DNA of 64,000 nt from Alphaproteobacteria bacterium (GTDB lineage Bacteria; Pseudomonadota; Alphaproteobacteria; UBA828; JAPUJA01), in assembly GCA_965198325.1 (NCBI GenBank), contig CBDAPE010000019.1:75284-139283 (forward strand), given 5' to 3'. The notes beneath the pieces are model-generated. The model had not been told where the DNA came from, made no database searches, and was given only the letters and a program-made list of their open reading frames with translations. Positions 1-64,000 of the stretch are shown here, piece by piece; the first letter of the stretch is position 1, and every line of letters starts with the position of its first letter. A program made the translations under genes and the position numbers.

Positions 1-982
1 CGGCGCGACCTCCGGGGACAGCCGCGTAACGCCTGACGTAAGCCTGCACCGCACCCGCCAGCATGACACCCGGCCGGTCGTTATCGGCGAAGACGAGCGG
101 GCGCTCGTGAGCGCCGGTTGCCAGAACGACCCGCTTGGCGTCGATGTGCCAGAGGCGTTGGCGTGCCAGCCCGGGTGCGGCGCCCGGCTCCAGATGATCC
201 GTTCGTCGCTCGAGCGTCGCCAGATGGTTGTGATCGTAATAGCCGAAGACGGTGGTGCGCGGCAGGAGCCGGACCTCCGCTGTAGAACTCAGCTCCGCAA
301 GCGTTTCCGTCGCCCAGCGCTCGGCCGGCGCGCCGTTCAGGGTCCGGTTCCGGGCAAGCAGGCTGCCGCCGATCTCCGCCTGCTCGTCGGCGAGTATGAC
401 ACGCGCACCCGAGCGCGCCGCGGCCAATGTGGCTGCAAGCCCCGCTGGCCCACCACCGACGATGAGAACGTCGCAATGGACATGCATCTTGTCGTAAATA
501 TCCGGATCGGGCCCTTCAGGCGTGCGGCCCAGCCCCGCCATGCGCCGGATCGCAGGCTCGTAGAGCCGCTGCCATAGAGCCGGAGGCCACATGAAAGTCT
601 TGTAATAGAAGCCGGCCGCAAACAGCTTGGCAAAGCGATTGTTTATCGCGCCGAAATCCCGCTCGACACTGGGCCAGGCGTTGACGCCACGGGCGATCAG
701 CCCGCCATAGAGCTCGACCTGCGTGGCGCGGAGATTGGGTTCGCTATAGGCACCCTCGGCGAGCTGCACGAGTGCCGCAGGTTCCTCCGCGCCCGCCGAG
801 AGAATGCCCCGGGGACGGTGATATTTGAAGCTGCGGCTGATCAGATGAACGCCGTTCGCGAGCAGGGCGGACGCGAGCGTATCGCCCGCGAAACCCACAT
901 AGCGACGGCCGTTGAAGGTGAAGCGAAGCGGCCGGTTCCGATCGATCCGCCCACCCTTGGGCATCCTGAAACCTGCGCCCAT
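1..982 (-). CDS. soxA: Sarcosine oxidase alpha subunit, N-terminal part (runs off left edge)
   Basis: Manual translation from ATG at 982: MGAGFRMPKGGRIDRNRPLRFTFNGRRYVGFAGDTLASALLANGVHLISRSFKYHRPRGI, the typical SoxA N-terminus; directly follows soxD. Confidence 0.93.
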   Translation of the reverse strand, partial: MGAGFRMPKGGRIDRNRPLRFTFNGRRYVGFAGDTLASALLANGVHLISRSFKYHRPRGILSAGAEEPAALVQLAEGAYSEPNLRATQVELYGGLIARGVNAWPSVERDFGAINNRFAKLFAAGFYYKTFMWPPALWQRLYEPAIRRMAGLGRTPEGPDPDIYDKMHVHCDVLIVGGGPAGLAATLAAARSGARVILADEQAEIGGSLLARNRTLNGAPAERWATETLAELSSTAEVRLLPRTTVFGYYDHNHLATLERRTDHLEPGAAPGLARQRLWHIDAKRVVLATGAHERPLVFADNDRPGVMLAGAVQAYVRRYAAVPGGRA

Positions 983-984
983 GT

Positions 985-1272
985 TCAGTCTCTCTCTCCG
1001 GGCCCGGGCGGCCTCTCGCCCATCCTGTAGACCGCCGCAATTTCGTGACTCACGGTATGGCGAAGGGTGTTGAACCAGCGCCGGCAGCCCTGGGCATGGA
1101 ACCATCGCTCCCGGTGCCAACCCTTGGGGTTATGTCGCATGAAGAGATAGTCGGCCCAGTCTTCATCGGACTGAGCATTGGGCTCCTCGGGGCGCACGAT
1201 ATGGGCCTCGCCGCCGCAACGGAACTCGGTTTCGGGCCGCGCGCCGCACCAGGGACAGGGGATCGTCAGCAT
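985..1272 (-). CDS. soxD: Sarcosine oxidase delta subunit
   Basis: MLTIPCPWCGARPETEF...HAQGCRRWFN Zn-binding CPxCG/HxxGC pattern; start trimmed from the 985..1503 ORF to ATG 1272. Confidence 0.95.
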   Translation of the reverse strand: MLTIPCPWCGARPETEFRCGGEAHIVRPEEPNAQSDEDWADYLFMRHNPKGWHRERWFHAQGCRRWFNTLRHTVSHEIAAVYRMGERPPGPGERD

Positions 1273-1285
1273 GGGTTCTGCGCTC

Positions 1286-2536
1286 CTAATGGGCCACGGC
1301 GGCCGCGCCGTGCTCGTCAACCAACGCGCCACTCGCAAACCGGTCGAGCGAGAACGCGGCATTGAGCGCGTGGGGCGCATCGTTGGCGATGGTGTGAGCG
1401 AAGACCCAGCCTGACCCCGGCGTCGCCTTGAAGCCTCCGGTACCCCACCCGCCGTTGATATAGAGCCCGTCGACGGGCGTCTGCGAGATGATCGGCGAAG
1501 CATCCGGGCAGACGTCGACGATGCCGCCCCAGCTTCGCATCATTCGAAGCCGGCTGAAGATCGGGAACAGCTCGATGATCGCCCCCATCTGCTCCTCGAT
1601 GACATGCAGGCCGCCCCGCTGGCCGTAGGAAATGAAGCCGTCGATGCCGGCACCGATGACGAGCTCGCCCTTGTCGGACTGACTGACATAAACATGCACA
1701 GCGTTCGACATGACGACCGTCGGCATGACGGGCTTCAGCGGCTCCGAGACCAGGGCCTGCAAGGGGTGACTCTCGATCGGCAGGCGGATGCCCGCCATCG
1801 CGGCCAGGACCGAGTTATGCCCGGCTGCTACGATGCCGACCTTCTTAGCCTGAACGGTGCCCCGGGTGGTCTCAACGCCGACGACCCGGCCCGCAACGAC
1901 GGTGATACCCGTCACCTCACAATTCTGGATGACGTCGACGCCCCTGGCGTCGGCGCCGCGTGCGAAGCCCCAGGCAACGGCATCGTGACGCGCCACGCCG
2001 CCCCGGCGTTGCAGGGTCGAGCCCATCACGGGATAACGCGCGCTTCTCGAGACGTCGATGATCGGACAGAACGCCTTGACCTGGGCGGCCGTGAGCCACT
2101 CCGCGTCGACGCCGTTGAGCCGGTTCGCGTTGATGCGCCGGGTCGCCTCCTGCACGTCGTGAACGGTGTGGCAAAGATTCATCACGCCACGCTGGCTCAG
2201 CATGACGTTGTAGTTGAGATCCCGGGACAGACCTTCCCAAAGTTTGAGCGAATGCTCGTAGATCGCTGCGCTCTCGTCCCACAGATAGTTGGAGCGGATA
2301 ATCGTCGTGTTTCGCCCGGTATTGCCGCCGCCCAGCCAGCCTTTCTCGAGCACCGCGATGTTCGTGATCCCGTGCAGCTTGGCGAGGTAATAGGCGGTTG
2401 CCAGGCCGTGACCGCCGGCGCCGATGATGACCGCGTCGTAGACCGGCTTGGGCTCGGGATTGCGCCACTGGGGGCTCCAGCCCTCGTTATGGCCGAGCGC
2501 ATTACGCGCCAGGCTGAAGATCGAAAATTTGGTCAT
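1286..2536 (-). CDS. soxB: Sarcosine oxidase beta subunit (FAD)
   Basis: [17 protein letters not shown] motif, [31 protein letters not shown]; soxBDA order. Confidence 0.96.
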
Positions 2537-2650
2537 CGCAGTCCAATTGTCGTTACGCGGTGAATGAGAAAAGCGCGCGGGACTCTGGCTAACCCGCCCG
2601 CCGCTTGCAAGAGGAAACGGGCGAGTCAGCGTCCAGGCGCAGTTTCGCGA

Positions 2651-4450
2651 TCAGGCGCCGTCAGCTGTTCTGAGCGCTTCGGTCGCGAGGCCGTCGACTG
2701 CCAGGCTGTCGGGGTCGAGAACCACGCCGTAGAGTTCTTTTGCATCCTCGATCGTAATCAGCTCGTTGACGACGTCGTCCACAACCAGCGCGGGGTCGCG
2801 CTCGAAGGGGTTGCCGTAGCCGCCGCCCCCGGCGGTCCGGTGGCTGAGCAAAGTGCCGGCCGGAATCGAGACTGCACTTTTTTGGATGTAACGGGCCTCC
2901 TTGTCGGTTCCGGGATCGACAACCAGCTCGCTGCCACCTCCGGGTTGACCGCCAAACAAGCCATAGGGCGGGTATTTGTTGCGATCCAGCGCAATCGTGA
3001 ACTGCCCGGGGATCGTGATGTGGTAGTCGTAGATGATCCCGTACCCGCCGCGATGTTTGCCGGCGCCCGCCGAGCGTTCCTGCAGCTCGTAGCGCTCGGC
3101 AATGAGCGCCGGGAACTTAGTCTCCATGACCTCGATGGGGATGTTGTAGTTGTCTCCGCTGCCGAGTGAGACCATCGCCGTATTGCCATCGGCCTTTGCG
3201 CGCCCGCCCCAGCCGCCGGCGCCGCACCAGAAATGAACGAACTCCTGGCTGCTCTTGGGATCCTGACCCGAGATCGTCATGCAGCTAAAGCAGCCGAAGG
3301 TGCCCCCAATCACCTCACCGGGCAGCACGTCGGCCAGAGCTTGGAGAATGAGTTCGATCAGCCGTGTTCCGACGTCGCCCATACCTGTGGTGACCGGCGC
3401 AGGGTGCTGGGGCCGGAACACCGAACCGGGCTCGGCCGTGATGTGAATTGGCCGGTAGGAGCCCTCGTTGGCACCCAGCGACGTGTCGGCCAGGAACATG
3501 ATGGTCTCGCGCGACATCGAAACCGTATTGACCCAATGGCAATTTCCCGATGCGCCGTTACGCTGCCCGGCGCTGCCCGTGAAATCAATCGTGATATCGC
3601 TTCCCTCGACGGTGACGGCGACACAGATCGGGATCGGCTCGTCGCTTACGCCGTCGGCATCGGAAAATCCGGACGCCTCGTAAACCCCGTCGGGGACCTT
3701 CTCGATCGCCGCGCGGGTGATGCGCTCGCCATGATCGAGCAGGGCGTCGACCGCCCGATTCAGAAGCTGGGCACTGTTCTTCTCGAGCCAGGCGTGGGCC
3801 CGGATCTCGGCCGTCTTGCCGGCCGCGATCTGGGCCGCCAGGTCGCCCCGGGAGAGATGGGGCACGCGCATGTTGGAGAACAGAATTTCCTGGATTTCGC
3901 CGTTCATCTTGCCGGCGTCGGCGAGCTTGACCGGCGGAATGCTGATGCCCTCCTGATAGGTGTTTTGGGCGTCCGACGACCAGCTGCCGGGATCCTTGCC
4001 GCCAATGTCGAGATGGTGGGCCTTGTTCGCCGCCAGCATGACGAGCGCGCCCTCCCAGAATACGGGCATGACGATATTGATATCGTTCTTGTGGGTGCCC
4101 CCGCCGGTGTAGGGATCGTTCGACATGTAGATATCGCCGGGCTTCATTGCCGAGAGCGGAAAACGATCGGTGATCGCCTCGATGACGAAATTCATGCTGC
4201 CGTTGAAGATCGGGATACCCTCGGCCTGAGCAATCAGCCGGCCCTGGCCATCGAACAGCACGCATGAAAAATCGTGCACCTCGCGAATGATGGTGGAATA
4301 GGAGGTCCGGCCTAGGGTAATCGTCATTTCGTGGACGATCGAATTGAGCCCTGCGCGCACGACCTCGAGGGTCACGGCGTCGATCGTGCCGCCGCCCGAT
4401 CCATCGGTCTCCGTTTTCCCTGCCGCCATCACTGCCTCCTTGCCCGTCAT
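2651..4450 (-). CDS. Hydantoinase B / oxoprolinase family subunit (HyuB-like), copy 1
   Basis: RTSYSTIIREVHDFSC, SNDPYTGGGTHKND, HHLDIGG, TAGGGGYGNP motifs; overlaps stop of the A subunit. Confidence 0.9.
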   Translation of the reverse strand: MTGKEAVMAAGKTETDGSGGGTIDAVTLEVVRAGLNSIVHEMTITLGRTSYSTIIREVHDFSCVLFDGQGRLIAQAEGIPIFNGSMNFVIEAITDRFPLSAMKPGDIYMSNDPYTGGGTHKNDINIVMPVFWEGALVMLAANKAHHLDIGGKDPGSWSSDAQNTYQEGISIPPVKLADAGKMNGEIQEILFSNMRVPHLSRGDLAAQIAAGKTAEIRAHAWLEKNSAQLLNRAVDALLDHGERITRAAIEKVPDGVYEASGFSDADGVSDEPIPICVAVTVEGSDITIDFTGSAGQRNGASGNCHWVNTVSMSRETIMFLADTSLGANEGSYRPIHITAEPGSVFRPQHPAPVTTGMGDVGTRLIELILQALADVLPGEVIGGTFGCFSCMTISGQDPKSSQEFVHFWCGAGGWGGRAKADGNTAMVSLGSGDNYNIPIEVMETKFPALIAERYELQERSAGAGKHRGGYGIIYDYHITIPGQFTIALDRNKYPPYGLFGGQPGGGSELVVDPGTDKEARYIQKSAVSIPAGTLLSHRTAGGGGYGNPFERDPALVVDDVVNELITIEDAKELYGVVLDPDSLAVDGLATEALRTADGA

Positions 4451-6519
4451 GCTCTCTCGCGCTCTTCGATGAGCAGATTTCGAAACTTGTCCACGCTCGC
4501 CTGCTGCCCCGCAAGCACCACCGTCGTCGCCCGCGGATCCTCGATCACGGCGGGCCCGGCGATCACGTCGCCTGGCCGGAGCGATTCGACGAAATAAATC
4601 GGCGTGTCGATTTCCTCACCCTCGAACCAGACACCTCGCCGGTTGCTGGGCTCGAGCGGCTTGTCGGGACCCTTGCGGGGCGCGTATTCCGGCAGGGCCG
4701 GACGGTCCATCCGGCCGATCGCGCTGACTCTTAAATTTACGACCTCGACCGGAAACTCTGACGTCGCATAGCCGTATAGTTTTTCGTGGATTGCGCTGAA
4801 ATCCTTCTGGATCCTCGACGCATCGAAGGTGCCGGCCTCGATGGGAACGTTCAGGTAATACTCCTGACCGATATAGCGGACATCGAGGCCGTGCCGGGAC
4901 TCGCAATCCGCCTCGGCCATGCCTTCCACGATCAAACGACCGCGCACGTCCTGTTCCATTCCCGCCATAAGCCGGCCGATTTCGGGGAAATCGGCGTCGG
5001 CGAGGGCGCGCACATGGGTGCGCGAGGCGTCGTAGCGAAAGTCGGTCGCGAGCATGCCGATCGCCGAGAGCGCACCGGGGTTGTTCGGAACGACCGCCCG
5101 GGGCACGTCGCCCGTCCGCAGCAGATGGCCCGCGACCAAGCCACCCGCGCCGCCAAACGCCATGAGCACGAAGTCCCGGGGATCCTGGCCGCGCGCAACG
5201 AGGATGGACCACATCGCCTTGGACATGTTGGTCGAGACGACCTTGATGATGCCTTCGGCCGCCGCCTCGACGGTCATGCCCAGGGGGTCGGCAATCGTCT
5301 CCTTTATGGCCGTTCGCGCACCTGCCGTATCGAGACTCATTTCGCCACCCAGGAAATAATCGGGATCGAGCCGGCCCAGCACCAGGCAGGCATCCGAGAC
5401 AGTCGGCTGCTCGCCGCCTCGGCCGTAGCACACCGGTCCGGGCTCGGCGCCCGCACTCTGGGGCCCGACCCGGAGCGCGCCGCCCTCGTCAAGCCAGGCG
5501 ATCGAGCCGCCTCCTGCGCCGATTGCGAGAATCTCGATCATCGGGGCGAGGATCGGCCACATGTGGACATCGCTCTCGTCGACCGTGATCGCCCGGCCCT
5601 CGGCGATGACGCCCATGTCGCTGCTGGTTCCGCCCATGTCGATGGTCACGACATTATCGCGACCGATCGCCTTCGAGAGATAGAGCCCGCCCATGACGCC
5701 GCCGCTCGGCCCCGACATCACCGTGCGAACCGGAAATTCTCGCGCCGCGTTCGCGGTGATGACGCCGCCGTTCGACTGCATGACATAGAGGTCGCGCCGC
5801 AGGCCCCGCTCGGTAAGCTCGCCGGTCAGGCGATCGAGATAGGACGAAATGATCGGCGTTGTCGCGGCGTTGATACAAGCGGTCGAGGTGCGCTCGAACT
5901 CGCGGACTTCGCTTGCGACGTCCGACGACAGGCAGACCACTATGTCAGGGTGCATTTCGGCGATAATCGTTCGGATCCGGCGCTCGTGATCGGAGTTTGC
6001 ATAGGAGTGAAGCAGGCAGACGGCGACCGCATCGACCCCGGCGTCGTGGATCCTGTCCACCGCCGCGCACACACTCGCGTCGTCGAGGTCGCGCACCACC
6101 GTGCCGTCGAAGCGCACCCGTTCATCGACCTCGAAGCGCAGCCGGCGGGGGATAAGCGGCGCCGGTTTGACGTATTTCATGTCGTACATAAAGGGGTTGT
6201 TGGTGCGCATGATTTCGAGAACGTCGCGAAATCCACGGGTCGTGATGATCGCCGTCTTGGGCAATTTGCGCTGAATCAGGGCGTTGAGCACCACGGTCGC
6301 GCCGTGGACGAAATAATCCACCTCGCCGAGCGTGATCGCCCGACCCGGTCCACGCTCACCGCTTGCTTCTTCAAGGATACGGGTCACGCCGGTCAGCACA
6401 CCGTCCTTGAAGTCTTTCGGAGTCGACGATGTCTTTTGGACATGAAGCTGTCCATCGTCGTCGAGCAGGACGAGGTCCGTGAACGTTCCGCCGATATCGG
6501 CTGAGAGTCGCGCGCCCAT
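4447..6519 (-). CDS. Hydantoinase A / oxoprolinase family ATP-binding subunit (HyuA-like), copy 1
   Basis: DIGGTFTD, SGPSGG, DMGGTSSD, IGAGGGS, GPQSAGAEPGP, AFGGAG motifs. Confidence 0.92.
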   Translation of the reverse strand: MGARLSADIGGTFTDLVLLDDDGQLHVQKTSSTPKDFKDGVLTGVTRILEEASGERGPGRAITLGEVDYFVHGATVVLNALIQRKLPKTAIITTRGFRDVLEIMRTNNPFMYDMKYVKPAPLIPRRLRFEVDERVRFDGTVVRDLDDASVCAAVDRIHDAGVDAVAVCLLHSYANSDHERRIRTIIAEMHPDIVVCLSSDVASEVREFERTSTACINAATTPIISSYLDRLTGELTERGLRRDLYVMQSNGGVITANAAREFPVRTVMSGPSGGVMGGLYLSKAIGRDNVVTIDMGGTSSDMGVIAEGRAITVDESDVHMWPILAPMIEILAIGAGGGSIAWLDEGGALRVGPQSAGAEPGPVCYGRGGEQPTVSDACLVLGRLDPDYFLGGEMSLDTAGARTAIKETIADPLGMTVEAAAEGIIKVVSTNMSKAMWSILVARGQDPRDFVLMAFGGAGGLVAGHLLRTGDVPRAVVPNNPGALSAIGMLATDFRYDASRTHVRALADADFPEIGRLMAGMEQDVRGRLIVEGMAEADCESRHGLDVRYIGQEYYLNVPIEAGTFDASRIQKDFSAIHEKLYGYATSEFPVEVVNLRVSAIGRMDRPALPEYAPRKGPDKPLEPSNRRGVWFEGEEIDTPIYFVESLRPGDVIAGPAVIEDPRATTVVLAGQQASVDKFRNLLIEERERA

Positions 6520-6563
6520 CGCCGTTTGCTCCCTTCCAGCTCCGTCTTACCCCTGGCCCGGGC

Positions 6564-7796
6564 TCAGTCGGGCCGCCAGACTTCCTGCAACGTGCCGCTG
6601 TCATCGACTACGAGCACGCCACGCGGGAAGGTATTGAGATTCTCGATTCCGTCCTTGGTGATCCGGCAGATATCGTGATGACGGAAGCCGCCCAGCCCGT
6701 CGACATTCGTCATGGGCTCCATGGTGACGATCATATTTTCCTGCAGCACAGTATCATTGAACTGTCGCAGCTCGCCGCCTTCCTCGCGGCCATACCAGAA
6801 GGTCATGATGCCGACTGAATGACCCGATCCGAACGAGCGGCCCTCAAGCAATCCGGCCTCTTCATAGATCGGGTTGATCGCCGCGTCCACGTCGGAGCAT
6901 TTGATGCCGGCGCGCAAGGTCTCGAGTCCCTTGTGATGGACCCTGACGTTGTTCTTGAAGATCTCCAGCGCGTCGTCCGGGATATGGCCCCAATAGAGAC
7001 TGCGCTCGAGGACATGGTAATAGCAGGCGAGGATGCAATAGGGGTTGAGGCTCAACATCTCGCCCTTCTGAACCTCGCGGTGGGCGTTCATGATATGGCC
7101 GACGCGGCTCCGATAGGGACCGGTCTGAAACCAGGTCATGTTCATGTTGTCGACTTCGATGTCCGGAAACCGCTTGCGCAGCTCGTCCTCAATGGCGCTG
7201 TTCGACGCTCGCGCGACCTCGACCTCGGTCACGCCGGGCTTCAGCGCGTCGATTGCGGCATAACCGCCGACCTCGCAGAGCTCGACGCCGTGGCGGATGA
7301 TCGAGACCTCCTCGTCGGACTTGATCAGTCTCTTGCGCATGGTCGGGGTACCGACATCCGCCCACTCGAAGCCTGGTAGGCGCTCGTCGAGCAGGCGCTT
7401 CACGGCGACGGGGCAGACATCTTCCTCGTAGCCCAGCCGCCCGCTCTTGATGCTGTTGTCGGCGAGAACCTCCTTGAGAAGCCGGATGTTGTTGTCGATC
7501 GGGTTCATCTCCCAATCGTGGAACAGGCGGATATCCTTGTAGTAGCAACAGAGCGCCGGGCGCTGGTCCTCGATCAGCGAGACGATCAGCGCCGGTTCGC
7601 CGTGGCGCGGGATTACCGCTGAATGAAGCCGGCCGTAGGGCGGGCAATAGAAACCGGTGTAGTAGACGACGTTGTGGACCGACGTGAGAAAGACGGCCTC
7701 GAAGCCCATCTCGTCCATCAGCGAGTGAAGGTTGGTCAACCGTCGCCGCATCTCCTCGATCGACCAGATTTTCTGGGTCGCGATGGTTTCCGTCAT
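6564..7796 (-). CDS. Creatinase-like M24-fold amidinohydrolase
   Basis: Creatinase-type segments PYGR, VGHIM, YYHVLERS, GSGHSVG, WYGREEGGELR, TMEPM; heads the operon ending in soxBDA. Confidence 0.8.
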   Translation of the reverse strand: MTETIATQKIWSIEEMRRRLTNLHSLMDEMGFEAVFLTSVHNVVYYTGFYCPPYGRLHSAVIPRHGEPALIVSLIEDQRPALCCYYKDIRLFHDWEMNPIDNNIRLLKEVLADNSIKSGRLGYEEDVCPVAVKRLLDERLPGFEWADVGTPTMRKRLIKSDEEVSIIRHGVELCEVGGYAAIDALKPGVTEVEVARASNSAIEDELRKRFPDIEVDNMNMTWFQTGPYRSRVGHIMNAHREVQKGEMLSLNPYCILACYYHVLERSLYWGHIPDDALEIFKNNVRVHHKGLETLRAGIKCSDVDAAINPIYEEAGLLEGRSFGSGHSVGIMTFWYGREEGGELRQFNDTVLQENMIVTMEPMTNVDGLGGFRHHDICRITKDGIENLNTFPRGVLVVDDSGTLQEVWRPD

Positions 7797-7980
7797 TTTG
7801 CCTCCCGTCTTCCAACTGGTTCGGCCAGAGCCCCGAAGAATGGCGCTTCCCGAGCGCCTTCGGCCTGAGTCCTAGCATGGGAGCTTTCATCAGCGAAATT
7901 CAATTTGTTAATATTTATATTTACGTTGCCAATGGAATTGGAGTCACGGTGGTGGGACGCTCGCGGTTGCCTGAATTTGA

Positions 7981-8009
7981 TTGACATACATCATCGAAAA
8001 TCCTAAAGT
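7981..8009 (+). promoter_or_regulatory. Sigma70-like promoter upstream of hydantoinase-2/xdh operon
   Basis: TTGACA (7981-7986), 17 nt, TAAAGT (8004-8009) in an AT-rich divergent intergenic region. Confidence 0.55.
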
Positions 8010-8093
8010 CAAAAAAATGAATATCGTATCCGAATATGGGATGTGTCGTGAAATCCGCAGTCTTCGCGAACCATCGAGAGGACATCGGCAACC

Positions 8094-10145
8094 ATGAGTA
8101 TGCGAATTGCGATCGATACAGGGGGCACGTTCACGGACGTGGTCGCGATCGACGAGGACACCGGCAACCAGTATGCCGTGAAGACCCCGAGCACGCCGTC
8201 AGACCCCAGCATCGGCCTGCTCGACGGAGTCCACAAGGCGACGGCCGTGGCCGGCAAGAGCGAGCGTGACGTCGTCCAGCTGCTGCACGGTTCGACGACC
8301 GCGACGAACGCCGTTTTGGAGCACAAGTTCGAAGGCCTCGGATTGATTGTGACCCAAGGCTTTCGCCAGATCATCGAGATCGCGCGCCAATCGGTTCCCG
8401 ATGGCTATGGCAATTCCTTCTTCTGGGTCAAGCCGCCGCGCCTCGTACCACTCCATCTGGTCCGTGAGGCGCCCGGGCGGATGACCCACGAGGGTGCGGA
8501 AATCGCCGCCCTCGACGAACAGGCGGTGCTCGATGGGGTCGACGAATTGGCTGAGTTGGGCGTGCGCTGCATCGCCGTCTGCCTGCTGCATTCCTATGCC
8601 AACGACGCGCACGAACGCAGGATCGGCGAGCTCGTCGCCGAACGCCACCCCGACCTCTTCGTCTCGCTTTCCTCGGTCGTCTTGCCCGAATACCGGGAAT
8701 ATGAACGCGCCATGACGACGCTCGTCGACGTGCTGGTCAAACCTTACTGCAAGACCTATCTGCAGCACGCCGGCGATCAAGTCCGCGCCGAAGCCGGAGA
8801 CGTTCCATTTCTGATCATGCAGTCGAACGGCGGCGTCGTGAAGCACGCGACAGCGGGCGAGCGGCCCGTCACCATGCTGCTCTCGGGACCGGCCGCGGGC
8901 GTGCTCGGCGCCATCCACATGTCCAGGCTTGCGGGCTTCGACGACATCCTCACCCTCGACGTCGGCGGCACCTCGACGGACGTCTCGCTGGTCGAAAAAC
9001 TCAAGCCCCAGATGACCAGTCATTCGCTGGTCGAGCACTATCCGGTCAAGACCCCGATGCTCGACATCGCGACCGTGGGAACTGGTGGCGGCTCGCTCGC
9101 CTGGGTCGACGATTACGGCGCGTTGAAGGTCGGCCCCAAGAGCGCCGGCGCCGACCCGGGCCCGATCTGTTACGACCGGAGGGGCACCCAGCCGACTGTG
9201 ACCGACGCGGCCGTGGTGCTGGGCAGGCTGCCGGGTGCCCTGGTTGGCGGCGAGCTAGCGCTCGATGCGGTGGCGGCGCGAACCGCATTCACCGAACTCG
9301 GCCAGCGCTTCGACCTGTCGCCCGAGGAAACCGCGGCCGGCGTGTTCGAAATCGCGGCGGCCAACCAGGTTCATGGAATTCGCCAGGTCACGACCACCCG
9401 GGGCCGCGATCCCGGCCTCTATACCCTGGTGGCGTTCGGCGGCGCCGGCGGCATGTTCGCGGCGGACGTCGCGGATTTCCTCGATATCCGGCGTGTGCTC
9501 TCACCACCCAACCCGGGCAATTTGTCCGCCTACGGCCTGCATGTCTCGGATATCAAGCGCGACTACATCCGGACCCTGGTCCGCCAGGAGTCGACCGCGG
9601 ACACGGCCGAGATCGATCGCACCTGGTTGGACCTCGAACAGGTCGGCCGGGACGAGGTGATGGCCGAGGGCGTACCCGAGGACAAGGTCGAACTTCACCG
9701 CACCGCCGACGTTCGCTATGTGGGCGAAGGCCATGAGGTCCCGGTCGAGATTCCTCCCGGCATGACAGGTCCGGAGGCCATTGCGGCGATGTGGTCGGCC
9801 TTCCACCGGGTCCATGAGGAGACTTTTGGCTTCGAATATGACGGGAAACAGGACGTGGAGCTGGTCAATCTCCGCGTCCAAGCAATCGGCCAAGTCCACC
9901 GCCCGGAGGTTCTCGAAAAGCCCGACACCGGGCGCCCGGCCGAGCCGGTCGCCACGCGGCCCGTGTTCTGGCGGGATCACGGCTGGATCGACTGCCCGAT
10001 CTACCGGCGTGACGATCTTAATCCGGAGACCCAGCTAATCGGCCCGTTGATCGCCGAGGAATACGGCTCGACCGTCGTCGTCCCCGCGAACTGGTCCGTC
10101 GCGTGCGATCGCTTCGGAAATCTTGTATTGGAGAAGGTGCAATGA
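8094..10145 (+). CDS. Hydantoinase A / oxoprolinase family subunit, copy 2
   Basis: DTGGTFTD, SGPAAG, DVGGTSTD, GTGGGS, GPKSAGADPGP, AFGGAG. Confidence 0.92.
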   Translation: MSMRIAIDTGGTFTDVVAIDEDTGNQYAVKTPSTPSDPSIGLLDGVHKATAVAGKSERDVVQLLHGSTTATNAVLEHKFEGLGLIVTQGFRQIIEIARQSVPDGYGNSFFWVKPPRLVPLHLVREAPGRMTHEGAEIAALDEQAVLDGVDELAELGVRCIAVCLLHSYANDAHERRIGELVAERHPDLFVSLSSVVLPEYREYERAMTTLVDVLVKPYCKTYLQHAGDQVRAEAGDVPFLIMQSNGGVVKHATAGERPVTMLLSGPAAGVLGAIHMSRLAGFDDILTLDVGGTSTDVSLVEKLKPQMTSHSLVEHYPVKTPMLDIATVGTGGGSLAWVDDYGALKVGPKSAGADPGPICYDRRGTQPTVTDAAVVLGRLPGALVGGELALDAVAARTAFTELGQRFDLSPEETAAGVFEIAAANQVHGIRQVTTTRGRDPGLYTLVAFGGAGGMFAADVADFLDIRRVLSPPNPGNLSAYGLHVSDIKRDYIRTLVRQESTADTAEIDRTWLDLEQVGRDEVMAEGVPEDKVELHRTADVRYVGEGHEVPVEIPPGMTGPEAIAAMWSAFHRVHEETFGFEYDGKQDVELVNLRVQAIGQVHRPEVLEKPDTGRPAEPVATRPVFWRDHGWIDCPIYRRDDLNPETQLIGPLIAEEYGSTVVVPANWSVACDRFGNLVLEKVQ

Positions 10146-12058
10146 CGAAGACAAGCAGGAAGCCCTCACTTGGGCCGATAGAGCTCGAGGTCATCACCGG
10201 AACCATCCGCTCCGCCGAGCTCGAAATCGAGGCGGCCGTCGAGCGCACCTCGCGGTCGCCGATGATCCGCGATCAGCACGACTATCGCGTGGCCCTGTTC
10301 GACGCCAGGGGCCGTAAGCTGACCGGACGCTCTTATTCCGCCCTCGTCGAGCCCGTATTCGAATATTTCGGGGATGACGATATCCACGAGGGCGATGTCT
10401 TCTTCTGGAACGATCCCTACAATAGCGCCGGCGGCATCGGCCATGTGCCGGACCTGTGCACGACGATCCCGATCTTCCACGAGGGCCGGCTGATCGGCTT
10501 CAGCCAAGTGTTCGGCCATCACGACGATGTCGGTGGCATGGTTCCGGGAAGCCTTCCCGTCCAGGCGACCGACATGTGGTCCGAAGGGCTCGTCATCCCC
10601 CCGATCAAGCTCTACGAGAAAGGCGTGCTCAATACGGCGGCCTACGCCATCATCGGACGAAATTCTCGCCTCGCGGATCACCTGCAGGGCGACATCGACG
10701 CCGAGATCGGCGCCGCGCGCCTGGGCTCGCAGCGGGTCGTTGCCATGGCGGAGCGTTACGGAGCGGGTGCGCTGGAAGCCGCGTTCGAGGCGATCATCGA
10801 GAACTGCGCCGAAACACTCCGGCGCGAACTGCTGCCGAAGATCAAGGACGGCGTCTACAGCTGGGAAGACTACATCGAGAACGATGGCGTCGACGCGCCG
10901 CACCTGCACGCCTTTCGGGTCACCATGACCAAGACGCCCGACAAGATCACCCTGGATTTCACGGGCACGGATCCGGAAGCCAAGGGGCCGATCAACTGGC
11001 CAATCGACTATTGCGAGGGCCGGTTCGTGCGCAAATGGATGGCGCCGGTGCTACGCTCGCTTGCCGACTCGCCCGAGCGTGCCGCCGAGATCGACATGAA
11101 CGAAGGCGTGCTCGATGTGATCGACGTCGTGTTTCCCGAAAAAGGGACACTTGTGACGCCCACCTTCGGCAAACCCACGGGCCTGCGCTTCTTCATTCTG
11201 CTGCGTGCGCTGGGCGTCTTCGCCGCCTGCCTGTCGAAGGCGACCGGGGGCCGGATGCCTGCGGATCACGAAACGATCCGCATCTGGGGCCTGCACGGCG
11301 GCAAGACGAACGAGGATTTCTACCTCTTCCGCGAGGTGTTGGGCGGGGGCGGGCCGGGCCGGCCTTGGGCGGACGGAAGCGACGTCGTTCACATCGTGCC
11401 CAATTCGCGCAACCTGCCCGCCGAGTTTTCCGAAACCCGCTATCCCATCCGGGTCGAACAGCTTGGCCTGAACGAGGATTCCGGCGGTGCAGGGTATCGG
11501 CGCGGCGGGCTCGGCTATGACAAACGCATCCGTGTGCTTCAGGGTTCGAAGCTGCTCTCGAACGCCGACCGGGCGATGCTGAACGCCTACGGTGTAAACG
11601 GCGGCAAGCCGGGCGAGACCTACGCCATATCGATTGCCGAACCGGACGGCACCGATCGGGCGGCGCCCGGCATGGTCGATAACGTGGACGTCGAAGCCGG
11701 GTCGGTCGTGCGCATCGTCACGACGGGCGGCGGCGGCTGGGGCGATGCGCTCCAGCGCGAACCCGAACGTGTGCGCTACGACGTCCAGTGCGGTGTCGTC
11801 TCCGTGCAGGCGGCGCACGATGAATACGGCGTCGTCCTCGTCCGCGACGGTGCGGTCTGGCGGGTCGACGAGGGCGCAACCACCCACGTGCGCGCCGAGA
11901 TGCGTGAGACGCGCGGCCCGCTTCCGATGTTTGACCGGGGACCCTATTTCGAGGCCAAGAAGGCCGCAGACGGGATCGCCTGGCCCGAAGGTTGGAGGGA
12001 TCCCGACGAGGGCTGGCTCGCCAATTCCGAATGGTCCGGCGAGCAAGCGGCGGAGTAA
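10142..12058 (+). CDS. Hydantoinase B / oxoprolinase family subunit, copy 2
   Basis: ATGA overlap with A subunit; RTSRSPMIRDQHDY, WNDPYNSAGGIGHVPD, HHDDVGG, TTGGGGWGD. Confidence 0.9.
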   Translation: MTKTSRKPSLGPIELEVITGTIRSAELEIEAAVERTSRSPMIRDQHDYRVALFDARGRKLTGRSYSALVEPVFEYFGDDDIHEGDVFFWNDPYNSAGGIGHVPDLCTTIPIFHEGRLIGFSQVFGHHDDVGGMVPGSLPVQATDMWSEGLVIPPIKLYEKGVLNTAAYAIIGRNSRLADHLQGDIDAEIGAARLGSQRVVAMAERYGAGALEAAFEAIIENCAETLRRELLPKIKDGVYSWEDYIENDGVDAPHLHAFRVTMTKTPDKITLDFTGTDPEAKGPINWPIDYCEGRFVRKWMAPVLRSLADSPERAAEIDMNEGVLDVIDVVFPEKGTLVTPTFGKPTGLRFFILLRALGVFAACLSKATGGRMPADHETIRIWGLHGGKTNEDFYLFREVLGGGGPGRPWADGSDVVHIVPNSRNLPAEFSETRYPIRVEQLGLNEDSGGAGYRRGGLGYDKRIRVLQGSKLLSNADRAMLNAYGVNGGKPGETYAISIAEPDGTDRAAPGMVDNVDVEAGSVVRIVTTGGGGWGDALQREPERVRYDVQCGVVSVQAAHDEYGVVLVRDGAVWRVDEGATTHVRAEMRETRGPLPMFDRGPYFEAKKAADGIAWPEGWRDPDEGWLANSEWSGEQAAE

Positions 12059-12097
12059 GATGGTCGGCACCAGATATCGGAGACCATCGGCCGGAGC

Positions 12098-13570
12098 GTG
12101 GCCGTAATGCGCGACACAATTCGCCTCCTTCTGGGCCACGAACCCCGCGAGCTCTCCGACGTCGACCCGACGCTCACCGTGCTCAACTATCTGCGGCTCG
12201 TCGAGCGGCGCTGCGGCACCAAGGAAGGCTGTGCCGAAGGCGATTGCGGCGCCTGCACCGTGGTGCTGGTGGAGCCGGACGGTGACGGGCTTCGTTGCCA
12301 GGCGGTTAATTCCTGCATCGAGTTCGTGCCCACGCTGGACGGCAAGCAGCTGATCACCGTCGAGGACCTGCGCGCTCCAGGCGGTCGTCTCCACCCGGCG
12401 CAAACGGCAATGGTTGAGACCAATGCGTCGCAATGCGGCTTTTGCACGCCCGGTTTCGTGATGTCGCTCTACGCTTTCTACCGCAACGGCGAGGCTCCGG
12501 TGCGCCAAACCATCGACGACGCGCTCGCAGGGAATCTCTGCCGCTGTACGGGTTACGGGCCGATCATTGACGCCGCTCGCCGGATGAGCGAGGCGGAATT
12601 CGAGCAGCCGGCGGCGGAGGATGCCGACGCTCTCGCATCGCTCAAGGCGCTGGACATCGGGGAGACGCTTGCATTCGAAAGCCATGGAACCCGTTATTTC
12701 GCGCCCCGGAGCGTCGACGAGCTCGCGACACTTCTGCTCAAACATCCAGATGCCTGCCTGCTCGCAGGTGGTACGGACGTCGGGCTGTGGGTGACCAAGC
12801 AACACCGCCGCCTCGATCCGCTGATCTATCTGGGCGATGTCGCGGACTTGCGCGACTTGCAGGTTTCGGACGGCATGATCGAAATCGGTGCGACCGTCAC
12901 CTATTCGGACGCAATGGATCTGATCGCGGATCAATATCCCGATTTTGGCGAGTTGATCCGCCGGCTCGGCTCGGTCCAGATCCGCAATCTGGGCACGATT
13001 GGCGGAAATATCGCAAACGGTTCCCCGATCGGTGACGCGCTCCCGGCCCTGATAGCGGCCGGCGCCGAGCTGACGCTACGCAAGGGCGGCGAGCGGCGGG
13101 TGATGCCGCTGGAGGATTACTTCATCGACTACGGCGTGCAGGACCTCAACTCCGGCGAATTCGTCGAGCGCGTCCGGCTGCCGGTCGCCGATCCGGCCCG
13201 GGAATTCCGGGCCTACAAGCTCTCCAAGCGGTTTGATCAGGATATTTCCGCGGTCTGCGGCGCTTATTCCCTGGCACTCGACGGCGAGACCGTTCGCGAC
13301 ATCCGGATTTGCTACGGCGGAATGGCGACGACCCCGCGCCGCGCGCCCAAGGCCGAAGCCACTCTCGAGGGCCAGGCCTGGTGCCGCGAGACGGTGGCCC
13401 GTGCAATGGACGCGCTCGCCGAGGATTACAGCCCGATTTCAGACATGCGCGCGAGCCTCGACTATCGATTGAAGGGAGCCCGGAACCTTCTGTTCAAAAT
13501 GTATCTGGAAACCTCCGGCGAGACGGAGTCTCTGCGCCTTGCCGGCGAACGGAGCGCCGCCTATGGCTGA
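12098..13570 (+). CDS. xdhA: Xanthine dehydrogenase small subunit (2x2Fe-2S + FAD)
   Basis: GTKEGCAEGDCGACTV, SQCGFCTPGF, GNLCRCTGY, LAGGTDVGLWVTK, YKLSKRFDQDISAV. Confidence 0.93.
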   Translation: MAVMRDTIRLLLGHEPRELSDVDPTLTVLNYLRLVERRCGTKEGCAEGDCGACTVVLVEPDGDGLRCQAVNSCIEFVPTLDGKQLITVEDLRAPGGRLHPAQTAMVETNASQCGFCTPGFVMSLYAFYRNGEAPVRQTIDDALAGNLCRCTGYGPIIDAARRMSEAEFEQPAAEDADALASLKALDIGETLAFESHGTRYFAPRSVDELATLLLKHPDACLLAGGTDVGLWVTKQHRRLDPLIYLGDVADLRDLQVSDGMIEIGATVTYSDAMDLIADQYPDFGELIRRLGSVQIRNLGTIGGNIANGSPIGDALPALIAAGAELTLRKGGERRVMPLEDYFIDYGVQDLNSGEFVERVRLPVADPAREFRAYKLSKRFDQDISAVCGAYSLALDGETVRDIRICYGGMATTPRRAPKAEATLEGQAWCRETVARAMDALAEDYSPISDMRASLDYRLKGARNLLFKMYLETSGETESLRLAGERSAAYG

Positions 13571-15923
13571 CATCTCCGCCACGACCGAGCGCGTTGCCGG
13601 CGGCGTTCATCAGCCGCGGATTCATGACAGCGCCGAGAAGCATGTCACGGGCGAAGCGCTTTATGTGGACGATCTCCCCGAACCGCCCGGCACGCTACAG
13701 GTTTACGTTGCACTAAGCGACAGGACCCGGGCAAGGATTGTCAGTCGCGATCTTTCGGCCGTCGAGGCCGCGCCCGGGGTGGTTGCCGTGCTCGCGCCCG
13801 AAGATATTCCCGGGCAGAACGATTTCAGCGCCGAGCTGGTCGAGGACGACCCGGTGTTTGCCGATACGGAGGTGGAATGCCACGGCCAGGCGATCTTCGC
13901 GGTCGCTGCGGACACGATCGACCAGGCGCGCAACGCCGCCAAATTTGCTGCCATAGGCTATGTGGATCTGGAGCCAATTCTCACGGTCGAGGAGGCCTTG
14001 CGGGCGGAGAGCTTCGTCGCCGATCCGTTCGTGGTTTCCCGCGGCGATGCCGACTGTGCGCTCAAGGCGGCGTCCCATCGCCTGCAGGGCCGCCTGAACA
14101 TAGGCGGTCAGGAGCATTTCTATCTCGAGGGCCAGGTCTCCCTTGCCCTGCCGCTCGAGGACGGCGACCTGTTGATCAAGACCTCGACGCAGGACCCCGC
14201 CGCAGTCCAACACACGATTGCGCGAATCCTCGACCGGCCGGCCAACAGTTTTACCGTCGAGACCCGGCGCGTCGGTGGCGGCTTCGGCGGCAAGGAGACT
14301 CAGGCCACCCACTTCGCGGCGGTCGCCGCTCTCGTTGTCGATAAGACCGGACGGCCCGCCAAGGTCAGACTCGACCGGGACGACGACATGATCCTCACGG
14401 GCAAGCGCAATCCCTTCACGATCGACTATGACGTCGGGTTCGACGACGACGGGCTGATCCGCGGCCTCGATTTCACCTTCGCCTCGTTCAGCGGCATGTC
14501 GCGCGACCAGTCCAAGTCGATCATGGAGCGCGCGGTGATGAGCTGCGACAGCGCCTATTTCATCGAGGATCTGACGATCCGCGCCTATGTCTGCAAGACG
14601 CACACGATCTCCAACTGCGCATTTCGGGGATTCGGCACACCCCAGGCAATGCTCGCCATCGAGCGGGTCGTCGACGCCATGGCGATCAAGCTAGGCAAAG
14701 ATCCGCTCGAGATTCGTCGCAGGAATTTCTACGGGATCGCCGAGCGCAACGTCACGCCCTATGGCATGACCATCGAGGACAACATCATCGAGGCGCTGGT
14801 CGACGATCTGGAGGCGACTGCCAATTACGCCGAGCGCCGGAAAACCGTAACCGCGTTCAATGAACTGAACCCCTGGCTGAAGAAGGGCCTTGCGCTGGTG
14901 CCGCTCAAATATGGCGTCGGCTTCTCGACGACGTTCTGCAACCAGGCTGGTGCACTCATCCATATCTACCAAGACGGCAGCGTGCATCTGAACCATGGCG
15001 GCATCGAGATGGGCCAGGGCCTGTTCATGAAGGTCGCCCAGGTGGTCGCCGAAGAGCTGCAGATCGATCTCGACCGGATCAAGAGTTCGACGACGACGAC
15101 GGGCAAGGTGCCCAATACCATTGCGACCGCCGCCTCGTCGGGCGCCGATCTCAATGGCAAGGCTGCCCAGGCCGCCGCCCGGACACTGCGGGACCGGCTC
15201 GAACATTTTGCCGCCGAACATTTCAAGGTCGAGCGCGACCAGGTGGCATTCCTGCCCAACCGGGTTCGCGTCGGCAACGAAGAAATCCCGTTCGGCGAGC
15301 TCGCCGAGCTCGCCTATCTGGAGCGGGTCCCGCTTTCGGCAACCGGTCACTACAAGACGCCAAAAGTTTACTGGGATGTAACCAAGTTCAAGGGCCGGCC
15401 GTTTCTTTATTGCGCCTACGGCGCCGCGGTCAGCGAGGTGATGATCGACACCCTGACCGGCGAGACCAAGCTGACCCGGGTCGACATCCTCCATGACGTC
15501 GGCGCGTCGCTCAATCCGACGCTCGATCTCGGCCAGATCGAGGGTGGCTTCGTCCAGGGCGTCGGCCTCGTGACCAGTGAGGAGCTTTACTGGGACGAGC
15601 AGGGCCGGCTGATGACCCACGCCCCGTCGACCTACAAAATTCCGACCTGCGGCGACCGGCCGGAACAATTCAAGATCCGGCTGTTCGAGACCGGGCGGAA
15701 TCGCGAGGAAACGATTTTCCATTCGAAAGCGGTGGGCGAGCCGCCGCTGACGCTAGCCGTCTCAGTATTCTGCGCCATCGTCGACGCCGTGGCGAGCGTA
15801 TGCGATCACGAGGCTCTGCCCCGCCTCGACTCGCCCGCCACGCCCGAACGCGTTCTGAACGCCATCGACGAATTGCGCGAACGCTGCGGGCGCGCGACCG
15901 AAGCTCGCACGGCCGCCGAATAA
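13563..15923 (+). CDS. xdhB: Xanthine dehydrogenase molybdopterin subunit
   Basis: HDSAEKHVTG, GGQEHFYLEGQ, GGGFGGKETQ, AFRGFG, GGIEMGQGL, SKAVGEPP; start moved to ATG 13563 overlapping xdhA stop. Confidence 0.9.
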   Translation: MADISATTERVAGGVHQPRIHDSAEKHVTGEALYVDDLPEPPGTLQVYVALSDRTRARIVSRDLSAVEAAPGVVAVLAPEDIPGQNDFSAELVEDDPVFADTEVECHGQAIFAVAADTIDQARNAAKFAAIGYVDLEPILTVEEALRAESFVADPFVVSRGDADCALKAASHRLQGRLNIGGQEHFYLEGQVSLALPLEDGDLLIKTSTQDPAAVQHTIARILDRPANSFTVETRRVGGGFGGKETQATHFAAVAALVVDKTGRPAKVRLDRDDDMILTGKRNPFTIDYDVGFDDDGLIRGLDFTFASFSGMSRDQSKSIMERAVMSCDSAYFIEDLTIRAYVCKTHTISNCAFRGFGTPQAMLAIERVVDAMAIKLGKDPLEIRRRNFYGIAERNVTPYGMTIEDNIIEALVDDLEATANYAERRKTVTAFNELNPWLKKGLALVPLKYGVGFSTTFCNQAGALIHIYQDGSVHLNHGGIEMGQGLFMKVAQVVAEELQIDLDRIKSSTTTTGKVPNTIATAASSGADLNGKAAQAAARTLRDRLEHFAAEHFKVERDQVAFLPNRVRVGNEEIPFGELAELAYLERVPLSATGHYKTPKVYWDVTKFKGRPFLYCAYGAAVSEVMIDTLTGETKLTRVDILHDVGASLNPTLDLGQIEGGFVQGVGLVTSEELYWDEQGRLMTHAPSTYKIPTCGDRPEQFKIRLFETGRNREETIFHSKAVGEPPLTLAVSVFCAIVDAVASVCDHEALPRLDSPATPERVLNAIDELRERCGRATEARTAAE

Positions 15924-15960
15924 AATCGGACACCGAGACGCAGGACCCAGGGAGCCGGCG

Positions 15961-16740
15961 ATGACCGTTCAGATGGCGCACATGACCCAGGACGAGGTAA
16001 AGGCCGCGATCGACGAGAAGCGCCTCGTCATCCTGCCGACCGGCGCGACCGAATCCCATGGGCCGCACATGCCGACCGATACGGATACCCACCAGGCCGA
16101 ACATATCGCGATTCGCCTGGCGGAGCGGATTGGCGCCGTCGTCGCGCCGCCCATTGCCTATGCCATCTCGAAAACCTTCGAGAAGTTTCCAGGCACCATC
16201 TCGCTCTCGATTCCGACCTACCAGCAGCTCGTCTACGAGGTCGGCACGGCGCTGGTAAAGATGGGCTTTTCCCAACTCGTGCTGCTCAATGGCAACCGGC
16301 CGAACGGCACGTCGAACGACGCTGTCGCCCGCCGCCTGATCGACGATCTGGACGGCGATTTCGATTTCAAGGTGACCGCTGTGAGTTATTGGGAGCCGGG
16401 AGCGGCGAAGGTCCACAGCCTACGCAACTCGGACATCGGTGGAATGGGACATGGCGGCGAGTTCGAAACGTCGTTTCAGCTCGCAACCCGACCCGAGCTC
16501 GTCAAGCTCGACCGGCTCCAGGGCGTCGAGCCGCCGCTCGTGGGCTGGGACCTGGTGGCGCCGGGCGACCCGGTCCGCACCTATGGCCGCCGCCCGAGCC
16601 CCGATTCGGGCCATCCGTCGATCTTCGGCGACCCACGCCCGGCGAGCGCGCAGGCCGGCAAGGCCTTCATCGAGGCCACCGTCGATGCGCTGCTCGAGAT
16701 GATGGAAAACCTGCAGCCGTCCTACGAAGAACGCCGCTAA
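15961..16740 (+). CDS. Creatininase family protein
   Basis: LPTGATESHGPHMPTDTD metal motif, LNGN (usually NGH), GHGGEFETS. Confidence 0.85.
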   Translation: MTVQMAHMTQDEVKAAIDEKRLVILPTGATESHGPHMPTDTDTHQAEHIAIRLAERIGAVVAPPIAYAISKTFEKFPGTISLSIPTYQQLVYEVGTALVKMGFSQLVLLNGNRPNGTSNDAVARRLIDDLDGDFDFKVTAVSYWEPGAAKVHSLRNSDIGGMGHGGEFETSFQLATRPELVKLDRLQGVEPPLVGWDLVAPGDPVRTYGRRPSPDSGHPSIFGDPRPASAQAGKAFIEATVDALLEMMENLQPSYEERR

Positions 16741-17561
16741 CGCTCGCTCTCACTGGTCGCGCCCGGGCGCCATCCCAACGCCATCGAGATCGACTGGGTC
16801 GTCGTCAACAGGGATTCAAGCAGGCGTTCGGCCCGGGCCGCATCCCGGAATGCAGACTTGCGGGTGATAAAGGACACGGCGGCAACGACCCGCGCCTGAC
16901 GATCATAGACCGGCGCAGCGATGGAGCCGGTAAAGACCTGGACGTCGCCTTCCGTCTGGGCATGGCCCTGTCTACGGATCGTGACAAGTTGTCCGCGCAA
17001 GTCAGCCGGGTCCGTGATCGTCTGGGGCGTCAGCATTTCAAGCTCGCCCGCGAGATACGCGTCGACAAACTCGGGGTCGGAATAGGCCAGCAGGACCTGA
17101 CCCTTGGACCCGCAGTGGAGTGGGAAGTGGTGGCCGTAGTCCGCCTTGGTGATGATTTCCTCGGAGGTCTGGTGGGAGTAGAGCGTCACCGCATAGCGGT
17201 TGGATCGTTCGACGAGCTGGACCGCGATGTCCTCGTTTCCTGCGGCGGTCTCGAGGTAGGGCTGGGCGACTTCGAGAACCGGATGGTTCGCGAGATAGGC
17301 AGTGCCGATCAACCACATTCGTGGCCCGATGCTGTAACGATTGGAGTCCCTAGCCCGTTGCAATAGACCGCCCTGCTCGAGCTGGCTCAGGGTTCGGTGA
17401 AGCGTCGCCCAGGACAGCCCCAGCCCGTCCGCGATATCGATCGCCCGACCGGGATGAACCGCGACATATTCGAGCACCTCGAGCGCCCGGCGAACCCCCT
17501 TGAGCGCGGGAGCCGGCTCGTCCGCCTCGGCCTTCGGCGTCTTATGCGTGGATCGCGGCAC
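16737..17561 (-). CDS. IclR family transcriptional regulator
   Basis: HTH (RRALEVLEY...LSWATLHRTLSQL), C-terminal PLHCGSKGQVLLAY; GTG start at 17561 with GGAGG RBS. Confidence 0.9.
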   Translation of the reverse strand: MPRSTHKTPKAEADEPAPALKGVRRALEVLEYVAVHPGRAIDIADGLGLSWATLHRTLSQLEQGGLLQRARDSNRYSIGPRMWLIGTAYLANHPVLEVAQPYLETAAGNEDIAVQLVERSNRYAVTLYSHQTSEEIITKADYGHHFPLHCGSKGQVLLAYSDPEFVDAYLAGELEMLTPQTITDPADLRGQLVTIRRQGHAQTEGDVQVFTGSIAAPVYDRQARVVAAVSFITRKSAFRDAARAERLLESLLTTTQSISMALGWRPGATSESER

Positions 17562-17702
17562 GTCAGTCCTCCAATCGTCCGGCTGTCGACCTGGCGCGGT
17601 TGACCGAACTCCGGTGTTACCGTAAACTCCAATATGGATATCACATCCGAATTCTGGATACAACTCTCCAGATACCGGTGATCGATCGAGGGAGTGCGAG
17701 AC

Positions 17703-18957
17703 ATGGCCCAATGCGGCCCCGAGACCAATTGGGACCTCCTCATCAGCGGCGCAACACGCCTCGATGATGGCGAAGCTGTCGATATTGGCATTCGGGACGG
17801 ACGCATCGCCGCGATCGAAGCGTCTCTGGCGGGCCATGCTGCCGCGCGCATTGACGCCCGGGGCGGGCTCGTCACACCTTCCTTTGTCGAGCCTCATTTT
17901 CACCTCGACAAGGTCTTGAGCCGCGACCTGCTCGGCGCTCTGAATCCCGAGGAGGCCTTCGCCCGCGCCCGGGAGGTCAAGTCCCAGTTCACGGTCGGGG
18001 GATGTGGAGGGCCGCGCCTGCCGCGCCCTGCGGCTTGCGGTCGCCCATGGCATCGGCTGTCTTCAGGCCCAGATCGACGTGGATTTCGCAACCAAGCTGG
18101 TCTCCTTCGAGGGTGTCATGCGCGCCCGCGAGCGCTTCGCCGGGGCCATCGACATCATTCCCCTCGCCTTCCCCCAGGAAGGCATCGTCACGGACCCGGA
18201 AGCGCCTGGGTTGCTTCGCGAAGCGCTGTCCATGGGCGCTCAAGCCGTGGGCGGCCTGCCCGAATTCGGGAACTCGGTCGAGGACCAGCAGACCCATATC
18301 GACACCATCCTTTCCCTCGCCGAGGAATTCGACGTGCCCGCCGAGATCCATTGCGACTATCTCGACGTGCCCGAGCTCAAGACTCTGGAAATGCTGGCGG
18401 ACGCCACCGTCGCCCGCGGCATGCAGGGCCGGGTGACGGCGAGCCACTGCAACTCGCTCGCGGTCTATCCTGACGATGAGGCGCACCGCGTGATCGACAA
18501 GGTCAAAGCCGCCGGGATGAGTATCATCGTCGCGCCGACGGCTAATCTCGAAATGCTGGGTGGACCGGGACGCACACCGGTCAATCGCGGTACGTCGCGC
18601 ATCAAGGAGCTGCTCGACGCCGGCGTCAACGTCTGCGCGGCCGCCGACAACAAGTACGACATCTGGTACCGCTTCACCCGCATGGACCCCGTCGAACTTG
18701 GCTATATCACAGTTCTGAGTGGCGCCATGCGCACCGACGAGGAAGTCCGTGAGAGCTTCGAGATGATCACGACCCGGGCGGCACGCACGGTCGGCACGTC
18801 GACTGACGGCGTCACGGTCGGCGCGCTCGCAGACCTCATTGTGTTCGAGGCCACCACGCTGGTCGACATCTTCTGCAACCTTCCGGGACGGCGCAGCCAC
18901 ATCAAGGCTGGACGCTGCGTCGGCGGACTCGAGGGTTCCTGCTGGGCCGCCGCCTGA
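17703..18957 (+). pseudogene. Cytosine/creatinine deaminase (CodA)-like amidohydrolase split by a +1 frameshift at a G5 run (17997-18001)
   Basis: Frame 1 EPHFHLDK...FTV then frame 2 DVEGRACRAL...AFPQEG...IHCD...ASHC...AADN; deleting one G gives FTVGDVEGRA. Confidence 0.8.
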
Positions 18958-18971
18958 ACGCCGAGCCGGAC

Positions 18972-19610
18972 TTACTGGGTGCCATAGAGCCGGTCACCCG
19001 CATCGCCCAGCCCCAGCACGATGTAGCCGTGCTCGTTCAAGCCGTCATCGACCGCGGCGGTTACGACCGAGACGTCCGGATGTTCGGCGTGGAGATGGGC
19101 GAGCCCTTCGGGGGCGGCGACCAGGCAAACGAACTTGATGCTTCGCGCACCATCCGCCGTCAGGCGATCGATCGCCGCCGTCACTGAATGGCCCGTCGCG
19201 AGCATCGGATCGAAAATCACGACGTTCGCGAACTCACCGAGGCGGTCGGGTGCCTTGTAGTAATACTCCACGGCTTCGAGGGTTTCTGGATCACGGTAGA
19301 GCCCCACATGGGCGACGTGCGCCGCGGGCACCAGTTCGAGGAAGCCGTCGAGCAGGCCGTTTCCCGCGCGAAGGATCGAGACCAAGCAGAGCGCGCGATC
19401 CCGAAATGTCGGCGTTTGCATCGTCGCGATCGGGGTTTCGACCGTGATGTTCTCGAGTGGCAGGTCGCTCAGGACTTCGTAGCCGAGCAGCATTCCGACC
19501 TCGCGCAATAACGCACGAAAGACCGGATTGGGGGTTTCTCTGCGCCGCAAAAGACCCAGTTTATGCTGGACCAGCGGATGCGCCACGACCGTTAGATTCG
19601 AGTGCTCCAT
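18972..19610 (-). CDS. upp: Uracil phosphoribosyltransferase
   Basis: HPLVQHKL, VSILRAGNG, HVGLYRD, DPMLATG, GLGDAGDRLYGT; start at ATG 19610. Confidence 0.93.
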   Translation of the reverse strand: MEHSNLTVVAHPLVQHKLGLLRRRETPNPVFRALLREVGMLLGYEVLSDLPLENITVETPIATMQTPTFRDRALCLVSILRAGNGLLDGFLELVPAAHVAHVGLYRDPETLEAVEYYYKAPDRLGEFANVVIFDPMLATGHSVTAAIDRLTADGARSIKFVCLVAAPEGLAHLHAEHPDVSVVTAAVDDGLNEHGYIVLGLGDAGDRLYGTQ

Positions 19611-19678
19611 CGCCTCGTCCCTCCCCTCGCGGCCACTTTTCCCAATCGGCGATCCGCTGTCGATGGATGAGAAACGTG

Positions 19679-20608
19679 CTAGCGGCGGTCCTGGCGAAGG
19701 TAAATGAGCAACAGGCTGCTGGGCGCCGGCGATTTTTCGCCGCGCAGGATGGTCGGCACGATGAGGACCGCCAATGTCAGCACGTAGGGCAGCATACCCA
19801 CGATATAGATCGGCACGTCGAACCCCATGGCCTGGATGCGTGGGATCAGCGCCTCGGCACCGCCGAAAATCAGCGCGCCGATGACCGCACGCCCCGGGCG
19901 CCAACCCGAAAAGATGACCAGGGCGATGACGATCCAGCCGCGCCCCGCCACCATGTGCTCGATCCAGACAAAACTCGAGGCCAGCGCGAGGTAGGCGCCG
20001 GCCAGGCCGCACAGCGCGCCGCCCAGCACCACCGCGGTCAACCGGAAGAGCTGGATGTTCACGCCCGAGATGTCCGCCGTCGCCGGGTCTTCACCCACAG
20101 CGCGCAGGCGCAGGCCGATGTTGGACTTGTGCAAGCCCCACCAGATGCCGATCGCGAGCACGACGGTGGCGTAGACGAGGATATCTTGCTGGAAGAAGAT
20201 CGGACCGAGCCAGGGGATGTCGCTCAGCGCGCCCAAATCGAGGCCCCGGAACCCCGCGACCGATTCGAACATGTAGGGCCGTCCGACGACCCCGGTCAAG
20301 CCATCGCCGAAGGCGACGATGATAAGCCCGGTCAACACCTGGTCGGTGCGGAAGATGACGACCGCGATCCCGAAAATGAGTGAGACGAGCGCACCCGCCA
20401 GCATCGCGATGGGTACGCCGAAGCCGGCGGACCCGGTGTGGAAGCTCACGATGGCCGCAGTCATGGCGCCCACCAGCATGATGCCTTCGCAACCCAAATT
20501 TAGCACCCCGGCGCGCTCGTTGATCATCAGGCCGAGAGCGGCAATGAGGTAGGGCGCTGCAAAACTGGGCGAGGTCGCCAGCCAGTTGAGGATGAAATCG
20601 CCGCCCAT
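19679..20608 (-). CDS. Nucleoside-type ABC transporter permease
   Basis: ERAGVLNLGCEGIML, GLRLRAVGEDPATADISG, AGRGWIVIALVIF. Confidence 0.9.
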   Translation of the reverse strand: MGGDFILNWLATSPSFAAPYLIAALGLMINERAGVLNLGCEGIMLVGAMTAAIVSFHTGSAGFGVPIAMLAGALVSLIFGIAVVIFRTDQVLTGLIIVAFGDGLTGVVGRPYMFESVAGFRGLDLGALSDIPWLGPIFFQQDILVYATVVLAIGIWWGLHKSNIGLRLRAVGEDPATADISGVNIQLFRLTAVVLGGALCGLAGAYLALASSFVWIEHMVAGRGWIVIALVIFSGWRPGRAVIGALIFGGAEALIPRIQAMGFDVPIYIVGMLPYVLTLAVLIVPTILRGEKSPAPSSLLLIYLRQDRR

Positions 20609-21678
20609 TACGCCCTCTCCTTCGACCCGAAGGTGATGTGATAGCGGCTGAAGAACTCAACCGTGACGAGGCTGAGCAGGATGATGGCTTCGATCAGCGT
20701 CGTGATGGCGCGCGGCAGTTGATAGAACACCATCAGCGTGTCACCGGCAGTATAGACACCGCCAACCACGAACGCGGTAATGACGACCGGGATCGGGCGG
20801 AAACGCCCGATGAACGCAATGACGATGCCGCTAAACGTGTAGCCCCAGGCGATAAACAGGGTCATGCGGTATTCCTGCCCGGCGATCAGGCCGGCGCCCG
20901 CCATGCCTGCAAGGCCGCCCGACATGACGACCGCGACCGCGATGGTAAGCACGACGGGAACGCCCGCCGCGCGGGCAGTGTTCACGTTGACCCCGATGGC
21001 GTCCATGTAAAAGCCGAAGCGCGATCGGGTCATGACGAACCAGAGCACAAGGCTGGCGCCAACCGCTATCCAGATTCCCGTGTGCGAAGACCCCCAGCCG
21101 AAGCGGGCGAGCCGCTCGACCCCTTCGTCGTAGTGGCGCGAATTGGGAAACGCACTGCCCGGGTCGTGCCAGGCGCCGAACAGAAGATGTTCGACGAGCT
21201 TGAAGGCGACGTAGGTCAGCAGCAACGAGGTGATGATCTCGTTCACCCCGAAGCGAAGCTTGAGGTACGCCGGGATGCTCACCCAGGCAGCCCCGGCCAC
21301 GGCAGCCGCGACGAACATGAGCGGCAGGCGAAGCCATTCGGGTCCGATGTCGTAGAGGGCGACGCCCGTGGCGGCGATACAGCCCAGCCACATCTGGCCC
21401 TCGACGCCGATGTTCCAGAATTTGAGCTTGAGCGCGGCGGCCGATGCCAAGCCCACGAGAACCAGCGGCGTCGAAGCAGTAACCACCTGCGCCAAGCCGT
21501 TCAGGTCGAGGAAAACATAGACCACGAATTCGTTGATGATCTGCCCCGGCGTCACACCGCTGGCGACGAGAATTCCGAACGAAATCAGCAGGCCCAGAAC
21601 GATGCCGCCGATGAACGTCGCCGCCCGTATCCACACCGGGATCTGCTGGCGCGGGACGAGATAAATCGGACTAAGCAT
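20608..21678 (-). CDS. Nucleoside-type ABC transporter permease
   Basis: FWNIGVEGQ, GVNEIITSLLL, SRFGF, multiple TM segments. Confidence 0.9.
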   Translation of the reverse strand: MLSPIYLVPRQQIPVWIRAATFIGGIVLGLLISFGILVASGVTPGQIINEFVVYVFLDLNGLAQVVTASTPLVLVGLASAAALKLKFWNIGVEGQMWLGCIAATGVALYDIGPEWLRLPLMFVAAAVAGAAWVSIPAYLKLRFGVNEIITSLLLTYVAFKLVEHLLFGAWHDPGSAFPNSRHYDEGVERLARFGWGSSHTGIWIAVGASLVLWFVMTRSRFGFYMDAIGVNVNTARAAGVPVVLTIAVAVVMSGGLAGMAGAGLIAGQEYRMTLFIAWGYTFSGIVIAFIGRFRPIPVVITAFVVGGVYTAGDTLMVFYQLPRAITTLIEAIILLSLVTVEFFSRYHITFGSKERA

Positions 21679-23173
21679 GACCCATCATCAGCTTTCCGAT
21701 ATCCTCACGCGAAACCTGATCGGCTTGGAATTCTCCCACGATCTGACCCCGGCTAATAACAGCAATCGTAGTCGTGATCGCGAGCACCTCCTCGAGATCC
21801 TCGCTGATCAGCACGCACGCGCTGCCCTCATCGGCGGCTTGCTGGAGCAGGTTGTGGACGGTCTGGTAGGCGCTAACGTCCAGCCCACGGGTCGGCGAAT
21901 GGGCGATCATCACGCTGGTGTCCTTGCCCAGCTCGCGCGAGAGCAGAAGCTTTTGCGCGTTACCGCCCGAGAGCAGCCGTGCCGGCGTCCCCGGGGCCGC
22001 ACCCTGGATGCCGTACTCCTCGATTGCCTCGCCCGCGGCGCGCCGCATGGCGTGACGATTGACCCATGCCCAGCCGCCATACTGGCCTGCGGGCACGCCC
22101 GTCACGCCGTGATTTTCGTAGACGGTCAAATCCGCCATGAGCCCGGTGCGAAAGCGATCGGCGGGAATCGCGCGCATCCCCTGTTGGCGGAACGCCGGTA
22201 CACCCTTGCCCGCGACATCCGTGCCGTCGATCTTGATCTGGCCACGCAGGGGGCTGCGCATGCCCATGAGGGCGTCGGCCAACTCCTGTTGGCCGTTGCC
22301 GCCGATCCCCGCAACCCCATAAATTTCACCGCCGCGCACCACGAAGCCCGCGCCGTCGACGCCGATACCCCCGCCTATCCGGGGCACGGTGAGGTTTTCG
22401 ATATGAAGCCGTGCCTCCCCGAGAGGACGCTCGCGGCGCTGTTCCTTGACGGTCTCCTCGCCGACCATGGTCCGGGCCAGGGTTCCCGCATCGAGGCCCT
22501 CGGTCTGGGCGCCCGCCATGACGGTTTCGCCGCGCCGCATCACCGTCACCCGCGATGAATAGCCGATCACCTCGCGCAGCTTGTGGGTGATCAGGACAAC
22601 CGCGTGGCCTTCCTGGGCGAGTTGCTGCAGGAACGAAAGCGCGGCTGCGGATTCCTGGTCCGTCAACACCGCGGTGGGTTCATCCAGGATGAGAATCTTC
22701 GCACCCAGCAGCAGAACCTTGAGGATCTCGACGCGTTGCTGCTCGGCGATCGACAAGTCGCCCACGACGGCGTTCGGGTCGATCTCGAAGCCGACTTCCA
22801 TCGCCTTCGCGGCGACAGCGTCCGCCGCTTCTTTCTTGCCCCGGATTCCAAGCACCGGGCCGCAGGCGAGGACGACGTTCTCGGCGACCGTAAATCGTTT
22901 AACCAGCTTGTAATGCTGATGAACCATGCCGATTCCGAGTTTTGACGCCTCGGCGGGCTCGGCGATGGTGACGGACTGGCCGTCGACGGAAATCGACCCT
23001 TCATCCGGGGCGTAGAGCCCGCAGACAACATTCATCAGAGTCGATTTGCCGGCCCCGTTTTCGCCGAGCAACGCGTGCACCTCGCCCCATTCGCATTCGA
23101 ACGAGGCGTGGCGCAGCGCTGGACGGCCGTCGAACTCCTTGCTCGCGTCGGTGATCTGTAAGGCTTTGCTCAT
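21671..23173 (-). CDS. ABC transporter ATP-binding protein (two ABC domains)
   Basis: GENGAGKST, LILDEPT, LSGGNAQK, HSPTRGLDV. Confidence 0.95.
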   Translation of the reverse strand: MSKALQITDASKEFDGRPALRHASFECEWGEVHALLGENGAGKSTLMNVVCGLYAPDEGSISVDGQSVTIAEPAEASKLGIGMVHQHYKLVKRFTVAENVVLACGPVLGIRGKKEAADAVAAKAMEVGFEIDPNAVVGDLSIAEQQRVEILKVLLLGAKILILDEPTAVLTDQESAAALSFLQQLAQEGHAVVLITHKLREVIGYSSRVTVMRRGETVMAGAQTEGLDAGTLARTMVGEETVKEQRRERPLGEARLHIENLTVPRIGGGIGVDGAGFVVRGGEIYGVAGIGGNGQQELADALMGMRSPLRGQIKIDGTDVAGKGVPAFRQQGMRAIPADRFRTGLMADLTVYENHGVTGVPAGQYGGWAWVNRHAMRRAAGEAIEEYGIQGAAPGTPARLLSGGNAQKLLLSRELGKDTSVMIAHSPTRGLDVSAYQTVHNLLQQAADEGSACVLISEDLEEVLAITTTIAVISRGQIVGEFQADQVSREDIGKLMMGHA

Positions 23174-23215
23174 CTCAGCAACGCGAGTAAGGAGTAGGAC
23201 CGAGAAATAGCCGGC

Positions 23216-24310
23216 TTATTCTTCCGGCATCGTTCCGATCGAGCCCTGGACGAAGTAGGTCATCCCCCAAAGGTCGTCATCGGAAAGAACCTCTCCCTCG
23301 GGAACGGCAAGCGAGCCATCCTGCTTGTAGAGCGGACCCTGGAACGGATCGAGCGCGCCGCCGATCATCGCCTGACGCGCCGCATTGACGTCCGCCACGG
23401 CGGCCGCCGGCACCCAGTCCGCGATCGGTTCAACGTCGAAGACGCCGGTATCGATGCCTTCCCACCAGCCCCATTCTCCGGGCACCCAGGTGCCAGCGAT
23501 GATCGCTTCGATGGCCGGGATCAGATAGCCTTCCCACTTGTAGACCATCGAGGTCGCGACGGCATCGGGAGCCACACCCGACGTGTCGACTTGGAAGCCG
23601 ACCGACCACTTGCCCTCTTCGGCGAAGGCGAGATGCGGGCCGGGCGTGCTCATGTTCGAACCCAGCACGTCGACGCCCTGCTCGAGCAGCGCTGCCGCGG
23701 CCTGGGTCTCCTTGACCGGGTCGTACCAAGAATTGACGAAGACGCCGACCATCTCGATGTCGGGATCAACCGACTGCGCGCCGCGCAGGAAGGCGTTGAG
23801 ATCCCAGTTGACCACACCTAGCGGATAGCCGCCGATAGTGCCGACCTTCTTGGTCTGGGTCATATGGCCGGCGATGATCCCGGCGAGATACCAGCCTTGA
23901 TAGCTCCGGGCATAGAAGCTCTCGAGATTGGCGGAATTCGTCTCGCCCGCACAATTCAGGAACGCGACATTGGGGTACTTGTTGGCGGCTTCAAGAAATG
24001 CGTCGCCATAGCCCCAGGAGGTACCGATGATGATGTTGTGGCCACGATCGACATAGAGGTCGATGATCCGCAGGATTTCCGAATTGTCCTCGGGCACGTT
24101 CTCCGTGTACGCGATATCGATTCCGATTGCGTCCGCGGTTTTGGCCCGGGCGTATTCCAGCGCTTCCGACCAACCGCCGTCGTTGATTGTCGCCAGTTGC
24201 AGCATGGCGATCTTGGGATCGCCTTCGATCTGCACCTGAGCGTCGGCCGCCGACACAGCAAACACGCTGAGAGCGACAGCCGCGAGCGTTCGCGTAATCC
24301 ATTTAAACAT
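23216..24310 (-). CDS. BMP family (purine nucleoside-type) ABC substrate-binding protein
   Basis: Signal peptide MFKWITRTLAAVALSVFAVSAADA, INDGGWS, IIIGTSWGYGD, FLRGAQSVDP, VNSWYDP; start at 24310 with AGGGAG RBS. Confidence 0.88.
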   Translation of the reverse strand: MFKWITRTLAAVALSVFAVSAADAQVQIEGDPKIAMLQLATINDGGWSEALEYARAKTADAIGIDIAYTENVPEDNSEILRIIDLYVDRGHNIIIGTSWGYGDAFLEAANKYPNVAFLNCAGETNSANLESFYARSYQGWYLAGIIAGHMTQTKKVGTIGGYPLGVVNWDLNAFLRGAQSVDPDIEMVGVFVNSWYDPVKETQAAAALLEQGVDVLGSNMSTPGPHLAFAEEGKWSVGFQVDTSGVAPDAVATSMVYKWEGYLIPAIEAIIAGTWVPGEWGWWEGIDTGVFDVEPIADWVPAAAVADVNAARQAMIGGALDPFQGPLYKQDGSLAVPEGEVLSDDDLWGMTYFVQGSIGTMPEE

Positions 24311-24625
24311 CTTGAAATTCTCCCTTGCCGTTGCGATGGCTTGATTAACCATCAATCCGAATACCGGATACGGTATCCAATTATTGACGATTGGCAAACT
24401 ATCTGTCAATCACTCTCGCCGAAGCCCATTACTTACCTACATAGCCACTTTCCGACCCCAGCCGTCGATCTCACTTATGGTAATTCTGTTTCCATGCCAT
24501 TCTTCCATTCCCATCCGCGAATGGAAAGGTTGATAAGACCGCATGTGCCACCCCGGCACGCGCCTGTTTATCCGCCCACTGAACAGGATTACGCGCTCGG
24601 GGCGAAATTCGAATCCTCAATAGCT

Positions 24626-25249
24626 CTATGAGCCGACTTGGACCAACACGTCCGTGTTTTCGTCGCCACAAATCCGCGTGATGTCCTGCGGACAGGCCGA
24701 AATCGCGACCACGATGTCCATCTGGGCCTCGAAGGTGATGTTGTCGCCGGGCTTGGTGTCGGGCGAGAGCAGCATGATCTGCTTGTCCGACGTCCAGGGA
24801 AAATGAGTGAACAGGTTCCACGGCTGGGGCGTAAAGGGCAGCTCGATGCCGGACTTGCCGATCGCCTCGTGAAGATTGTCCTGGCAGTTCACGTGATAGC
24901 CGTCGTGGCCCAGACCCTCGAACCGGGTTTGATCGCAGGCTGCGAGCAGCATGTCGTGCTGACCGGGGGAGTTGTCCTCGATCATGGTTACGAGAGACCG
25001 GCGCTTGTTGCTCACGGCCGACTGGCCGGGCCGGACTTCCATGCTGAGGTTATGGACCCGGGTATGCTCCATGGACATGTATTCGAACGGGTCTTCCCTG
25101 TTGAAGACCCAGAAATCGATGGGTTGCATGCCCTCCAGGTCGGTCAGACGGAACTTCTGCCCCATCTTGACCTCGAAACTGTAGCCGGTGCGTCTGGGCA
25201 CCTTGTGCTCGTGGCTGAGCGAGCCGATATCCGCCTTTGCATCCGTCAT
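24626..25249 (-). CDS. DUF1989 (urea-carboxylase-associated family) protein
   Basis: TDLEGMQPIDFWVFN, HDMLLAACD, HVNCQDNL, NLFT, SACPQD. Confidence 0.82.
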   Translation of the reverse strand: MTDAKADIGSLSHEHKVPRRTGYSFEVKMGQKFRLTDLEGMQPIDFWVFNREDPFEYMSMEHTRVHNLSMEVRPGQSAVSNKRRSLVTMIEDNSPGQHDMLLAACDQTRFEGLGHDGYHVNCQDNLHEAIGKSGIELPFTPQPWNLFTHFPWTSDKQIMLLSPDTKPGDNITFEAQMDIVVAISACPQDITRICGDENTDVLVQVGS

Positions 25250-25312
25250 GGCCTTTTTTCTCCCTCGTTTTGATGGGTATTCCCTTCGCGCATGGTCTCC
25301 GAAGGCCCGCTC

Positions 25313-26449
25313 TCAGGCGCCGTTCATGACCTTCGCAATCCGCTCCTGAAACGCGATCTGAGTGTAATCCCACGAACCCGCGAAGTAGGTTTCGTTGGAC
25401 GCCGGCGAGCGGCGCCCCGCATGCATCCGCTCGACGATGGGTACATCCTCTTCGTTGACCTCGACGAGCAGACCGTTGAGGCTTTCAAAGTGACGGGCAT
25501 TCTCGGGCCGCGTGGTCGCCGCGGGGGCGTAGACCGCGAAGGTTTCGTTGGTATGCTCGGGCCCGTCGGGATAGGGCAGGATTACCTGATAATAGTTCGC
25601 GGTCAGGATGAGCATTGCGTTGGGCAGGATGCCGAGCAGATCCATGCCGTCTTCGATGTGAGGCGGGATGCCCACGAACTTCGGCAGCGGATCGTCATGG
25701 CTGTCCCAGCCGATCTCGACTCCGGCGTTCGGCCAGCACGCGCCCAGAACATCGGGCCGAAGCACCAGGTCTTCATAGTTGACGGTATTCTCGGCCACGC
25801 CAATTCCGGCGTGAACGTTGTAGAGATGATAGTAATCGAGGAAGTTCTCGGTCACGAGCTTCCAATTGGCCTCGAATTCGAAGTCCGAGCAGTGGATGCA
25901 CGCGAGATCGCCATGGTCGAGCGACGACCAGCGGTCCTGGACCGGTGCGATATATTCTTCGAAGGGCGGCGCATCGCCGGAAAGATTGACGAACACGATG
26001 TCCATCCACACCGCGAAGCGCACAGGCACCAGCCCCAGCGATTTTACCGTCGCCTCGTCGGGCGCCGAATTGCCCTTCGCCTTGTCCCAGTAGGGCGTGC
26101 CCTTGAGCCCGCCGTCGAGCCCATACCACCAACGGTGATAGGGGCAGACGATCTTGCTGCCCTTGTTCGGCCCGGCGTCCTCGACGAGCTTGAGACCCCG
26201 GTGCCGGCAAGCGTTCTGGAAGACGTGCAGCGCCCCGGCCTTGTCCCGGGTGATCAGCAGGGGTTCGCCGGCGATGGTGACGGGATGCACAAAACCCGGT
26301 TCGGGAAGCTGGGCGCCCAACCCGACCGCGACCCAGCCGGGGCGGAAGATCCGCTCAATCTCCTCATCGTAGTAGTCCTGGCTGAGATAGGCATCCCGGG
26401 GCAGCCGGGTCTTGACCGGTTGATCGTCGAAAGAGCCAATGGGTTCCAT
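25313..26449 (-). CDS. Rieske non-heme iron oxygenase alpha subunit (choline monooxygenase / N-demethylase-like)
   Basis: NACRHRG and CPYHRW Rieske motifs; NWKLVTENFLDYYHLYNVH mononuclear Fe motif. Confidence 0.9.
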   Translation of the reverse strand: MEPIGSFDDQPVKTRLPRDAYLSQDYYDEEIERIFRPGWVAVGLGAQLPEPGFVHPVTIAGEPLLITRDKAGALHVFQNACRHRGLKLVEDAGPNKGSKIVCPYHRWWYGLDGGLKGTPYWDKAKGNSAPDEATVKSLGLVPVRFAVWMDIVFVNLSGDAPPFEEYIAPVQDRWSSLDHGDLACIHCSDFEFEANWKLVTENFLDYYHLYNVHAGIGVAENTVNYEDLVLRPDVLGACWPNAGVEIGWDSHDDPLPKFVGIPPHIEDGMDLLGILPNAMLILTANYYQVILPYPDGPEHTNETFAVYAPAATTRPENARHFESLNGLLVEVNEEDVPIVERMHAGRRSPASNETYFAGSWDYTQIAFQERIAKVMNGA

Positions 26450-26641
26450 CGTTCAACTCATCCCATGTCCACCGTCGCCCTCAGGCGCCGGTCTTCTCGG
26501 CGTCCGGGGCACCGGACCCGTCCCTGTCACTTGTAACAGCTGCCTTATTATAATAAAAATCAATAAAATAAATGGGTATATGATCTCTGCCAATAATCCG
26601 GAGATTTCGGCAGAATTGATATAAAGCCCTGACATCGAACG

Positions 26642-27517
26642 ATGATGAACCAAAATATCCCGATTGATCTGCTTCGAACCTTCGTGCTGATCGTGGGTAA
26701 CAGCAGCTTCTCCCGCACGGCGAAGAAAATCGGCCGGACCCAGTCGGCCACCAGTCTCCAAATGAAGCGCCTCGAAACCTTCATTGGCGCGGCGCTGTTT
26801 CACCGGCGCGGCAAGTCGCTCGCGCTCACTCCCCAAGGCGAGGTGCTGCTGCAATACGCCCGCCAGATCCTGGCGCTCAACGACGAATGCCTCGACCGAA
26901 TTTCGGGTCAGTTGCTGCTGGGCCAGGTCAAGATCGGCGTGCCAAGCGATTTTGCGATCTCGTTCCTGCCCCAGATCCTCGGCGAGTTCTCCGAGGCCAA
27001 TCCCAACGTCGCCCTCCACGTCACCTGCGAGCTCAGCGCCGACTTGACGGCTCAGATTGGCGAGTCCGATTTCGATCTGGTGTTGGCGCTGCACGAGGGC
27101 CGGCGTTCGCCGTTTCTCGTGCGTAAGTGGCAGGACCCCGTCGACTGGGTCTGCAGCAAGACCCACGTGATCGAGACCCGCATGCCCCTGCCGCTGATCC
27201 TGTTTCCCGAGGGCTGCTACTACCGGGCGCGAATTCTTGCGACGCTCACCGAGCGGAACATCCCCTACAAGATCGTGTTTACCAGCCCGAATTTGGCGGG
27301 GCTTCAGGCCGCCATCGAGAGCGGCCTGGGGGTAACGGCCCTGTCGGAAGCGACGATTCCGAAGAGCTTGCGGAGATTCCCGGCGGGCCAGGCGTTGCCG
27401 GCGCTCGACGATGTCGAGGTCGGTCTGTACTGGGACGAGCGGGGCATGACCGAACCCACTCGCCAGCTCTCGAGCTTCATCACCCAGACCCTCGACCGGC
27501 GGCTTGCGCGGGCCTGA
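26642..27517 (+). CDS. LysR family transcriptional regulator
   Basis: DLLRTFVLIV..SFSRTAKKIGRTQSATSLQMKRLE; divergent from Rieske gene. Confidence 0.95.
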   Translation: MMNQNIPIDLLRTFVLIVGNSSFSRTAKKIGRTQSATSLQMKRLETFIGAALFHRRGKSLALTPQGEVLLQYARQILALNDECLDRISGQLLLGQVKIGVPSDFAISFLPQILGEFSEANPNVALHVTCELSADLTAQIGESDFDLVLALHEGRRSPFLVRKWQDPVDWVCSKTHVIETRMPLPLILFPEGCYYRARILATLTERNIPYKIVFTSPNLAGLQAAIESGLGVTALSEATIPKSLRRFPAGQALPALDDVEVGLYWDERGMTEPTRQLSSFITQTLDRRLARA

Positions 27518-27537
27518 ACGGGATCACTGCGCAGCGC

Positions 27538-28911
27538 TCAGATGCGCTCGAAATAGCGCTTGCGCTCTCAGTCCGTCACGACCTCGTTGTCGAACGAGGC
27601 TTGCTCAACCCGGGCGAAATTGAGCAGGTGCTTGTAGGCGGCTTCGCCCAGCATGTCCTGGGCAGCCTAGCTCTTCTCGAACTCGGCGATCGCCTGGTAG
27701 AGGGCGAGCGGAACCTTGGGCAGATCCTCGTCCTCATAGGCGTTGCCCCGGTAGACGTCCGGCGTCGCCAGCTTGTTTTCGATTCCGTACCGCCCTGCCG
27801 CCAAGGTCGCCGCGATGCCCAGGTAGGGATTGACATCGGCGCCGGGGATGCGGTTTTCGATGCGGAAGGATTCATGTTCGCCGCACAGCCGGAATCCGCA
27901 GCTCCGGTTGTCCTCGCCCAGTGCAATCTGGATCGGCGCGAAGGACAGCGGCTCGAAACGCTTGTAGGAATTCACCGTCGGCGCGTACATCCAGGTGAAT
28001 TCCCGCGCAGTCGTCAGGAGACCGCCGAGGAACTGACCGAAGGTCTCCGCGATGTGGTCGGGCCGACTGTCGTCCCAGCACTGCGGCGTCTTGCCCTCGG
28101 AATCCCAGAGGCTCGTGTGAAAGTGGCAGGAGGAGCCGATTTCCTCCTTCCAGATCTTCGGCATGAAGCTCGCGGACATGCCGTTGAGCGCGGCGATCTC
28201 CTTGACGCCGTGTTTGTAAAGCATATGCCGGTCCGCCATCTCGAGCGTATCGGCGTATTTGAGGTTGATCTCCTGCTGGCCCAACCCCCATTCCACCTTG
28301 GAAAACTCGATCTCGATGCCGGCGGCGCTCATGCCGTCGCGAATCTGCTGGATGACCGGTTCGAGCTTGGTCGACTGCAGGATGTGGTAGTCGGCGGGAT
28401 AGCGTGAGGTCGGGTTCATATCCCGGTAACCCTTGTCCCAGGCCTCTTCGTAACTGTCGTTGAACAGAAAGAACTCCAACTCGGACGCGAATTTCGCGGT
28501 GATCCCCAGTTTTGCGGCATTCTCGATCTCACGCTTGAGTATGTTGCGCGGCGCCATTTCAATCGGCTTTTCCGTGCCCTCGTAGCAGGGGTCGCAGATC
28601 ACCATGGCCGTGCGGTCGAGCCAGGGCATCAGCCGGATGGCGTCGAGATCGGGCACGTAGGCGCAGTCGTGCAATCCCGTATCGAAGCTCGTCAACTCAT
28701 AGCCGGGCTGGGGCCACATTTCCATACTGACGACGAAGATATAGAGCGAGCCGTGCAGCCCTTCCTGACCCAGTGCGGTTTCGAGGAACGTCTTGCCGGT
28801 CAGGCGCTTGCCCATAAGGCGGCCCCAGATATCGGGCAACGCGCAGACCACCGTCGTAACCTCGCCGCTCTCGATGCAGCGTTTCAGGTCGTCAATCGTG
28901 AGCTTGGCCAT
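27538..28911 (-). pseudogene. Glutamine-synthetase-like (gamma-glutamylamide ligase) gene with in-frame TAG (27667-27669) and TGA (27568-27570)
   Basis: FASELEFF, VEWGLGQQEIN, GSSCHFHTSLW, DNRSCGFR, RIENRIPGADVNPY; frame continues past stops as S*AAQDMLGEAAYKHLLNFARVEQASFDNEVVTD*ERKRYFERI. Confidence 0.8.
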
Positions 28912-28970
28912 CGCTCCTGGTCCTCCCTGCCCGTCTTTTTTTTGCGTCGGCGCTTAATGCGCCGCCGCTT

Positions 28971-29702
28971 CTAATAATTGCACAATCCGCCATCGACCAG
29001 GAGGTTGGTCCCTGTGATGTAGGAGGCCCGCTCGGAGAGCAGAAATTCGATCCCGTCGGCGATTTCCTCCGCAGTCCCCATGCGGCCCATGGGAATCCGC
29101 CTGACAGGGCCGTGCTCCGCCTCGGCGAGGCGGCGCATGTCGTCGCTCATGTCGACGTCGATGATGCCGGGCGCAATCGAGTTCACCCGGATCCCCTTCG
29201 GAGCGAGATCGGTCGCGCAATTGCGTGTATAGCTTTCGAGCGCCGCCTTGGTCGCGCCATAGAGCTGCATGAAATCGACATAGGGAATGCGGCAACTCAC
29301 GGAGCTGATGTTGACGATTGCGCCGCCCGCGGTCATGCGCGAGGCCGCCGCGCTGGTCATGCGCGCCATACCGAAAACGTTGATATCGAACATTTGCTTG
29401 ACCCGCTTCTCGTCCCAATCGTCGACGGAGCTTGCAACGAGGATGCCAGCGCAGTTCACGACCGCCTTGAGGCTGCCCAGCGCCGCCGCGGCCTCGGTCG
29501 CCGCCTCGCAGCTAGCCCGATCCGTCACGTCGAGATGCTGGAGCACCACTTCGCCTGGCATGTCATCGCGCAACGCACCGTTATTAGCGGGGTCGACCGT
29601 GCTATCGGCCGAAACGACAGTGTAGCCGACCTCGCTGAGCCGGCGATCGATGGCCCGGCCGATTCCGCCCTGACCCCCGGTAACGAGTGCGATCGCTTTC
29701 AC
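28971..29702 (-). CDS. Short-chain dehydrogenase/reductase
   Basis: TGGQGGIG, NCAG, YGATK, RVNSIAPG. Confidence 0.92.
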   Translation of the reverse strand: MKAIALVTGGQGGIGRAIDRRLSEVGYTVVSADSTVDPANNGALRDDMPGEVVLQHLDVTDRASCEAATEAAAALGSLKAVVNCAGILVASSVDDWDEKRVKQMFDINVFGMARMTSAAASRMTAGGAIVNISSVSCRIPYVDFMQLYGATKAALESYTRNCATDLAPKGIRVNSIAPGIIDVDMSDDMRRLAEAEHGPVRRIPMGRMGTAEEIADGIEFLLSERASYITGTNLLVDGGLCNY

Positions 29703-29744
29703 GATGAAAAATCCCCCGATTGCTGATTTGTCTGGCGCTGGGCG

Positions 29745-30260
29745 TTACAGGCCGATCGGCGCATAGGCGCCAAACTGGCTATAGCCGTAAAGCAATGGCG
29801 GGCCTTCCTCGCCCAGATGCATGGCCATCACCCGGCCGACGATCACGGTGTGGCTTCCCGCTTCGACAGTGTCGTGGACTTGGCAATCGAAACAGGCCAT
29901 CGCATCCATAAGCGCCGGGGCGCCGGTGTCCAGACTCGCCCACTCACCGGATTGAAACCTCTCGACGGACCGCTCGCTGCTGGAGAAGACCTTGGCCTGC
30001 TCGGCGTGCCGCCTGGCCAGAACATTGGCGCAAAACGACCGGTTTTCCAAAATCGCATCGTGGGCACTGGCACCCTTGTTGACGCATACCAACAACATGG
30101 GCGGGTTGTCCGAGACCGAGCAGACTGCGGACGCCGCCAGCCCGCGCCGATCCTCGCCGTGACCCGTTGCGATGATCGTAACGCCGGCGCACAAATGGCG
30201 CATTCCGGTGCGAAATTGCTCACCATCGGGCGCGGTATCCCACCCGGCGGCCTGCGTCAT
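29745..30260 (-). CDS. Flavin reductase family protein
   Basis: FRTGMRHLCAGVTII, SVSDNPPMLLVCVN, GSHTVIVGRV. Confidence 0.9.
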   Translation of the reverse strand: MTQAAGWDTAPDGEQFRTGMRHLCAGVTIIATGHGEDRRGLAASAVCSVSDNPPMLLVCVNKGASAHDAILENRSFCANVLARRHAEQAKVFSSSERSVERFQSGEWASLDTGAPALMDAMACFDCQVHDTVEAGSHTVIVGRVMAMHLGEEGPPLLYGYSQFGAYAPIGL

Positions 30261-30386
30261 ATCGTTCGGCCCAGCCCCCTTCTAACGCCTTAATTCGCTC
30301 GGATTATTACCGGTCCTCTTCAAAGGTATAATTTTCACACCTTTAATTTACGGGGTCAACCGAGCGAGACCTCCAGTGATGGGATT

Positions 30387-31502
30387 CTAAGGGTCGACCG
30401 GCTTGTAAGCGCGGTGGCCGACGATCTGCAGGCCGAATCCCTCGAGCGCGATGACTGGCTTGGGCGAGCTGCTGAGTAGCTCCATCTCGTGGACGCCCAG
30501 GTCGCGCAGAATCTGCGCGCCAATGCCAACCTCGCGGAGCTCGCCCGGGCCCCTATCCGTTTCGCCGTTACGCAGGAGAATGCGTTCGGAGGGATAAGGA
30601 TCATACTCGAAGATGAGCACGGCGATGCCCCGGCCCTCCTCGCCGATGGCCGCCAGCGCCGCCTGAAAGTCGCCGTCACGATGTTCGAAGGTGTCCCAGA
30701 TAACATCGCTCAACAGGTTGACCGCATGGACCCGGACGAGTACCGGTTCCGGCGTCGTGACATCGCCCTTGACCAGGGCGATGTGCTCAGTCGCGTCGAC
30801 GTCGTTGCGGTAGACAATGGTGCGGAATTCGCCGCCGAAGCGCGAACGGATCGTCGTCTCCGCGGCACGCTTGATCGTCGGGTCGTGGCGCGCCCGATAG
30901 GCGATCAGATCGGCGATCGAACCCAATTTCAGCGCATGGTGCTGCGCGAAGGCGATGAGCTCCGGCAACCGCGCCATCGTGCCGTCGTCCTTCAAGATCT
31001 CGCAGATCACACCGGCCGGCGCAAGGCCGGCAAGCCGTGCGATATCGACCGCCGCCTCCGTATGGCCTGCCCGCGCGAGCACGCCGCCGGAACGGGCCTC
31101 GAGGGGAAACACATGGCCCGGCGTCGTAATGTCTTCGGCGGTCGAATTCGGATCGATGGCGGTGCGGATTGTCTGGGCCCGGTCGGGTGCGGAGATCCCC
31201 GTCGTCACCCCCTCCCTCGCCTCGATCGAGACCGTAAACGCGGTATCGAACTCCGATGCGTTATGAACCTTTTGTAGCGTCAAGCCCAGCTCGGAAACCC
31301 GCTCGCTCGTCAGGGTCAGGCAAATCAGGCCGCGGCCGTGCTTGGCCATGAAATTGATCACGTCGGGGGTCACCAACTGCGCCGGAATCACGAGGTCGCC
31401 TTCGTTCTCCCGGTTCTCGTCGTCGACGAGGATGATCATGCGGCCGTTGCGGGCCTCTTCGATGATCTCGTCCACGGTGGCGAGTGGGTAACTCTCCGAC
31501 AT
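30387..31502 (-). CDS. ribB: 3,4-dihydroxy-2-butanone-4-phosphate synthase fused to a degenerate GTP cyclohydrolase II domain
   Basis: [43 protein letters not shown]; C-terminal [11 protein letters not shown] lacks the GCH-II Zn cysteines. Confidence 0.88.
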
Positions 31503-31546
31503 AATAATCCTTGTTCGTTGGACCCGAATAAGAGCCGACGCTCGCG

Positions 31547-32659
31547 TCAGCCCTGCCCCTCGGCGTCGCGCCGTCGCTGGGTCGCAGCCATCCCGAATTC
31601 GTCCGGCTTCTCCTCGCCGACTTCACGGTAATAGCGCTCGGGCACCTTGGTGGGGTCTTTATAGACGATCCAGGCGCATTTCGGGTTGGGATCGTCCGAC
31701 GGCCAGACCGGCGGCTCGATCACGCGGGCGGGATAGCCCAGCAGCTGGATCGGCTTACGCTGGCCGAGCTGGCAGCAATGGGTGCAATAGAGGCAGACAC
31801 CCTTGCGGTTCCAGCTCCAATCGTGCTCTTCCTCGGCGATCGCGTGATTGAACGGCGGCTCGACGCGCGCAGCCAGGCGCTGGTCCGGGTCGGGCCGCAT
31901 GGTGCGCCCGCCCGAGCCGCAGGGATCGAACTCGAAACGCCAGCGGTCCTCTTCCTCGACAACGCGGATATCACCCATCCGCCCAGGCCCGCTGAGATGC
32001 CCGCGCAGCGCGAACACTGCCATATGCATCATCTCATCCAGTGAGTCCGCCCACGGTCGCCTGTCGATATCGAAACGCCCGTAGGCCGGGTACATGGAGC
32101 CCATCAAATCGTCCCAGATGGCGATGGTGTGCTCCTCGCCGAGATGACGCGCGACGGCTGCAAACAGGCCGCAGACCCAATCGCATTTACGATCGTGGAA
32201 TTGGAGCCAGGTGACGCGTGCGGTTTCCAACAGGTCGAGCCCGTCTGACCCGCCACCCGCGCGACATAGTACGACGAAGCGGTCGATCAGGTCGCGATAG
32301 GCCTGCCAGCCGGCCTCCGGGTCGAACGGCGTGCCGTCGGGCATGTCGAGCAGCGCTCGGATCTGTCGAATTTCGTCCTCGACGACCGCGTCGTCGACCC
32401 CGTGAGCGCGCATGTATTCCGGGATCGACTCGATCCCCGCGCCGTAGACTTCGTGGCCCTCGACCGCCTCTTCCACCGTGTAGCGCGCGAGATCCGCCGC
32501 GTCCTCGAAACGGCTTTCCTCGAACGCCTGCGCAGCCAGGCGGAAGGTCGAAATGCCCTGCTCGTCCCAGCCGCCACGACGGACCAACCCGCCAAAGCCC
32601 TCGTGATGGACCAGCGGGCCGTCATCGCGCGCCTTCAGGGTCGGATCGACCTGGCTCAT
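31547..32659 (-). CDS. Hypothetical 370-aa protein with Cys/His-rich C-terminal domain
   Basis: Long ORF co-oriented and tightly packed between SDR and ribB; motifs DPCGSGG, YCTHCC, KCAW. Confidence 0.8.
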   Translation of the reverse strand: MSQVDPTLKARDDGPLVHHEGFGGLVRRGGWDEQGISTFRLAAQAFEESRFEDAADLARYTVEEAVEGHEVYGAGIESIPEYMRAHGVDDAVVEDEIRQIRALLDMPDGTPFDPEAGWQAYRDLIDRFVVLCRAGGGSDGLDLLETARVTWLQFHDRKCDWVCGLFAAVARHLGEEHTIAIWDDLMGSMYPAYGRFDIDRRPWADSLDEMMHMAVFALRGHLSGPGRMGDIRVVEEEDRWRFEFDPCGSGGRTMRPDPDQRLAARVEPPFNHAIAEEEHDWSWNRKGVCLYCTHCCQLGQRKPIQLLGYPARVIEPPVWPSDDPNPKCAWIVYKDPTKVPERYYREVGEEKPDEFGMAATQRRRDAEGQG

Positions 32660-32687
32660 CGTGCAAAAATCCGTTTGGGTGCTCGGG

Positions 32688-33482
32688 TCAGCATAGCTTG
32701 GCCATCAGGCCGCCATCGACCATCAATTCCGTGCCCGTGATAAACGACGCCTCGTCCGAGAGCAAGAACAGACAGGCGTTGGAAATATCCTTGGGCGTAC
32801 CGACCCGGTTGATCGGCGTGCGCTTCGCCATTTTCTCGATGCGCCCTTCCTGCTGGTAGATGGCGTCGGTCATCGGCGTCCAGATGGCGCCGGGGCAGAT
32901 GGAGTTGGAGCGGATGTTCTCGCGCCCGTGCGAGAGCGCGATTGCGCGGGAGAGCGAGATCACCCCGGCCTTCGAGATCTGATAGGCGTCGAGCGCACCG
33001 GCTTCCATAAGATTGTCGTGGGAGCGGGCGCCGGAAACACTGGCGATGTGAACCAGTGCGCCGCCGCCGCGTTCGCGCATATGGGGCACCGCGTGACGCG
33101 AAATCAACGCCGCCGCCTCGAGGTTGATCTTCATGGTCTTTTCCCAGACCGACCAGGGGAGATCGACCACTGAACCGTCATCGTCGTCGCTGCCTCCGAA
33201 AAAGGCAATGCCCGCGACGTTCGCGACGTAGTCCAACCCGCCCAGAAACTCGACCGCCCGGTCGCACAGACCATTCACAAACCCGTCGTCGGACAGGTCG
33301 CCCGGGATATAGAGCCGCCGATCGCCGAACCTTGCGAAGCCCTCGGGCTCGGGCTTGATATCGACCAGGGCAACTCTGACCCCGGCCTCGAGCAGATCGA
33401 GTCCGACCTGCTCGCCGATGCCGCCGCCAACACCGGTAACGATAGCGCATTTACCATCAAAATTCATTTCATTCTCTTCCAT
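32688..33482 (-). CDS. Short-chain dehydrogenase/reductase
   Basis: TGVGGGIG, NVAG, YQISK, RSNSICPG; start may be 33467. Confidence 0.92.
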   Translation of the reverse strand: MEENEMNFDGKCAIVTGVGGGIGEQVGLDLLEAGVRVALVDIKPEPEGFARFGDRRLYIPGDLSDDGFVNGLCDRAVEFLGGLDYVANVAGIAFFGGSDDDDGSVVDLPWSVWEKTMKINLEAAALISRHAVPHMRERGGGALVHIASVSGARSHDNLMEAGALDAYQISKAGVISLSRAIALSHGRENIRSNSICPGAIWTPMTDAIYQQEGRIEKMAKRTPINRVGTPKDISNACLFLLSDEASFITGTELMVDGGLMAKLC

Positions 33483-33519
33483 TGGGCGGTGACGATCGCG
33501 CCCGTTTCGTCATCGTTTG

Positions 33520-34950
33520 TTACGCCGACTGGAAATAGCGGTCGAGCTCCCATTCGGTGACCTTATCGCCCAGCTTGCGCTTGCCCCACGATTCGAGCTC
33601 GGCCTCAGTCTTGTAAAGTACGCGGTTGACCAAGTCGTCGCCGAGATAGCTGCGGGCGGTCTTCGACTTGCGCAGTGCCGTAGCTGAGCCCTTCAGGTTC
33701 GTTGATAGGGGCTTCCAGCGCGGGTCCTTGAGATCGGGCGTGCCCTCCTGGGGCTTCTTCGGCTTGAGCTTGTTCTCGATGCCGTAGAGCCCGCCCGCAA
33801 GCATCGCCGAGACCGAGAGGTAGGGATTGACGTCGGCGCCCGGCGTGCGGTTCTCGAAGCGGTAGGTCGAGGGCGACGTGCCCTTGATGAAGCGCATGGC
33901 GCAGCACTTGTTGTCGTAGCCCCAGGCGTTGCATTCGGGGGTCCAGTGGCTGACGTCGACCCGACGGTAGGCGTTCATGGTCGTGCGCATGAGCAAATGG
34001 AAGTCGGGCAAGGTTTCACAAATTCCCGCCACGAATTGTCCGCCGATTTTCGAAAGATCGCCCGTCTTGGGGTCGTAAAGGAGGGGCTTGCCGTTCTTCC
34101 ACAGGGAGACATGGTGATGACCGCCGCAGGCGTATTCGTCCGCGCGCGGCATCGTCATAAAGGTTATGATATAGCCGGCCTCGCCCATCATTTGCTTGAA
34201 GTAGAGCTTGGAGCGCATCGCTGCATCTGCGGCCTTGAGCGCCGACTGCGGACGCATGGCGTATTCCAGCGAACCCATACCGAGCTCGGTGTGAAACACC
34301 TCGACCGGCAGTCCGATCCCTTCCATCCGCCGCATGAACTCCTCAGCGTAAGGGAAGTAACTCGGATTCTTGTGGAATGACCAGAAATCGGGTATCGCGC
34401 CCAGCGGCTCCAGCTCGTCGTAACGCTTCTCGCGGAGCAATTGCTCGTCGATCTTGTAAGCGTAGACCTCATACTCGACGCCCATGCGCACCTCGATGCC
34501 GAGCTTGTCGTAGCGTTTGACGAGGCTCTTCAGCACGTTACGTGGGCAGTACATGTTGGGCGTACCGTCCTCGTAATAGGCGTCGCAAATCACCGACGTT
34601 CTCTGGGGCTGCCACGGCCACTGGCACAGGGTGTCGAGATCGGGAATCGCATAGACGTTGGGAAAGCCATCTTCGAAATTGGCGTAATCGGGCGCAACAA
34701 ACACATCGGGGCCGTAGGTCACGGCGAAATAGACGTTGGAGAAACCAACGCCGGCGGGTGAAAGCCGATCGATCTGGGTCATTTTGCCCTGAGGCAGGCC
34801 CTGATAGTTGATGATCTCGTAATACGTAAACTCGGCGCCCTTGGCCTTCAACTTTCGGATGGCGTCACGATGCTTCCGCTTCGCGGCCGCCATCTTCGCC
34901 GGGGCGAAGATTCCGCCCGGTTTGCCGACCTGTACCCGCCTTTGTGCCAT
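33520..34950 (-). CDS. Glutamine-synthetase-like ligase (second, intact)
   Basis: MGVEYEV, HTELGMGSLE, CGGHHHVSLW, DNKCCAMR, RFENRTPGADVNPY, VTEWELDRYF. Confidence 0.88.
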   Translation of the reverse strand: MAQRRVQVGKPGGIFAPAKMAAAKRKHRDAIRKLKAKGAEFTYYEIINYQGLPQGKMTQIDRLSPAGVGFSNVYFAVTYGPDVFVAPDYANFEDGFPNVYAIPDLDTLCQWPWQPQRTSVICDAYYEDGTPNMYCPRNVLKSLVKRYDKLGIEVRMGVEYEVYAYKIDEQLLREKRYDELEPLGAIPDFWSFHKNPSYFPYAEEFMRRMEGIGLPVEVFHTELGMGSLEYAMRPQSALKAADAAMRSKLYFKQMMGEAGYIITFMTMPRADEYACGGHHHVSLWKNGKPLLYDPKTGDLSKIGGQFVAGICETLPDFHLLMRTTMNAYRRVDVSHWTPECNAWGYDNKCCAMRFIKGTSPSTYRFENRTPGADVNPYLSVSAMLAGGLYGIENKLKPKKPQEGTPDLKDPRWKPLSTNLKGSATALRKSKTARSYLGDDLVNRVLYKTEAELESWGKRKLGDKVTEWELDRYFQSA

Positions 34951-35125
34951 TTCTATTTTTCCCTTCCCCGCGATTTATCGCGGGTTTTCGCTTGATGCCG
35001 TGCCAGTCCATCCCGGCGATTGCAAAGTCTTGTGACGCTCTAAGGTTCAACTCTAGAACGGCATCACGCGAGTCTCTTGAATTTGACGGATCGGGTTAAC
35101 CCGATGAATTGCCCATAGGTTGGAC

Positions 35126-35144
35126 CATTGAATGGCATTCAATG
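35126..35144. promoter_or_regulatory. Perfect 19-bp palindrome CATTGAATG-G-CATTCAATG, candidate operator
   Basis: 9-bp arms with 1-nt spacer, about 175 bp upstream of the GS-like operon start. Confidence 0.4.
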
Positions 35145-35161
35145 CGCCGTTGGCCGGCAAG

Positions 35162-36033
35162 TCAAGGCTCCGAGCCCGAAAGATGCTCGGAATATCAATC
35201 GCTTGCCGCGTTGGCCGCCGCGTCGAGATGGCTCGAATAGACATCGAAATGGCCGCAATCGACTTCGACCAGGCGTTTTGGCTCGCCCGCCCGTGAGAAC
35301 ACCTGTTTCTGGTCGTCCACCGGCGTGACCACGTCCTGCTTTGCGACGATCATCAGCAGGGGCGTGGGTGCAATGCGGTCAATAAATACGTCGGGTTCGT
35401 ACTCGAAAATCAGTTTCCGGCTGCGCAAGGTCAACGCGTTGACGAATGCACCCGTTGGATCGGTCGCCGCGACCCACATTGCCTCGACCGAATCCGGTTC
35501 CGCGACGGAGGTCATCACCGGTGGCTCGCTCCGTGCCCGGGCTTCACGATCGGCGAGGCAGTCTGCGCGGAGCGCGTCGAGTTCCGCCGGCGAGAGCCAG
35601 CTCTGCAGTGTGCGATAGCCCGAGATCAGGGGTGCCTGGGCAACCACGCATTTGACCCGCCGGTCGATTGCCCCCACGACGATGGCGTGACCGCCCGAAT
35701 AGCTTGTTCCCCAGAGGCCGATCCGCTCGGGATCGGTTCCGGGCACGGTTCGCGCAAAGGTGATGGCATCGCGCATGTCGTGAACCTGCTGCCAGGGATC
35801 GGCTTCCTGACGAGGTTCGCCCTGACTCCGTCCGAAATTGCGCTGGTCATAGAGCAGGGCGGCCAAGCCCGCCTCGGCAAAGCGCTCGGCAAAGGCATCG
35901 AGGTTCATGTCGATGACCTGGGTAAGACCCGGCGACATGACGATCAGCGGCGGCGCTCCTTGTCGTCAGGTGGCCGGAAAAGCCGGCCCGCCAGGGTCCC
36001 ACCCTCGACCATGAACTCGATATTGCAAGCCAT
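35162..36033 (-). pseudogene. Alpha/beta hydrolase with a frameshift near 35960 and premature TGA at 35195-35197
   Basis: MACNIEFMVEGGTLAGRLFRPPDD then frame switch to APPLIVMSPG; GLWGTSYSGG nucleophile; C-terminus ASD*YSEHL. Confidence 0.72.
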
Positions 36034-36183
36034 GACGGCCTCTTCCCCTGCCTTGATCTCCAACCCGCCGAATGTCGGCCCCTTGTGAGTTCCGACAGCC
36101 CGTGAATTATCGTTTATTATGGCGCAACCGTCGGCGCACGACGAAGAAGAGGTTCATCCACGGCGACGAGCAGAGGCGACCAG

Positions 36184-36945
36184 GTGACCGAATTCACGCC
36201 GATCATTGCGAGTGCAACCTACGAGATCGTCGCCGATAACATCCGGCGCGCGATTATGCTGGGCCGTTTCGTACCCGGCGAAAAGCTGCCGCGCGAGCGG
36301 GAGCTTGCGCGCCAACTCAACGTCTCCCGCGCAACCCTGCGCGAAGCGATCCGCATCCTCGTCGCCGAGGACCTTGTCGAAATCAAACGCGGTGCGACCG
36401 GCGGCAGCCTCGTTCGCGAACAGGAAATCAGTCCGGAAGAATACCGCCGGCTGCACGGCGAGCAGGAAGACACAATCGAGAACGTCTGCGCATATCGGCT
36501 CGCGATCGAGGCCGCAAGCGCCCGACAGGCGGCCATGCGGCGGACGGAAACGGATCTCCAGGGCCTCTATACGCTGGTCAAGCGGATGAACGGTCTGACC
36601 GCGACGGCCGCGAGCCGTAACGACCGGGCCAATCTGCCGTTGTTCATGTCAGCCGATGCCTCGTTTCACATCGGCATTGCCCAGGCATCCAAGAATCCAT
36701 TCTTCGTGCCAGCGGTGGAGGAAATTCGGATCGCCATGTGGATGCCCGTCGCAGCGCTGTTCACCCATATCGAGAGTGACGCGAACGATCATCACGAGAC
36801 GATCTACCAGGCGATCGAAAGCCAGGACGCGGAAACGGCAGTACGCGAAATGGTTTCCCATGTGGAAATGCAGCGCGATCAGACGCGGCGCTGCATGTTC
36901 GATGCGTACAGCGAAGCCCCGGATCGGGTCTCGGGACTCAAGTAA
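36184..36945 (+). CDS. GntR/FadR family regulator
   Basis: PGEKLPRERELARQLNVSRATLREAI, FCD domain DASFHIGIA. Confidence 0.93.
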   Translation: MTEFTPIIASATYEIVADNIRRAIMLGRFVPGEKLPRERELARQLNVSRATLREAIRILVAEDLVEIKRGATGGSLVREQEISPEEYRRLHGEQEDTIENVCAYRLAIEAASARQAAMRRTETDLQGLYTLVKRMNGLTATAASRNDRANLPLFMSADASFHIGIAQASKNPFFVPAVEEIRIAMWMPVAALFTHIESDANDHHETIYQAIESQDAETAVREMVSHVEMQRDQTRRCMFDAYSEAPDRVSGLK

Positions 36946-36952
36946 CCGATCA

Positions 36953-37747
36953 TCAGGCGCCAACCGCTGGCAAAGCGGTTAGCCCGCCATCGACGATGAT
37001 TTCCGTGCCAGTGACGTAATTTGCGAGATCCGAGAGCAGGAAGAGGCAAACATTGGCGATATCTTCGGGCGTGGCGATACGCTTGAGGGGCACCAGCTGC
37101 GACGCCTTCTCCTTCTGCCCGACCTCGGCCAACCAGCGAAAATCGTTCATTGGCGTGTCGACGTAGCCGGGCAGCACGGCGTTCGAGCGAATGTTTTCGT
37201 CCGCCAGCTGGATCGCGAGCGATTTCGAGAGAGCGACGATACCCGCCTTCGAGACGGCGTAACCGTCCTGTGGTTGAAGATCGCCCCGCAGGCCCTGGAT
37301 CGACGAAAAATGGACCATCGCGCCGCACCCGGTCTTGCGAATCCACGGCGCAGCGGCGCGTGCCGTATTGGCCATGCCCGTGAGGTTGGTTTGAAGGACT
37401 TCTCGCCAACCCTCCATGTCGCCCTCGAGAACCGAGCCATCCCGATCCCAGATGTTGGCCCCGTGAACATTGGCAAGTCCATCGAGCCGCCCGACCCGGT
37501 CATGGGCGCTTCCCATGACCTGCGCGACGCGCGCTTCGTCGGTGACGTCAAGCTGCACAATGGCGACGTGGCCGGGTCCTCCCCTGAGCGCTTCCGGCCG
37601 GGTTGCCCTGAAGATCGCGGTGACGTCGGCGCCATGCGCAAGCAGGCCCTGGGCGACAGCGAAGCCGATGCCCCGGCCCGCGCCGGTCACGACGAAATGT
37701 CGCCCGGCAAAGCCTGCGGCTTTGCCAAATGCCGCGATGTCGCTCAC
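36953..37747 (-). CDS. Short-chain dehydrogenase/reductase
   Basis: TGAGRGIG, YAVSK, RSNAVLPG. Confidence 0.9.
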   Translation of the reverse strand: MSDIAAFGKAAGFAGRHFVVTGAGRGIGFAVAQGLLAHGADVTAIFRATRPEALRGGPGHVAIVQLDVTDEARVAQVMGSAHDRVGRLDGLANVHGANIWDRDGSVLEGDMEGWREVLQTNLTGMANTARAAAPWIRKTGCGAMVHFSSIQGLRGDLQPQDGYAVSKAGIVALSKSLAIQLADENIRSNAVLPGYVDTPMNDFRWLAEVGQKEKASQLVPLKRIATPEDIANVCLFLLSDLANYVTGTEIIVDGGLTALPAVGA

Positions 37748-37748
37748 C

Positions 37749-38681
37749 TCAGGCGCCCAGGCCGTGTTTGACCGCCTCGCCGCAGGCGGCAGTGGCCTCG
37801 TCTGCTTCGTCGAGGATCGTTCGCAGCAGGGTAAAGCCGTGGATCATGTCCTCGTAGCAGCGATATTCCACGTCCACGCCCGCCTCCTTCAGCCGATCGG
37901 CATAGGCCATGCCCTCGTCGCGCAAGGGGTCGAAGCCCGCGGTAATCACGTAAGCCGGCGGCAGGTTCGAATGATCGTGCGCGCGCAGGGGCGAAGCCAG
38001 AGGGTTGGCAATATCGTCTTCCGATCGCAGGTAGCTCGCGACATAGAAAGGCATGGAATCGAGCCAGTAGCCCTTGGAAAAGGCACGCGCTGAGTCGGTG
38101 TCCGCCTTCATGTCGGTGTTGGGGTAGATCAACAGCTGAAACTTGATCGGCGGCCCGCCTGCGTCCCGGGCCATCAGGGTCACCGCACAAGCCATGTTAC
38201 CACCGGCGCTGTCGCCACCAACTGCGAGTCGTGCCGGATCGGCACCGACGTCGGCAGCGTTTTCCGAGAGCCACGTGGTGGTGGCATAACAGTCCTCGAC
38301 CGCATCGGGAAACTTGCTTTCCGGCGCCAGACGATAGTCCACGGACGCGACCAGACAGTCCGAGCCATTGGCCATGATCCGGCAACCGGAATCGTGAGTC
38401 TCGATATTGCCGCGGATGTAGCCGCCGCCATGGAAGTAGACCAGAATCGGTCGGGGTTCGTCGGACCAACCCGGCTCGTAAAGCCGGACGGTAATCGGTC
38501 CACCCGGCCCCGGCACCTCGATATCACGGACGCCGTGTATTACCGGTTTTTCGCCGTCGACCGACCCAAGAGCGGAATCGAATTCCGCCCGCGCATCGTC
38601 GGGCGTCATGTCCTCGACGGGTGTCTCGTTCGGATCGGCGGGTGCGTCGAGCAGCGCCCTCAGTTTCGGGTGGGGTTCCAT
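37749..38681 (-). CDS. HSL-family alpha/beta esterase/lipase
   Basis: YFHGGGY, DYRLAPE, GGDSAGG, DPLRDEG, HGF. Confidence 0.93.
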   Translation of the reverse strand: MEPHPKLRALLDAPADPNETPVEDMTPDDARAEFDSALGSVDGEKPVIHGVRDIEVPGPGGPITVRLYEPGWSDEPRPILVYFHGGGYIRGNIETHDSGCRIMANGSDCLVASVDYRLAPESKFPDAVEDCYATTTWLSENAADVGADPARLAVGGDSAGGNMACAVTLMARDAGGPPIKFQLLIYPNTDMKADTDSARAFSKGYWLDSMPFYVASYLRSEDDIANPLASPLRAHDHSNLPPAYVITAGFDPLRDEGMAYADRLKEAGVDVEYRCYEDMIHGFTLLRTILDEADEATAACGEAVKHGLGA

Positions 38682-38838
38682 GATCGCCTCGATGACCGTT
38701 CGGTTGTCCTTGAGCCTCGCTCGTTATCAGGTCGGTGCCAGGCGGGTCAAGACCGCCGGCCCCGACAGCGACGCGGCGGCGCCCGAATGAACCCCGCCGC
38801 ATCTTTCGTTCGGTACCGCCCGGACTACCGAGGGCGTT

Positions 38839-39954
38839 TTAGGATGCGAGTTTGAGCCCCACTTCGACGTTGCCGGAGAAGGCCGGCATGACCTCCTCGG
38901 CGAAGCGCTTGCACCAGCGCCGGCGCGGCTCGTTGGGTACGCCGGGTGTCGCGGTGTGGATTAGAAATGTGTCGAAGCCCGCATCGATATAGGCCTGCAC
39001 CCGGTCAATCACGGTATCGGCGGAGCCGACGAACTGAAACTGGCTCCAGGCCGGCATGGCCTCCGGGTTGCAGCGATCCTTCATGCCCGCGAAAATCCTG
39101 CTCCAGGCCTTGTAGGTCTTGAGATATTGCCAGTTGTCCTTGTCGCCCTCGTAATGATCGACCTGGGCCTGCATAAAGGGCGGAATCCACTGCTTGGCCT
39201 CCTCGACGGCCTCCTCGTCCGTGTCCGCGACGATGCAGTTGACCATGATCGGGATGCGGAAACGGCTGGTGTCGAGACCGATACTCCGGGCCTGATCACG
39301 CCAGTTGCGAATCGTCGTGGCCTGATATTCGAAGTCGCCAATCGTCGTACACATCGGCGGCAGGCCCATATCGGCCATGCGCACCGCCGTACCCGGACTG
39401 CCGATCGCACCGTACAGGTGGATACTGTCGCGCCGGCCGGGCTCGAGGACCGGCCTCGGCAAAACCGCCTTGGGCACCTTTATGAATTCGCCATCATAGG
39501 TGAATGTCTCGCCGCTCATACCGAGTTTGACGACGTCCCAGATCTCGCGAAAGCGGATTTGGGCCTCGTCCATATCGATGCCGAACGCGTCGTATTCCGC
39601 TTTCGCGACTCCGCGGCCCATTCCGATATGAAGGGGTTGATCGGTCAGGCTGGCTAACTGATTGACGTCTTCGGCAAAGCGGAGCGCGTTATGCCAGGGC
39701 GTCACCACGACACAGGTACCGAGCCCCACCTCCGGATAGCGTGCCGCCAGGTGCATCAGCATGCCCATGGGGTTGGGTGTCGGGAAATAATCGCTGAAAT
39801 GATGCTCAATCATCCAGATCGTGCTGTAGCCCAGCGGCAGATTATGTTCGCAATCGCCCATCAGGCCCCGGTAGCCTTCCGCGTCGGTTATCCCCGGCGC
39901 GCCCACGGCCGTCGCGACAAAACCGAATTCGATTTTTGTGCTGTGGGTCATCAT
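38839..39954 (-). CDS. Luciferase-like (LLM class) flavin-dependent monooxygenase
   Basis: WMIEHHFS, GLGTCVVVTPWHNALRFAED, IGMGRG; start trimmed to ATG 39954. Confidence 0.88.
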   Translation of the reverse strand: MMTHSTKIEFGFVATAVGAPGITDAEGYRGLMGDCEHNLPLGYSTIWMIEHHFSDYFPTPNPMGMLMHLAARYPEVGLGTCVVVTPWHNALRFAEDVNQLASLTDQPLHIGMGRGVAKAEYDAFGIDMDEAQIRFREIWDVVKLGMSGETFTYDGEFIKVPKAVLPRPVLEPGRRDSIHLYGAIGSPGTAVRMADMGLPPMCTTIGDFEYQATTIRNWRDQARSIGLDTSRFRIPIMVNCIVADTDEEAVEEAKQWIPPFMQAQVDHYEGDKDNWQYLKTYKAWSRIFAGMKDRCNPEAMPAWSQFQFVGSADTVIDRVQAYIDAGFDTFLIHTATPGVPNEPRRRWCKRFAEEVMPAFSGNVEVGLKLAS

Positions 39955-40265
39955 CTTCCCCATTCCTGACGAAAGCTTGCCGGCTTGGCCAGAACAATCC
40001 CTGCACGGCTGCCGACCTTTCTTACATCCGATTTCGGCAGGAAATACCCACACTTACCGGTTAAGGCATGAAAGGTCTACGCAATGATCCTTTGAAGGAT
40101 TATAGGGACGCCGGCTGCGGCCCACAAGATCATTCGAAACGAGTCGTGCGGGTTTTTCTCTATGCAGGAATGTGTCACATAGGGTCGCGACAGAGCAGGC
40201 CTTCCTCGCTATAGTCTCGGCTCAATCATCGGTCGGTGCATTCGGCCTCCTATGTACGATGGACC

Positions 40266-40712
40266 ATGACGGAAAAGAACGCCAAGGGCGAGCTCGCCGC
40301 ACGGATTAAGGATGTCCGCAAAAGCCTGGGCATGACCCAGGCCAACTTTGCCGGATTCCTGGGTGTCACGCAGGGCCTGGTTTCCCGCTGGGAAAAGAGT
40401 CTGATCGAGCCCCGGCCCGAGATCATCGCCCGACTCGCCGAAGTCGCCGGCATCACGCCCGGCGAATTCCACTACGGCTTCGACCCCAATGCATCGTCGG
40501 GCCGCTCGCGCGCCCAAGCTCCCGACATGACGGGCGTCGCCGGCAAACGTCTCACCGACGCGATTCGCGAGGCGATCCGCCGAGCCAAGGCGGGCCGCAA
40601 TCGAGAGGTTGCGGTAGCGCTCACGCTTATCCTCGAAAAGTGTGAGACCGACCGCGAACGCTTCCTTGCGGCCCAGCGGGAACAGTCGGCGGAGACGGAC
40701 GAGGGCGGCTGA
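40266..40712 (+). CDS. XRE family HTH regulator
   Basis: RIKDVRKSLGMTQANFAGFLGVTQGLVSRWE. Confidence 0.85.
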   Translation: MTEKNAKGELAARIKDVRKSLGMTQANFAGFLGVTQGLVSRWEKSLIEPRPEIIARLAEVAGITPGEFHYGFDPNASSGRSRAQAPDMTGVAGKRLTDAIREAIRRAKAGRNREVAVALTLILEKCETDRERFLAAQREQSAETDEGG

Positions 40713-40953
40713 CCAGCCCTCGATCGGCGTGAAATGGCTGAGCCCTAATCAGCCGACAATCAGTCGACCCGCGATTCAAGGGCATCATCGATCCAACTTC
40801 GGATCTGGGGAAAATCCCCCAAAAATCTGTACACAATTCATGACATACAGGAATAATTATTAATATATTTTGTAGAGATCACAAATTTTATTCATATTTT
40901 TCAATCTGTTACGTTATATTTGGTAAAAAATATTCTTTAATTTCATTTTTATG

Positions 40954-40982
40954 TTGACATAATTATATGATATATGTATATT
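40954..40982 (+). promoter_or_regulatory. Near-consensus sigma70 promoter in a very AT-rich tract
   Basis: TTGACA (40954-40959), 17 nt, TATATT (40977-40982). Confidence 0.6.
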
Positions 40983-41114
40983 TCTAATCATGACGTTATG
41001 CAGCAACTGAATAGGAGATCAACCCCGGGTCAGCGCTTCTAGCCGGCGAAGGCCCAAGACCTGAAACAGACGATGAAATTCTAGGGAGGCATCTAGAATA
41101 CTCTCCGCGCTAAG

Positions 41115-41163
41115 CGGCGGGGCCGACTTCAACCCTTCGAAGATCGCCCCGCCGAATTTTTTT
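41115..41163 (+). terminator. Intrinsic-terminator-like hairpin inside the leader of the aldehyde dehydrogenase operon
   Basis: CGGCGGGGCCGA...TCGCCCCGCCG stem followed by AATTTTTTT. Confidence 0.5.
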
Positions 41164-41299
41164 GTTCGACATCTGGTCACCCCCGAACGACGCCTCATCC
41201 CCCTAACATCGATCACCTGCAGCGGGTTGCGGTTGAAGCGGGCATCCTTGTCGCCGTAGCATCGGTCGTGCCGTCCACGCGCCGGTCTGGAGTCAATCG

Positions 41300-42766
41300 A
41301 TGAGCATGATCGAGTATCCCTTCGACCCAACCGCCATCGATACGATGGTCATCAGCGGCGAACGCTGCCAAGCGCGCTCCGGCAAGACGATCGAGGTCTT
41401 TGATTCGGCTACGGGTCTGGCCATAACCCGGGTTCCCCGTGGCGATCGAGCAGATGTCGACCGGGCAATGGAAAGCGCCCGCGAGGCAGGCCGGGGCCCC
41501 TGGCGCACGCTATCGCTAATCGAACGGGCGGCCGCACTTCACCGAATCGCAGGGCTGATTCGCGAGCGCGGAACCTTCCTAGCCCAGGTCGAATGCGTCG
41601 ACGTGGGCAAGCCCCTCTCCCAGGCCTTGCGGGATGTGCGCCGAGCGGCGGATTATTTCGACTTTTACGCGGGCGTCGCGGACAAACTGCACGGCGAAAG
41701 CGTGCCCCTCGGCGCAGACCAATTCTGTTTTACCGTGCTCGAGCCGGTTGGCGTTACCGGCCATATCGTGCCCTGGAACTATCCTCTCTCCACCGTGGCG
41801 CGGGGGCTGGGCCCGGCTCTCGCTTGCGGCAACACGGCCGTGGTCAAGCCGGCCGAACAGACGTCGCTCTCGACGATCGTGCTTGCCGGGCTCGTGCTCG
41901 ACGCGGGCCTGCCCGCAGGCGTCGTGAACGTCGTGACTGGACTGGGCGATGAGGCTGGCGCAGCGCTGGCCTCCCACCCCGACCTCGGTCATTTGACCTT
42001 CACGGGCTCGGTGCCCACGGGACGCGCCGCCATGCAAAGCGCCGCGGCGTCGGTCGCCGGCCTCACCCTTGAGCTCGGCGGCAAGTCGCCCGTTGTCGTC
42101 ATGGCGGACGCCGACCTGGACGAGGCCGCAAGGGGGCTGGTTCGGGGAATCTTCTTCAACGCCGGCCAGATTTGTACGGCGGGCTCGCGTCTCGTCGTCG
42201 AGCGACCGGTTCACGGCCTGCTGGTCAAGGCCCTGGTGGCGCAGGCGGACGCGCTGACCCTCGATCACGGACTGCGAGACCCGGAGATGGGGCCCCTCGT
42301 CTCGGCGAAGCAGCTTGACCGCGTGGCGGGCTTCGTCGAGCGCGCCGGAGCAGCCGGCATCGAGCTGGCGACCGGCGGCCGCGCTGCGACGCTGAACGAG
42401 TTTTCCGCCGGCGCATTCTTCGAGCCGACCATTCTCGACAACGTCCCGACCGACGCGGAGATTGCCCAGGAGGAAATCTTCGGCCCGGTTCTCACGGTCC
42501 ATCCCGTCGCCGACCTCGACGAGGCGATTGCAGTCTCGAACGCCACGCGCTTTGGCCTGGCCGCCGGCATTTACACGCACGACGTGAGCAGCGCCCTACG
42601 GTTTGCCCGGGATGTCGAGGCCGGCCAGGTCTTTATTAACGGTTACCTCAAGGGTGGCGACACGGTCCCCTTTGGCGGCATGAAGCAGAGCGGCTTCGGG
42701 CGAGAAAAGGGTCTTGCGGCGCTGCATAACTATTGCGCGGTCAAGGTCGTGACCGCGAGCATCTGA
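41300..42766 (+). CDS. Aldehyde dehydrogenase
   Basis: IVPWNYP, KPAEQT, FTGS, LELGGKSP, NAGQICTAGSR, EEIFGPV. Confidence 0.95.
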   Translation: MSMIEYPFDPTAIDTMVISGERCQARSGKTIEVFDSATGLAITRVPRGDRADVDRAMESAREAGRGPWRTLSLIERAAALHRIAGLIRERGTFLAQVECVDVGKPLSQALRDVRRAADYFDFYAGVADKLHGESVPLGADQFCFTVLEPVGVTGHIVPWNYPLSTVARGLGPALACGNTAVVKPAEQTSLSTIVLAGLVLDAGLPAGVVNVVTGLGDEAGAALASHPDLGHLTFTGSVPTGRAAMQSAAASVAGLTLELGGKSPVVVMADADLDEAARGLVRGIFFNAGQICTAGSRLVVERPVHGLLVKALVAQADALTLDHGLRDPEMGPLVSAKQLDRVAGFVERAGAAGIELATGGRAATLNEFSAGAFFEPTILDNVPTDAEIAQEEIFGPVLTVHPVADLDEAIAVSNATRFGLAAGIYTHDVSSALRFARDVEAGQVFINGYLKGGDTVPFGGMKQSGFGREKGLAALHNYCAVKVVTASI

Positions 42767-44277
42767 TGGCTGGCGGCACCGATCCGGCAGGCGGGCGCCT
42801 CGATGCGAACGTCGTCGTGGTGGGCGCCGGCAACGCGGCGTTCTGCGCCGCCCTGGCCGCGCGCGAACAGGGCGCCTCGGTGATCATGCTCGAGCGCGCG
42901 CCGGAGGAGGAAGCCGGCGGCAATACCCGGTTTACCGCTGGAGCCATGCGCTTCGCCTATGACGATGTCGACGACCTCAGGGCCCTGATGCCCGACCTCA
43001 CCGATCGTGAGCTGGTCGAGACCGACTTCGGCACCTACCCGGAAAGCCAGTTCTTCGACGACATGGGACGCATCACCGATTACCGCGCAGACCCCGATCT
43101 GGTCGAACTCCTGGTCCGGCGCAGCCGGCCCACCATGATGTGGATGAAATCGAACGGTGTACGCTTCGTGCCTCTCTACGGCCGACAGGCCTTCAAGGTC
43201 GATGACAGGTTCAAATTTTGGGGCGGGCTCACGGTCGAGACATGGGGCGGCGGTCCCGGCCTTGTCGAGGCACTGACCCGGGCCGCCACCGATGCCGGAA
43301 TCGAGGTTCGCTACGGGAACCGCGCACTCGAGCTGATTTACGACGACGATGGCGTACAAGGTGTCCGGGCACGCTCACAAGGCCGTACGGAAGCGGTCCG
43401 GGCCCGGGCCGTCGTGCTGGCGGCGGGCGGCTTCCAGGCGAATACCGAATGGCGCACCCGCTATCTGGGACCCGGTTGGGATCTCGCCAAGGTTCGCGGC
43501 ACGCGCTTTAACACGGGCGACGGCATTCGCATGGCCCTCGACATCGGCGCGAGTCCCTATGGCAATTGGTCGGGCTGTCATGCGGTGGGCTGGGAGCGGA
43601 ACGCGCCCGAATTCGGCGATCTTGCCGTGGGCGACGGCTTCCAGAAACACAGCTATCCGTTCGGCATCATGATCAACGCGAAGGGCGAACGCTTCGTCGA
43701 TGAGGGCGCCGATTTCCGCAATTATACCTACGCCCGGTACGGCCGGGAAATCCTCGCCCAGCCTGGCCAGTTCGCCTGGCAGATCTTCGATGCCAAGGCC
43801 GCTCCGTTGTTGCGCGACGAATACCGCATCCGGCAGATCACGAGGGTGAGCGCCGAAACGCTTGGCGATTTGGCCGCAAAGCTGGACGACGTCGACGCCG
43901 CGGCCGCACTCGCCACGATGATCGTCTTCAACGCTGCGGTGCGGGACGACGTTCCCTTCGACCCGAACGTCAAGGACGGCCGCGGCACGCGAGGTCTCAC
44001 GATCCCGAAATCGAACTGGGCGAATGCGCTCGACACACCGCCTTTCGAGGCCTATGCGGTCACCTGCGGCATCACCTTTACGTTCGGCGGTTTAAGGATC
44101 TCCACGGATGGCCAGGTGTTCGATGTGGATCAACGGCCGATCCCTGGTCTCTATGCGTGCGGCGAGCTGGTCGGAGGCATCTTTTACAGCAATTATCCGG
44201 GCGGCACGGGCCTGACGTCGGGCGCCGTGTTCGGAAAAATTGCGGGTGCCGGCGCGGGCGCCGCCGCAGGTCGCTGA
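42766..44277 (+). CDS. FAD-dependent TcuA-like (tricarballylate dehydrogenase family) flavoprotein
   Basis: VVGAGNAAFCAALAA, GGNTRFT, GGFQAN, RGTRFNTGDG, GITFTFGGL, NYPGGTGLTSG; TGATG overlap. Confidence 0.85.
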   Translation: MAGGTDPAGGRLDANVVVVGAGNAAFCAALAAREQGASVIMLERAPEEEAGGNTRFTAGAMRFAYDDVDDLRALMPDLTDRELVETDFGTYPESQFFDDMGRITDYRADPDLVELLVRRSRPTMMWMKSNGVRFVPLYGRQAFKVDDRFKFWGGLTVETWGGGPGLVEALTRAATDAGIEVRYGNRALELIYDDDGVQGVRARSQGRTEAVRARAVVLAAGGFQANTEWRTRYLGPGWDLAKVRGTRFNTGDGIRMALDIGASPYGNWSGCHAVGWERNAPEFGDLAVGDGFQKHSYPFGIMINAKGERFVDEGADFRNYTYARYGREILAQPGQFAWQIFDAKAAPLLRDEYRIRQITRVSAETLGDLAAKLDDVDAAAALATMIVFNAAVRDDVPFDPNVKDGRGTRGLTIPKSNWANALDTPPFEAYAVTCGITFTFGGLRISTDGQVFDVDQRPIPGLYACGELVGGIFYSNYPGGTGLTSGAVFGKIAGAGAGAAAGR

Positions 44278-44385
44278 CGCAGGCTACGGGGTCGTTGACC
44301 CCAATTCACCGGCGACACGTGCCGCCCGGACAGCCTTGAAACCGGCCCAGGACGATCATCCCGGGGACGAGGAATACGCCGGCTG

Positions 44386-45549
44386 CTAGCGCAGCTTCCC
44401 GACCAGGTATTCATGAAACGCGTGCACGCTCTGCTCCCAGGCAGGAGACAGCACGCTGCCCTCGTTCATAGCCGGTGACATCTGTCCGGCTTGCTGCTCC
44501 CTGTGGATTTGGATGTCCTCCTCCTCCACCTCGACGGTCAGACGGCGCCAATCCTCGACGACGTTTTCCGGGGGTCTGCCGCCCGTCGTCGTATAGCCGT
44601 AAACCCGAAAGATCGTCTTGTCGGGCGCGAGCGGCAGCATCATCCGGGTCATGACGATGTCGGGCGCGTAGGTGACTAGAAACAGGTTCGGCAACAAGAC
44701 GATGTAACGCGCGCTCATATCAAGCGATTCGGGGCCGGCGTCCGCCGACGACGCGTCGTTGCAACCGGCGCCCGCGATATCGATTCCCGAGCCGATACAG
44801 GCACCGCTGATGATCGAGAAGTGATCCTCCAGCGGCTGCTTGGCCGCGGTTTTGGCGTGGACGATCGGCACATGGTAATTTTCGAGTGAATTCTCGAGGA
44901 TCAGCTTCCAGTTCGCCGGCACCTCGCCAAAATCGAGACTGAGGAACGGCGTCAGGCTATCGAACGAGAACGCCGTGACTTCGGCCAGAAGGGGCTTGAG
45001 GTAGTCCTGCAAGGGCGGCGCGGTGCCGTCCGGGTTGATGAAGATCCAGTCGCCCCAGACGTCGCAGCGAAGCGACTTCAGCCCGAAGTCCGCGGGATCG
45101 AAGCCCTCCGGCGTGGCCTGGCGATGACCGCCGAAGTTGGGGCTCGCCTTCAGACGCCCGTCGAGGTGATACGCCCAACCGTGGTAGGGACAGACGATGG
45201 AGCGCAAGCCGGAACAGGGTTTGTTGAGCAACCGCGTTCCCCGATGACGGCAGGCGTTGTGAAAGACCCGGACCTCGCCGTGTGAATCCCGCAGCAGGAG
45301 AATCGGCAAGCCCAGAATTCGCTCGGACCGGGCATCGCCGGGCTCCGGAACCTCGTGGGCGTTGCCCACATAAATCCAGCTCGGCGCATAAAGGCGCTCG
45401 TATTCCAGCTCGAGCAGCGCCTGGCTGCTGTAGGCCTGTCCCGGCAATCCCCGGGCCGGGCGGGTCGGCGATGTCAGCCGTGTGGCCGCCTCTTCGCCGA
45501 TTACGTCTTCGAAAGGATCGGGCATTCGCGTTACGCCATCAGAGGTCAC
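44386..45549 (-). CDS. Rieske oxygenase alpha subunit (second)
   Basis: NACRHRG, CPYHGW, NWKLILENSLENYHVPIVH. Confidence 0.9.
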   Translation of the reverse strand: MTSDGVTRMPDPFEDVIGEEAATRLTSPTRPARGLPGQAYSSQALLELEYERLYAPSWIYVGNAHEVPEPGDARSERILGLPILLLRDSHGEVRVFHNACRHRGTRLLNKPCSGLRSIVCPYHGWAYHLDGRLKASPNFGGHRQATPEGFDPADFGLKSLRCDVWGDWIFINPDGTAPPLQDYLKPLLAEVTAFSFDSLTPFLSLDFGEVPANWKLILENSLENYHVPIVHAKTAAKQPLEDHFSIISGACIGSGIDIAGAGCNDASSADAGPESLDMSARYIVLLPNLFLVTYAPDIVMTRMMLPLAPDKTIFRVYGYTTTGGRPPENVVEDWRRLTVEVEEEDIQIHREQQAGQMSPAMNEGSVLSPAWEQSVHAFHEYLVGKLR

Positions 45550-45774
45550 GAAAGGTCAACCCGCGTTCCATGCAGTTCGCGTCGGCCCATGCGCCCGGCG
45601 GTCAGACGATCGATCGCACGAACCTTGCGAAGCGCCAACGATTCTCCTCACTATGGTATCGTCATCGAACGGATATCACGATATCACAGCGTCTGACGGC
45701 ACACTACGTCCAGGCCGACCGCCATCGGCCGCAGCCCGCCCTCGCGAGGCATATCGAAGACCCGGAGTTGCGAG

Positions 45775-46788
45775 ATGAGCACGCCCGCCTGCACGATCTC
45801 GGATCGCTGGCGCGACCCGGCCGCCGGCTGTGACATTCCGGTCCTCGATCTCGCGGAATATCAAGGCAACGAGCCCGGCGCACTCCCCCGATTGGCGGTG
45901 GAACTCCGCCAAGCGTTCGAGGACGTTGGCTTTTTCTATGTGATCAACCATGGCATCCCGAAGGTATTGCTCGACCGCACATTCTCCGAGACCGCCCGGT
46001 TTCACGCCTTGCCGTCCGAAGCCAAGACCAGGATCGCGATCAACCACGATCACGTCGGTTATATGGGCGTTGAGAGCGAAGCATCGCGCACCTCGGAATA
46101 CCACACCGGCACGATCAAGCCCGATGTCGGCGAGGCCTTCTTCATCCTGCGCGACCGCGCGCCCGTCCCGCTCGAGGTCGAGAACCAATGGCCGGACAAT
46201 CTGCCCGGCTTCAGAGAGACCCTGGTTGAATATTTCGAGACAGCCGAGGCGCTCTTTCGCCGAATGCTGCCGATCTTTGCGGTCAGCCTCGACCTGCCAC
46301 CGGCACATTTCGAGCCTGCGTTCGGCGTGTACGAGACACTTTCCATGCTGCGCGCAGCGCATTTCGGGCCGGACGACGAGCTCGAAGCCAACCAGTTCAA
46401 TCTGGCGCCGCACACCGACAGCACGTTCGTCACGCTGCTCCCGACGACCGAGGTCCCGGGCCTCGATCTGCTGGGGCCGTCGGGAGAGTGGTTCGCGGCA
46501 CCACCGATTCCCGATTCCATCCTGTTCAACTCGGGCGACCTGATGACCCGCTGGACGAACGGCCGATTCCTGTCCACGCCGCACCGCGTGATCAACCGGT
46601 CTGGCCGCGACCGCTATTCGATCCCCCTGTTCGTTCACCCGAACGCGGATTTCATCATCGAATGCCTGCCGACCTGCACGACGACCGACACCCCGCCAAG
46701 GGAGCCGCCCATCCGGTCGGCCGATTACCTCGCCTGGTACATGGAGAAAAATTTCAAGCACGCCGCGGAGACGTGGCTCGAGCCCTAG
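45775..46788 (+). CDS. 2-oxoglutarate/Fe(II) oxygenase, isopenicillin N synthase-like family
   Basis: IPVLDL, VGFFYVINHGI, PHTD, STPHRV, RYSIPLF. Confidence 0.9.
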   Translation: MSTPACTISDRWRDPAAGCDIPVLDLAEYQGNEPGALPRLAVELRQAFEDVGFFYVINHGIPKVLLDRTFSETARFHALPSEAKTRIAINHDHVGYMGVESEASRTSEYHTGTIKPDVGEAFFILRDRAPVPLEVENQWPDNLPGFRETLVEYFETAEALFRRMLPIFAVSLDLPPAHFEPAFGVYETLSMLRAAHFGPDDELEANQFNLAPHTDSTFVTLLPTTEVPGLDLLGPSGEWFAAPPIPDSILFNSGDLMTRWTNGRFLSTPHRVINRSGRDRYSIPLFVHPNADFIIECLPTCTTTDTPPREPPIRSADYLAWYMEKNFKHAAETWLEP

Positions 46789-46864
46789 GATCGGCCCGGC
46801 AGGAACTGGGCGCGCGCGGCGGCCCCGTTCCACCCCCAAAAACCACCTAACCCCTTGAAAAGAT

Positions 46865-46882
46865 TGGTGGGCCGAAGGGGAC
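46865..46882 (-). other. tRNA-3'-end-like remnant (possible att site)
   Basis: Minus strand reads GTCCCCTTCGGCCCACCA ending in CCA; lies at the boundary between catabolic genes and low-GC/IS region; no full cloverleaf. Confidence 0.35.
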
Positions 46883-47117
46883 AAAACTGGGCACTGGCTT
46901 AATTTTGCATCAATGCCGGTCGAGAAGTCCGCCATCAAGCTATAACGAGACCCGGCACAACAGTTGACGAAACGACTGCCTTTGACCTTAAGCTAAATCT
47001 CTAATTTCTTCCGGTCAGCACCAATTCGGATCTCAAGAAACCCTATTTCGTACCAGCGGCGGTCAAATTTCAGAAATGGGAAAATACCATTAACGATTAA
47101 AACAGGAGCGCGCCACG

Positions 47118-47702
47118 TTGCCACACGAATGCTCGGCACAAAATCACGACTGGGATCTAACCCTTCGAGCGTCACATGAGCTTTTAATGCTTGGACAGTT
47201 TGTTGAAAAAAATTCAAAAGCAGAAACATCAAGCAAAATTTTTTCGTGCTGGACCGGCTCAATGCTCCTTTCATTCTGCGCAATAGAGAGCTTCTCTGCA
47301 TCGGTTGCCTTCTCGATGCCAAGCCATGAGCGGTTCAGAGATTTTGATTTTAAAAAATACAAAAGCCTGTCAAGGTTTTGGGACAAGATAGAATTACTTT
47401 GCGGAAAAATTCAGATTAAAATCGATAAATCCGAAGGATTGTTTCAAAAAATCGGGGAAATGCAGCAGTGGCGAAATCTTGTTACCCATGCCTCACCTTA
47501 CGACATCCCGGCAACTCTTGTTACGGACACCGTCGACGCACCTAGAAAGCTCCATAAACCTTTTAAGCACAAAGAAGACGCGAGTACAACTAATGTGCAA
47601 AATGCCAAAGAATTTCACTCGATGGCATTCGATTACATTGAATTGATTAAGACGCGCTCAGGAATAGATCCCCGCGCGACAGCGTCATATAAGGTCGGTT
47701 AG
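47118..47702 (+). CDS. Low-GC hypothetical protein with HEPN-like RxxxxH motif
   Basis: TTG start with AGGAG RBS; AIES and WRNLVTH motifs; markedly AT-richer than flanks. Confidence 0.65.
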   Translation: MPHECSAQNHDWDLTLRASHELLMLGQFVEKNSKAETSSKIFSCWTGSMLLSFCAIESFSASVAFSMPSHERFRDFDFKKYKSLSRFWDKIELLCGKIQIKIDKSEGLFQKIGEMQQWRNLVTHASPYDIPATLVTDTVDAPRKLHKPFKHKEDASTTNVQNAKEFHSMAFDYIELIKTRSGIDPRATASYKVG

Positions 47703-47946
47703 GCGGGCGCCGCCTAATGACCCCTAGGCGAGTCAACGAGGACAAAAATAGGCTCTGGGTAATAGCTATCAGAACACCACGTCAGAAACTTTCCAGCCTT
47801 TGAGCTTGTGATTTCAATTCAGGCCATTGTGAGAACGGCGGCGCAATAATCCCCCACTGAAGCGGCCGGTTGATCCGGCTGTGGCGGACCAAAATGGGAC
47901 CGTCTATAGCTTTCTGTCAGGGCTGCTCTGACTGGAAGGCGGGGGG

Positions 47947-49446
47947 ATGTATCGGGTGGATTTGTACGCGCGGGTTCGGCGGGCGTGTCGTGTCGAGGGA
48001 ATGAGCACCCGCGAGGCCTCGCGGGTGTTCGGGCTGGACCGCAAGACGGTCCGCAAGATGCTGTCGTTCTCGGTGCCGCCGGGGTCTCGCCGCGGCAAGC
48101 CGCCACGGCGGCCGAAGCGGGGTCCGTTCACGGGGATCATCGATCGGATTCTGGAAGACGATCGGACCAGCCACCACAAGCAACGGCCCACGGCGAAGCG
48201 GATCTTCGACCGTCTCCGGGACGAGTACGGCTTTACGGGCGGCTACACCATCGTGAAGGACTATGTCCGTGAGCGGCGGCTTCGGTCGCGCGAGATGTTC
48301 GTGCCGCTCGTCCATTCCCCCGGCCCCGCCCAGGCGGACTTCGGCGAGGCGATGGCGGTGATCGGCGGCGTGGCGTGCAAGGTCCACTTCCTTGCCTTCG
48401 ATCTTCCCCACAGTGATGCCTGCTTCGTGAAGGCCTACCCGGCGGAGACGACCGAGGCGTTCTGCGCTGGCCACAACGCGGCGGTTGCGTTCTTCGGCGG
48501 CGTCCCCCGATCCATCCTGTACGACAACACCAAGCTGGCAGTCGCCCGGATACTGGGCGATGGCAAGCGGCAGCGAACGCGCGTCTTCACGGACCTTCAA
48601 TCCCCCTATCTGTTCGAGGACAGGTTCGGCCGGCCGGGCAAGGGCAACGACAAAGGCAAGGTCGAGGGACTGGTCGGCTTCATCCGGCGGACCTTCCGGG
48701 TCCCCGTCCCGCGGGCCGAGAGCTTCGAGGCGCTGAACGATGCTCTCGCGGGACAGTGCCGCCGGCGCCAGGCGGCGCGGCTGCGGGGTCACAAGGAGAC
48801 CATCGGCGAGCGCCTCGCACGGGACCGGGAAGCCTTCTTGCCTCTCCCCCCGGCACCATACGATGCCTGCGACAAGCGCACTGGACGGGTGAGCTCGCTG
48901 TCGCTGGTGCGCTGCCGGGGCAACGACTACTCGGTGCCCGTGGCCTATGGCCACCGCGAGGTGCTGATCCGGTGCTCCGTCGACGAGGTCGTTATCTCTT
49001 GCGGCGCGGAGGTGATTGCCCGGCACCGCCGGTCCTACGACAGCGAGGACCTGATCTTCGACCCGCTGCATTACCTACCCTTGATCGAGCAGAAGATCGG
49101 CGCCCTCGACCAGGCCGCGCCGTTGGCGGGCTGGGACCTGCCCGAGGCCTTCATCACTCTGCGACGCCTGCTCGAAGCCCGCATGGGCAAGGCGGGCAAG
49201 CGCGAGTCCGTCCAGGTGCGCCGTCTGCTGGAGAGCTTCCGGCTCGAGGAGGTCGAGGGTGCGGTCGGCGACGCGCTCAGGCTCGGCGCCATCGGCTTCG
49301 ATGCGGTGAAGCACCTGGTACTGTGCCGCATCGAGCGGCGGCCGCCCCGGCTCAACCTCGAGGTCTATCCGTACCTGCCGCGCGCCCGGGTCGCGACGAC
49401 GTCTGCCAAGTCGTACATGAGCCTGCTGTCGGGGCTCGGCGCATGA
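47947..49446 (+). CDS. istA: IS21 transposase IstA (several radical substitutions)
   Basis: AQADFG, YDNTK, DKGKVEG, NDYSVP. Confidence 0.88.
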   Translation: MYRVDLYARVRRACRVEGMSTREASRVFGLDRKTVRKMLSFSVPPGSRRGKPPRRPKRGPFTGIIDRILEDDRTSHHKQRPTAKRIFDRLRDEYGFTGGYTIVKDYVRERRLRSREMFVPLVHSPGPAQADFGEAMAVIGGVACKVHFLAFDLPHSDACFVKAYPAETTEAFCAGHNAAVAFFGGVPRSILYDNTKLAVARILGDGKRQRTRVFTDLQSPYLFEDRFGRPGKGNDKGKVEGLVGFIRRTFRVPVPRAESFEALNDALAGQCRRRQAARLRGHKETIGERLARDREAFLPLPPAPYDACDKRTGRVSSLSLVRCRGNDYSVPVAYGHREVLIRCSVDEVVISCGAEVIARHRRSYDSEDLIFDPLHYLPLIEQKIGALDQAAPLAGWDLPEAFITLRRLLEARMGKAGKRESVQVRRLLESFRLEEVEGAVGDALRLGAIGFDAVKHLVLCRIERRPPRLNLEVYPYLPRARVATTSAKSYMSLLSGLGA

Positions 49447-50207
49447 CCGACACACCACGGCTGCTGCTCGTCCACCACCTCAAGAGGCTGAAGCTGCCGA
49501 CGGTCCTGAGGGAGTACGACAAGATCGCCCGGCAGTGCGCCTCTGAAGGCGTCGACCACGTTCGCTATCTTCTGCGTCTGGCCGAGCTCGAGCTGATCGA
49601 CCGCGAGCGCCGCATGGTCGAGCGGCGCATCAAGGCGGCGCGCTTCCCCGTGATCAAGAGCCTCGATAGCTTCGATTTCAAGGTCATCCCCTCGCTCAAC
49701 AAGACGTTGGTCCTGGAGCTCGCCCGCTGCGCGTACATCGAGCGCCGCGAGAACCTCATCGCGCTCGGCAACAGCGGCACCGGCAAGACCCACATCGCCC
49801 TCGGTCTCGGCTTGGCGGCCTGCCAGAAGGGCCTCTCGGTCGGCTTCATCACCGCCGCCGCGCTGGTCCACGAGCTCATCGAGGCCCGCGATGACAAGCA
49901 GCTGCTGAGGTTCCAGAAGAAGCTCGCCACCTACAAGCTTCTGATCGTCGACGAACGCGGCTTCGTGCCGCTGTCCAAGACCGGTGCCGAGCTCCTGTTC
50001 GAGGTGTTCAGCCAGCGCTACGAGCGCGGCTCGACCCTGGTCACCACCAATCTGTCGTTCGACGAATGGACCGAGGTGTTCGGCTCCGAGCGGCTTACCG
50101 GCGCTCTCCTCGACCGCCGCACCCACCACGTCAACATCCTCGAGATGAATGGCGAGAGCTACAGGCTCAACCAGAGCCGCAGGCGTCAAACCCCGACGGC
50201 GAACTGA
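49443..50207 (+). CDS. istB: IS21 helper ATPase IstB
   Basis: GNSGTGKTH Walker A, LIVDERGF Walker B, TTNL; ATGA overlap. Confidence 0.88.
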   Translation: MTDTPRLLLVHHLKRLKLPTVLREYDKIARQCASEGVDHVRYLLRLAELELIDRERRMVERRIKAARFPVIKSLDSFDFKVIPSLNKTLVLELARCAYIERRENLIALGNSGTGKTHIALGLGLAACQKGLSVGFITAAALVHELIEARDDKQLLRFQKKLATYKLLIVDERGFVPLSKTGAELLFEVFSQRYERGSTLVTTNLSFDEWTEVFGSERLTGALLDRRTHHVNILEMNGESYRLNQSRRRQTPTAN

Positions 50208-50399
50208 ACCGACCACCCAACCCACGCTTGACCCCATGGGCCCACAGGTCCCTCCCGCGCGCGCCGCCGCGTCGGCCTGTTGAGGGCACGTCGCGTTGCG
50301 CGCGGGGCCCGCCCATGGACTACGGGGACAAGCCCGCAGCCGCCAAGCGGTCCCTTCTTACACCGCCACGGTCGTCCCTTTTTGCTCCGCCATTGACAG

Positions 50400-51845
50400 A
50401 TGAGCGTCCATGAGGCGTCGCGGGTGTTTGGTGTGGACCGCAAGACGGTCCGTAAGATGCTGTCGTTCTCGGTGCCGCCAGGATATCGCCGAAGCACGCC
50501 GCCCCGGCGACCGAAGCTGGATCCGTTCACGGGGATCATCGATCGGATCCTGGAGGATGATCGGACCAGTCACCGCAAACAACGGCACACTGCAAAGCGC
50601 ATCTTCGACCGTCTCCGGGACGAGTACGGCTTTACGGGCGGGTACACCATCGTGAAGGACTCCGTTCGCGAGCGGCGGCTTCGGTCACGTGAGGTGTTTG
50701 TGCCGCTCGTCCATTCCCCCGGTCACGCCCAGGCGGACTTCGGTGAGGCGATGGCGGTGATCGGCGGCGTGTCGCGCAAGGTCCACTTCCTTGCCTTCGA
50801 CCTTCCCCACAGCGATGGTTGTTTTGTGAAAGCCTATCCGGCGGAGACGACCGAGGCCTTTTGCGATGGTCACAATGCGGCATTCGCCTTCTTCGGCGGC
50901 GTTCCCACATCCATCCTGTACGACAACACCAAGCTGGCTGTTGCCCGGGTCCTGGGAGATGGCAAGCGGCCGCGAACGCGCGTCTTCACGGAGTTGCAAT
51001 CCCACTATCTGTTCGAGGACAGGTTCGGCCGACCGGGCAAGGGGAATGACAAGGGCAAAGTCGAGGGACTGGTTGGCTTCATCCGGCGGGACTTCCCGGT
51101 CCCGATCCCGCGGGCCGAGAGCTTCGAGGCTCTCAACGGTGCTCTCGCCGAACGGTGTTGCCGGCGCCGGGCCGCACGGCTGCGGGGTCACAAGGAAACC
51201 ATCAGCGAGCGCCTCGAACGGGACCGTCAAGTTCTCTTGCCATTGCCGCCTGCTCCCTATGATGCCTGCGACAAGCGTCCCGGAAGGGCGAGCTCACTGT
51301 CGCTGGTGCGTTACCGCGGCCACGACTACTCGGTGCCCGTAGCATACGGGCACCGCGAGGTGCTGATCCGCGGCTATGTCGACGAGGTGATGATCTCTTG
51401 CGGCGCCGAAGTGATCGCCCGGCACCGCCGGTCCTATGACAGCGCGGACCTGATCTTCGACCCGCTGCATTACCTGCCCTTGATCGAGCAGAAGATCGGC
51501 GCCCTCGACCAGGCCGCGCCGTTGGCGGGCTGGGACCTGCCCGATAGCTTCATCACCCTGCGACGCCTGCTCGAAGCTCGCATGGGCAAGGCAGGCAAGC
51601 GCGAGTACGTCCAGGTGCTCCGTCTGCTGGAGAGCTTCCGGCTCGAGGAGCTGACGGCAGCGGTCGACGATGCGCTCAGGATCGGCGCCATCGGCTTCGA
51701 TGCCGTCAAGCACCTGGTGCTGTGCCGCATCGAGCGGCGGCCGCCCCGGCTCAACCTCGAGGTCTATCCGTACCTGCCGCGCGCCCGGGTCGCGACCACG
51801 TCTGCCAAGTCGTACATGAGCCTGCTGCCGGGGCTCCGTGCATGA
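50400..51845 (+). pseudogene. istA: 5'-truncated istA
   Basis: Aligns to copy-1 IstA minus the first ~18 codons. Confidence 0.8.
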
Positions 51846-52605
51846 CCGACGCACCACAGCTGCTGCTCGCCCACCACCTCAAGACGCTCAAGCTTCCGAC
51901 CTTCCTGCGAGAGTACGACAAGATCGCCCGGCAGTGCGCCTCTGAAGGCGTCGACCACGTTCGCTATCTTCTTGCGTCTGGCCGAGCTCGAGCTGATCGA
52001 CCGCGAGCGCCGCATGGTCGAGCGGCGGATCAAGGCGGCGCGCTTCCCCGTGATCAAGAGCCTCGATAGCTTCGATTTCAAGGTCATCCCCTCGCTCAAC
52101 AAGACGCTGGTCCTGGAGCTCGCCCGCTGCGCGTACATCGAGCGCCGCGAGAACCTCATCGCGCTCGGCAACAGTGGCACCGGCAAGACCCACATCGCCC
52201 TCGGTCTCGGTCTTGGCGGCCTGCTAGAAGGGCCTCTCGGTCGGCTTCATCACCGCCGCGCTGGTCCACGAGCTCATCGAGGCCCGCGATGACAAGCAGC
52301 TGCTGAGGTTCCAGAAGAAGCTCGCCACCTACAAGCTTCTGATCATCGACGAGCTCGGCTTCGTGCCGCTGTCCAAGACCGGTGCCGAGCTCCTGTTCGA
52401 GGTGTTCAGCCAGCGCTACGAGCGCGGCTCGACCCTGGTCACCACCAATCTGCCGTTCGACGAATGGACCGAGGTGTTCGGCTCCGAACGCCTGACCGGC
52501 GCGCTGCTCGACCGCCTCACCCATCACGTCAACATCCTCGAGATGAACGGCGACAGCTATCGGCTCAACCAGAGCCGCAGGCGTCAAACCCCGACGGCGA
52601 ACTGA
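51842..52605 (+). pseudogene. istB: Frameshifted istB
   Basis: Extra bases near 51970 and 52212 and CAG>TAG relative to copy 1; split over three frames. Confidence 0.85.
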
Positions 52606-52799
52606 ACCGACCACCCAGCCCTCGCTTGACCCCGTGGGTCCACAGGTCCCCCCCGCGCGCACCGCCGCGTCAGCCTGTTGAGGGCACGTCGCGTTGCGCG
52701 CGGGGCCCGCCCATGGACTACGGGGACAAGCCCGCAGCCGCCAAGTGGTCCCTTTTTACTCCGCCACGGCGGTTGCTTTTTGCTCCGCCGTTGACAATT

Positions 52800-53050
52800 T
52801 GTTCCAAAGGCGCTGACGTCAGACACGAGAGGGCGTGATGGCCAGGTTCAGGGACACATCAAGACCCTGCAGAAATACGCTGCCGTCCACGCCTCGATCC
52901 ACAACCACTTCAACCAGGACCGTCAACTCAACCGCCGCGAGATCTTCAAGCAGAACCGCTCGGCCGCCCTGGCCGAGTGGCGTCAGTTGGCTGCCTAAGA
53001 GGCCTGGGTTGTAGGTTCTTCAGTTCCTATCCAGTTAGTCTGACAACGTC
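52800..53050 (+). mobile_element. IS6 family 3' remnant with right IR
   Basis: Encodes KTLQKYAAVHASIHNHFNQDR...AEWRQLAA; IR GTTAGTCTGACAACGTC 53034-53050. Confidence 0.8.
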
Positions 53051-53165
53051 TCTTGAGACTGTGATACGCGAGATCAGGGACGCTGAAAAACACGGACGGG
53101 ATATGACGAACAACCCCAATATCAAGAGGTACAGATAAGCGAGGAAACGACCCCCGCCAACTTTA

Positions 53166-53966
53166 CTAGCCGATCACCTGGACGTGGGCGGTCTCGCGTT
53201 TCGGATCGTAGTAGCACGAGTACGTCACGCGCTGCCATGCGCCGAAGACGTTCTGGAATTTCACGAGGTCGCCGGTGTACGCAATGGTGCCCTCGGTCTG
53301 GTTATCCCACCTCCAGCTCTGGAACTTGTGTTCCAATAAGCCATCGGTCCACTCGTAGTCATATTGCGCCGTGCGCTCTATGAGGTCCTGGCAGACTGCG
53401 GTTGCGCCGGCGATATGCCTCTCGTCCCAGCATTGGATATCCTGACGGCAGGACAGGTCCCTCTCGGCCTCCCGTTCGGCATCCGTCGGGGAGCCCCAGT
53501 CCGCCAGCCGGTCGGGGATGATCCCCCGATAGAGGTCCGACCATAGGGCCGCGCCGCAATCATCTCCTGACCAGCCGCACTTGTCCGGCGCATAGACGAT
53601 CCTGTTTCGGATAGACGAATCCTTTTCGTAGGAATCCCACAATCGAACGGATACCGCGTCCGGCCAGTCCTGGCGGTGCCTATCGACCGCAGCCTTCATC
53701 ATGGTCTCCAGCGCCGCAACGTCCGTCGTCGCGAGTTCGGACTCTATTTCCAAAGTGACACGATATCTGACGTTCCCGAACGAACTGTCCTTTTCCTCAA
53801 CCACCCGATAGGTCTGAGTGGCTACGGTATCCGTCGCTGGCTTTGGGTCGGATACCGCCCAGTTACCGTCATCCGGGTCGCTTTTGGCGAGGAACAAGAC
53901 CAACACAACCAGCCCCAGCGCGATCACGTATATGGTCCACTTGGTGAGCGCTCGCGAGGAACGCAT
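53166..53966 (-). CDS. Hypothetical membrane-anchored protein with Cys-containing extracytoplasmic domains
   Basis: N-terminal TM (IYVIALGLVVLVLFLA); YAPDKCGWSG; CRQDIQCW, EWTDG, KFQNVFGAW. Confidence 0.75.
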   Translation of the reverse strand: MRSSRALTKWTIYVIALGLVVLVLFLAKSDPDDGNWAVSDPKPATDTVATQTYRVVEEKDSSFGNVRYRVTLEIESELATTDVAALETMMKAAVDRHRQDWPDAVSVRLWDSYEKDSSIRNRIVYAPDKCGWSGDDCGAALWSDLYRGIIPDRLADWGSPTDAEREAERDLSCRQDIQCWDERHIAGATAVCQDLIERTAQYDYEWTDGLLEHKFQSWRWDNQTEGTIAYTGDLVKFQNVFGAWQRVTYSCYYDPKRETAHVQVIG

Positions 53967-54037
53967 GGGTTTCACCCCTTCTTCCGGTCGGTCATTTCGG
54001 CGATTATACCCGCCGCCCTCCCCCCGCGTCAGCCACC

Positions 54038-54320
54038 CAGACCTGCGGTCGTTGGCTCAATAACCGGGCGGAATACTCGCATCAACCGTTTCGAAGGCGG
54101 GAAGGGGCGATGGCGCGGTTCAGAGACATCAAGACCCTGCAGAAATTCGCCTCCGTCCACGCCTCGATCCACAACCATTTTAATCACGACCGCCATCTCA
54201 ACCGCCGCGATACTTTCAAACGAGACCGAGCCGCCGCCTTGGCCGAGTGGCGTCAACTTGCAGCCTGAGGTCGTTTGATTGTAGGTTCTTCAGTTCCTAT
54301 CCAGTTAGTCTGACAACGCC
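54038..54320 (+). mobile_element. IS6 family 3' remnant with right IR
   Basis: CGRWLNNRAE...RRREGAMARFRDIKTLQKF; IR GTTAGTCTGACAACGCC 54304-54320. Confidence 0.82.
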
Positions 54321-54431
54321 TCGCGTGCGCGTAGCTCTGAGCGATCCGGCGTTCAAGGTAATGCTTGATCCGATCCGACAGCGTGCTCAAGATGGTTGCA
54401 CAGCGGGGCCTCGGAAGCGGAGGGCGGTCAC

Positions 54432-54803
54432 ATGTCGGCGACCACATGCGGAAGGATCGGAGCGGGATGCTTGTTTACCTGCCTCGCTGTCGCCCTGGCG
54501 TTGGGTGGCCCTGCGAATGCGGGCTGCATATCGCAGACCTTGGGTGCCACTACCATCCACAATTGCGACGGTAAGATCGGCGTGTCACAGACGGTCGGTG
54601 ACACGACCGTTCACAATTTCGGCGGCAAGATCGGCACCTCGCAGACGCTCGGCGGTACCGCCGTCCACAACTTCGACGGCAAGCTGGGCACATCTCACAC
54701 AGTGGGCACGACCACCATCCATAATTTCGATGGCAAGTTCGGCCTGTCGCAGACTGTCGGCAACATCACCGTCTATAGCGGCCCGCTGTTCACCCGCCGC
54801 TGA
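54432..54803 (+). CDS. Small secreted protein built of 18-aa tandem repeats
   Basis: GGAGGG RBS, signal peptide ending ANA, 4.5 copies of SQT(L/V)GxTT(I/V)HNFDGK(I/L/F)G. Confidence 0.75.
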   Translation: MSATTCGRIGAGCLFTCLAVALALGGPANAGCISQTLGATTIHNCDGKIGVSQTVGDTTVHNFGGKIGTSQTLGGTAVHNFDGKLGTSHTVGTTTIHNFDGKFGLSQTVGNITVYSGPLFTRR

Positions 54804-54813
54804 GCCTGTCTGC

Positions 54814-54830
54814 GTTAGTCTGACAACGCC
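54814..54830 (+). mobile_element. Isolated IS6 right inverted repeat
   Basis: GTTAGTCTGACAACGCC identical to 54304-54320. Confidence 0.75.
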
Positions 54831-54923
54831 CTCAACAATGTTGACCCGCAGGCGTGGCTGGCGGAGGTCCTCGATCGGATCGCCGACCTGCCGCAGACCC
54901 GTTTGCACGAATTCCTGCCCTGA
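54831..54923 (+). pseudogene. IS66 transposase C-terminal fragment
   Basis: LNNVDPQAWLAEVLDRIADLPQTRLHEFLP* matches the IS66 TnpC C-terminal pattern. Confidence 0.75.
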
Positions 54924-55124
54924 CAATGCTCGACAGGAAAGTCAAAAGTGTGATTATATCGCAGGGAATAATCCCATTGGCGGCGGGTGACAGTTTTAGA
55001 AGTGATGCTGTCGGCCAATATCCCGGAGGCGGGTCTGTGCGTCGAGGCGATCCAGCCACCCGGCGAGCCATTGGTATCTTCGATCATTCTTTATCATGAC
55101 TAAGTTATAGAAAAAGGTGGCACC

Positions 55125-57626
<2,502 letters not shown>

Positions 57627-58013
57627 ATTGAGAGAGCCGGCGCGAGTGCGTTGTCAGAGCAAATCGGCTTGAGCCGCCTGGCGAGGTCCCTTAACGTCTA
57701 GGAATGAAAACCCCTTCCGATATTTCGACAGTTCACTCGAGATCCGGAGGCGCTGGTATCATCATCATTGGTATTCGAACTGGCGCTGGCACCTCGATGA
57801 GGTGTTCGTGCGGATCAACGGCGAAGACCTGCTATTTGTGGCGCGCGGTTGACCACGAAGGAGAAGTGCTCGAGGTTTTTGCCACGAAACGGCAGGATCG
57901 CAGGGCAGCACTCAGGTTTCTGAAGCGATGGAGTGGACGCCCCCATCCGACGGCGTCATAAGCGCCAGGAAGGAACGCACGCGGGGTGCGTTCGATCGAC
58001 GAAGGAGGCGTCC

Positions 58014-59051
58014 ATGGAGCAAGTTACTATCGTCGGCATCGACATTTCAAAGAGGAGTTTTCAACTTCATGGGGCGACGGCGGAAGGCAAGCCTGTGTTC
58101 GGCAAGAAGCTTTCGCGAGAAAAGCTCCTCGTATTCCTCTCCGAAACGCCGCCGTGCCTGGTTGTGATGGAGGCCTGCGGCAGCGCGCATCACTGGGGTC
58201 GACAGATCGTCGCTCTTAGTCACACGTGCAAGCCGATCCCGCCGATCTATGTCAAACCGTTTCTCAAGCGCCAGAAGAATGACAGTAACGACGCGGCCGC
58301 GATCGTCGAGGCGGCACAGCGCCCGACCATGCGGTTCGTGGCAGTGAAGTTGGAGGAGGCGCAGGCGGATGCAATGTTGTTCCGCACCCGCGCACTGCTT
58401 GTCCGCCAGCGCACGCAGACGATCGATTCACTCCGGGGCCAGCTGGCGGAATTCGGCACGATCGCGGCCCAGGGTGTGGCGGGCGTCGCGGCGATGCGGC
58501 TTGAGTTGGCAGAAGTGGAAGGGTTGCTTCCCGAACAGGTCGTGTCGATGGCCAAACTGCTGTTCGAGCAGGTTGCCGCACTCAGCCAGAAGATCGCCGG
58601 CCTTGAGAAGGAGATCCGTTCCCGGACCCGGGCGCGCGAGGACATGAAGCGGCTGATGACGATCCCCGGCATCGGCCCGATCTGTGCGATGGCGCTGCAT
58701 GCCTTTGCGCCGCCGATGGAGAGCTTCGGCCGCGGGCGCGACTTCGCGGCCTGGGTCGGGCTGACACCGCGGCAGCACTCGACGGCCGGCAAGCAGCGGC
58801 TCGGCCGGATCACCAAGATGGGGCAGCGCGATCTTCGCCAGTTGCTCGTCCTGGGCGCAACGTCGGTGCTCCGGCATATGCGCAAGCGCGAGAAGCTGGA
58901 TGATCCCTGGCTGCGGAGGACGATCGCGGAAAAGCCGCCGAAGCTGGTCGCCGTCGCACTTGCGAACAAGATGGCGCGCATCATCTGGGCGCTGTCGGTC
59001 GGGAAGGACACCTACCGGGCGTCAGCAGCGGTTGCCGCTGGTGCGGAATAG
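58014..59051 (+). CDS. IS110/IS1111 DEDD recombinase (345 aa, intact)
   Basis: GIDISK, VMEACG, KNDSNDA, IPGIG, PRQHSTAGK, ALANKMAR. Confidence 0.93.
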   Translation: MEQVTIVGIDISKRSFQLHGATAEGKPVFGKKLSREKLLVFLSETPPCLVVMEACGSAHHWGRQIVALSHTCKPIPPIYVKPFLKRQKNDSNDAAAIVEAAQRPTMRFVAVKLEEAQADAMLFRTRALLVRQRTQTIDSLRGQLAEFGTIAAQGVAGVAAMRLELAEVEGLLPEQVVSMAKLLFEQVAALSQKIAGLEKEIRSRTRAREDMKRLMTIPGIGPICAMALHAFAPPMESFGRGRDFAAWVGLTPRQHSTAGKQRLGRITKMGQRDLRQLLVLGATSVLRHMRKREKLDDPWLRRTIAEKPPKLVAVALANKMARIIWALSVGKDTYRASAAVAAGAE

Positions 59052-59367
59052 CTGCCTGGAAGAGGAAGCGTCTGTTTGGAATTGGAACACCGGGCTTCGC
59101 GGACACGCTCTTGAGGGCGTGATGCACGGATGACCCCGGTTGGTGCGGTTGGGACGAAAGACAACATAGGGGCAAAAGGTCAGAGAGACGGGGTCGGAAA
59201 AACCAGCATCTCGCGCAGGGCTGTCAAGCATACCGCTGAAGCGATCTGGATCCGATCCACGAACACCATATGGGCCCGCGGCGCATGCATGCCGCACTTG
59301 AGAGGCCGGACATACGACAGTACCTGACCGCATGTCACGAGTTGTTCAAATTCCTGCTTGCACTGCA
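59052..59367 (+). ncRNA. Putative bridge/seek RNA in 3' non-coding region of the IS1111-type element
   Basis: About 315-nt non-coding region after tnp containing CTGAAGCG and TCGCGC (target-matching) and ACATACGA and CCAT (donor-junction-matching); RNA boundaries not determinable. Confidence 0.65.
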
Positions 59368-59758
59368 GGGGGCGTCCACATACGCGCGATGAAGCGTTAT
59401 GGCCGTCCGGCTTCAGTCGTGACGGACGGGCTTCCGTCCTACCGGGCTGCGATGACTGTGATAGGCAACGCGGCCGCCCGGACCTGCGGTCGTTGGCTCA
59501 ATAACCGGGCGGAAAACTCGCACCAACCGTTTCGAAGGCGGGAAGGGGCGATGGCGCGGTTCAAGCAAGACCCTGCAGAAATTCGCCTCCATCCACGCCT
59601 CGATCCACAACCATTTCAACCACGACCGCCATCTCAACCGACGCGATACTTTCAAACAAGACCGAGCCGCCGCCTTGGCCGAGTGGCGTCAGCTGGCTGC
59701 CTGAGAGGCCTGGATTATTGGTTCTTCAGGCCCGATCCAGTTAGTCTGACAATGCCCG

Positions 59759-59775
59759 GTTAACTTGACAAAGCC
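59759..59775 (+). repeat. Orphan IS6-like IR identical in core to the MITE right end
   Basis: GTTAACTTGACAAAG also at 62542-62556. Confidence 0.6.
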
Positions 59776-59896
59776 TCATCGAGCACCGGCGCTTGCACCA
59801 CCGCAAGTCCGCCGCCTAGAATGATCAACCAGATGTGCGAGGGCCTCCGTTAGTTCTTCCGGCCATCTGTCTAAATTTATCTGATGATGGACACAG

Positions 59897-60586
59897 GTGC
59901 ATGGCGAAATTATTTTCAGATTTATGGACGATCAAATGGAAGTGATCGCCGAATCCACCGGGTTGCTGACCAGGGGTGGCCCGGTGATGCTGGTCCTCTT
60001 ACTGGCATCGGTGGTGGCGGTCGTGATTATCCTAGTCAAACTGTATCATTTCTGGCGCGCCGGTCTCGGCCATACCGAATTTGTTTCTCTGGTCATGCAG
60101 GACCTCCAGCGAGGCGAACGGGAGCGGGCCTTGCATGCGCTTGGCATCCGGTTTCATCCGGTCGCGCGCGTCATGGAAACCGCGATTCTGCTCGGGGACG
60201 ATCGGGAGCTGAGCTCGGAGGACCGCGAGGCTGAGATTGATCGGGTGGGCACCGCCGAGGTGCGAAATCTCGAAAGCTATCTGCGGGGTCTTGAGGTGAT
60301 CGCAAATTTGAGTCCGCTGCTTGGCCTTCTCGGCACGGTGCTTGGCATGATCAACGCGTTCTCCGAACTGGAGGCGGCGGGGAGCAAGGTCGATCCGGCG
60401 ATTCTTGCCGGCGGTATCTGGGAAGCCCTGTTGACCACCGCGTTCGGGCTCGTGGTTGCGATCCCGGCTCTTGCGGCCTATTACATGTTTGAAGGTCGGA
60501 TTGATACCGTGCGCGCAGCCATGAAGGACACCGTGGTCCGGGTCCTCGGGGTCACCGGGCGGGCCGGCAGGCTCGCGGTGGCCTGA
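59897..60586 (+). CDS. exbB: MotA/TolQ/ExbB proton channel protein
   Basis: SPLLGLLGTVLGMINAF, LAGGIWEALLTTAFGLVVAIP; start may be 59924. Confidence 0.88.
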   Translation: MHGEIIFRFMDDQMEVIAESTGLLTRGGPVMLVLLLASVVAVVIILVKLYHFWRAGLGHTEFVSLVMQDLQRGERERALHALGIRFHPVARVMETAILLGDDRELSSEDREAEIDRVGTAEVRNLESYLRGLEVIANLSPLLGLLGTVLGMINAFSELEAAGSKVDPAILAGGIWEALLTTAFGLVVAIPALAAYYMFEGRIDTVRAAMKDTVVRVLGVTGRAGRLAVA

Positions 60587-60603
60587 ATTCGGCGGGGCGG
60601 ACG

Positions 60604-61005
60604 ATGGATTTCACCGATCACGAAAGGACACGTCCGAAGCTCAACATCGCGCCCCTGATCGACGTCGTCTTCCTTCTCCTGGTCTTCTTCATGCTGGCAA
60701 GCTCGTTCGTGGAACCAAGTGCGTTCGACCTGTCGACGCCGCAACGCGACGCGGCGGCGCAGTCCGGTGGCGATCCGCTGGTAGTGGATGTTGCAGTTGG
60801 CGGCGAAATTCGACTGAACGGGCTTCTCTTGTCGACCGATCAGCTCGGCGCAGAGCTGTCGGAGCGGGTCGGCGATGTGTTGGAGCGGCCGGTTACGGTG
60901 CGTGCCGAGGCGACCGTGTCGGTGCAGCACTTAGTCTCGGTCATGGATCAGGTGCGTGGTGCGGGTCTCAAGAACGTACTGCTCGCAACCCCGGACACAC
61001 GCTGA
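60604..61005 (+). CDS. exbD: ExbD/TolR family protein
   Basis: LNIAPLIDVVFLLLVFFML. Confidence 0.9.
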   Translation: MDFTDHERTRPKLNIAPLIDVVFLLLVFFMLASSFVEPSAFDLSTPQRDAAAQSGGDPLVVDVAVGGEIRLNGLLLSTDQLGAELSERVGDVLERPVTVRAEATVSVQHLVSVMDQVRGAGLKNVLLATPDTR

Positions 61006-61015
61006 GCGGTCGAAT

Positions 61016-61420
61016 ATGGAATTCGCGGGGCGCAAGCCGTTGAGCGGTGGCGTCAACTTGGTGCCGCTGATCAACATCGTGTTCCTGCTTCTGATCTTCT
61101 TCATGGTGTCGAGCACTTTCATTACACCGGACGAATTCAACATCGATCTTCCGGAGTCCGAACAGGTGCAGGTGAGCCAATTGCAGCCGATCGTCGTGCT
61201 GATCGGCGTCGACGGCGGCCTCGCGCTCAACAACCGGGAACTTGATCTCGACGATCTCGAATCGTCCCTGGCCGCTGCGCTTGCGATCGATCCGGATGCG
61301 GAGGTCCTAATCAGAGCCGATGCGGAGGCGACTACGGCCGACGTCGTCAACGTTCTCAGACGCGCCCGCGCAGTGGGCATTGAGCGGGTCGCCATGGCGA
61401 CCCGCGAGGCTGTCCGGTGA
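61016..61420 (+). CDS. exbD: Second ExbD/TolR family protein
   Basis: NLVPLINIVFLLLIFFMV (N in place of the usual TM Asp), IRADAE. Confidence 0.85.
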   Translation: MEFAGRKPLSGGVNLVPLINIVFLLLIFFMVSSTFITPDEFNIDLPESEQVQVSQLQPIVVLIGVDGGLALNNRELDLDDLESSLAAALAIDPDAEVLIRADAEATTADVVNVLRRARAVGIERVAMATREAVR

Positions 61421-62370
61421 TCCGGGTGGCGCCCATTCATCTTGTCGTCGCGGCGTTGCTCGCGACGCTGGCGCACGGCGTCCTGCTGGTGTCGATCTCG
61501 CTGAAGTCTCGGCTGGAGGCCGAGCCGGAACCGGAATCGACAATCTATCTGGAGCTCGCCACCCTGAGCGGGACATTCGGCGAATTTGAGCCCTCCGCGC
61601 CGGCGGCCAACGATGAGAGTCTGCCGACGCCGGATCGAGCCGACCACGCAGAAGCATCTTCAGACCCCGTCGAATTCCCGGACCGTCCCCCGTTGGATGA
61701 CGTGTTCGCGAATGATGCGCCGCCACCCATGCCGCTGCCGCCGAGTCCGCCGATACAGGTCGACGAAACGAGACCGATACCCACACCGGTTGCCGTAGTG
61801 GAAACAGTGCTGCCAGTGGAAGCAGTGCTGCCAGTGGAAGCAGTGCCACCGGCGGAGGAAGAGCTACCACTGGCTCCGGAAACAACGCCCGATGTCCCGG
61901 ACATGCCAGTTCTGAAATTCCAGGTTTCGGAGCCCCCACCGGCTGCTGTACCCAAGCCAGGGCCAGTGAGCACCGCGGCGGAACAAGCACCGGTCGCGGA
62001 GCCGACGTCGCAACCGACTACAAGCACACCGGCCTTCATTTCGTCCGACACGGCACAGACGCCGGCGCGAGCGGGCGCGACAACGAAATATATCGGTGAT
62101 CTGTACCAGAGGCTCAATCGAGCCGCACGACGCGACTATCCATGGAAGTCGATAGAGCGACGCGAAGAAGGTGTGGTGCCTCTCAGGCTAACCGTCCTTG
62201 CCGGCGGCGAATTGGAATCGGTCGAAGTCGTCGATCGTAGTCAGGCGCCGGAACGGTTGATCGATGCCGCGGTTCGAGCGGTCCAAAGGTCCGCACCGTT
62301 TCCATCCTTCCCCTCGGAGATGGGCTCGGACTCGGAGACGTTCGATGTTCGAATTATCTACGAGCTCTGA
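61417..62370 (+). CDS. tonB: TonB energy transducer
   Basis: N-terminal TM with His (LAHGVLL), Pro-rich spacer, C-terminal YPWKSIERREEGVV...PFP domain. Confidence 0.82.
   Translation: MIRVAPIHLVVAALLATLAHGVLLVSISLKSRLEAEPEPESTIYLELATLSGTFGEFEPSAPAANDESLPTPDRADHAEASSDPVEFPDRPPLDDVFANDAPPPMPLPPSPPIQVDETRPIPTPVAVVETVLPVEAVLPVEAVPPAEEELPLAPETTPDVPDMPVLKFQVSEPPPAAVPKPGPVSTAAEQAPVAEPTSQPTTSTPAFISSDTAQTPARAGATTKYIGDLYQRLNRAARRDYPWKSIERREEGVVPLRLTVLAGGELESVEVVDRSQAPERLIDAAVRAVQRSAPFPSFPSEMGSDSETFDVRIIYEL
61798..61851 (+). repeat. 18-bp tandem repeat x3 in tonB spacer (VETVLP VEAVLP VEAVPP)
   Basis: GTGGAA(A/G)CAGTGC(T/C)(G/A)CC(A/G) repeated three times. Confidence 0.85.
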
Positions 62371-62426
62371 TAAAGCGGGCGCCGATCTGCCGGCCGCGCA
62401 CCATTTTCTCGCCTGTTCCTCCCATG

Positions 62427-62556
62427 GACATTGTCAAGTTAACTGATTGCAGGCTGTTTTCGGCATTTCTCCATGAGGCTAAACCATTGAAATTGCGTAG
62501 AGCAGCCATCGACAATTTACCGAGACTTCGGAGTGAATTTGGTTAACTTGACAAAG
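62427..62556. mobile_element. About 130-bp MITE with IS6-like terminal inverted repeats
   Basis: GACATTGTCAAGTTAAC ... GTTAACTTGACAAAG (13-bp perfect IR core), non-coding interior. Confidence 0.6.
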
Positions 62557-63240
62557 TGTCAATGGCAGCCGAGAATTACGCACTTTTGGCAATCGAAAAT
62601 TACTCACTTCGAGCGCGCGGTCGTACCCCCAGACACGGTGTTGGGGGTGTCTAACTCGGTGTAGCTGTGGGTAACCGGGTTGGCGCAGCGACCGCCAAGA
62701 CTCAGGCGGCGGCAACCCGGTTATCCACAACGGGCGGCCGTCACCGTACCCGTTTCCGTTTTGGCCGGCGATCACGACGCGGCCCTCTTACGGCGTCGAT
62801 CCGAGCCGGACTGCAGTAGGTTCTGATGATCCTTCATCCGGTAGCTGTTGCCCCGGATGTTGACGATGTGGCAGTGGTGCACCAGCCGGTCGATGAGGGC
62901 CGCTGCCATCACCTCGTCGCCGAGCACACCGCCCCATTCCTCGAAGCCCTTGTTCGACGTCAGCACGCTCGAGGCCCTCTCGTGGCGGGCGTTGATGAGC
63001 TGGAAGAAGAGCACGGCGCCGTCCTGGTTGACCGGCAGGTAGCCGATCTCGTCAACCACGAGCAGGGCCGGGTGCGTCAGCACGCGCAGCCGGCGGGACA
63101 GGTTGCCGGCGGCCTTGGCCTCGGTGAGGGATTCGATCAGCCCCGCCAGGGTCCCGTAGTAGACGCGGCGACCGGACTGCGTCGCCGCGATCGCCAGGCT
63201 GATCGCCAGATGAGTCTTTCCCACGCCGGGCGGCCCGAGG
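62557..63240 (-). mobile_element. istB: Right-end remnant of a third IS21-family element with 5'-truncated istB (62772-63240)
   Basis: End TGTCAATGGCAG at 62557; GPPGVGKTHLA, VVDEIGYLP, TSNK. Confidence 0.82.
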
Positions 63241-63351
63241 CTGTGTCTCGAAAGTGGTGGAAATTGGTTTTGGCGCCTCTCCGAGCGGGTTGAGTTTTGC
63301 GGCGGTCAGGCTGCGCGGTCAAGGGTTTCGTCGGCGATTAGCCGATCGAAG

Positions 63352-63774
63352 TGTTAACGGCGGAGGAATAATGCTCCACGCGGAACGGCCGGATGGTCCG
63401 GTCGCGGCGGCGCAAAAATGCGCCACCTATGGTCCCTTGTCTGTTTTGGCGAGGGGCGGGAGATGTACGGCGTGGAGCTCTATGCGGCGGTACGGCTGGC
63501 GGTTGTCGATGAGGGGTTGAGCCACCACGAGGCGGGGCGGCGGTTCGGCATCGAGCGCCGGACTGTGAAGAAGATGCTGAGCTATGCGGCGGCGCCGGGG
63601 TATCGGCGGACGAAGCCGGTACGGCGGCCGAAGCTGGACGGGTTCACCGGCATCGTCGACGCGATCCTGGAGGCGGACACGGATCCGGACGTGCCGCGCA
63701 AGCAGCGGCACACGGCGCATCGGATTTTCGAGCGTCTGCGGGACGAGAACGGGTTTTCCGGCGGCCACACGATC
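63352..63774 (+). mobile_element. istA: Left end and istA 5' fragment (63463-) of a fourth IS21-family element
   Basis: End TGTTAACGGCGGAGGAATAA; MYGVELYAAVRLAVVDEGLS...KQRHTAHRIFERLRDE; truncated near 63774. Confidence 0.8.
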
Positions 63775-64000
63775 CAGACCGTGTGAAAACTCTGGGTGGC
63801 GGGGATGGAGGTTTAGGTCACCATGATTTGAGGCGATCCCACGTAATCTGGCGGTTTGGCGCCGGCAGCCCCGCGGAAGGGGCTCGAGGCCTCCGTGGAT
63901 CGATGTGCAGCGCTCGATTTTGGCCAGACTCCCGTCTCACGCCCTCGCGGCGGCGATCAAGGCGGGAACACCTACCAGCGAGATCGCGCGGCGGATGTTG
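63775..64000 (-). mobile_element. End of an IS1182-like element; transposase C-terminus 63937-64000 runs off right edge
   Basis: End CAGACCGTGTGAAAACTC; minus-strand NIRRAISLVGVPALIAAARA*. Confidence 0.6.

What the first reader, a model, noticed from the sequence alone, without database searches (positions are those of the whole stretch)
57926..59382. IS1111-type bridge/seek-RNA element whose guide segments match its IS6 target and its own circle junction
Seen: removing 57926-59382 rejoins TTT CTG AAG | CGC GCG ATG AAG CGT TAT (FLKRAMKRY) of the IS6 transposase, so the target is CTGAAG-CG-CGCGATG with a CG core. The 3' non-coding region holds CTGAAGCG (59236-59243, target left plus core) and TCGCGC (59211-59216, reverse complement of target right). 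It also holds ACATACGA (59310-59317, matching the predicted circle junction CCACATA-CG-ATGG) and a weaker CCAT (59266-59269). Joining the ends creates TTGCAC-17 nt-TACGAT, a junction promoter absent from the linear form. Established: IS110/IS1111 recombinases are RNA-guided and IS1111 members carry the RNA downstream of tnp. Inference: this is an intact RNA-programmed recombinase that targets IS6 transposase genes.
Basis: partly seen in the sequence, partly recalled or inferred. Interest (0 to 1): 0.85.

Follow-up and report, generated by a model that had tools for sequence, protein, structure and literature searches.

The report
RNA-guided IS1111 element inside IS6
A 1,457-bp jumping gene of the known IS110/IS1111 "bridge/seek-RNA" kind sits inside the transposase gene of another jumping gene (IS6), and its own guide RNA spells out both that landing site and its own ends; it is a clear but ordinary new example of a mechanism published in 2024.

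Summary
Window 57926-59382 is a discrete 1,457-bp IS1111-type element. It has a DEDD transposase gene (58014-59051), 12-bp subterminal inverted repeats and a 331-nt 3' non-coding region.

- **Boundaries:** 24 full-length relatives align exactly from base 1 to base 1457. Contigs from public runs carry the empty IS6 site.
- **Guides:** among about 50 relatives only two short blocks of the non-coding region vary, and they track the flanks. Block 59207-59215 follows the reverse complement of the right flank. Block 59235-59243 follows the left flank plus core. Both gave 0/5000 permutations, and the result repeated on a held-out set.
- **Donor side:** ACAUACGA (59310-59317) changes with the right-end and core sequence in distant relatives.
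- **Structure:** a consensus fold has 94% of cells paired and 13 compensatory pairs. All four segments lie in unpaired loops.
- **Correction:** the right target guide is CAUCUCGCG, matching 8/9. Other samples carry CAUCGCGCG, a perfect 9/9 match.

One side point is mildly interesting. The closest relatives also sit in other mobile-element genes, with guides differing by a few bases. Activity of this copy is untested.

The parts
57926..59382 (+). Complete IS1111-type element (1,457 bp), counted with the left copy of the CG core
   Evidence: 24 homologues align 1..1457 with unrelated flanks. Empty-site contigs occur in public runs.
57926..57927 (+). Core dinucleotide CG, left copy. The right copy is 59383-59384 in the IS6 flank.
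   Evidence: CG (TG in distant relatives) is present at both junctions. The core letters in the LTG, RTG and LDG change with it.
57933..57944 (+). Left subterminal inverted repeat GTGGACGCCCCC, preceded by the 7-nt extension CGATGGA
   Evidence: Exact 12-mer found only here and, inverted, at 59368-59379. Conserved in homologues.
58002..58008 (+). Ribosome-binding site AAGGAGG, 5 nt before the ATG
   Evidence: Read directly from the sequence
58014..59051 (+). DEDD transposase/recombinase gene, 345 aa
   Evidence: Pfam PF01548 + PF02371. NCBIfam NF033542 'IS110 family RNA-guided transposase', 301.8 bits against a cutoff of 140. D10, E53, D90 and D93 are invariant in 52 homologues, and the GLTPRQHSTAG motif is present.
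59052..59382 (+). 3' non-coding region / right end (331 nt, against 88 nt on the left)
   Evidence: A long right end is typical of IS1111 (PMC11208160, PMC11187229).
59178..59329 (+). Structured guide RNA core, closed by P1 (GGUCAG 59178-59183 with CUGACC 59324-59329)
   Evidence: P1 is compensated in relatives: AGUCGG/CCGACU, GGUCAG/CUGGCC. The single-sequence MFE recovers P1, P2, P3 and P5. Covariance model R1 hit at 167 bits.
59192..59257 (+). Target-binding arm. P2 is 59192-59198 with 59251-59257. P3 is CCAG 59203-59206 with CUGG 59246-59249. An internal loop follows, then the cap hairpin 59218-59234.
   Evidence: RNAalifold and pair counts: P2 has 5 of 7 pairs with compensatory changes and 97.6% of cells paired.
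59207..59215 (+). Right target guide (RTG) CAUCUCGCG, on the 5' side of the internal loop. It is complementary to the top strand of core + right flank (CGCGCGATG) at 8/9.
   Evidence: Covaries with right flanks: 5.5/7 against 3.8 shuffled, 0/5000. Held-out set: 5.58 against 4.03, 0/5000. The variant with G at 59211 (9/9) occurs in runs X26 and X38.
59235..59243 (+). Left target guide (LTG) GCUGAAGCG, on the 3' side of the loop. It is identical to the top strand of left flank + core (tCTGAAG-CG) at 8/9. It is followed by AU (59244-59245), which matches the first two bases of the left end after the core.
   Evidence: Covaries with left flanks: 5.43/7 against 3.55, 0/5000. Held-out set: 2/5000. 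In L056 the left end TGTTGG goes with the extension UGUU.
59263..59269 (+). Right donor guide ACACCAU, complementary to the left end ATGGAGT at 6/7, without the core
   Evidence: Unpaired in the consensus, 5' of P5. Changes to CUCCCAU or UCUCCAU in relatives whose left ends are ATGGGG or ATGGAG. This is the weakest of the four.
59273..59307 (+). P5 hairpin that separates the two donor guides: GGCC 59273-59276 with GGCC 59304-59307, and inner GCGGC 59278-59282 with GCCGC 59291-59295
   Evidence: 100% and 99.3% of cells paired, with 3 compensated pairs
59310..59317 (+). Left donor guide ACAUACGA, identical to the circle junction cACATA-CG-Atgg
   Evidence: Changes with the right end plus core in relatives: ACAGAUG with CACAGA-TG, ACACAUG with CACACA-TG, ACACACG with CACACA-CG, AGAUACG with CAGATA-CG.
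59358..59363 (+). -35-like TTGCAC of the junction promoter. The -10-like TACGAT forms only when 59381-59382 (TA) is joined to 57926-57929 (CGAT).
   Evidence: TTGC is invariant. The spacer to the junction hexamer is 17 nt in 24 of 28 distinct junctions and 18 nt in 3; the last, L043 with its duplicated right end, measured 27. No sigma-70-like site exists in the linear element. Junction promoters are shown for relatives in PMC11187229.
59368..59379 (-). Right subterminal inverted repeat, followed by the 3-nt extension ATA (59380-59382)
57646..57925 (+). Left part of the host IS6-family element: left end about 57647, GCGTTGTCAGAGCAAA. The transposase gene is already degenerate.
   Evidence: Pfam DDE_Tnp_IS240. 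Alignment to an 84-89% identical IS6 in L027 shows a 141-bp internal deletion and a 1-nt insertion.
59383..59757 (+). Right part of the host IS6-family element, with its right end near 59741-59756
   Evidence: Pfam DDE_Tnp_IS240, profile positions 50-118

Best explanation
Window 57926-59382 is an IS1111-group insertion sequence that moves by RNA-guided recombination.

The proposed cycle is as follows. Excision joins the ends into a circle. The junction ...CCACATA-CG-ATGGAG... completes a promoter from TTGCAC, a 17-nt spacer and TACGAT. That promoter transcribes the DEDD recombinase gene and the 3' non-coding region.

A structured RNA of about 150 nt (59178-59329) from that region binds the recombinase. 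It presents two loops.

- **Target loop:** CAUCUCGCG (59207-59215) pairs with the top strand of core plus right target. GCUGAAGCG (59235-59243) pairs with the bottom strand of left target plus core. Together they specify CTGAAG-CG-CGCGATG in the IS6 transposase gene.
- **Donor loop:** ACACCAU (59263-59269) and ACAUACGA (59310-59317) read the element's own joined ends in the same way.

Recombination at the shared CG core then inserts the circle.

**Shown here:** element boundaries, protein family, conserved RNA structure, and covariation of all target and left-donor guide positions with flanks and ends.

**Inferred from published relatives:** circle formation, promoter activity, RNA-protein complex and strand exchange.
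For: - **Protein:** Pfam DEDD_Tnp_IS110 + Transposase_20. NCBIfam NF033542 'IS110 family RNA-guided transposase', 301.8 bits. Full-length similarity to IS4321/IS5075. The DEDD tetrad is invariant.
- **Boundaries:** homologues align 1..1457 and empty-site contigs exist.
- **Guides:** only two hypervariable blocks occur in the non-coding region. A permutation test gave 0/5000 on both sides. It was replicated on loci found by the covariance model and not used to build it, at 0/5000 and 2/5000.
- **Donor guide:** it tracks the right end plus core.
- **Structure:** 94.3% of cells paired against at most 47.7% when slid, 13 compensated pairs, 0/500 shuffles. The guides are unpaired.
- **Guide order:** it matches published IS1111 seekRNAs.
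- **Junction -35:** conserved at fixed spacing.
- **Transcription:** non-coding-region contigs are present in four metatranscriptomes.
- **Perfect-match variant:** CAUCGCGCG occurs in runs X26 and X38.
Against: - No direct evidence of activity exists for this copy. No circle-junction joint appeared in 12 public runs, although these are assembled contigs that drop rare forms.
- The RTG of this copy has one mismatch to its own flank.
- The thermodynamic signal alone is weak: z = -1.1 for the core and -0.14 for the whole non-coding region.
- The right donor guide matches only 6/7, lacks the core and covaries weakly.
- Rfam 15 gave no hit, so no curated model was matched.
- RNA ends and strand are not defined, because Logan contigs have no direction.
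Confidence: 0.9

Rival explanations
1. The element is of this kind but this copy is a dead relic. It is a fossil insertion in an already decayed IS6, with a guide that has begun to drift (U at 59211), and it is no longer mobile.
For: The host IS6 is degenerate, with a 141-bp deletion and a frameshift. The RTG has one mismatch, while other samples carry the perfect G variant at high depth. No circle junction was seen. No second copy occurs in the window.
Against: The transposase ORF is intact at 345 aa with all invariant residues. Both ends and every conserved RNA position are intact. A single guide mismatch is well within what inserted relatives tolerate, at 6-8/9.
Confidence: 0.3
2. The IS6 site is an incidental or off-target landing rather than the programmed target. 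The guides are programmed for another sequence and IS6 merely resembles it.
For: Relatives with the same LTG but another RTG sit in three other transposase families with only 6/9 left-side matches, which shows loose half-site use. The RTG here is 8/9, not 9/9.
Against: The combined match is 16/18, or 17/18 with the G59211 variant found in X26 and X38. X26 and X39 also hold contigs across the junctions of this IS6 insertion. No better match was found in the window or in the 164 fetched loci.
Confidence: 0.1
3. The matches between the non-coding region and the flanks do not reflect RNA guiding. They could arise because flank sequence is copied into the element, or by chance in CG-rich DNA, with site choice made by the protein alone.
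For: The target is a CG repeat, which allows alternative registers. Single-sequence folding is not significant.
Against: Covariation holds across 30 distinct guide pairs and in a held-out set, with the conserved core excluded from scoring. The guides lie in loops of a compensated structure. Experiments on ISEc11, ISPa11, ISKpn4 and IS621 show RNA guiding (PMC11187229, PMC11208160).
Confidence: 0.02

Closest known systems
IS1111-family elements with seekRNA: ISEc11, ISPa11, ISKpn4/ISPst6 (Siddiquee et al. 2024, PMC11187229)
   Same: - DEDD transposase of 330-350 aa.
- Subterminal inverted repeats with a 7-nt left extension.
- Long non-coding region downstream of tnp.
- The segment complementary to the top strand lies 5' of the one complementary to the bottom strand, and the two overlap at the insertion point.
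- A promoter forms at the circle junction.
- No target duplication beyond the shared core.
   Different: - The transposase is only distantly related; the annotated IS1111 members IS4321 and IS5075 are 37% identical. The nearest relatives are in uncultured Alphaproteobacteria MAGs, at up to 91%.
- The target is different, inside an IS6 transposase gene.
- The RNA here is described only by comparative prediction, as an arm with an internal target loop plus donor guides around a second hairpin, all closed by an outer stem.
- No biochemical data exist.
IS621/IS622 bridge RNA recombinases, IS110 group (Durrant et al. 2024, PMC11208160; Hiraizumi et al. 2024, PMC11208158)
   Same: One RNA carries a target-binding and a donor-binding loop. 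Each loop has a left guide that includes the core and a right guide. The core dinucleotide is shared by donor and target. A junction promoter is present.
   Different: - In IS621 the RNA lies in the left end, upstream of the gene.
- The guide order within loops is reversed there.
- IS621 has 2-3-bp rather than 12-bp subterminal repeats.
- The core is CT in IS621 and CG here.
- Here the donor guides lie in a multi-branch loop rather than a simple internal loop (prediction only).
ISEc21 (IS110 family), which targets the DDE codons of IS3-family transposase genes (PMC11187229, section 12)
   Same: An RNA-guided IS whose programmed target is the coding sequence of another insertion sequence's transposase.
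   Different: ISEc21 belongs to the IS110 group, with an upstream non-coding region, and targets IS3. This element belongs to the IS1111 group and targets IS6, between the first and second catalytic D.
IS4321/IS5075, IS1111 family (Partridge & Hall 2003, cited in PMC11208160)
   Same: IS1111-family members that insert site-specifically into another mobile element, in one orientation.
   Different: Their target is the 38-bp terminal inverted repeat of Tn21-family transposons, not a coding sequence.

Membership tests
IS110 family (DEDD, RNA-guided transposases) | Transposase with an N-terminal DEDD/RuvC-like domain (PF01548) and a C-terminal PF02371 domain | tested here: met
   PF01548 E = 2e-13 and PF02371 E = 6e-23. 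NF033542 at 301.8 bits against a cutoff of 140.
IS110 family (DEDD, RNA-guided transposases) | Conserved D-E-D-D catalytic residues and the C-terminal G-x-x-P-x4-S/T-G/A motif | tested here: met
   D10, E53, D90, D93, P252 and G259 are invariant in 52 distinct homologues. The motif reads GLTPRQHSTAG, the 'TA' variant mentioned in PMC11187229. The catalytic role was not assayed.
IS1111 group | Subterminal inverted repeats of 7-17 bp with short terminal extensions | tested here: met
   A 12-bp perfect repeat, GTGGACGCCCCC, at 57933-57944 and 59368-59379, with extensions of 7 nt on the left and 3 nt on the right.
IS1111 group | The long non-coding region lies downstream of tnp, so the right end is much longer than the left | tested here: met
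   Right end 331 nt against left end 88 nt.
IS1111 group | Transposase related over its full length to IS1111-family transposases, 330-350 aa | tested here: met
   345 aa. Aligns over 97% of its length with IS4321 and IS5075 transposases at 37% identity, E = 1e-58. No phylogeny against IS110-group proteins was made.
seekRNA / bridge RNA systems | [quoted passage not shown] | tested here: met
   RTG 59207-59215 at 8/9 and LTG 59235-59243 at 8/9, sharing the CG core. Covariation gave 0/5000. The order matches PMC11187229 section 9.
seekRNA / bridge RNA systems | The RNA has segments matching the element's own joined ends (donor recognition) | tested here: met
   The left donor guide ACAUACGA matches the junction at 8/8 and changes with the right end plus core in relatives. 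The right donor guide, at 6/7, is weaker.
seekRNA / bridge RNA systems | Guide segments are displayed in loops of a conserved secondary structure | tested here: met
   30 pairs, 94.3% of cells paired, 13 compensated pairs, all four guides unpaired.
seekRNA / bridge RNA systems | The RNA is made, binds the transposase, and is required for circle formation and insertion; changing the guides changes the target | not testable with these tools
   Only weak support exists: contigs covering 59135-59352 in four metatranscriptomes, with no strand or end information and possible DNA carry-over.
seekRNA / bridge RNA systems | A circular intermediate with abutted ends creates a promoter | tested here: inconclusive
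   The sequence pattern is present and conserved. No circle-junction joint was found in 12 public runs, all kept as assembled contigs.
Rfam-curated RNA family | Match to a curated covariance model | tested here: not met
   No meaningful hit in Rfam 15. The family appears not to be represented there, so a model (R1) was built here instead.

The most novel reading that the evidence does not exclude
This clade of IS1111-type elements, found in sponge-associated and marine Alphaproteobacteria MAGs, may specialise in the coding sequences of other mobile elements.

Targets seen among relatives:
- IS6 at two different sites and in both orientations
- IS21-like
- IS1182-like
- IS1380-like
- an IS481-like rve gene
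- a DruA-DDE gene
- a group II intron reverse transcriptase

The clade may move between these targets by one- to three-base changes in a single guide. A natural series at 59209-59211 fits this: CAUCUCGCG, CAUCGCGCG, CACCGCGCG, CACGGCGCG. In this reading the unchanged half-site is enough to seed insertions at the new target. That would make the clade a natural case of stepwise guide reprogramming and of IS-against-IS insertional inactivation.
Probability: 0.3. Interest if true: 0.5.

Novelty: new member of a known kind. Interest (0 to 1): 0.3.

Why it matters
For the mechanism it adds nothing new. Bridge/seek RNAs were described in 2024 and are predicted in 93% of catalogued IS1111 elements.

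Its value lies in annotation and natural history:

- It is a cleanly delimited, apparently intact element with all four guides readable.
- It comes with a set of about 50 relatives giving 30 different natural guide pairs (42 with the held-out set), each alongside the sites where it landed. That set could be mined for mismatch tolerance and half-site rules.
- It shows that RNA-guided ISs in IS-rich symbiont genomes often use other transposase genes as multi-copy landing pads.

Tried and rejected
- **Rfam 15** on 57600-59800 with permissive thresholds gave only chance hits.
- **Single-sequence folding** of the whole non-coding region gave z = -0.14, which is uninformative. The 156-nt core gave z = -1.1.
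No census of copies in the window's own genome could be made.
- **The look-up of encoding contigs** with the exact transposase found nothing on record.
- **Metagenome scans:** the 45-nt guide-specific pattern had no match. The 19-nt pattern gave 84 loci, none of which contains the element by BLAST, so they are chance matches.
- **Target 15-mer and 21-mer searches** in the window and all loci found no second intact target. The nearest is CTGAAACGCGCGATG in the IS6 copies of L027 and L033.
- **Circle junction** (a 59382->57926 joint) was looked for in 12 runs and not seen.
- **Longest ORF across the junction** as a way to name targets was unreliable in high-GC DNA. Frames were chosen by GC3 and checked with Pfam.
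- **The 141-bp deletion in the host IS6** was considered as a footprint of excision of an L027-type relative. This was rejected because the deletion ends in a TCCGG microhomology, not at that element's insertion point.
Full report
**What is there**

The stretch 57926-59382 is bounded on the left by ...TTTCTGAAG and on the right by CGCGCGATGAAGCGTTAT.... The two flanks translate to consecutive parts of one IS6-family transposase: Pfam DDE_Tnp_IS240 profile positions 16-49 and 50-118.

Inside lies one long ORF, 58014-59051, of 345 aa, preceded by AAGGAGG. It matches Pfam DEDD_Tnp_IS110 and Transposase_20. It also matches NCBIfam NF033542, 'IS110 family RNA-guided transposase', at 301.8 bits against a cutoff of 140. 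It aligns over 97% of its length with the IS1111-family transposases of IS4321 and IS5075 at 37% identity.

In 52 distinct homologues D10, E53, D90 and D93 are invariant, as are P252 and G259 of the GLTPRQHSTAG motif.

The element has a perfect 12-bp subterminal inverted repeat, GTGGACGCCCCC, at 57933-57944 and 59368-59379. These are the only two exact copies in the window. The left extension is 7 nt and the right extension 3 nt. The non-coding arms are 88 nt on the left and 331 nt on the right. These are the defining features of the IS1111 group.

**Boundaries**

A scan of one genome per species returned 80 loci that encode relatives at 50-91% amino-acid identity. Most are in uncultured Alphaproteobacteria MAGs. 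Twenty-four align with the element from base 1 to base 1457 and have unrelated flanks.

The left end CGATGGAGTGGACGCCCCC and the right end GGGGGCGTCCACATA are nearly invariant. Contigs from public runs, both DNA and metatranscriptome, several labelled sponge metagenome, contain the joint 57924->59382. This is the same IS6 sequence without the 1,457 bp. The insertion is therefore discrete and the target was CTGAAG-CG-CGCGATG.

**The guide segments**

Aligning the last 215-340 nt of about 50 elements shows a strongly conserved non-coding region with only two hypervariable blocks.

- **Block A** (window 59207-59215, CATCTCGCG) equals the reverse complement of core plus right flank. For example, L001-L006 have CACGGCGCG against the flank cgcgccgtg (9/9). 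L034 has CGTGGTACA against tgtaccacg (9/9). L013 is also 9/9.
- **Block B** (window 59235-59243, GCTGAAGCG) equals left flank plus core. For example, L034 has GCAAAAATG (9/9) and L021 has GCGTAAGCG (9/9).

The conserved core was excluded from scoring. One event per distinct guide pair was used (n = 30).

| Side | Mean best match of 7 flank bases | Shuffled assignment | Shuffles reaching the observed value |
|---|---|---|---|
| Right | 5.50 | 3.81 (sd 0.16) | 0 of 5000 |
| Left | 5.43 | 3.55 (sd 0.18) | 0 of 5000 |

The window itself scores 8/9 on each side. The right-side mismatch is U59211 opposite C.

The CG repeat of the target allows that reading.

**Donor side**

ACATACGA (59310-59317) equals the predicted circle junction cACATA-CG-Atgg. 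It is invariant where the ends are invariant. In distant relatives it changes with them:

| Right end + core | Left donor guide |
|---|---|
| CACAGA + TG | ACAGAUG |
| CACACA + TG | ACACAUG |
| CACACA + CG | ACACACG |
| CAGATA + CG | AGAUACG |

ACACCAU (59263-59269) is complementary to the left end ATGGAGT at 6/7 without the core. It changes only partly with the left end, so it is the weakest of the four.

The two bases after the core in block B (AU) match the start of the left end. In L056, whose left end begins TGTT rather than TGAT, the RNA has UGUU. This recalls the 'handshake' extension of IS621 bridge RNAs. That comparison is a lead from memory, not a test.

**Structure**

RNAalifold on 30 non-redundant sequences (A1), plus an outer stem I added, gives 30 pairs in 7 helices. 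Of all cells 94.3% are paired, against at most 47.7% when partners are slid. Thirteen pairs have compensatory changes across 57 cells, and 0 of 500 shuffles reach the observed values.

In window coordinates the helices are:

| Helix | 5' strand | 3' strand |
|---|---|---|
| P1 | 59178-59183 | 59324-59329 |
| P2 | 59192-59198 | 59251-59257 |
| P3 | 59203-59206 | 59246-59249 |
| Cap hairpin | 59218-59234 | |
| P5, outer | 59273-59276 | 59304-59307 |
| P5, inner | 59278-59282 | 59291-59295 |

Blocks A and B are the two strands of the internal loop between P3 and the cap. The donor segments flank P5 in the loop closed by P1.

The single-sequence fold recovers P1, P2, P3 and P5 but is not thermodynamically exceptional (z = -1.1).

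A covariance model built from A1 (R1) finds exactly one hit in the window. It also finds a full-length hit about 100 nt downstream of tnp in 26 loci that were not used to build it (E = 1e-9 to 1e-36). On those held-out loci the guide-flank test repeats. The right side scores 5.58 against 4.03 (0/5000). The left side scores 4.82 against 3.95 (2/5000).

**Comparison with what is known**

The order found here, with the segment complementary to the top strand 5' of the one complementary to the bottom strand and the two overlapping at the insertion point, is the order reported for IS1111-family seekRNAs. It is the reverse of the IS110-type order (PMC11187229).

Durrant et al. predicted bridge RNAs in the right end of 93% of catalogued IS1111 elements (PMC11208160).

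Junction promoters are documented for ISEc11 and others. Here TTGC sits at a fixed distance from the right end in all relatives. The spacer is 17 nt in 24 of 28 distinct junctions, 18 nt in 3 and 27 nt in L043. The -10-like hexamer TACGAT exists only across the joined ends. The linear element has no sigma-70-like site.

Targeting another IS's transposase gene also has precedent: ISEc21 targets the DDE codons of IS3-family genes.

So this is a new member of a known kind. Earlier notes of this scan on other genomes reached the same verdict for similar elements. I did not test those.

**Extras**

1. **Guide variants in other samples.** Public runs hold close relatives that differ from the window at exactly 59209-59211.
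   - X26 (RNA) and X38 have only T59211G, giving CAUCGCGCG, a perfect 9/9 match to the IS6 site.
   - X26 and X39 also hold contigs across both junctions of this IS6 insertion.
   - X27 and X28 have CACCGCGCG.
   - X25, X35 and X17 have CACGGCGCG, like L001-L006.
   - The window's U59211 therefore looks like a private change.

2. **Targets of relatives.** Reconstructed targets are mostly genes of other mobile elements (Pfam).

| Loci | Target |
|---|---|
| L007, L027, L030, L033 | A second site in the same IS6 family (ICHET\|VRFWW), in the opposite orientation; 84-89% nt identity for L027 and L033 |
| L001, L004, L005, L006 | An rve/HTH gene, IS21-like |
| L002 | DDE_Tnp_1_6 |
| L003 | DDE_Tnp_1_4 |
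| L013 | DruA + DDE_Tnp_1 |
| L029 | rve/rve_3 |
| L035 | Group II intron reverse transcriptase |

   Others lie in a helicase-like gene, in a DUF6932 gene or between genes.

3. **Half-site use.** The L001-type elements keep the window's LTG, CUGAAGCG, yet their left flanks match it at only 6/9 while the right side is 9/9. This suggests that half-site matches can suffice. A 2026 preprint title on 'half-match recombination' (listed) points the same way. I did not read it.

**Limits**

- No circle junction was seen in public runs. These were all kept as assembled contigs, which drop rare forms.
- RNA evidence is limited to undirected metatranscriptome contigs covering about 59135-59352.
- Activity, RNA ends, protein binding and guide dependence remain inferred from published relatives.

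Noticed in passing
window 57646-57925 and 59383-59757: The host IS6 copy was already broken apart from the insertion. Compared with an 84-89% identical IS6 in L027, it lacks 141 bp of the N-terminal coding region. The deletion lies between TCCGG microhomologies and removes the site where L027-type relatives insert. It also has one extra base near 57806 that shifts the frame.
   Followed up: partly
L007, L027, L030, L033 (junctions near 2413 and 3850-3874 of each locus): Close relatives (82-90% aa) sit in the same IS6 family at a different site (ACCGTAC-CG-TCTCATG, codons ICHET|VRFWW) and in the opposite orientation, with both target guides changed accordingly. In L027 and L033 the window's own target site is uninterrupted but reads CTGAAACGCGCGATG.
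   Followed up: yes
L001-L006, L002, L003, L013, L029, L035: Relatives are inserted in genes of other mobile elements: IS21-like rve, DDE_Tnp_1_6, DDE_Tnp_1_4, DruA+DDE_Tnp_1, rve_3 and a group II intron reverse transcriptase. L001-type elements match their left flank at only 6/9 but their right flank at 9/9.
   Followed up: partly
window 59209-59211, in runs X25-X28, X35, X38, X17: Four natural variants of the right target guide differ only at these three bases: CATCTCGCG, CATCGCGCG, CACCGCGCG and CACGGCGCG. The second is a perfect match to the IS6 site and is the form at high depth in X38.
   Followed up: partly
L007, L009, L030/L029/L028/L054, L068, L073: The dinucleotides at the two junctions are not always the same. 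L007 has TG on the left and GG on the right. L009 has CG and GG. L030 has CG and CA. L068 has TG and CG. The L030 subgroup has ACAUAGG in the donor guide and UG at the core position of its RTG. L030's LTG (CCAGUGCG) does not match its left flank (ACCGCAC-CG). None of this is explained.
   Followed up: no
L026:3800-3991: Directly after the right end there are at least nine tandem copies, at a 22-bp period, of the terminal sequence GGGG(C)CGTCCACATA plus a spacer.
   Followed up: no
L012:3852-3943, L020 (left ends at 202 and 289; right ends at 3834 and 5179), L043:1666-1689: There are rearranged or tandem copies. L012 has a partial second non-coding region and right end directly after its right end. 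L020 has two nested or tandem elements. L043 has a 10-bp duplication of the right-end tip.
   Followed up: no
L056:498-515 and its non-coding region: The left end begins TGTTGG instead of TGATGG, and the two RNA bases after the core of the LTG are UU instead of AU. This is a handshake-guide-like covariation, seen in one lineage only.
   Followed up: no
window 55125-57626 and 59897-61420: The IS6 with its passenger lies between a TonB-dependent receptor-like ORF of 833 aa and ExbB/ExbD-like ORFs. These assignments were read from the ORF translations and not checked with a family search.
   Followed up: no
window 57743-57823 and 59525-59686, in runs X1, X2, X4: IS6 segments reach summed contig depths of thousands, while the neighbouring unique sequence is at about 10-20. 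This IS6 family is therefore extremely abundant in these host-associated metagenomes.
   Followed up: no
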